Positions 1-32,000 are shown, counted from the first letter of the stretch. The stretch is 32,000 nucleotides of DNA from Propionibacterium freudenreichii subsp. freudenreichii (GCF_000940845.1 NZ_CP010341.1:690001-722000); one strand, 5' to 3'. Program-made: numbers and translations. Notes: generated by a model not told the origin, from the letters alone.

Positions 1-292
1 CCTCTTCGACGTCACGCTCGTCGGTCGGGTCCTGGCGGCTGCGCAGCCGCTCGACGGTCGCCTGGTCCAGCGCGATATGTGAGTCATGGGCCAACTGCGA
101 CCACTTCGCACGCGGCAGCTCGATCCACGGGCTGTCGGGCGTCGTGCCCTGCGAGGGCGACGCCGTGACATCGGGTTCGTCGACCCCCCGGGCGGCAAGC
201 GCCTTGGCCAGGGCCTGCTCATGGGCCGTTGCATAGGCGGCGCGGAAGGGACTTCCGGACGCGGCGCCGGGGGCACCGTCAGGATTGCTCAT
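1..292 (-). CDS. coaA: Type I pantothenate kinase, N-terminal portion (gene continues beyond the window start)
   Basis: The minus strand is open from the window edge to an ATG (complement of 290-292). Translation is MSNPDGAPG...SPWIELPRAKWSQLAHDSHIALDQATVERLRSRQDPTDERDVEE. This follows the conserved CoaA N-terminal pattern, cf. M. tuberculosis SPYVEFDRRQWRAL...LTEEELVGLRGL...DLLEVEEVY. It is absent from the ORF track because it is truncated by the edge. Confidence 0.7.
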   Translation of the reverse strand, partial: MSNPDGAPGAASGSPFRAAYATAHEQALAKALAARGVDEPDVTASPSQGTTPDSPWIELPRAKWSQLAHDSHIALDQATVERLRSRQDPTDERDVEE

Positions 293-446
293 GGGATCCC
301 CGAGGGGGTCACCTCCTAGGTTGGCTTCCGCCTGACCGGGTCAATCATGCCCGTCCGCGGCAACACCGCGCACATCCACCCCCCGCCGGCGCCTGCCCAC
401 GCGTGCCGTGACCCAAGGAATTGAGTGAGTCCGTACTCTTATGGGC

Positions 447-2291
447 ATGTGCGGAATCATCGGCTATATCGGGCCTGAGCAGGCTACCGGAGTGATCCTC
501 GACGGACTGCGGCGACTGGAGTACCGCGGATACGATTCGGCCGGCATCGCCGTGCAGGACAACGGGCGGCTCGAATATCGCAAGAAGGCCGGCAAGCTGG
601 CCAACCTCGATGCGGAGCTCGCGGAGCGTCCACTGCCCGAATCACACGCCGGTATCGGACACACCCGGTGGGCCACCCACGGCGTTCCCAACGACGCCAA
701 TGCCCATCCCCAGCTGTCGAATGACGGTCGGGTGGCCGTGGTGCACAACGGCATCATCGAGAACTTCGCCACACTGCGCGCCGAGTTGGGTGCCGAGGGC
801 GTCGAGTTCACCTCCGATACCGACACCGAGGTGGCGGCCGCCCTGCTGGGCAGGGCCGTCAACCGGGGCAACGACCTCACCGTGGCGATGCGCGAGGTCT
901 CCAAGCAACTGCACGGTGCCTTCACGCTGGTGGCCATCGACTCGCAGGAACCCGATGTGATCGTGGCCGCACGACGCAACTCACCGCTGGTGGTCGGCGT
1001 CGGGCAGGGCGAGAACTTCGTCGCTTCGGACGTCGCGGCGTTCATCGACCACACCCGCGAGGCCATCGAGCTGGGCCAGGACCAGGTGGTGACCATCACC
1101 GCCAACGACATCACCGTGACCGACTTCGACGGCGGCCCGGCCGAGACCCGCGCCTATCACGTCGATTGGGACACCACCGCAGCCGAGAAGGATGGCTACG
1201 ACTGGTTCATGCGCAAGGAGATCTTCGAGCAGCCGAAGGCCATCTCCGACACCCTGCTGGGACGCTATTCGCCCCAGGGTGAGCTCACGCTCGACGAGAT
1301 CCACATCAGCCCCGAGACGCTGCGTCGGGTGAACAAGATCATCATCCTGGGCTGTGGCACCGCCCACTACGCGGGCATGGTGGCCAAGTACGCCATCGAG
1401 CACTGGGTGCGCATCCCCTGTGAGGTGGAGCTCGCCAGCGAATTCCGCTATCGCGATCCGATCGTCGATTCGCAGACCTTGTGCGTGGCGATCAGCCAGT
1501 CGGGCGAGACGGCCGACACCCTGCAGGCGATCCGCCACGCCCGCGAACAGGGCGCCAAGGTGATCGCCATCTGCAACACCAACGGCTCCACGATTCCGCG
1601 CGAATCCGATGCCGTGATCTACACCTACGCCGGCCCCGAGATCGGGGTGGCGTCCACCAAGGGCTTCACCACCCAGCTGATCGCCTGCTACCTGCTCGGG
1701 CTCTACCTCGCACAGGTGCGCGGCATGAAGTTCGGCGACGAGATCCGCACGATCATGGACGAGCTCGAGGCCATGCCGGCCAAGATGCAGTCCGTGCTCG
1801 ACCATGCCGACCAGATCTACACGCTGGCCAAGGGCATGGAGGACGAGGAGGACTTCATCTTCATCGGACGCCATGTTGGCTATCCGATCGCCCTGGAGGG
1901 CGCGCTGAAGCTCAAGGAGATCGCCTACCTGCACGCCGAGGGCTTTGCCGCCGGCGAGCTGAAGCACGGACCCATTGCGATCATCAACCCGGGCATGCCG
2001 GTGTTCGCCGTGGTGCCCCCGCAGGGCCGTGACCAGCTGCACGACAAGGTGGTCAGCAATATCCAGGAGGTCCGTGCCCGCGGTGCCCGCACCATCGCCG
2101 TGGCCGAGCAGGACGACAACGAGGTGGACCAGTTCGCCGAAGTGGTGATCTCGTTGCCGAAGGTGAGCACCCTGCTCCAGCCCGTGCTGGCGGTGGTGCC
2201 CCTGCAGCTGTTCGCCTGCGAAATCGCCACACTGCTGGGCAACGACGTGGACCAGCCGCGTAATCTGGCCAAGTCGGTGACCGTCGAGTAG
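447..2291 (+). CDS. glmS: Glutamine--fructose-6-phosphate aminotransferase (isomerising)
   Basis: ORF 441..2291. The Ntn-amidotransferase N-terminus M-CGIIGY needs Cys directly after the initiator Met, so ATG 447 is preferred over ATG 441. It has two SIS-type sugar isomerase regions and the typical C-terminus ...AKSVTVE. A TACTCT -10-like box at 434-439 lies 7 nt upstream of 447. Confidence 0.96.
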   Translation: MCGIIGYIGPEQATGVILDGLRRLEYRGYDSAGIAVQDNGRLEYRKKAGKLANLDAELAERPLPESHAGIGHTRWATHGVPNDANAHPQLSNDGRVAVVHNGIIENFATLRAELGAEGVEFTSDTDTEVAAALLGRAVNRGNDLTVAMREVSKQLHGAFTLVAIDSQEPDVIVAARRNSPLVVGVGQGENFVASDVAAFIDHTREAIELGQDQVVTITANDITVTDFDGGPAETRAYHVDWDTTAAEKDGYDWFMRKEIFEQPKAISDTLLGRYSPQGELTLDEIHISPETLRRVNKIIILGCGTAHYAGMVAKYAIEHWVRIPCEVELASEFRYRDPIVDSQTLCVAISQSGETADTLQAIRHAREQGAKVIAICNTNGSTIPRESDAVIYTYAGPEIGVASTKGFTTQLIACYLLGLYLAQVRGMKFGDEIRTIMDELEAMPAKMQSVLDHADQIYTLAKGMEDEEDFIFIGRHVGYPIALEGALKLKEIAYLHAEGFAAGELKHGPIAIINPGMPVFAVVPPQGRDQLHDKVVSNIQEVRARGARTIAVAEQDDNEVDQFAEVVISLPKVSTLLQPVLAVVPLQLFACEIATLLGNDVDQPRNLAKSVTVE

Positions 2292-2331
2292 CGCACCAAC
2301 AGTGCCGGGCTGTCACCCGTGAGGCGGGGCA

Positions 2332-2799
2332 ATGATTGTCGGAGTCGGTATCGATGTCTGCAGCGTGAGTCGTTTCGACGCCATGCTGGAACGCCACCCC
2401 GGAATCGTCGAGCGATTGTTCAACCCTGCTGAGACCAGGGTGCGTGGCCTGGCCCGTTCGGGACGCTCCCTGTCGGCCCGCTTCGCCGCCAAGGAGGCGC
2501 TGTCGAAGGCACTCGGTGCGCCGGGCAACCTGTCATGGCGTGACGCCGAGGTGGTCTCCGACGACAACGATCGTCCCAGCATGAAGATGCGCGGCTCGGT
2601 GGCCCGACGTGCTGCTGAGCTCGGCATCACCCGGGTGCACCTGTCATTGAGCCACGACGGCGGCATCGCCACGGCCATTGTCATCGCCGAACGCGACGAA
2701 CCCGCAAGCGATGGGCCCGGAGGCGACGAACCGGGCAACGAACCGGGCAACAGCGCAGACCTCGACGAGGCCGAACGCGACGAACCGGGGCGCAACTGA
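2332..2799 (+). CDS. acpS: Holo-[acyl-carrier-protein] synthase (4'-phosphopantetheinyl transferase) with acidic low-complexity C-terminal tail
   Basis: [15 protein letters not shown]...[13 protein letters not shown]...[16 protein letters not shown] matches the AcpS family over ~125 aa. A GAGG Shine-Dalgarno lies ~10 nt upstream. The last ~30 codons ([36 protein letters not shown]) are a repeat-derived extension. Confidence 0.9.
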
Positions 2800-2800
2800 G

Positions 2801-4219
2801 ATGCGTGCCATTGCCACGGTGCAGCAGATCCGCGATGCCGAGCAGGCCTGGTTCGACGCCCATCCGGGCGAGGACCTGATGGCGGAGGCGTCGGCCCATG
2901 TGGCCTCGACCGCGTTGCAGATGGTGGGCGACCATGCCCGCGTGCTCGTGGTGGTGGGCACCGGGAACAACGGGGGAGATGGCCTGTTCGCCGCCCGTGA
3001 CCTGGCCAATGCCGGCTGCGATGTCGCGGTGTGGTGCACGGGCAGCCGTTGGCACGAGGCCGGACGCGCCGCCGCGGAGGCAGCCGGCTGCGTGTTCGCC
3101 GATGCCCGGGAAGCAGTCGAGGGACTGGCCGAGGCCAGCCTGGTGATCGACGCCGTGCTGGGGATCGGCGGCCGGGCCGGCCTGCGTGAGCCGGTGGCGG
3201 AATTCGCCCGCGCCTGCGCCGACGTGGGGGTGCCCGTGTTGAGCGTCGACCTGCCCTCGGGCCTGGCGGCGGATTCGGTGGGTGCGCGCGACACGATCAG
3301 CTTCCGGGCCACCCGCACGGTCACCTTCGGCGCCCTGAAGCTGTGCCAGCTGGCCAATCCGGCCCGGCAGGCCTGCGGGCTCGTGGAGCTGGCCCCGATC
3401 GGGCTCCAGATCCCCTCCCCGCGCATGTGGGCCACCGAATTGGTGGACATCGCCGCCCACTGGCCCTTCCCCGGCGTCGATTCTGACAAGTACTCGCGCG
3501 GCGTGGTGGGGCTCGATACCGGCTCCGAGCGCTATCCGGGTGCTGGCGTGCTGTCGACCACCGGTGCCCTGTTCAGCGGCGCGGGCATGATCCGCTTCTG
3601 CGGGGCCCGGCGCTCGGCCGAGCTGGTCGGTGCGGCCATGCCGTCGGTCACCTTCGGGCCCGGACGCGTCGAGGCATGGGTGCTGGGATGTGGCTGGGGA
3701 GCACGCGACGACGCCGCATCGGTGATCGCCGAACGCCTTGCGACAGGAGTCCCCGCCGTGCTGGACGCCGACGCCCTGCGCGACCTGCCCGACACCGTGC
3801 CCGGCAACTGCCTGCTCACTCCGCACGCCGGCGAGCTGGCGCGCCTGCTCGGCCGGGATCGCGCCGAGGTGGAGGCCGATCCGGTGGCGGCGGCCCGCAC
3901 CGCGGCTGCCCGCTATGGCGCGACCGTGTTGCTGAAGGGGTCGACGCAATATGTCGCGGAGCCGTCGGGCCGGGTGACCCTGGCCGTGGAGGGGCCCGCG
4001 TGGACCGCCCAGGCCGGCTCGGGTGACACCCTGGCCGGGATCTGCGGCACCCTGCTCGCTGCGGGCCTGTCGGCGCGGTGGGCCGGCGTGCTGGGGGCCT
4101 CGATCCAGGCGCTCACCGCGGCCGCCAAGCCGGGACCCTATCCGCCCGATGCGCTGGCGCACCGGATGCCGGGCGTGCTGGCCAAGCTGGCCGGCCGGGC
4201 CGCGGGTGCCCGCGACTGA
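2801..4219 (+). CDS. nnr: Bifunctional NAD(P)H-hydrate repair enzyme (epimerase / ADP-dependent dehydratase)
   Basis: YjeF_N signature VVVGTGNNGGDGLFAARDL, then a YjeF_C carbohydrate-kinase-like part (KYSRGVVGLDTGSERYPGAGVL ... GSGDTLAGICG). ATG 2801 lies 1 nt after the acpS stop. The 41 upstream codons of ORF 2678..4219 overlap the acpS tail and read as low complexity ([10 protein letters not shown]), so they are not taken as coding. Confidence 0.9.
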   Translation: MRAIATVQQIRDAEQAWFDAHPGEDLMAEASAHVASTALQMVGDHARVLVVVGTGNNGGDGLFAARDLANAGCDVAVWCTGSRWHEAGRAAAEAAGCVFADAREAVEGLAEASLVIDAVLGIGGRAGLREPVAEFARACADVGVPVLSVDLPSGLAADSVGARDTISFRATRTVTFGALKLCQLANPARQACGLVELAPIGLQIPSPRMWATELVDIAAHWPFPGVDSDKYSRGVVGLDTGSERYPGAGVLSTTGALFSGAGMIRFCGARRSAELVGAAMPSVTFGPGRVEAWVLGCGWGARDDAASVIAERLATGVPAVLDADALRDLPDTVPGNCLLTPHAGELARLLGRDRAEVEADPVAAARTAAARYGATVLLKGSTQYVAEPSGRVTLAVEGPAWTAQAGSGDTLAGICGTLLAAGLSARWAGVLGASIQALTAAAKPGPYPPDALAHRMPGVLAKLAGRAAGARD

Positions 4220-4247
4220 GGTGCCCGCGACCGGGGGGCTTGCGCCG

Positions 4248-5393
4248 TCAGCGTGATTCGGCCTGCGCGGTGAGCCGGATCGCCGTGCGGTAGTGCTGCA
4301 CCAGCTGTCCGACGAGTCGTGGCCAGGTGCGCGTCGCCATGGCGCGGTGGGCCTGGTCGCCGAGCCGGTGCCTCAGGGGCGCGTCCGCGACCAGGCGTGC
4401 GACCTGTGAGCGCATCGCGGCCAGGTCGCCGGGCGGATACAGGAATCCGGTGCTGGCTTCACGCACGATGTCGATCGGTCCGCCGCGACGCGGCGCGATC
4501 ACCGGCACGGCGCATGCCGCCGCCTCCTGCAGGGTCTGGCCGAAGGTCTCCAGTTCACCGGGATGGACGAAGATGTCGAAGCTGGCCATGTGGCGGGCCA
4601 CCTCGGAGCCCTCCATGGCCCCGGTGAACACGGCCGAGGGGAGGCGGGCGGCCAGTTGGTCCCGCAGGGGCCCGTCCCCGACGATGACGCATCGGATGCC
4701 GGGCAGGGTGCTGAGCGCCGACAGATCAGCCACGTTCTTCTCGGGGGCCAGCCGGCCCAGGAAGCCGACCACGCACTCACCGCCGGGGGCCCACCGACGG
4801 TGCAGGGCCTCGTCGCGGCGCGTGGGGGCGAAGCGCGTGGTGTCGACACCGCGTCCCCAGATGGCGACCCGACCGAAACCGTGGCGCACCAGTTCCTGCC
4901 GGGTGGCGGTGGACGGCGCCAGGGTGAGCGTCGCCGGGGCGTGGACGCGGCGCATGATGCCCCAGGCCAAGGGTTCGGCCCGGGCAGGGGACAGGGCGCG
5001 GGGCAGGTATCGGCCCAGGTAGGTGGGGAAATCGGTCTGGAACAGGGCGACGCTTGGTATGCCGAGGCGTCGGGTGGCCCGCAGGGCTGCGCGCCCGAGC
5101 ACCAGGGGTGCCGCGATATGGGCCACATCGGGGGCGAAGTCGCCCAGCAGCTTCACCAGCTTGGAGGTGGTGGCGGTGGCGATGCGCACGGCCGGATACT
5201 GCGGCATGGACACCGACGGCACGGTGATCACCGGCGCTCCCGCGTAGGCGTCGGGAACCCCGCCGGGATCGCCGGGAGCCACGATGAGCACCTCATGGCC
5301 GTCGTGGCGCAGTTGCTCGACCACCCGCAGGACGGAGTTGGTGACGCCATTGACCTGGGGCAGGAAGCTCTCCGTCACGATGGCCACACGCAC
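4248..5393 (-). CDS. GT4-family (GT-B fold, retaining) glycosyltransferase
   Basis: 381-aa ORF. N-terminus MRVAIVTESFLPQVNGVTNSV is typical of GT4 enzymes. An E-x7-E motif is present (ELETFGQTLQEA). GTG start with AGGA 7 nt upstream. It is convergent with nnr. Confidence 0.85.
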   Translation of the reverse strand: MRVAIVTESFLPQVNGVTNSVLRVVEQLRHDGHEVLIVAPGDPGGVPDAYAGAPVITVPSVSMPQYPAVRIATATTSKLVKLLGDFAPDVAHIAAPLVLGRAALRATRRLGIPSVALFQTDFPTYLGRYLPRALSPARAEPLAWGIMRRVHAPATLTLAPSTATRQELVRHGFGRVAIWGRGVDTTRFAPTRRDEALHRRWAPGGECVVGFLGRLAPEKNVADLSALSTLPGIRCVIVGDGPLRDQLAARLPSAVFTGAMEGSEVARHMASFDIFVHPGELETFGQTLQEAAACAVPVIAPRRGGPIDIVREASTGFLYPPGDLAAMRSQVARLVADAPLRHRLGDQAHRAMATRTWPRLVGQLVQHYRTAIRLTAQAESR

Positions 5394-5408
5394 ACCCGCA
5401 TCCTAGGC

Positions 5409-5442
5409 AGTTGGGCATCCCGGGGAGTTGGCCATCCCGGGG
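5409..5442. repeat. Two tandem 17-bp direct repeats in the divergent GT4/helicase intergenic region
   Basis: AGTTGGGCATCCCGGGG (5409-5425) is followed directly by AGTTGGCCATCCCGGGG (5426-5442), a 16/17 match. A degenerate third copy AATTGGGGCGTC follows. The repeats start 16 nt upstream of the GT4 GTG start. Confidence 0.7.
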
Positions 5443-5658
5443 AATTGGGGCGTCAGGCAGCTGGATCCGGGGTGGGTGCAGCTCCGGTGCAGGTGGTTCA
5501 CAACCGCTCGTGACGAGGGGCTGCGACTGGCGCATCGGCGCATCGATGGTGGGGCGATGCGTTCGGCCCGTTAGACTGGGGGTTATTCCTTGGGATGTTC
5601 AATGTTCCGGCCCCTTGAGATCAGCAGGATCTAGTCGTAGGGGCTTCTAATCCCCCTC

Positions 5659-8600
5659 ATGAGAGTGCCGATGCCAAAAAACAATAATTCCGCGCGCCCG
5701 AACCGCAAGTCGTCAGGTGCGTGGAGCCGTCCCTCGTCCGCACGCGGGCGTGGCAAGTCAAGTGCCGGTGGACGCGGCCGAGATGGATCAACCTCGCGCG
5801 GTCAGCGCGACTGGAATGACTCGCGCGGTCAGCGCGACTGGAATGACTCGCGCGGTGGACGCGACAGAAACGATTCGCGTGAGCGCAGTGACTCACGCGG
5901 CAAGCGCGATTGGAACGACTCACGCGGCAAGCGCGACTGGTCGAGCCGCCAGCAGTGGGGCTCCGAGGGCTACCGTCCCGCGGGCCGTTCGCGCCGCCAC
6001 GACAATGACGCCTGGAACGAGGAGGGTCGCCGCCGCTTCGAGGGTGACTCCCGTGACAGCCGCGATTCCCGTGGCGGGCGCTATGACCGCGACAATCGCG
6101 GTGGACGATGGAACGACGACAATCGTGACCGTCGTGGCGGGCCGGATCGTCGCCGGAAGCAGTGGGACGACCGCAATCACGGTTCCGACCGCAAGCCGTG
6201 GCGTCGCGATGAGCGCGAGGATCGTGATCGTTCGCGTGGCTGGGGCCGTGATGACGCCCCCGATGCCCGTGGCGAGCGCCGCAGCAGCAATTGGACGTCC
6301 CGCACCGGCTCGCGCGCCGCATGGAAGCGCGAGGGTCGCGACGACCGTTTCAGTGGTGGTGGGCAGCGCAGTTCTGCGCGTGGAAATTCCTATCGTGGCG
6401 GCCAACGTCGCGATGACCGCTGGCGTGACGACAATGATCGTGATCGCAGCCGTGGGGGGCGTCCGCGCTCGTCCTCGCGCAGCGACCACTTTGACTCGCG
6501 CAGCGACCGCTATGACTCGCGTGATGACCGTCCGCGTTCGCACGGCTACCGCGACGACCGCGCGCGTTCCTTTGGCCAGCGCGACGACCGCTCGCGCGGC
6601 TACAACCGCGATGATCGTCCGCGTTCCTACAATCGCGATGATGAGCGTCGTGGGAACCGTTATGACCGCGACGACCGCAGCGCCCAGCGTGATCGGTCCG
6701 GCGACGAGCGCCGTGGCAATCGCTACGACCGCGACACGCGCTCGGACGATCGCCGGGGCAACCGTGACGACCGCTCCCGCTCGTGGGATCGACGCGAGGA
6801 CCGCGACCAGCGGTCTGCCCACGACACGCCGGCGGACCGGCCCGACGCCAGCGTTGCCCTGCAGGGTGACGAGGTGCTCGACGGCCTGACCAGCCGCATG
6901 GAGGCTGCCAAGCGCGAGAAGTTCGAGGCCGACAAGCAGAAGAGCCGCGAGTCGTCGACCCCGGCACAGGATTCCGCCGACCAGGCGTCGTCCCCGGCCG
7001 AGGTCTCCGCCGACCTGTCATCATCCCCGGCGGAGGATTCCGCCGACCGGTCATCGTCCCCGGCGGAGGTTTCCGCCGACCAGCAGGCCGCCACCCCGGA
7101 GGATTCCGGGTCGGCCCCGGCCACGCCGTCGCAGGCCACCAACGATCAGCCGGACGATGAGTCCGCCTCCTCCGCGGCAGCCAGTTCCGAGCAGGCCAAT
7201 TCCGACAACGTCAACCCAGAGCACGCCAACCCCGAGAACGAGGAAATCGTTAACCAGACATCCGTCGCCGAGCAGGCGACCGACGAGTCCGCTGCCGAGC
7301 AGCAGGCATCCGTCACCCAGAACACCGACCAGCCCGCCATCGACGAGTCCACCACCAGTGAGCCCGCGACCGGACGCCCCGATGATGCCCCCGCAACGGC
7401 CAACCGCCGTCGCGAGAGCAACGCCCGCACCGAGCATCCCCATGGCGCCGTGCGTCGCGAGGAGCGCGATGACGACCGCGTCGAGCCCGTGCGCCGCCAG
7501 AAGGGACGCACCCGCTTCAGTGAGCTGGGCGTGCCCCAGCCGATCGTCGAGGAGCTCGATTCGCAGGGCATCCTGGCGCCGTTCCCGATCCAGCAGGCCG
7601 CCATTCCCGATGCGCTGTCGGGTCGCGACGTGCTCGGCCGTGGACAGACCGGCTCGGGCAAGACGCTCGCCTTCGGCATCCCGGTGATCACCCGCCTGGC
7701 AGCCAGTGGCACGGGCCACGGTCGTCAGCCGCGTGCCCTGCTGATGGCCCCCACCCGCGAACTCGCCCAGCAGGTCAACGACGTGTTGTTCCCGCTGGCG
7801 AAGGCCATGGGGCTCAGCACCATCCTGGTGGCCGGCGGCATGAGCTACACCCCGCAGCTTCGGGCCCTGGAGCGCGGCGTCGACATCGTCGTGGCCACGC
7901 CCGGACGCCTCATCGACCTGATCGAGCGCGGTAGCGCAAAGCTCGGCGAGGTGCAGGAGGTCGTGCTCGACGAGGCCGACGAGATGGCCGACATGGGCTT
8001 CATGCCCGACGTCACCCGCATCCTCGACGAGATCTCGCGCGAGGCCCAGCACCTGCTGTTCTCAGCCACCCTCGACCGTCAGGTCGACACCATCGTGCGT
8101 CGCTATATGCACGATCCGGTGGAGCACGGCGTCGATTCGGCGAAGGCCTCCGTCACGACGATGCGCCACGAATTGTGGACGGTGAACGCCCGCGACAAGG
8201 CCGCGATCATCGCCCAGGCGGCGAACCGTCCCGGACGCACCCTGGTGTTCGTGCGCACCCAGCGTGACGCCGATCGCACCGCCGAGCAGCTGCGCGACCT
8301 CGGCCTGATGGCCGGGGCCCTGCACGGTGGCCTGCCCCAGGGCATGCGCGCCCGCGTGCTGTATGCCTTCCGCCAGGGCCGGGTGCCCGTGCTGGTGGCC
8401 ACCGACGTGGCCGCCCGCGGTATCGACGTGGACGATGTCTCGTTGGTGCTGCAGGCCGACCCGCCGCATGACTCGAAGGACTACCTGCACCGTGCCGGAC
8501 GCACCGCGCGCGCCGGCGAGGATGGCCTCGTGGCCACCCTCGTGCTGCCGCGTGCGCGGGGTCGCATGGCCCGCATCATGCGTGATGCCGGGGTCAATGA

Positions 8601-8802
8601 GCGTCCGCATCCGATGCGTCCCGGCGACCGGCTCGAGGAGCTGACCGGGGGCACCGAGCCGCATGACGAGCCGGTGCGCGAGGAGCAGTACCGCGCGATC
8701 ATCGCGCCGCCGCGCCCGGTGAAGAAGCGTGGGGGCGGCCATTACAAGGGCAAGCCCTGGCAGCGACGCAAGTCGTCGGGTCGTCCGTACAAGCGCGGCT
8801 GA
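5659..8802 (+). CDS. DEAD-box ATP-dependent RNA helicase with ~615-aa low-complexity N-terminal extension and short basic C-terminal tail
   Basis: The C-terminal ~430 aa carry the full motif set: Q-motif (FSELGV...PFPIQQAAIP), motif I GQTGSGKTLAF, PTRELA, DEAD (gac gag gcc gac at 7969-7980), SAT, and HRAGRTARAG. The same frame stays open upstream to ATG 5659 (alternative ATG 5671). That frame has the most G/C-rich third positions through the repeats. The true start is not proven. Confidence 0.85.
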   Translation: MRVPMPKNNNSARPNRKSSGAWSRPSSARGRGKSSAGGRGRDGSTSRGQRDWNDSRGQRDWNDSRGGRDRNDSRERSDSRGKRDWNDSRGKRDWSSRQQWGSEGYRPAGRSRRHDNDAWNEEGRRRFEGDSRDSRDSRGGRYDRDNRGGRWNDDNRDRRGGPDRRRKQWDDRNHGSDRKPWRRDEREDRDRSRGWGRDDAPDARGERRSSNWTSRTGSRAAWKREGRDDRFSGGGQRSSARGNSYRGGQRRDDRWRDDNDRDRSRGGRPRSSSRSDHFDSRSDRYDSRDDRPRSHGYRDDRARSFGQRDDRSRGYNRDDRPRSYNRDDERRGNRYDRDDRSAQRDRSGDERRGNRYDRDTRSDDRRGNRDDRSRSWDRREDRDQRSAHDTPADRPDASVALQGDEVLDGLTSRMEAAKREKFEADKQKSRESSTPAQDSADQASSPAEVSADLSSSPAEDSADRSSSPAEVSADQQAATPEDSGSAPATPSQATNDQPDDESASSAAASSEQANSDNVNPEHANPENEEIVNQTSVAEQATDESAAEQQASVTQNTDQPAIDESTTSEPATGRPDDAPATANRRRESNARTEHPHGAVRREERDDDRVEPVRRQKGRTRFSELGVPQPIVEELDSQGILAPFPIQQAAIPDALSGRDVLGRGQTGSGKTLAFGIPVITRLAASGTGHGRQPRALLMAPTRELAQQVNDVLFPLAKAMGLSTILVAGGMSYTPQLRALERGVDIVVATPGRLIDLIERGSAKLGEVQEVVLDEADEMADMGFMPDVTRILDEISREAQHLLFSATLDRQVDTIVRRYMHDPVEHGVDSAKASVTTMRHELWTVNARDKAAIIAQAANRPGRTLVFVRTQRDADRTAEQLRDLGLMAGALHGGLPQGMRARVLYAFRQGRVPVLVATDVAARGIDVDDVSLVLQADPPHDSKDYLHRAGRTARAGEDGLVATLVLPRARGRMARIMRDAGVNERPHPMRPGDRLEELTGGTEPHDEPVREEQYRAIIAPPRPVKKRGGGHYKGKPWQRRKSSGRPYKRG
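5797..5946 (+). repeat. In-frame 27-bp tandem repeats encoding RG(Q/K)RDWNDS units
   Basis: cgcggtcagcgcgactggaatgactcg occurs at 5797-5823 and identically at 5824-5850. Diverged copies lie at 5851-5877, 5896-5922 and 5923-5946, with an 18-bp partial unit between. Confidence 0.9.
6961..7092 (+). repeat. In-frame 33-bp tandem repeats (4 units) encoding PAE(D/V)SADxxSS units
   Basis: Units at 6961-6993, 6994-7026, 7027-7059 and 7060-7092 share ccggc(g/c)gagg(a/t)(t/c)tccgccgacc. A partial fifth unit follows. Confidence 0.9.
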
Positions 8803-8834
8803 CCAGCCCAGTCACCAATCTGCCCAGTCACCAG

Positions 8835-8884
8835 CCGGCCGGGTGTGGGGGAGCAATCTCCCGCACCCGGCCGGTTGCCGTTCC
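8835..8884 (+). terminator. Intrinsic terminator candidate downstream of the helicase gene
   Basis: CCGGCCGGGTGTGGGGGA-GCAA-TCTCCCGCACCCGGCCGG forms a continuous 18-bp stem (two G.U pairs) capped by a GCAA tetraloop. It is followed by TTGCCGTTCC. It lies 33 nt after the stop codon. Confidence 0.7.
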
Positions 8885-9032
8885 CAGCGGCGCCGGGTCC
8901 CGATGCCGGCGTCATGCGGCGGCCTCGATTCGGCCGTGTGTGTGGGCAGGGGGTGGGCGCCGTGGCCATCGCGTCCACGGGGATTCGGCGCCTGACAAGC
9001 CGGGCTGGACGCGGTTACTAGAATGGCAGTTC

Positions 9033-10028
9033 GTGACCACTGACGAGGTACAGCTGAGGCTGGCAGGCATTGACGATGCGCCGGACCTCCTGGCCATCAT
9101 CCGCAGCGCCTTCGGCGTGCGCCGTCCCGCGTCCACGCCGCCCGCCGCGATGAGTGATTCCACCGAGTCGGTGCGACGGCGCATTGCCGCGGGTGCCGGT
9201 GTGATCGCCGCGGTGAACGGCGAGGATGCCGGGTGCCTGTTGCTGGGCTTCGAGCCCGACCAGGTGCTGACGATGTCGCGGGTGAGCGTGCTGCCCACCC
9301 ACCAGCATGAGGGCATTGCCGCCGCCATGGCCCGCGCAGCGGCCGAATACGGGGCCGACCTCGGTTTCCGACGCGTGGAGCTGATGGCCCGCGCCGACTT
9401 TCCCGAGCTGGTCACCTGGTGGCAGCTGCACGGCTTCGAGGTCGATCGCGAGGTGCCCGGCGGATTCATCCTGGGTGCCGGGCTGCCGGTCAGCATCACG
9501 GTGCCCACACCCGAGGACATGCGTCGGCTGGGGGAGCTGCTCGCCGGCCACCTGCGCGGGGGCGACCTGCTCGTGGCCAATGGGGAACTCGGGGCGGGCA
9601 AGACCACGCTCGCCCAGGGGCTCGGTGCCGGGCTGCGCGTCGACGGCCCGGTGATCTCACCGACCTTCGTGCTGGCCCGCAACCACCATTCGTCGGTGGG
9701 CGGGCCCGACCTGGTACACGTGGACGCCTATCGGATGGGCTCGGCGGCCGAGCTGGAGGACATCGACCTCGATTCGTCGATGGCCGATTCGGTGACGCTG
9801 GTCGAATGGGGTGCGGGCCTGGCCGAGGGACTGGCCGACGACCGCCTCGACATCGACATCGTGCGCAGCGCCGACCCTGCGGACGACACTCGCGTGGTCT
9901 ACCTGCGCGGCCACGGTGCCCGCTGGGCCACCGAAGACCTCTATCCACTGCGCGAATCCTTCGTGCCGGGCACCGCCCCGCACCGCTCCGCGCCACATGT
10001 TGCAGACCAGTCCGAGGAGACCGAATGA
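9033..10028 (+). CDS. tsaE: Fusion protein: N-terminal GNAT acetyltransferase domain + C-terminal t6A ATPase TsaE
   Basis: The N-terminal half has a GNAT fold pattern (LRLAGIDDAPDLLAIIRSAF ... VSVLPTHQHEGIAAAMARAAAEYGADLGFRRVEL ... WWQLHGFEV). The C-terminal half is TsaE, with P-loop GELGAGKTTLAQGL at ~9583-9606, then ISPTFVL and HVDAYR. ORF track start 8940 is a GTG. I prefer GTG 9033 because it sits 8 nt after a TAGAAT -10 box (9019-9024), and the 31 upstream codons look non-coding. The stop overlaps the tsaB start (ATGA). Confidence 0.8.
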   Translation: MTTDEVQLRLAGIDDAPDLLAIIRSAFGVRRPASTPPAAMSDSTESVRRRIAAGAGVIAAVNGEDAGCLLLGFEPDQVLTMSRVSVLPTHQHEGIAAAMARAAAEYGADLGFRRVELMARADFPELVTWWQLHGFEVDREVPGGFILGAGLPVSITVPTPEDMRRLGELLAGHLRGGDLLVANGELGAGKTTLAQGLGAGLRVDGPVISPTFVLARNHHSSVGGPDLVHVDAYRMGSAAELEDIDLDSSMADSVTLVEWGAGLAEGLADDRLDIDIVRSADPADDTRVVYLRGHGARWATEDLYPLRESFVPGTAPHRSAPHVADQSEETE

Positions 10029-10711
10029 CCACGTGGACCCTGTGTATCGACACCTCCACCGACGTGTGCGCCGGGCTGGCCCGGGACTCCGAGGTGGTGG
10101 CCAGTGCCCATGTGGGTGACAACCACTCCCATGTGGAACTGTTGATGCCCACCATCATGGGCCTGTTGGCCGACGCCGGCATCGGCCTGTCGCGGGTCGA
10201 TCGCGTGGGCGTGGGTTCGGGGCCGGGACCCTTCACCGGCCTGCGCGTGGGCATGGCCACCGCCTTCACCCTCGAGGTGGCCGGCAACAAGCCGGTCAAG
10301 GGCGTGTGCAGCCTCGACGTGATGGCCGCGCAATGGCGCGCCACCGCCCCGGCACCCGACGAATTCGTGATCGCCTCCGATGCGCGCCGCAAGGAGCTCT
10401 ACTGGGCCCGCTACGACCAGACGGGTCGCAGGGGAGAGCCCCAGGTCACCCTTCCGACCGCCCTGCCCGACCTGCCGATCGCCGGACCGGGCGTCGCCGT
10501 GTTCGCAGAACTGCTGACGTCGCGGATGCCGGCCGGTGCACCCACCTCGATCGATGCCGGCTTCATGGCCGCGCACCTGTCGCAGCTGCCCGATGCCGGT
10601 CGCGAGCCGATGTACCTGCGCGAACCCGATGCGAAGCCGCCGTCGGCCCGCAAGTCGGCGCTGGCGGGCAGCCATCGCCGCCTGGGCCCGGCCGTCCGAA
10701 GGACGCCATGA
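10025..10711 (+). CDS. tsaB: tRNA threonylcarbamoyladenosine biosynthesis protein TsaB
   Basis: MTTWTLCIDTSTDVCAGLA...VGVGSGPGPFTGLRVGMATA is the TsaB/YeaZ pattern. ATG 10025 overlaps the tsaE stop (ATGA). The long upstream part of ORF 9419..10711 overlaps tsaE and is not coding. Confidence 0.88.
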   Translation: MTTWTLCIDTSTDVCAGLARDSEVVASAHVGDNHSHVELLMPTIMGLLADAGIGLSRVDRVGVGSGPGPFTGLRVGMATAFTLEVAGNKPVKGVCSLDVMAAQWRATAPAPDEFVIASDARRKELYWARYDQTGRRGEPQVTLPTALPDLPIAGPGVAVFAELLTSRMPAGAPTSIDAGFMAAHLSQLPDAGREPMYLREPDAKPPSARKSALAGSHRRLGPAVRRTP

Positions 10712-11229
10712 CCGCCGCGCCCGCCGAGCCCCCGGATGATGCCGAGCTGGTCGAGGTCGGGGCGGGGGACCTCCCCGAGCTGGTGGCCCTGGAGTTCGAG
10801 GGCTTCCTGGGCCATGAGCGCTGGAGCGAGGCCTCCTGGCGTGCCGAGGTGTGCCGCGACAACCAGTGTGCCTTCGGGCTGCGCGTCGACGGACGACTCG
10901 TCGGTGCCGCCCTGGTGAGCGCCTGGGCGCCTGATGCGGAACTGTTGCGGATCATCGTGGCCCACGCCCACCGGCGTCGGCACTTCGCGGCGCGCCTGCT
11001 GGACGCCGCCACCGCATGGGCAACCAGCCGCGGGGCCACCCGGATGCTGCTCGAGGTGCGCGACGACAACCTCGGCGCGCTGGCCCTGTACCAGCGGGGC
11101 GGCTTCGTGCGCATGTCTGAACGTCGCAACTACTACGGGCCCCATGCCACCGCGCTGGTGCTCGTCCACACGCTTGAACCCGGCGTCACCGGAGCACCCG
11201 GCGACGCCACCAGGAAGGACACGCCATGA
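10708..11229 (+). CDS. rimI: Ribosomal-protein-alanine N-acetyltransferase (GNAT)
   Basis: 173 aa, with GNAT motif [51 protein letters not shown]. It holds the canonical position between tsaB and tsaD. ATGA overlaps occur at both ends (10708-10711, 11226-11229). Confidence 0.85.
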
Positions 11230-12299
11230 GCGAGCCATTGGTGCTGGGCATCGAATCCAGCTGTGACGAAACCAGCGTCGGCATCGTGCGGGGGGAACAC
11301 CTGCTGGCCAATGAGGTGGCCAGTTCGGTGGAACTGCACGCCCGCTTCGGTGGCGTGGTGCCCGAGGTGGCCTCGCGGGCACACCTCGAAGCGATCGGCC
11401 CCACCCTGCGACGCGCCATCGAGACCGCCGACATCGACCTTTCCGAGCTCGACGCCGTCTCGGTGACCGCCGGGCCCGGACTGATGGGCTCCCTGGTGGT
11501 GGGCGTGGCGGCCGCCAAGGCGCTGGCCGCCTGCCTGAACAAGCCACTGTACGGGCTCAACCACCTGGTGGGCCATGTGGCGGTCGACCTGCTCGACCAT
11601 CCGGACGACGAGCCGGCACGTCCGATCGCCAAGCCCTGCCTAGCGCTGCTGGTCAGCGGTGGGCACACCCAGCTGCTCAAGGTGGACGACATCACCGGCG
11701 GAATTACCGAGGTGGGCACCACGATTGACGATGCCGCGGGGGAGGCCTATGACAAGGTGGCGCGCCTGCTGGGATTGCCCTATCCCGGCGGCCCGGTGAT
11801 CGACAGGGCCGCCCAGCAGGGTGATCCGAAGGCCATCCGCTTCCCGCGGGGCCTCACCGCCGGTCATGACATGGTCAAGCATCGCTTCGACTTCAGCTTC
11901 TCGGGCCTCAAGACCGCCGTGGCCCGTTGGGTGGAGACCCGGCGCCTGTCCGGGGACGAGGTGCCCCTCAACGACGTGGCCGCCAGCTTCCAGGAGGCGG
12001 TGGCCGATGTGATCACCGCCAAGGCGGTGGCGGCGGCGCAGTTCCACGGCATCACCCACATGATCATCGGTGGGGGCGTGGCGGCCAACTCGCGCCTGCG
12101 GGGCCTGCTGGCGGCCCGCACCGCGTCGGCAGGCATTGAGCTGCGGCGTCCCCGTCCGGCCCTGTGCACCGACAACGGGGCCATGATCGCCTGTCTGGGC
12201 GCGCAGGTGGTGAAGGCCGGCCTGGCCCCCAGCGGGCTGACGATCGCCGCCAATTCCGGTTTGCCGGTCGAGACCGTGGTCCTGCCGCCCGCTGCCTGA
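11226..12299 (+). CDS. tsaD: tRNA N6-adenosine threonylcarbamoyltransferase
   Basis: [26 protein letters not shown] (His pair), SGGHTQLL and [13 protein letters not shown] are Kae1/TsaD family signatures. 357 aa. Confidence 0.95.
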
Positions 12300-12372
12300 G
12301 GCGCATGGGGCGGACTCCCAGGACGCGGGGGTCGTCACCGTCGGAACGCCGCCCATCACTAGGCTGTTCGCC

Positions 12373-14253
12373 ATGAGTGATGAGGCGCGTGATCCCGAGA
12401 CGACAAACCCCGCTGACGAGCCCTTGCCGGGCGACCACCTGTTCGAACGTCCCGTCCCGAATGTGGGCGACGACTCATCGGTCAACGAGCGCGACCGTGA
12501 TGTGAGTGGTTGGGCCTTCGACCAGGCCACCCAGGCGGCCCTCGACCGGGTGATCGGTGCCCGTCGCGATATTCGCCGCTTCCGTCCCGACCCCGTGTCG
12601 GACGAGCTGGTGCGCGAGGTGCTCAATGCGGGCCATGGTGGCCCCAGCGTCGGTCAGTCGCAGCCCTGGCGCTTCATCATCGTCAAGGATCGTCGCACTC
12701 GCGAGCGTGCCGCGCTGATGTCGGATCGTGAGCGGATGCGCCAGTCGCGTCAGCTCACCGCCGAACGCTCCCAGCGGCTCCTCGACCTGCAGCTCGAGGG
12801 CATCCGGGAGGCGCCCCTGGGCATCGTGGTGGCCTGCGATCGTCGCGCCCCCGCTGCCGGGGTGCTGGGCCGCAACACCTTCCACGACGCCGACATGTGG
12901 AGCTGCGCGGCGGCCATCGAGAACATGTGGCTCACGGCCCGTGCGCTGGGACTCGGCATGGGCTGGGTCACGCTGATGCAGCCCGACGAGCTGGCCGGCC
13001 TGCTGAACCTCCCCGAGGGCGTCACGACGCTCGGCTGGCTGTGCCTGGGCTGGCCCAACGAACGTCCGCCCTACCCGGGGCTGGAGCGGCGTGCCTGGTC
13101 GCACAAGCTGCCCCTCGACCAGGTGGTGATGACCGACCGCTGGCCCGACAACGGCCCCGAGCCGCCGGTGTCCGCCCTGGCCGGCATGGCCCCGGCCGAG
13201 CCGGTGGAATCACTGATCACCCGGCCCATCCCCGACGATCCCAGCTCGGTGCTGTGGTCCGATGTGCACGCGCCCAGCCCCCAACAGGTGGTGGATGCGC
13301 GCGACAAGGGCGAGAAGCTGCTCACCCCACCCGGATCGCTCGGCAAGCTCGACCAGGCACTTGACCGCCTGGTGGCTGCCAGCGGCGACCAGGTCACCGG
13401 CGGCACCCTGGTGCTCGTGGGTGCCGACCACCCGCTGAACGCTCACAAGGTGTCGGCCTTCGACCAGTCAGTCAGCCGTCAGGTGATGGAGGCCGCGTTG
13501 GAAGGACGCGCCGTGGGCGTGGTCACCGCTCGCAGCGCCGGACTCGACGTGATGGTGGTCGACGCCGGCATCGACGGCGGCCCGGTCGCTGGTTGCGAAC
13601 TGGCCCGTCCCGAGGACGTGCGTGGCGACCTGGTGAACACCTCGGCCATGACCACCGCCGATGTGCGTCGCCTGGTGACCCGGGGACGTGAACTCGGTGC
13701 CCGCGCCGCGCAGCGCGGTGTGGTCTGTCTGGGCGAGATCGGCATCGGCAACACCACGATCGCCTCCGCGCTGGCATGCGTGTTCACCGGCATCACACCC
13801 GAGCAGGCCGCTGGGATCGGTGCCGGCTCCGACGCCAAGATGGTGGAGCACAAGGCCGAGGTGCTGCGCGCGATCTTCGCCCGCACCGACATCACCGCGC
13901 TGCGTGCCGATCCGGCCCTCGCGCTGGCGGAGGTTGGCGGCCCCGAATTCGCCGTGCTCGCCGGCGTCATCCTGGGTGCCGTGGAGGCCGGCTCCACCGT
14001 CGTGCTCGACGGGCTGGCGGGCAGCGTGCCGGCCCTGGCCGTGGTCGAGGTGAACCCGGCCGTGCAGTCCTATCTCATCGCGGGGCAGGTCAGCCGCGAG
14101 TTCGCCCATGGCGCGGTGCTCACCCGCCTGGGCCTGGAACCGCTGGTCAGCCTGCGCTTGCGCGCCGGTGAGGGAGTGGGGGCCTGCCTGGCCACCCAGA
14201 TGCTGTTCACCGGACTGGCCGTGCGTCGCCAGTCCGGGCGCACCGAGGAGTAG
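12373..14253 (+). CDS. bluB/cobT2: BluB/CobT2 fusion: 5,6-dimethylbenzimidazole synthase fused to nicotinate-nucleotide--DMB phosphoribosyltransferase
   Basis: The N-terminal ~250 aa are a BluB-type nitroreductase fold (RRDIRRFRPDPVSDELV...GPSVGQSQPWRFIIV). A ~50-aa linker follows. The C-terminal part is CobT (LTPPGSLGKLD ... GEIGIGNTTIASAL ... GEGVGA). It is one uninterrupted 626-aa ORF. A TAGGCT box at 12360-12365 lies 7 nt before the ATG. Confidence 0.9.
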   Translation: MSDEARDPETTNPADEPLPGDHLFERPVPNVGDDSSVNERDRDVSGWAFDQATQAALDRVIGARRDIRRFRPDPVSDELVREVLNAGHGGPSVGQSQPWRFIIVKDRRTRERAALMSDRERMRQSRQLTAERSQRLLDLQLEGIREAPLGIVVACDRRAPAAGVLGRNTFHDADMWSCAAAIENMWLTARALGLGMGWVTLMQPDELAGLLNLPEGVTTLGWLCLGWPNERPPYPGLERRAWSHKLPLDQVVMTDRWPDNGPEPPVSALAGMAPAEPVESLITRPIPDDPSSVLWSDVHAPSPQQVVDARDKGEKLLTPPGSLGKLDQALDRLVAASGDQVTGGTLVLVGADHPLNAHKVSAFDQSVSRQVMEAALEGRAVGVVTARSAGLDVMVVDAGIDGGPVAGCELARPEDVRGDLVNTSAMTTADVRRLVTRGRELGARAAQRGVVCLGEIGIGNTTIASALACVFTGITPEQAAGIGAGSDAKMVEHKAEVLRAIFARTDITALRADPALALAEVGGPEFAVLAGVILGAVEAGSTVVLDGLAGSVPALAVVEVNPAVQSYLIAGQVSREFAHGAVLTRLGLEPLVSLRLRAGEGVGACLATQMLFTGLAVRRQSGRTEE

Positions 14254-14278
14254 CGCTCCCGCAGCGCACGCGCCCGTG

Positions 14279-14324
14279 CCAAGGAGCCCCGGCCGGACCA
14301 TCCGGTCCTACCGGGGCCCCTTGG
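14279..14324 (+). terminator. Long GC-rich hairpin downstream of bluB/cobT2 (terminator candidate, no U-tract)
   Basis: CCAAGGAGCCCCGG...CCGGGGCCCCTTGG forms a 14-bp outer stem with one mismatch. The inner stem is GGACC-ATCC-GGTCC. It lies 26 nt after the stop. Confidence 0.5.
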
Positions 14325-14436
14325 CCTGCGGTGGCCGGTTCGGTGGGCGGCTACCGTTGAATCATCCGCGGCGATGGCCGCTGGAGCCGACGCCGCTGCG
14401 ATTCCGCGGCGTGACGCACCGACGTGATGAGGACCC

Positions 14437-15885
14437 ATGAGCGAGAACACCGATCGGGCGAAGACGCCCACCACCAAGCCGAAGGGCGCCGCAGCCCAGC
14501 CGACCGGGCAGCCGTCGCAGGCCGACGAATTGCTGGCCACCACTGCGGTGGAGGGCTCACTGGCCGCCCTCGATGAGGCCCGCGTGCTCGATCCGTCATG
14601 GGCCGACACGGCCGCCAAGGACTTCCTGGGGCACAGCGCGGCCCGCGTGATGGGCAATGCCGTGGCCACCACGGACGTGGAGAAGCTCTCGCTCGATCGC
14701 ACGGTGGTCACCTCGATCGATTCGTCGATGAGCGATCTCATCAAGGACGCGGCGATCACCGACCAGAAGCGCTCCGGACGGTGCTGGGCGTTCGCCGGAC
14801 TCAATGTGTTGCGCGCCGCGGCCATCAAGCAACTGGAGGTGCCCGACTTCGAGTTCAGCCAGAACTTCATCTTCTTCTACTCGAAGCTCGAGAAGGCCAA
14901 CTGGTTCCTGGCCCAGATGATCGCCGACGCGGATCGTCGCCTCGACGACCGCGAGGTGGCCGAACTGCTCGCGTCGCCGATCGGTGACGGGGGCTGGTGG
15001 CCCGAGTTCACCTTCCTGGTGTCCAAGTACGGCCTGGTGCCCAAGTACGCGATGCCCGACACCGACTCGGCCGCGAATTCGGCGGCGATGAACAAGCACC
15101 TCTCGGAGCTCCTGCGGCGCGCGACCCTGCGCCTGCGCCGGGCGATTGAGATGGACGATGATCCCGATGCCGTGCGCCTGGAGACGATGGATGCCGCCTT
15201 CCGCATGCTGGCCACCCACCTCGGCGTACCGCCCACCGAGTTCGTCTGGCAGTACCGCAACAAGGACGGCGACTTCACCCGCGTCGGCACGCTCACCCCG
15301 CGGGAGTTCGCCGAGAAGTACATGCCCGATCCCGATGTGTGGGCGGTGGTCGCGCATGATCCGCGTCCCGAGATCAGCCTTCACACGCTGTACGGCATCG
15401 ACCGCAGCAATCGTGCGGTGGGGGCCCGCACCGCCAACCACGTGACCGCCGAGCTCGAAGTGCTCAAGGACGCTGCCATCGCCGCTGTGAAGGCCGGCCA
15501 GCCGGTGTGGTTCGCCTGCGATGTGAAGGCCCAGTTCGACAAGGACCTGGGCGTGTGGGACGCCCACCTGCACGACTACGAGGGCGTCTACGGCGTGGAC
15601 CTGGCCATGGACAAGGCCGAGCGGCTCACCACGCGCAGTTCGGCCCCCACGCACGCCATGTGCCTGACCGGCGTCGACCTGGTGGACGGCGAGCCGCGTC
15701 GCTGGCGCGTCGAGAACTCGTGGGGCGACACCGTGGGCGAGAAAGGCTACTGGACGATGAACGACTCCTGGTTCGACGAATACGTCTACCAGGTGGTCGT
15801 GCCGGTCACCGACCTGCCGGAGGATGTGCGCGCAGCGCTCGACACCGAACCGACGATCCTGCCGAGCTGGGATCCCCTTGCCTGA
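14437..15885 (+). CDS. pepC: Aminopeptidase C (C1-family cysteine peptidase, bleomycin-hydrolase type)
   Basis: The catalytic-Cys context QKRSGRCWAFAGLNVLR is diagnostic of PepC. The C-terminal region ends ...WRVENSWG...GYWTMNDSWFDEYVYQVVV. GAGGA Shine-Dalgarno lies 3 nt upstream of ATG 14437. There are ~40 extra N-terminal residues relative to the usual Cys position. Confidence 0.9.
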   Translation: MSENTDRAKTPTTKPKGAAAQPTGQPSQADELLATTAVEGSLAALDEARVLDPSWADTAAKDFLGHSAARVMGNAVATTDVEKLSLDRTVVTSIDSSMSDLIKDAAITDQKRSGRCWAFAGLNVLRAAAIKQLEVPDFEFSQNFIFFYSKLEKANWFLAQMIADADRRLDDREVAELLASPIGDGGWWPEFTFLVSKYGLVPKYAMPDTDSAANSAAMNKHLSELLRRATLRLRRAIEMDDDPDAVRLETMDAAFRMLATHLGVPPTEFVWQYRNKDGDFTRVGTLTPREFAEKYMPDPDVWAVVAHDPRPEISLHTLYGIDRSNRAVGARTANHVTAELEVLKDAAIAAVKAGQPVWFACDVKAQFDKDLGVWDAHLHDYEGVYGVDLAMDKAERLTTRSSAPTHAMCLTGVDLVDGEPRRWRVENSWGDTVGEKGYWTMNDSWFDEYVYQVVVPVTDLPEDVRAALDTEPTILPSWDPLA

Positions 15886-15939
15886 GCAGGGAATCGCCAC
15901 GCCCGTCGTGGGTCGGGGCGGAGCCGGGGGAGCGCGGAC

Positions 15940-16425
15940 ATGATCACGCCCACGCTCACCACCCTGGCGTTCATCCTGAGCCCCGATCGGCGTCAGGTGC
16001 TGATGGTGCATCGCATCGCCCGCTCGGACGATGACCAGCTGGGCAAGTACAACGGGCTCGGCGGCAAGGTCGAGCGCTATGAGGACGTGGTGGCCGGCAT
16101 GCGCCGCGAGCTGCGCGAGGAGGCCCATCTCGAGGTCGACTCGATGCAGCTGCGCGGCACGGTCAGCTGGCCCGGGTTCAATCCAGACGGCTCCGACCAA
16201 TTCGGGTTCATCTTCCTGGTCGATGCTTGGCACGGTGACATCCCCGAGGCCAACGAGGAGGGTCCGCTGGGCTGGCAGCCCATCGACGCCCTGGGGGAAC
16301 TGCCGATGTGGGAGGGGGACCGCTATTTCGTGCCCCTGGTCTTCGATTCGGGCATCAGCCAGTTCCATGCGGTGATCCCCTACGAGGACGGGCACCCCAC
16401 CTCGGCCAGCTGGTCGGTGCTGTAG
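15940..16425 (+). CDS. Nudix hydrolase (MutT-like)
   Basis: Nudix box GGKVERYEDVVAGMRRELREEAHL fits G-x5-E-x7-REUxEExGU. 161 aa. GGGGAG lies upstream of the ATG. Confidence 0.85.
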   Translation: MITPTLTTLAFILSPDRRQVLMVHRIARSDDDQLGKYNGLGGKVERYEDVVAGMRRELREEAHLEVDSMQLRGTVSWPGFNPDGSDQFGFIFLVDAWHGDIPEANEEGPLGWQPIDALGELPMWEGDRYFVPLVFDSGISQFHAVIPYEDGHPTSASWSVL

Positions 16426-16533
16426 CGCACGGCCACGGCCTCCAGCTGCGCCCCGGCCCAGTCACCATGCGACGCAACAAATCACGGCGTGGAGGCCTGC
16501 GGAGTGCAAGTTTTCGCGTTGAGCGGCCACGCT

Positions 16534-16562
16534 TTGAGAACACTGCCGGCCTCACGTAACAT
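16534..16562 (+). promoter_or_regulatory. Sigma-A type promoter driving a leaderless MFS transcript
   Basis: TTGAGA (16534-16539), a 17-nt spacer, then TAACAT (16557-16562). The GTG start at 16569 is 6 nt after the -10 box, where transcription would initiate. There is no Shine-Dalgarno. Confidence 0.55.
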
Positions 16563-16568
16563 TCTGCG

Positions 16569-17795
16569 GTGAATTTTTGGCGAAAAGACCTCTCCCTGCT
16601 GCGTGAACCGGGCGTGGGCTTGCTGTTCGCCGGACGCACCCTCAACACGCTCGGCATGTCATTTGCGCCCGTCGCGCTGTCCTTCGGCATCCTCGGACTG
16701 CCCGGCGGTTCGGCCTCGCTGCTGTCCATCGTGTTGGCCGCGGAGTCGATTCCGCTGGTGCTCTTCCTGCTCGTCGGCGGTGCCCTGGCCGATCGCCTGC
16801 CGTGTCAGCGCGTGATCATGGCCAGCCAAGTCCTGGCATCCGTGTCGTACACCGCGCTGGCGAGCCTCATCGCCCTGGGCGTGGCCAATGCCTATGCGCT
16901 GTGTGCGGCCGCCGTGTTGTCGGGCGTCGGCGCAGCCATGGGGTTCCCCGCCTTCACCGGGCTCATCCCGCAGATCGTGGCACCCGACCGGTTGCAGACC
17001 GGCAACGCCCTGCTGTCCTTCGGTGCCGCCGTCGCGCGGATCGCCGGCGTGGTGGCCGGTGGCGTGGTCACGGCCGTGATCGGCGGAGCTGGTGGCCTGG
17101 GCGTCAGCGCACTGATGTACGCGTTGACCGCCGCCACCGCGGTGCGCCTGCACCCGCGCTACAACACCGGTGCCCGTGACGTGGTGCCGGGGCTGGTCAG
17201 CGACATGAAGGAGGGGTGGCGCGAGTTCGTCAGCCGGGAGTGGCTGTGGGTGGTCGTGGCCGCCTGGTCGCTGCTGAACATGTGCTTCAACGCGGCCCAT
17301 GCCGTGCTGGGCCCGGTGATCGCCAAGGAACGACTTGGTGGGGCCGAACCGTGGTCGTGGGTGCTCGCCGCCGAGTCGGTCGGTGAGGTGATCGCGGTGT
17401 TCGTGGCGATGCGTTGGCGTCCGCGCCATCCGCTGCTCAAGCCCCTGATCATCACCATGATCGCCATGCCGGCACCCTTCACGATGCTCGGCCTGTCGGC
17501 ACCGCTGTGGGCAATCATCGTGGCGTCCGCGCCGATGGGCCTGGCCTTCATGGTGTTCGACGCGATGGGATCGTTCATGCTCGGCCCGGTCGGACTGCTG
17601 ATCGCCGGACCCCTGGCGGCCCATGTCGGGGCCGCCCCGGCCACCTTCGGTTGTGGCGTGTTGATGTTCCTCATCGCCGGCGTGGCCCTGTTCTCCCGTG
17701 ATGTGCGCACCCTGGAGTGGAGCGAAGCGACCTCCGGGCCCGACCGCACCCCCGAGCTGGTCTCCACGCCGGTGGAGGTCACGGTCTCTGCCTGA
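16569..17795 (+). CDS. MFS transporter (12-TM class, substrate unknown)
   Basis: 408 aa and hydrophobic throughout, with ~12 predicted helices. It has the typical MFS loop motif (GALADRL) after TM2. GTG start. Confidence 0.85.
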   Translation: MNFWRKDLSLLREPGVGLLFAGRTLNTLGMSFAPVALSFGILGLPGGSASLLSIVLAAESIPLVLFLLVGGALADRLPCQRVIMASQVLASVSYTALASLIALGVANAYALCAAAVLSGVGAAMGFPAFTGLIPQIVAPDRLQTGNALLSFGAAVARIAGVVAGGVVTAVIGGAGGLGVSALMYALTAATAVRLHPRYNTGARDVVPGLVSDMKEGWREFVSREWLWVVVAAWSLLNMCFNAAHAVLGPVIAKERLGGAEPWSWVLAAESVGEVIAVFVAMRWRPRHPLLKPLIITMIAMPAPFTMLGLSAPLWAIIVASAPMGLAFMVFDAMGSFMLGPVGLLIAGPLAAHVGAAPATFGCGVLMFLIAGVALFSRDVRTLEWSEATSGPDRTPELVSTPVEVTVSA

Positions 17796-17819
17796 GCCGG
17801 CCGGCCCTAGGCTCACGGT

Positions 17820-19184
17820 GTGGACTTGCACACTGCCCAGCTGCTGACCTCCCCGGAGGGCGAGCGCGCGCTCACCCTCGCCACCGGGCTGCCCGATCCG
17901 GATTCGTTGGGGGCCGGTGAGCGGATGCGCCGCGAGTTCGCGCCCGAGCTGGCGGCCGCCGCGCTCAGCCAGATGGGGCTGCGGCGACGGGCCCGGGCCA
18001 AGCTGGGACCCCGCGCCGACCTGCTGTTGTGGACCAGCGATGGCGTGGAGCAGGCCACCAGGGCATCGGTGTCGGCTTGGCGTGCCCGCCGCTTGGTGTC
18101 CGCCGGCATCACCACCGTGCTCGACATCGGCTGCGGAGCCGGTGCCGATGCCCTGGCCTTCCTCGACGCCGGGCTGTCAGTGACCGGGGTGGAGATAGAC
18201 CCCGCCACCGCCCTGCTGGCCCGGCACAACCTGTCGACTGCGGATGCCGGCGCCGACGATCCACCCGGCCCCGCGGCCGCCGGTGGCCCCAGGCGTCCCG
18301 GCCCACGGGCCGTGGTGATCGCCGGTGATGGTGTGGAGTTGGCGCCCGGCCTCATCCAGGGCGCCACCAGACGGGTCTGCGTCTACCTCGACCCGGCCCG
18401 GCGTACCTCCCGGGGACGCAGCTGGCGGGTCGACGACCTCAGCCCGGGGTGGCCGTTCGTCGAGGCGCAACTGCGGGCCGACCACGCCACCTGCGTGAAA
18501 CTCGGTCCGGGATTCCCCCGCGAGCTGTTGCCCGATGACGTCGCCGCCATCTGGGTCAGCGACCACGGCGACCTGGTGGAATGCGGGCTGTGGCACCTGC
18601 CGGGGGATGGTGCACCCGACGTCCCGGACCCCGGCGCCCCCGGCGGCACCGGGCGCATCGCGGTGCCGGGTTCACGCTCGGCGGTGTTGTTGCCCTCCGG
18701 CGTGCAGGCGTGGGCCGACCCCGGGGCCCCCGACTTCGAGGTCCGCGCGCCCGGACGCTATCTCTACGAGCCCGACCCGGCCGTGAGCCGGGCCGGCGCC
18801 TCCCGGGCGCTCGCGATCCAACCGGCGGCAACCGGGTCGTCGGGCACCCGCCAACCGGGCGGTGCACCGGTGCACATCTGGCGCCTGGCACCCGGCGTCG
18901 GCTATCTGTCCGGCGATGAGCCCATCGCCACCCCGCTGGCCACCACCTTCGAGGTGCTCGAGGTGATCGACCACCATCTGCCGGCACTGCGGGCATGGGT
19001 GAAGGCCCATCGAATTGGCACACTCGAGATCAAGAAGCGGGCCGTCGAAATCGACCCCGCCGCGCTGCGCAAGAAGTTGCATCCAAAAGGTCCGAATGCC
19101 GCAACTCTGCTGCTCACCCCCACCACGAATGGGCTGGCCGCACTGGTGGTGCAAAGGCTGCGTGACAGCCGCGCAAAACCCTGA
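17820..19184 (+). CDS. Class I SAM-dependent methyltransferase with conserved C-terminal domain (target unknown)
   Basis: SAM-binding motif I VLDIGCGAGADALAFLDAG, then VTGVEID. 454 aa with two G/P/A-rich insertions. The GTG start is 6 nt after a TAGGCT box (17808-17813). Confidence 0.75.
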   Translation: MDLHTAQLLTSPEGERALTLATGLPDPDSLGAGERMRREFAPELAAAALSQMGLRRRARAKLGPRADLLLWTSDGVEQATRASVSAWRARRLVSAGITTVLDIGCGAGADALAFLDAGLSVTGVEIDPATALLARHNLSTADAGADDPPGPAAAGGPRRPGPRAVVIAGDGVELAPGLIQGATRRVCVYLDPARRTSRGRSWRVDDLSPGWPFVEAQLRADHATCVKLGPGFPRELLPDDVAAIWVSDHGDLVECGLWHLPGDGAPDVPDPGAPGGTGRIAVPGSRSAVLLPSGVQAWADPGAPDFEVRAPGRYLYEPDPAVSRAGASRALAIQPAATGSSGTRQPGGAPVHIWRLAPGVGYLSGDEPIATPLATTFEVLEVIDHHLPALRAWVKAHRIGTLEIKKRAVEIDPAALRKKLHPKGPNAATLLLTPTTNGLAALVVQRLRDSRAKP

Positions 19185-19402
19185 ATTGACACCCGGAATC
19201 GGGCGCTGAATCGGGGGTCCGGGTTGCATACAAAGGCCGACCCTCTATCCTTGCCGAGGTATGCCTGCCGCCCAGGGCTGCTGGTCTGACCGGCCCGGCC
19301 CCCCGTGATGTGGCCGTGCGGCGGGTGCTTGTGGATTGACGTACCGATACCGGGATGCGCCGTCCAAAAATCGACAGGAGATCGGAACCGAGATGCTTGC
19401 CA

Positions 19403-20044
19403 ATGGGTGATTTCATTGCCTCGCGGTGGACGGACATCGTCTTCCGCAGCTATCAACATGCGTCCCTGGTGACCCAATCGGTGTTCATTGCCACCGTCAT
19501 CGCCATCGCCCTCGCGGTGCTCGTCACGAGCATCCCCAAACTGGAGCCGATTGCCAATACCATCTCGACGATCGGCCTGACCATTCCGTCGTTCGCGCTG
19601 CTCGGAATTCTCATTCCGCTGGCCGGAATCGGCGCTGTGACCTCGATGATCCTGGTCGCCTTCTATGCGGTGCTCCCGATTCTGCGAAATGCCACGGTGG
19701 GCCTGTTGGGGGTGGACAAGACGCTCATTGAGTCCGCCGTGGGAATGGGGATGAAACCCTGGACCATCTTCTGGCGGGTGCGCCTGCCGCTGGCCTGGCC
19801 CATCATCCTCACCGGTCTGCGCGTCTCCACCCAGATGTCCATGGGCATCGCCGCGGTGGCCGCCTACGCCCTGGGCCCCGGCCTGGGCTCCTATATCTTC
19901 ACCGGCCTGGCCCAGATCGGCGGCAAGAACGCCTTGAACTACGCCCTGGTCGGCACCATCGGCATCGTCGTCATCGCCCTGGTGGCGGATGCCGTCCTGG
20001 TGCTCATCGGCCGTCTGTCCATCTCGAAAGGAATCCGCGCATGA
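19403..20044 (+). CDS. Osmoprotectant (glycine betaine/carnitine/choline, OpuC-type) ABC transporter permease
   Basis: It aligns by eye with OpuCB-type permeases (FYAVLPILRNATVGLLGVDKTLIESAVGMGM..W..FWRVRLPLAWPIILTGLRVST). ATG 19403 gives a typical 213 aa; the ORF track start at 19355 is the alternative. The stop overlaps the next start (ATGA). Confidence 0.8.
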   Translation: MGDFIASRWTDIVFRSYQHASLVTQSVFIATVIAIALAVLVTSIPKLEPIANTISTIGLTIPSFALLGILIPLAGIGAVTSMILVAFYAVLPILRNATVGLLGVDKTLIESAVGMGMKPWTIFWRVRLPLAWPIILTGLRVSTQMSMGIAAVAAYALGPGLGSYIFTGLAQIGGKNALNYALVGTIGIVVIALVADAVLVLIGRLSISKGIRA

Positions 20045-21375
20045 GCAGCGAATCCAGCACGCCTGATAATTCGACCACTGCCCGGCAGCCCCACGACGCG
20101 CCCGCGCCGGCCGTCCCCACGGCGGGATCCTCCGAGACCTCCGGCGTCGAGATCGTCTTCGACGACGTCGTGAAGGCCTATCCGGGCCAGGACATCCCGG
20201 CGGTCGACCACCTCAGCCTGACCATTCCGGCCGGGGAGATCGTCACCTTCGTCGGCCTGTCCGGCTCGGGCAAGACCACCAGCCTCAAGATGATCAACCG
20301 GCTCATCGAGCCGACCAGCGGCGCCATCACCATCGGGGGGCGCGATACCCGCGACCTGAACCCCGACAAGCTGCGCACCCAGATCGGCTATGTCATCCAG
20401 GGCGGCAGCCTGTTCCCGCACATGACGGTGGCCGACAACATCGCCGTGGTGCCGCGCCTGCTCAACTGGAAGAAGGCGCGCATCAACAAGCGCATCGACG
20501 AATTGCTCGTGCTGGTCGGCCTCGACCCGGCCGAATACCGCGAGCGCTATCCCAAGGAACTGTCCGGTGGGCAGCAGCAGCGCGTCGGCGTGGCCCGCGG
20601 GCTGGCCGCCGATCCGCCCGTGCTGCTCATGGACGAGCCCTTCGGTGCCGTCGACCCGATCACCCGGGCGCGCCTGCAGGACGAGTTGCTGGCCGTGCAG
20701 GCCACCCTGCACAAGACCATGGTGATCGTCACCCACGACATCGACGAGGCCATCAAGCTCGGCGATCGCATCCTGGTGATGAAGGACCACGGCCACATCG
20801 CCCAGTACGACACCGCCGAGCGCATCCTGGCCAATCCGGCCGATGAGTTCGTGGCCGATTTCGTCGGCCAGGATTCGGCGCTCAAGCAGCTCTCCCTGCA
20901 GACGCTGGCGTCGATCCAGCTCGAGCAGGCCGCCACCGTGCACGCCGGCGACTCGGTGCACACGGCCCTGCGCGAGGCGCGTCACCAGAAGCGCGATCAG
21001 GTGGTGGTGCTCGACGAGGACGATCGTCCCGTCGACTGGCTGTGGACGACGAACCTGCGCGGCAAGGTGGTGCATGCCCGCCCGGGACGCCAGCCGATCC
21101 TGCTCACCCGCGACGTCACCCTCGACACGGTGCTCGACACCCTGGTCACCTCGATGCACGAGGGGGCCGTGGTGATCGACGACGACGGCCACCTGCTCGG
21201 CATCGCCACCTTCGACCAGATCACCCAACATGTGCGCGACATCAATGCCAGCGCCGCGCGGACCCGCGCCGAGAAGGAGAGGGTCGCCGAGGAGGCCGAC
21301 GCCCGTGCCGAGGCCGCCGAGAAGGCCGCCGCGGCGCAGGCCGCCACCGGCGAGTCCGAGGGGGCCACGAAGTGA
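20041..21375 (+). CDS. OpuC-type ABC transporter ATP-binding protein with tandem CBS domains and charged C-terminal tail
   Basis: Walker A GLSGSGKTT, MINRLIEPTSG, signature LSGGQQQRVGVARGLA, Walker B LLMDEPF and H-loop VTHD. The C-terminal CBS pair spans ~20875-21235. An Ala/Glu-rich tail follows. Confidence 0.92.
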   Translation: MSSESSTPDNSTTARQPHDAPAPAVPTAGSSETSGVEIVFDDVVKAYPGQDIPAVDHLSLTIPAGEIVTFVGLSGSGKTTSLKMINRLIEPTSGAITIGGRDTRDLNPDKLRTQIGYVIQGGSLFPHMTVADNIAVVPRLLNWKKARINKRIDELLVLVGLDPAEYRERYPKELSGGQQQRVGVARGLAADPPVLLMDEPFGAVDPITRARLQDELLAVQATLHKTMVIVTHDIDEAIKLGDRILVMKDHGHIAQYDTAERILANPADEFVADFVGQDSALKQLSLQTLASIQLEQAATVHAGDSVHTALREARHQKRDQVVVLDEDDRPVDWLWTTNLRGKVVHARPGRQPILLTRDVTLDTVLDTLVTSMHEGAVVIDDDGHLLGIATFDQITQHVRDINASAARTRAEKERVAEEADARAEAAEKAAAAQAATGESEGATK

Positions 21376-22109
21376 AGTTGAAGCCTGAGGGCGCCAGCCG
21401 TCAGGTCATCGGGATCCCGATCCTGGTGCTTGTCGGCTTCATCGCGTGGCTCATCTGGCGCGCCACCGCAACCCTCGACGACATCGAGGCCCGCCAGCTC
21501 GCCTGGGGCACGATCGGCGAGTTGTTCGTGCAACACATCGTGCTCACGGCGATCTGCACCGTGGTGGTGCTGGTCACCGCCATCCCGATCGGCGTGCTGC
21601 TCACCCGTCCGCGCTTCCGGCGTGCCGCCCCTGCGGTGGTTGCCGTCGCGAACGCCGGGCAGGCTGCTCCCGTGATCGGCGTCATCGTCCTGTTGGCCAT
21701 GGCCATGGGCTTCGGCGTGCCCACGGCCGTCGTGGCCCTGAGCATCTACGCCTTCCTGCCGGTGCTGCAGAACACCATCACCGGACTGCAGGGCGTCGAT
21801 CCGACGCTGGTGGAGGCCGGTCGCGGCATGGGAATCTCCGACTTCGGGGTGCTGTGGCGCATCGAACTGCCGCTCGCCGTCCCGGTGATCATGTCGGGTG
21901 TGCGCACCGCACTGGTGCTGCTGGTGGGCACCGCCGCCTTCGGCACCTTCATCAATGCCGGTGGCCTGGGGGCCCTGATCCAGACGGGCATCACCCTGTT
22001 CCGCTTCCGCATCCTGGTGTCGGGAGCCGTGCTGGTGGCGCTGTTGGCGCTGCTGGTGGAGTGGGCCGGCCAGGTGCTCGAACTGGCAACGCAACCGAAG
22101 GGACTGTGA
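21372..22109 (+). CDS. OpuC-type ABC transporter permease (second membrane subunit)
   Basis: GTG 21372 overlaps the ATPase stop (GTGA). Permease motif FLPVLQNTITGLQGVDPTLVEAGRGMGISDFGVLWRIELPLAVPVIMSGVRTA. The upstream part of ORF 21042..22109 overlaps the ATPase gene. Confidence 0.88.
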   Translation: MKLKPEGASRQVIGIPILVLVGFIAWLIWRATATLDDIEARQLAWGTIGELFVQHIVLTAICTVVVLVTAIPIGVLLTRPRFRRAAPAVVAVANAGQAAPVIGVIVLLAMAMGFGVPTAVVALSIYAFLPVLQNTITGLQGVDPTLVEAGRGMGISDFGVLWRIELPLAVPVIMSGVRTALVLLVGTAAFGTFINAGGLGALIQTGITLFRFRILVSGAVLVALLALLVEWAGQVLELATQPKGL

Positions 22110-22112
22110 GCA

Positions 22113-23144
22113 ATGGGCAAGCACGTGCATGAATCCCGGGTTGTGGACGGCACGCCGCGGGGGCTGCGTCCCTCGCCGCGTCGGCTGATGATCCTGCTGG
22201 TGGTGGCCTGTTCGCTGATGTTCTCGTCGTGTGCTCTGGGCACCGGCGGCGGGCTGTCGGCGAAGGGCAAGCTGGCCGGTTCGCTGGCCGACATCAGCCT
22301 GCGCGACCAGAGCGTCGCAGTTGGTTCGAAGAACTTCACCGAGCAGCTGGTGCTCGGCAAGATCGCGGTGATCCTACTGAAGTCGGCCGGTGCCGATGTG
22401 AACGACCTGACCAATATCCCGGGCTCGTCGTCGGCACGCCAGGCCCTGCTCAGCGGCCAGATCGACTTCCAGTGGGAGTACACCGGCACCGGGTGGATCA
22501 GCTACCTGGGCCATTCCGATCCGATCATCGATCCCGAACAGCAGTATGTGGCGGTGCGCGACGAGGACCTGGCGAAGAACCACATGGTCTGGCTCCCCCC
22601 GGCGCCGATGAACAACACCTACGGCTTCGCGATCACCCAGAAGACCAAGGACCGGTTGGGCGTCAGCAAGCTGTCCGACCTGGCGGCGCTGCCGTCGTCC
22701 GAGCTGAGCTTCTGCGTCGAGAGCGAGCTCAACAGCCGCAATGACGGCTTCGAGCCGATGGCCGCCAAGTACGACCTGTCGCTGGGCCAGGTGCAGCGCA
22801 AGGTGCTCGACACCGGCGCCATCTATTCGGCCACCGCCGACGGGCTGTGCAACTTCGGCGAGGTGTTCACCACCGATGGGCGCATCAAGGCGCTCAACCT
22901 CACGGTGTTGGAGGACGACCGGCACTTCTTCCCGAATTACAATGTGTCGCCCGTGATGCGCCAGAAGACCTACAACAAGGCGGCCGACCAGTACCGCGAG
23001 CTGTTCGACCCGGTCTCCAAGGCCCTCACCAACGATGCGTTGCTGGCGATGAACGCCGAGGTGGACGTGCAGGGTCGCGAGCCGGCCGATGTGGCCTATG
23101 ACTGGCTCATCGCCCAGGGATTCATTACCAAGCCGAAATCCTGA
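22113..23144 (+). CDS. Osmoprotectant ABC transporter substrate-binding lipoprotein (OpuAC/OpuCC family)
   Basis: Signal peptide with lipobox-like LMFSSC. The mature part is SKNFTEQLVLGKIAVILLKSAG...LLSGQIDFQWEYTGTGW, typical of glycine-betaine-binding proteins. It starts 3 nt after the permease stop. Confidence 0.88.
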   Translation: MGKHVHESRVVDGTPRGLRPSPRRLMILLVVACSLMFSSCALGTGGGLSAKGKLAGSLADISLRDQSVAVGSKNFTEQLVLGKIAVILLKSAGADVNDLTNIPGSSSARQALLSGQIDFQWEYTGTGWISYLGHSDPIIDPEQQYVAVRDEDLAKNHMVWLPPAPMNNTYGFAITQKTKDRLGVSKLSDLAALPSSELSFCVESELNSRNDGFEPMAAKYDLSLGQVQRKVLDTGAIYSATADGLCNFGEVFTTDGRIKALNLTVLEDDRHFFPNYNVSPVMRQKTYNKAADQYRELFDPVSKALTNDALLAMNAEVDVQGREPADVAYDWLIAQGFITKPKS

Positions 23145-23163
23145 TCACGACGGTGACGGATGG

Positions 23164-23198
23164 GCGCGGGAGCTTCAGCAGGGATGAGCCTCCCGCGC
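23164..23198 (+). terminator. Hairpin downstream of the ABC operon (terminator candidate)
   Basis: GCGCGGGAG (23164-23172) pairs with CTCCCGCGC (23190-23198). Four more pairs follow after one mismatch, and the loop is 7 nt. It lies 20 nt after the stop and has a weak T-content tail. Confidence 0.5.
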
Positions 23199-23208
23199 TC
23201 AACTATCT

Positions 23209-23235
23209 CTGGCACTCGGCTTGATCGAGTGCTAG
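23209..23235 (+). promoter_or_regulatory. CIRCE operator (HrcA binding site), copy 1
   Basis: CTGGCACTC-N9-GAGTGCTAG, compared with consensus TTAGCACTC-N9-GAGTGCTAA. The arms are 8/9 complementary. It lies upstream of groES. Confidence 0.85.
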
Positions 23236-23254
23236 GCGGGGTATAACTTGTTAG

Positions 23255-23281
23255 TTGGCGCTCTCCGCTGGGGAGTGCCAA
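23255..23281 (+). promoter_or_regulatory. CIRCE operator (HrcA binding site), copy 2
   Basis: TTGGCGCTC-N9-GAGTGCCAA, with arms 8/9 complementary, 100 nt upstream of the groES GTG. A TATAAC -10-like hexamer (23242-23247) sits between the two CIRCE copies. Confidence 0.8.
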
Positions 23282-23380
23282 CCCAGGGGATGGCACCGCG
23301 ACGACGTCCCACTGGTCAGGACAAGATAAACGTGTGCGCCGGCAACCCCGGCGCTGGACTAGTGAAGAAAGGGGTTTGAC

Positions 23381-23677
23381 GTGGCAACCACGATCAAGCC
23401 GCTCGAGGACCGTGTCCTCGTAGAGCCGCTGGAAGCCGAAACCACCACCGCTTCCGGCCTGGTGATTCCCGAGACCGCCAAGGAGAAGCCGCAGGAGGGC
23501 AAGGTCCTCGCTGTGGGGCCCGGCCGCGTTGACGACAAGGGCGTCCGCGTGCCGATGGACGTCAAGGAGGGCGACGTCGTCGTCTTCTCCAAGTACGGCG
23601 GCACCGAGGTCAAGTACAACAACACCGACTACCTGCTGCTCAACGCCCGCGACATCCTCGCGGTCGTCGTCAAGTAA
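23381..23677 (+). CDS. groES: Co-chaperonin GroES (Cpn10)
   Basis: 98 aa, [48 protein letters not shown].... GTG start with GAAAGGGG upstream. Confidence 0.97.
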
Positions 23678-25291
<1,614 letters not shown>

Positions 25292-25299
25292 GCACGTCG

Positions 25300-25338
25300 G
25301 ATCACTGCGACGTTGAGACCCTCAGGATCGCAGTGATC
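25300..25338 (+). terminator. First of two hairpins after groEL
   Basis: Perfect 11-bp inverted repeat GATCACTGCGA / TCGCAGTGATC with a 17-nt loop that can pair further. Confidence 0.5.
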
Positions 25339-25349
25339 GCAAGGCATGG

Positions 25350-25384
25350 ATGGGGCTCCCTGTGGGAGCCCCATTTGTGCTTGT
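25350..25384 (+). terminator. Intrinsic terminator of the groES-groEL operon
   Basis: ATGGGGCTCCC-TGT-GGGAGCCCCAT forms an 11-bp stem, followed directly by TTGTGCTTGT. Confidence 0.75.
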
Positions 25385-25398
25385 CAGGGGCGAGCTAG

Positions 25399-26958
<1,560 letters not shown>

Positions 26959-26976
26959 CCCATTGAGCTGAATAGC

Positions 26977-27011
26977 CATGAGTGCCCGGGACATTGTCCC
27001 GGGCACTCATG
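26977..27011 (+). terminator. Perfect 15-bp inverted repeat between guaB and the guaB3-like gene (hairpin; terminator/attenuator candidate, no U-tract)
   Basis: CATGAGTGCCCGGGA-CATTG-TCCCGGGCACTCATG, 19 nt after the guaB stop. Confidence 0.45.
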
Positions 27012-27109
27012 CGTCCGGGCTGCTTCGGGCGCTGCTGCCGGCCCCAGCCCTTCACCAGTAGACTCAGGAGCTGCGCCGGGGCGGGCCCGTCGCGGGATCG
27101 GAGAGCTTC

Positions 27110-28213
27110 ATGTACGACATCGGGCGCAGCAAGCGTGCTGCCAAGGCCTTCTCGCTGGATGATGTGGCGATCGTGCCCTCGCGGCGCACCCGCGATCCCG
27201 AGCTGGTGAACCTGTCGTGGAAGATCGATGCGGTGGAATTCGACTTCCCTCTGATGGCTGCGCCCATGGACTCGGTGATGAGCCCGGAGACCGCCATTGC
27301 GTTCGGCAAGCTCGGTGGTCTGGGGGTGCTCAACCTGGAGGGCCTGTGGACGCGCTACGACGATCCGACCCCGCTGTATGAGGAACTTGCCACGATCTCC
27401 GACCAGGTGCGCGCCACGCGTCGCATGCAGGAGATGTACTCCGAGCCGATCAAGCCCGAACTGATCGCCGAGCGGCTGGCGCAGGTGCGCGAGGCCGGGG
27501 TGCCGGTGGCCGGATCCCTGTCGCCCCAGCGCACGCAGGAATACATCTCGGTGGTCGAGCAGGCCAACGTCGACTTCTTCGTGATCCGTGGCACGGCCGT
27601 GTCGGCCGAGCATGTCGCCAGCTCGGGGGAGCCCCTCAACCTCAAGAAGTTCATCTACAACCTCGACGTGCCCGTGATCGTCGGCGGTTGTGCCAGCTAC
27701 CAGACCGCCCTGCACCTGATGCGCACCGGTGCAGCCGGCGTGCTCGTCGGCTTTGGGGGCGCGGCATCGTCCACCACCCGCCAGGTGTTGGGCATCGAGG
27801 TGCCGATGGCATCGGCCATCGCGGATGTCGCCGAGGCGCGCCGCGACTACCTTGACGAGTCCGGTGGTCGCTACGTGCACGTGATCGCTGACGGCGCCAT
27901 GGGCACCTCCGGCCATATCGCCAGGGCCCTGGCTTGTGGCGCCGATGCCGCCATGATCGGTGGCCCGCTCGCCCGCGCCAAGGAGGCTCCCGGCAAGGGC
28001 TGGCACTGGGGCGCGGAGGCCTGGCACCAGACGCTGCCGCGCGGACGTCGCGTGCACTACGATTCGGTGGGCAGCCTGGAGGAGGTCGTGGTCGGCCCCA
28101 GCTCGGTGACCGACGGCACGATGAACCTCGTGGGGGCGTTGCGTCGCTCGATGGCCAGCTCCGGCTATCAGGACGTCAAGGAGTTCCAACGCATCGAGCT
28201 GGTCATCCGCTGA
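27110..28213 (+). CDS. guaB3: GuaB3-family IMP dehydrogenase-related protein (no CBS insertion)
   Basis: 367 aa: SLDDVAIVPSRRTRDPELV ... PLMAAPMDSV ... an IMPDH-like TIM barrel without the CBS subdomain. It holds the same position downstream of guaB as M. tuberculosis guaB3. GGAGAG Shine-Dalgarno lies 5 nt upstream. Confidence 0.88.
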   Translation: MYDIGRSKRAAKAFSLDDVAIVPSRRTRDPELVNLSWKIDAVEFDFPLMAAPMDSVMSPETAIAFGKLGGLGVLNLEGLWTRYDDPTPLYEELATISDQVRATRRMQEMYSEPIKPELIAERLAQVREAGVPVAGSLSPQRTQEYISVVEQANVDFFVIRGTAVSAEHVASSGEPLNLKKFIYNLDVPVIVGGCASYQTALHLMRTGAAGVLVGFGGAASSTTRQVLGIEVPMASAIADVAEARRDYLDESGGRYVHVIADGAMGTSGHIARALACGADAAMIGGPLARAKEAPGKGWHWGAEAWHQTLPRGRRVHYDSVGSLEEVVVGPSSVTDGTMNLVGALRRSMASSGYQDVKEFQRIELVIR

Positions 28214-28244
28214 CCCGGTGAGGCGGATCGGTAACCTTTTTCCC

Positions 28245-28574
28245 ATGGGTGAGCACACGGACGGTGACGACATGACCGGTGAGCCGAAGCCCGTGCCAGC
28301 CGAGCTGGCACGGATGCGCGACAGCATCGACAACCTTGACGCTGCCGTCATCCACATCATGGCCGAGCGCTTCAAGATCACCCAACAGGTGGGGGAGTTG
28401 AAGGCCGAGCTCGGACTCCCGCCGTCGGATCCGACCCGCGAGCAGGTGCAGATCGATCGTCTGCGCGCCCTCGCGGAGGAATCCCATCTCGATCCGGAGT
28501 TCGCCCAGAAGCTGTTGGCGTTCATCGTCTCCGAGGTCGTGCGCCATCACACGGAGATCTCGGGCCAACGCTGA
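28245..28574 (+). CDS. Chorismate mutase (AroQ class)
   Basis: LARMRDSIDNLDAAVIHIMAERFKITQQVGELKAELGLPPSDPTREQVQIDRLRALAEESHLDPEFAQKLLAFIVSEVV fits the AroQ helical pattern. ATG 28245 is preferred to the ORF track GTG 28218 because a TAACCT box (28232-28237) lies 7 nt upstream. Confidence 0.8.
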   Translation: MGEHTDGDDMTGEPKPVPAELARMRDSIDNLDAAVIHIMAERFKITQQVGELKAELGLPPSDPTREQVQIDRLRALAEESHLDPEFAQKLLAFIVSEVVRHHTEISGQR

Positions 28575-28877
28575 GTCCCGGTTGGTCCTGCTGGTTCGTC
28601 AGGCCTGCGCGGCTTCGCGATTCGGTTCCGGGCCACGCCCCACCCCGTGGGGAGGGGTGCGCGACGGGGCGGCATGCCCTTGCGCAGCCAGCGCCGAGCA
28701 GATCCACCAACCGTGCGATAACCCTCGGATAACGCTGCTTTCCCCCTATTTCCCCTGATAGTCTCCGCACAGGCGAAAGCTAGATTCGTGCTGTCATTCA
28801 CAGCCTTGCCTGTGTGCGAACCAGGTCCTTCGTCGCTGTACCCCGAATCAAGAGCGTGCGCAGGGAAGGCTGGATTG

Positions 28878-30194
28878 ATGAGTGAGGCGAACGGGCGTGT
28901 GTTGGTGTGTCCCAATTGTGGGTCGCCGGTCAGTGACGACGATGTGACGTGCCCCGTCTGCGGGGTCGATCTGCGCGGAGCCGATCTGGGCAGGGCCAAC
29001 CTGCCCAGAGCCGGGAACGACACGGCAGCGGCAGGGGCATCATCGCCGACCCCGACGTCTGACACACAGTCCTCCGGTGCCCCATCGTCCACGACGGACT
29101 CGCCGGATGCCGAGCCGACCATTTCCGTCGCCGCTTCCCCTGACTCCACGACGCCGGTGGGGGACAAGGCGTCCGGCCCGGCAACCTCCCCGGCCGTGAG
29201 TGCCCAGGACTGGAGGGACTACTTCCAGCTGCTCAACGGCCGTGCGCCCACTGAGGCCGAGTTCCAGCGCGCCGTGGCCGATGGTGCCGCTCGACCGCTG
29301 CAGGCAGCCCCGACCTTCACGGAATCCGGTCCCCAGGGGGGTGGACAAGCCTCGCCAGTGCCGCCGCAGCAGGCGACTATGCCCCAGCTGCCGCTGATGG
29401 GCCAGCCATCGGCCGCCCCCGGGCAACAGCAAGCCTTCGGTCAACAACAACCCGTGGGCGCCCAGCAATTCGCCAGCCAGCAACAGTTCTTCGGGCAGCA
29501 GCCCCAGATGGCTGGTCAGCCACTGATGATGACCGCCCCCGTCCAGCCCGCGGCTGACAGCGCCTTCGTGGCGCACAGCAAGGGCTACTGGGCACACCTG
29601 AAGCAGGCATGGCTGCACCCGACGTCCATCGATGCGACCATCAAGGACGGCTATGCCTGGGTCACATATGGCATCATCCTGGCCGCCGTCGTGATCACCC
29701 TGACCTACCAATTCACCAGCGTCGGGAACTTCTTCAAGGCGCTCATCCTGTTTGGCGGAGCGGCGTTGCTGCTCACTGTGGTGGCTGCGGCGTTGACGCG
29801 TGTTGTGCTCAATGTGCGATGCACCTTCACCGACATGCTCAAGCTTGGCACCCAGTCGGTCATTCCACTGATGCCGATCACGATCCTGTTCATGCTCAAT
29901 GACATGCTGCTCAACTCCCGCGTCAGCAGTTTCTATGGTTCCAGCACTGACCTGGAAGACCTGCTGAGTGACTTCTCCTCGGCAGGCTCCTTCTTCGTGG
30001 TCGCGACACTCGTGCTCCTGGGCGCGTCGCTCATCACGGTTCTCGTCTCGGTGATGATCCAGGGAGTCTATTTCTATCGGCTCTCCGCGATCACACCCGG
30101 CTCGAAAGTCGATCGCTACGGCTGGCTGGTGGTGATCAACACGGTGATGGTCATGCTCCTGGGGATCATCATCCTGTTGGCCTGGTTCAACTGA
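28878..30194 (+). CDS. Hypothetical membrane protein: N-terminal zinc ribbon, disordered S/T/P linker, one EW-F-GRxP-EF module, Gln-rich segment, C-terminal 5-TM domain
   Basis: ATG 28878 has GGGAAGG 10 nt upstream; the ORF track GTG 28788 is less likely. The zinc ribbon is CPNCG-x12-CPVCG. The module QDWRDYFQLLNGRAPTEAEFQRAVADGA lies at 29205-29291. The Q-rich stretch spans ~29355-29550. Five hydrophobic helices span 29650-30190. Confidence 0.75.
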   Translation: MSEANGRVLVCPNCGSPVSDDDVTCPVCGVDLRGADLGRANLPRAGNDTAAAGASSPTPTSDTQSSGAPSSTTDSPDAEPTISVAASPDSTTPVGDKASGPATSPAVSAQDWRDYFQLLNGRAPTEAEFQRAVADGAARPLQAAPTFTESGPQGGGQASPVPPQQATMPQLPLMGQPSAAPGQQQAFGQQQPVGAQQFASQQQFFGQQPQMAGQPLMMTAPVQPAADSAFVAHSKGYWAHLKQAWLHPTSIDATIKDGYAWVTYGIILAAVVITLTYQFTSVGNFFKALILFGGAALLLTVVAAALTRVVLNVRCTFTDMLKLGTQSVIPLMPITILFMLNDMLLNSRVSSFYGSSTDLEDLLSDFSSAGSFFVVATLVLLGASLITVLVSVMIQGVYFYRLSAITPGSKVDRYGWLVVINTVMVMLLGIIILLAWFN

Positions 30195-30218
30195 TCTCCC
30201 AGCGGGGAAGGCATTGCG

Positions 30219-31931
30219 ATGTCACAGGATGAATGGCTGAGGCAGTTCACGGCGGTCTACGGACGCCAACCCTCGTCCGAGGAGTTCCTCCGGGCCCGTG
30301 AGGGCGGCTTCGGGTCCCTGGACGCCGATCCCGTCCCTGGGGCAAACCCCGCAGCGCTCGACGGCAGCGCCCAATGGCTCGCCGACTTCCGCGAGCAGTC
30401 GGGCCGCCTGCCGACCACCCAGGAGTTCGCCGCGGCGAAGGCCGCAGGCTTTCCCCGCGGGGCCGGGCAGTCAACACCCCCGACACCGACCACTCCCCGT
30501 TCGGTCGGGTCCGCATTCAATGGGGCCATCCCGACCACCGGGGCCACCCCGGCTCCCACGGCGGGCACCCCGATGGGCGCCTCGTCGTCGTTCCCACCCG
30601 CTCCGCCCATACCCCCGGCACCCGCCATCCCACCCCTGGCCGCCCCGCCGTCCGGCAGCGGCGACAAGCCGCCGCTCTACCGTCGTTGGTGGGCCATCGT
30701 CGCCTATGTGGTGGTGTTGGCGCTCATCGCCGCCGCGGTGTGCTTCGGCATCCCCGGCACCGGAATCCACGGCCTGGTGAACAAGCCCGAAGCCGGCGCC
30801 TCCGGCTCCGCGTCGGGTGCCGCAGGCTCGGCCGCCGGCAGTGACGCCTCGGCGCGGGTTGCCTCGATGCCCGCCTCGGTGCCCTCATGCCCCCGCGGTT
30901 GGACGCCCACCACCTGGGCATCCTGGAACGGCGGGAACTCCCTGGTCTGCAAGGCCGCCGGAAAGTCCACCTTCCATGTGAATGTCACCGCCGGATCACA
31001 GAGCTACTCCACCGATGGGGCCACCACGAGTCCGACCGGCGGCTACGTCGCGAACTTTGATGGCGGTGCCTCGGCGATCGTCGCCTTCGCAGGTTCCCTG
31101 ACTCAGCTGACCGCCTCGGGCGTTTCGACGGTGAATGTCACCAGCCAGGCATGGGACAACGGCTCGAGCTCCGGATTCACCGCGGTGCCCAGTGGCCATG
31201 TCACCGCGTGCCCCAGTGGTTCGTACCCCTTCTCGATGTCCGTGTGGGGCAACCAGTGGCTGTTCACCTGCGGCGCCGACCAGAGCAATGGCACCAGCTT
31301 CGTCTACAGCAACGGCTCCACGAGCGACGCCGGCGGCGGCGTGTTGAACATGTCGGGCAAGTTCTGTGGCGCCACGATGGACGCCTACTCGATCTGCCAG
31401 GGCGCCCAGGTGGTCACGGTGAGCAGTATTGCCCACGCCACCACCACGACCTATCCCACGCAGTCCAGCTACCTTCCGGGCACCGGGGTCACCAACGCCT
31501 ACGGGCCACAGCAGGCCTCCAGCGACACGGATGCGCGCACCACGATGGACGCCGAGATCAAGCAGGACACCCCCTTGGCCGGGGCCTACCTGGTGGGGCA
31601 GTGGACGCCCCAATTGTCGGCCAAGTGGGACGGCGTCTCCTGGCAGGGCAAGACCTGGAGCAACCAGGACATTGCCAACCAATTCCGTGATTTCAAGCAG
31701 AAGTACTCCACGGCCATGATGCTGCGCTCAGCCGACTGGAGCACCCTGGGCTTGTCGGGCCACGACTGGGTCACCATGGTGGCCGGCATCTCATTCACGA
31801 ACGCCGCCGACGCCAACCGCTGGTGCTATGCAAAGGGCTTCGACTCCGACAACTGCTTTGCTGTGCAATTGGGCCATGGGGCCCCCGATCAGACCATGCA
31901 GAAGTGGACGCCGGGACACTTCGGTGACTAG
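30219..31931 (+). CDS. Hypothetical single-pass membrane protein: two cytoplasmic EW-F-GRxP-EF modules, Pro-rich linker, TM helix, ~390-aa Cys/Trp-containing extracytoplasmic domain
   Basis: GGGAAGG Shine-Dalgarno lies 8 nt upstream. Module 1 is DEWLRQFTAVYGRQPSSEEFLRAREGGFG (30219-30314). Module 2 is AQWLADFREQSGRLPTTQEFAAAKAAGFP (30369-30455). The TM helix WWAIVAYVVVLALIAAAVCFGI is at ~30686-30750. No family is recognisable by eye. Confidence 0.75.
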   Translation: MSQDEWLRQFTAVYGRQPSSEEFLRAREGGFGSLDADPVPGANPAALDGSAQWLADFREQSGRLPTTQEFAAAKAAGFPRGAGQSTPPTPTTPRSVGSAFNGAIPTTGATPAPTAGTPMGASSSFPPAPPIPPAPAIPPLAAPPSGSGDKPPLYRRWWAIVAYVVVLALIAAAVCFGIPGTGIHGLVNKPEAGASGSASGAAGSAAGSDASARVASMPASVPSCPRGWTPTTWASWNGGNSLVCKAAGKSTFHVNVTAGSQSYSTDGATTSPTGGYVANFDGGASAIVAFAGSLTQLTASGVSTVNVTSQAWDNGSSSGFTAVPSGHVTACPSGSYPFSMSVWGNQWLFTCGADQSNGTSFVYSNGSTSDAGGGVLNMSGKFCGATMDAYSICQGAQVVTVSSIAHATTTTYPTQSSYLPGTGVTNAYGPQQASSDTDARTTMDAEIKQDTPLAGAYLVGQWTPQLSAKWDGVSWQGKTWSNQDIANQFRDFKQKYSTAMMLRSADWSTLGLSGHDWVTMVAGISFTNAADANRWCYAKGFDSDNCFAVQLGHGAPDQTMQKWTPGHFGD

Positions 31932-31943
31932 GAAGGCAGATCG

Positions 31944-32000
31944 ATGAGGGACGAATGGCTGCGCCAGTTCCGGGCGACCCAGGGCAGGGACCCCTCGCCC
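31944..32000 (+). CDS. Start of a third paralogous gene (truncated by window end)
   Basis: GGAAGG Shine-Dalgarno lies 7 nt upstream of ATG 31944. It encodes MRDEWLRQFRATQGRDPSP. The DNA gaatggctg...cagttc is shared with the start of the previous gene. Confidence 0.6.
   Translation, partial: MRDEWLRQFRATQGRDPSP

Follow-up and report, generated by a model that had tools for sequence, protein, structure and literature searches.

A conserved two-helix mini-domain marks an operon of cell-envelope proteins in Propionibacterium freudenreichii and is widespread in Firmicutes and Actinobacteria

At one end of a 32,000-nt stretch of the Propionibacterium freudenreichii genome (the window, analyzed in its entirety), three neighboring genes encode membrane proteins carrying the same short peptide, which raises the question of whether this repeat is a domain in its own right and what it may do there. 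The motif W-x3-F-x4-GRxP[ST]xxEF occurs once in the first gene, g1, and twice in each of the next two, g2 and g3, all on the plus strand. The g1 copy, retrieved by regular expression (aa 107-140, VSAQDWRDYFQLLNGRAPTEAEFQRAVADGAARP; 29196..29297, with its W at 29211), belongs to a subtype that we call A, and the other copies to a subtype B: those of g2 at aa 1-34 (30219..30320) and 48-81 (30360..30461), the one at the start of g3 (31944..32000, the rest lying past the window), and a fifth, at aa 55-83 of g3, which is beyond the window end and was read in contig L001 (CP120880.1). All five match the signature W-x3-F-x4-G-R-x-P-[ST]-x2-E-[FY]-x2-A. The four copies in three consecutive genes reported in a preliminary description of this DNA were thus found at their places, with ends given two codons too long in two cases. 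The shared ribosome-binding context that it had noticed was also seen at all three genes: a GGAAGGC Shine-Dalgarno-like site, read from the sequence on the plus strand, precedes the ATG of g1 (28864..28870), g2 (30206..30212), and g3 (31931..31937) by 7, 6, and 6 nt, respectively. The g3 site begins on the final base of the g2 stop codon. A six-frame regular expression scan of the whole window detected the motif at these sites only; W.{3}[FY].{4}GR.P[ST] was observed four times (0.01 expected per shuffled window), and GR.P[ST]..EF three times (0.003 expected). The g3 copies scored 43-47 bits on an HMM made from the copies in the window; this HMM includes the first 19 residues of g3 copy 1, and g3 copy 2 is fully held out.

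The first gene (28878..30194) is an ORF of 438 aa that combines a zinc ribbon, the subtype A module, a Q/P-rich linker, and a polytopic domain with 5-6 transmembrane (TM) segments in a Kyte-Doolittle hydropathy scan. The zinc ribbon (aa 10-32, CPNCG...CPVCG; 28905..28973, plus strand) consists of two CxxC knuckles and is recognized by Pfam as Zn_ribbon_3 (1.9e-7), with scores above the gathering thresholds of both PF13248 (30.8 bits, threshold 27) and PF13240 (28.5 bits, threshold 25). The membrane domain (aa 217-431; 29526..30170, plus strand) is assigned as DUF6574-like from a weak Pfam match, a local HMM, and hydropathy. Its score on DUF6574 (PF20214) was 14.3 bits (E = 0.025), under the gathering score of 27.1, for an alignment covering profile positions 31-244 of 265. 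On an HMM of streptococcal DUF6574 proteins, which themselves match the Pfam family at 4e-53 to 7e-73, the TM part alone reached 39.8 bits, mainly from a pre-TM motif and the first TM segment and anchored on KGYWAHLKQAWLHPTS; h1, an ortholog of g1, reached only 10.8 bits. Architecture, Q-rich linker, module subtype A, and gene position all agree between g1 and DUF6574 proteins.

The second gene (30219..31931, plus strand) follows after 24 nt, a gap in which no terminator is predicted, and encodes a bitopic protein of 570 aa, found identical in several P. freudenreichii genomes: two subtype B modules, a P-rich linker, a single TM helix (30687..30755, plus strand; Kyte-Doolittle scan and flanking charges, with LYRR before the helix), and an extracytoplasmic domain of about 380 aa (aa ~190-570; 30786..31928, plus strand). 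No Pfam or NCBIfam family matches g2. Only the first bases of g3 (31944..32000, plus strand) are in the window; the full gene (L001 11726-12943) encodes 405 aa. The preliminary description took the host proteins to be otherwise unrelated, which does not hold for these two: g2 and g3 share 42% identity over aa 3-188, that is, over both modules, linker, and nearly identical TM helices, and differ in their ectodomains alone, so that some of the repetition in the window stems from gene duplication. In L001, whose genes are identical to those of the window, g3 is directly followed outside the window by g4, which encodes a membrane-anchored Amidase_3 protein lacking the module. The expectation that the array might continue past the window is therefore borne out as far as g3 and its fifth copy are concerned, and the array ends there.

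By searching 1.84 billion representative sequences exhaustively with a profile of the four window copies (hmmsearch, E-value at most 1e-3), we identified a minimum of 191 protein clusters (at 50% identity) containing the module. Near-full modules were present in 123 of the best 150 of these 191 matches, with the first module beginning at or before residue 8 in 109 of the 123, and TM helices were predicted in 80 of the 88 module proteins of at least 150 aa. Most proteins have one to three copies, with up to four, separated by linkers of 2 to 276 aa, and internal or C-terminal copies also exist (P0010, P0016, P0024, P0053). Among 149 non-redundant modules, five positions are each at least 97% conserved (W6 in 147, F10 in 148, R16 in 147, P18 in 147, and E22 in 146), followed by S/T19 (127, plus N in nine, an N-cap pattern), F/Y23 (126), and A26 (125). 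The hosts are diverse: TcaA_2nd, TcaA_3rd_4th, TcaA_5th, NTF2_YvbJ, DUF6574, DUF805, CD20-like, DUF4767, and TM2 domains as well as zinc ribbons. This variety and the profile search uphold the notion of a discrete peptide shared by otherwise different membrane proteins. Oral and gut streptococci are rich in the family, a single TcaA-like cluster comprising 1040 sequences, and members are currently named "hypothetical" or after their C-terminal domains only. No entry of Pfam (2025 copy), NCBIfam (June 2026), or the PDB covers the module, and no characterized Pfam family accounts for it. We conclude that it is a widespread, unannotated, and uncharacterized domain family of Firmicutes and Actinobacteria. 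That the similarity might have arisen by chance, through compositional bias, or by recent strain-specific duplication, as the paralogy of g2 and g3 could suggest, has a negligible probability and is refuted by the excess of motifs over expectation (four against 0.01), by the 191 significant clusters in two phyla, and by the residue conservation; conservation at W/F/GR-P/EF amounts to 97-99% among distant homologs, and these positions persist in orthologs of 37-49% identity, so that the repeat is not confined to one strain.

The repeated peptide of about 30 residues is a genuine conserved two-helix mini-domain, unnamed so far. AlphaFold modeled a single module (copy 3, from g2) as a helix at 2-14, a turn at 15-19, and a second helix at 20-29 (pLDDT 91), pointing to an autonomously folding hairpin of the helix-turn-helix (HTH) type. 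In this predicted fold, helix 1 would carry the W and F, G-R-x-P would form the turn, the S/T would cap helix 2 at its start, and E-F-x2-A-x3-G-[F/E] would lie within that second helix. When the g2 tandem was modeled, each hairpin was confident, the linker was not (pTM 0.41), and no confident packing appeared between the two modules; together with the range of linker lengths, this fits beads on a string, and self-association is not predicted. The net charge of the module is acidic (mean -1.2), which speaks against DNA or membrane binding.

As to topology, judged by the positive-inside rule together with a heuristic based on hydropathy, g2 and g3 both have PLYRR(W/P)W before their sole TM helix, with about 150-200 aa predicted on its N-terminal and 170-380 aa on its C-terminal side, and the LYRR before the g2 helix predicts a cytoplasmic N-terminus. 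All modules precede the first TM segment in 76 of the 80 TM-containing homologs, the exceptions having N- and C-terminal copies with four TM segments between them, and zinc ribbons accompany the module in some proteins, one of them a Streptococcus mitis protein devoid of TM segments. These observations agree with the cytoplasmic location, before the first TM helix, that had been proposed for the module.

Such a head might do no more than act as a passive structural cap, its stable acidic fold fixing the N-terminus in the cytoplasm or shielding a disordered tail, with no specific partner. The strongly conserved residues can nearly all be explained by fold stability, being what a hydrophobic mini-core and helix caps would require, and a conserved binding surface is thus not evident; the module starts at residues 1-8 in most homologs (109/123), many unrelated membrane domains serve as hosts, and AlphaFold predicts no packing between modules. 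We nevertheless regard this reading as unlikely, given the variable copy number (one to four), the internal and C-terminal copies of P0010, P0016, P0024, and P0053, the TM-less S. mitis protein, and the existence of two subtypes that track host class across phyla, for which a generic cap would have no need.

Resemblances to known short helical motifs bear on the identity of the module. The preliminary description had been reminded of SHOCT (PF09851), which is likewise a short helical module, promiscuous on bacterial membrane proteins, with a G...[ST]..EF...K-like pattern. Comparison lent no support to this link: none of seven module or tandem sequences gave a reported match to PF09851 at E-values up to 10 (HMMER filters may hide very weak matches), the module HMM gave 3.9 bits to a peptide approximating the SHOCT consensus, and one homolog carries SHOCT as a separate domain beside the module. 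The G-to-EF spacing of SHOCT is one residue shorter, and SHOCT is typically C-terminal, unlike the mostly N-terminal module.

With HNH_repeat (PF18780, homing endonuclease associated repeat), the module shares a helix, G-R-x-P-[ST], and an x2-E-[FY] helix at identical spacing, and hhalign aligned the two over 21 columns (module 7-27 with repeat 9-29) at 89% probability. The gathering score of 26 bits was reached neither by g2 (12.5 bits in full, 19.4 for the tandem N-terminus) nor by g3 (12.8); the three-module homolog P0015 totals 30.8 bits when its matches are summed, no single stretch passing, and no module on its own exceeds the Pfam threshold. The module differs from this repeat in its length (about 30 aa, not 54), in lacking the second half (yP...FGSWn.Al..aGf), in its invariant W four residues ahead of the F, and in having membrane proteins, not HNH nucleases, as its hosts. 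The full unit of about 54 residues is absent, the matches spanning profile positions 9-33 only, and an HNH nuclease domain was found in none of 87 module proteins, whose partners are membrane domains. Moreover, the PF18780 profile also matches unrelated GRxPT repeats, such as those of DUF4214 and Sld2 proteins, which makes the similarity generic. A comparable W/h-x3-F-x4-GR-x-P-[ST] hairpin occurs in the Drc1/Sld2-RecQ4 N-terminal motif (PF11719; PDB 2kmu) and in the HTH turn of sigma-70 region 3: RecQ4 2kmu aligns at E = 0.24, and the module profile draws in eukaryotic Sld2-like repeat proteins at positions ~5-22 only. The hairpin core alone is common to them, with E-values that are not significant, and those domains, units of three helices that bind DNA or protein, belong to soluble nuclear or transcription proteins. 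The sub-threshold PF18780 scores, the hhalign probability, and the weak PDB similarities could be read as the signature of a nucleic-acid-binding HTH akin to HNH_repeat or sigma-70 region 3, in which case the proteins would be membrane-tethered regulators or nucleoid anchors; a module of only two helices with an acidic net charge, a similarity that is generic, and the lack of any HNH nuclease or regulator gene nearby make this quite improbable.

Adjacent, co-oriented module genes were found in at least 60 of at least 118 genome loci. At least 45 streptococcal pairs, always in this order, consist of a DUF6574 gene (one module) followed by a TcaA-like gene (two modules, once four), and of 58 streptococcal TcaA-like genes among the matches listed, 45 have a VanY/LdcB gene next, VanY being a carboxypeptidase; both counts come mostly from closely related, hence phylogenetically non-independent, streptococci. 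Fructobacillus has such pairs without the hydrolase gene. A second Propionibacteriaceae-like locus, L131, keeps the order g1-g2-g3-amidase at 37-68% identity (37% for the g1 ortholog, 49% for that of g2, h2/P0039, a value also given by the g2 ectodomain), with modules retained and linkers diverged; as in P. freudenreichii, the array there is followed by Amidase_3. The arrangement is conserved across two phyla, and the window locus is a conserved operon of cell-envelope proteins marked by the module.

The subtypes follow the same organization, A being found on DUF6574 hosts and B on bitopic hosts. HMMs trained on streptococcal modules only assigned g1 and its ortholog to A, and all g2 and g3 modules and their orthologs to B, by 14-34 bits: 41.2 (A) against 21.3 (B) for copy 1, 44.0 (B) against 22.2 (A) for copy 2, 36.2 (B) against 10.1 (A) for copy 3, and, for the first and second g3 copies, 48.4 (B) against 16.5 (A) and 32.3 (B) against 13.5 (A). 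Fructobacillus and Bifidobacterium modules agree with this scheme; where neighboring module genes have other hosts, the combination is not always A plus B. The g1-g2 pair resembles the streptococcal one in that a polytopic protein carrying a single A module precedes a bitopic one carrying a pair of B modules, g1 and the streptococcal DUF6574 proteins both have a Q-rich linker and a KGYW..W....PTS pre-TM motif, and a peptidoglycan hydrolase is encoded downstream. It differs in that P. freudenreichii has two bitopic paralogs, a zinc ribbon added to g1, Amidase_3 instead of VanY, and no detectable TcaA domains in g2 and g3.

TcaA of Staphylococcus aureus affects wall teichoic acid, peptidoglycan cross-linking, autolysis, and glycopeptide susceptibility, and has a predicted intracellular zinc finger at a position equivalent to that of the module (PMC10328498). 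The zinc ribbons of TcaA/YvbJ proteins (PF13240/PF13248) are, like the module, promiscuous cytoplasmic heads followed by a linker, one TM helix, and a TcaA-type ectodomain, and the module stands in for them in streptococcal, Fructobacillus, and Bifidobacterium TcaA-like proteins. The folds are unrelated, metal-binding knuckles in one case and a helical hairpin in the other, and since some proteins contain both (g1, the 330-aa protein of L081, and L084), ribbon and module are not simple equivalents. The predicted topology of g2 and g3, a small head in the cytoplasm and most of the protein outside, is that of TcaA/YvbJ-type bitopic proteins; their ectodomains have no match to TcaA_2nd, TcaA_3rd_4th, TcaA_5th, or NTF2_YvbJ (Pfam, E-value up to 1) or to a local HMM of streptococcal TcaA ectodomains.

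Taken with this cell-wall-linked context, a small cytoplasmic head joined through a linker and one TM helix to a variable ectodomain also recalls the architecture of Gram-positive anti-sigma factors, and the module might sequester a cytoplasmic regulator that is freed when the ectodomain senses cell-wall damage. We consider this improbable, as no sigma factor or regulator gene adjoins the module genes in P. freudenreichii, at the syntenic locus, or in streptococci, no anti-sigma family of Pfam or NCBIfam matches above noise, and the module, unlike anti-sigma factors, also resides on polytopic hosts (DUF6574, DUF805, CD20-like).

The most likely role, to which we give a probability of roughly 0.5, is that of cytoplasmic docking heads coupling the envelope proteins of the operon; modularity, tethering, the co-conservation of A and B subtypes in neighboring genes, and the acidic charge all led us to favor docking or assembly. 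The preliminary description had already proposed a docking or oligomerization peptide that serves one partner, a reasonable idea to which the two subtypes co-conserved in adjacent genes lend circumstantial support. Counting against docking are the missing prediction of packing between modules, the fold-stability account of the conserved residues, the close relatedness of the streptococci behind the gene-pair and VanY counts, the Fructobacillus pairs without a hydrolase gene, the lack of a TcaA signal in g2 and g3, the sub-threshold DUF6574 score of g1, and the neighboring module genes that are not A plus B. The hairpins would be protein-protein docking heads on long, flexible, disordered tethers and would hold the membrane proteins of the operon together, through A-B or self association or through one shared cytoplasmic partner, thereby coupling a polytopic membrane protein to surface-exposed ectodomains of cell-wall maintenance. 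A more specific version, in which A and B hairpins form a heterotypic docking code that assembles the DUF6574 protein, the TcaA-like bitopic proteins, and the membrane-anchored peptidoglycan hydrolase in Firmicutes and Actinobacteria, is put forward tentatively and remains doubtful.

Pfam (2025 copy), NCBIfam (June 2026), and the PDB seem to lack this well-populated domain family, and defining it will help in annotating hundreds of membrane proteins of Gram-positive bacteria and in calling their start codons. The module links DUF6574 proteins, TcaA/YvbJ ectodomain proteins, and peptidoglycan hydrolase genes through a gene pair conserved in two phyla, and by offering a cytoplasmic handle that these proteins share, as well as a candidate partner, it opens the mechanism of TcaA-type proteins to concrete experiments. 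If the docking code were true, it would provide the first mechanistic partner and an assembly principle for these proteins, which are linked to glycopeptide and serum susceptibility in S. aureus.

The segment from 28878 to 32000 of the window, whose G+C content is 68%, is occupied by three membrane-protein genes of one orientation, g1 (28878-30194, 438 aa), g2 (30219-31931, 570 aa) and g3, which starts at 31944, runs past the window end and encodes 405 aa in full, as read in CP120880.1 (L001, 11726-12943). They are followed by a co-oriented gene, g4 (L001 13011-13850), whose product has a TM helix at its N-terminus and an Amidase_3 domain (9.2e-8). Intergenic distances are 24 nt for g1-g2, 12 nt for g2-g3, and at most 67 nt for g3-g4; between g1 and g4 there is no terminator-like site, and GGAAGGC lies 6-7 nt 5' of the ATG in each of g1, g2, and g3. 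On the 5' side, the array is preceded by guaB, a guaB paralogue, and a chorismate mutase gene, then a 300-nt intergenic gap. The g2 protein is identical in several P. freudenreichii genomes (CP120880.1, LT618780.1, CCYR01000006.1); g3 has 405 aa in most strains versus 399 aa in another locus (L004, 11726-12925), and the tandem repeat PSAQPNPSAQPN in its linker makes it probable that linker length varies among strains through repeat slippage. Downstream of the window, an FGGY-family sugar-kinase gene beside araA (L001 15564-17344; same region in L002-L006) is split in several P. freudenreichii assemblies, into 127+272+171 aa in L001 and 294+214 aa in L002 and L004, and is a single 589-aa gene in L005 and L006, which suggests strain-specific frameshifts or pseudogenisation.

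The preliminary description had placed copies of a module of about 27 aa, with the motif W-x3-F-x4-GRxP[ST]xxEF, at 29205-29291, 30219-30314, 30369-30455, and 31944-32000; six-frame translation recovered the module at these positions and nowhere else in the window. Four occurrences compare with 0.01 expected per shuffled window, and the chance that the module is an artefact is negligible. A fifth copy lies in g3 past the window end (aa 55-83), giving one copy in g1 and two each in g2 and g3; g4 has none. The three proteins had been considered unrelated outside the module. This remains true of the g2 and g3 ectodomains and fails for the cytoplasmic region and TM helix, over the whole of which g2 and g3 are paralogous (42% identity, aa 3-188).

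From the four window copies we built a 34-position profile, which retrieved 191 proteins at E<=1e-3 from 1.84 billion representative proteins, 23 of them at E<=1e-10. Among the best 150 of these 191, 123 contain near-full-length modules, with 179 copies altogether. It was this exhaustive profile search that recovered the family: a word-indexed search with g2 aa 1-193 was dominated by the Pro-rich linker and returned two fragments only, and one with a 45-column module alignment gave 60 candidates, none at E<=10. In 149 non-redundant modules, the most constant positions are F10 (148), W6, R16, and P18 (147 each), and E22 (146), followed by G15 (130), S/T19 (127, plus N in 9), F/Y23 (126), A26 (125), and G30 (104). 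Named module proteins come from Lactococcus, Lactovum, Streptococcus, and Alloscardovia, and all are annotated as hypothetical or after some other domain. A degenerate DNA pattern of the motif matched at least 120 loci in a species-representative genome set, those listed being mainly from Streptococcus (sanguinis, parasanguinis, cristatus, salivarius, mitis, oralis, suis, and others) and also from Fructobacillus, Paucilactobacillus, Bifidobacterium, and Alloscardovia. The pattern also matched an internal look-alike, EWTAGFLKREGRNPTPAEFGKAHK, in two Ilumatobacter MAGs (L022 6660-8000, L097 2694-4349); we read these sequences as TrwC/MobF-type relaxases and discarded them as not being the membrane-protein module. 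A 128-aa ENA metagenome protein (P0002), which joins the first 27 residues of g2 to an unrelated segment with PF01367, is most likely an assembly chimera.

The general idea of a shared cytoplasmic module gained support from the family, the location itself being predicted. Among the best 150 of the 191 proteins, the first module starts at residues 1-8 in 109 of 123, TM helices are predicted in 80 of the 88 that are 150 aa or longer, and all modules are N-terminal to the first TM helix in 76 of these 80. Exceptions are three Bifidobacteriaceae-type proteins that have a module at either end of a four-TM domain, and therefore both copies on the same side. Proteins with an N-terminal and an extreme C-terminal module (P0016, P0024, P0053; L125 1706-2665, from Alloscardovia and relatives) would allow one four-TM protein to expose both its heads on one side of the membrane. 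In Streptococcus mitis, a 192-aa protein without TM helix (L084 3776-4354) combines a module with a stretch of coiled coil and a C-terminal pair of zinc ribbons; as a soluble family member, it might partner the membrane-bound forms in the cytoplasm or compete with them. Module position relative to the TM helices, the S. mitis protein, and the LYRR sequence before the TM helix of g2 and g3 all fit the predicted cytoplasmic location.

AlphaFold2, run on an 86-sequence module alignment, predicts a helix at positions 2-14, a five-residue turn (G-R-x-P-S/T), and a second helix at 20-29, with a mean pLDDT of 91. By general helix-capping rules, the G would terminate helix 1, P and S/T (or N) would begin and cap helix 2, E would be the capping-box residue, and W6, F10, F23, and A26 would form a small core. 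Because the S/T position also accepts N, it is better read as an N-cap than as a phosphorylation site. When g2 aa 1-84 was modeled, both hairpins were confident (pLDDT 82-86) and the linker was not (pTM 0.41); AlphaFold placed no packing between the modules, and a fixed four-helix arrangement of tandem modules is unsupported given this pTM and linker. Because copies in natural proteins are separated by linkers of 2 to 276 residues and the tether from module to TM helix has a median of 61 residues, these models suggest that the modules act as independent beads on flexible strings. The module is a conserved, autonomous, predicted-cytoplasmic hairpin domain that has spread modularly over its hosts.

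Neither Pfam-A nor NCBIfam has a model covering the module. It gave no match to SHOCT; the analogy first drawn with this family is not supported, and homology to it was rejected. The only recurring Pfam signal was HNH_repeat (PF18780), always at profile positions ~9-33 of 54, with scores of 19.4 bits for the g2 tandem and 30.8 bits for a homologue summed over three modules (P0015), and an hhalign probability of 89% over 21 columns. Membership was rejected: matches reach only one half of the model, scores stay under the threshold, and the PF18780 profile cross-hits other repeats, namely DUF4214 and HTH repeat proteins and, marginally (17 bits, below threshold), one Sld2-type protein. The module profile likewise recruited DUF4214, HTH, and Sld2-type proteins through a shared F-x4-GR-x-P-[ST]-x2-E hairpin. 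Because the second half of the repeat is missing from the module, no nuclease is associated with it, and these cross-hits occur, we read the resemblance as a shared, possibly ancient, helix-turn-helix hairpin motif rather than as membership. That the module is a nucleic-acid-binding HTH is quite improbable: its net charge is acidic (mean -1.2), which argues against DNA or membrane binding. Seven long proteins (P0007, P0008, P0009, P0011, P0026, P0027, P0048; 1100-1950 aa, mostly starting MGQ/MGS/MGG) carry 5-9 copies each of KELNAWKxxFxxxNGRKPTxxDI and are probably eukaryotic; in the two tested, P0007 and P0048, Pfam assigns Drc1-Sld2 to 7 stretches per protein. It is unusual for the Sld2 N-terminal motif to be used in many repeats.

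No PDB entry came out below E=0.05 in a sequence-profile search, and Foldseek with a 34-aa module model found nothing significant (best E = 2.2). A defence-system or phage origin was also dismissed: PADLOC gave no meaningful match (best 15.7 bits, on the low-complexity linker of g3), module proteins had no PHROG, and a tandem pair of paralogous module genes (363 and 365 aa; L008 58-2368, IMGVR_UViG_3300045988_094566) at the end of a 42-kb "viral" contig, ~1.5 kb from the phage gene phrog_21909, is probably the host flank of a prophage. A literature search found DUF6574 and the module sequences unmentioned, and yvbJ mentioned only for its use as a neutral site of integration in B. subtilis. The module represents a so far undescribed family among domains of a familiar type.

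Its hosts include proteins with TcaA_2nd/3rd_4th/5th and NTF2_YvbJ ectodomains, DUF6574, DUF805, CD20-like, DUF4767, and TM2 proteins, and zinc ribbons. Among the matches listed, 60 of 118 genome loci have adjacent co-oriented module genes, and in 45 of these 60 a DUF6574 gene with one module precedes a TcaA-like gene with two (once four), a conserved pair in conserved order; its domain assignments are confirmed by Pfam in S. sanguinis, S. parasanguinis, a Streptococcaceae MAG, and Fructobacillus. The window is laid out alike, g1 with one module preceding the bitopic g2 and g3 with two each. The DUF6574-like domain of g1 is sub-threshold in Pfam (E=0.025) and spans the model; a local streptococcal DUF6574 HMM scores 39.8 bits on the TM part of g1 alone, and g1 and the streptococcal proteins have in common a pre-TM motif, KGYW..W....PTS, preceded by a Q-rich linker. 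A TcaA-type ectodomain is undetectable by sequence in g2 and g3. As the linker from module to DUF6574 is Q-rich in both P. freudenreichii (29330-29540, g1 aa ~150-220) and streptococci (L015 3274-4311) despite very different genomic G+C, its composition may itself be under selection.

Modules on the two kinds of host form two subtypes, A on DUF6574 hosts (consensus DWLEYFEAVNGRSAT..EIAQALAAGEF) and B on TcaA-like hosts (W..xFE...GRKPT..EF..[AG]K...F). With HMMs trained on streptococcal modules only, g1 scores 41.2 bits on A versus 21.3 on B and its orthologue 34.3 versus 16.5, all seven g2/g3-type modules favor B by 14-34 bits, and Fructobacillus and Bifidobacterium modules follow the same assignment. 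By these scores, the relationship of subtype to host carries over between phyla, which is the best evidence both that the g1/g2/g3 array corresponds to the gene pair of streptococci and that A and B differ in function. Where module genes for other hosts lie side by side, subtypes are mixed as well, though not strictly.

A metagenomic locus of 62% G+C carries orthologues of g1, g2, g3, and the amidase (37, 49, 44, and 68% identity) and has the flanks of the P. freudenreichii array, with guaB, guaB2, and chorismate mutase on one side and cysE/cysK on the other; modules are kept, the g2 orthologue having only one. A membrane-anchored Amidase_3 follows the array in both Propionibacteriaceae loci. 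In streptococci, a VanY-type carboxypeptidase gene (Pfam 5e-36) lies directly 3' of 45 of the 58 TcaA-like genes among the matches listed (45 of 51 where the locus reaches far enough), these counts stemming from closely related genomes; examples of such VanY/LdcB-type genes are L015 6039-6851 and L081 557-1375. No conserved neighbors were found in streptococcal groups beyond the pair and the hydrolase, and the flanks differ: judged from N-terminal sequences, some groups presumably have rhodanese/YbaK-like genes there, others comFA-comFC-hpf. In Fructobacillus, the pair is without a VanY-type gene after it. A module array followed by a peptidoglycan hydrolase gene is seen in two phyla, with different enzymes. 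TcaA of S. aureus changes the abundance of wall teichoic acid, autolysis, and sensitivity to antibiotics, and is predicted to have one TM helix and an intracellular zinc finger (PMC10328498). The position of that zinc finger is taken by the module in the present proteins.

We infer that the hairpins are tethered protein-docking heads, which would connect the polytopic with the bitopic proteins, or else share a single cytoplasmic binding partner, in the service of a cell-envelope function. Sequestration of a partner in an anti-sigma-like manner is an unlikely alternative to such docking. Main weaknesses of the docking hypothesis are that AlphaFold places no packing between modules and that fold stability would by itself account for module conservation; that the module is a passive structural cap is conceivable, if doubtful. 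The family ties DUF6574 proteins, TcaA-like proteins, and peptidoglycan hydrolases together across phyla, and its pairing of A and B subtypes is open to test.
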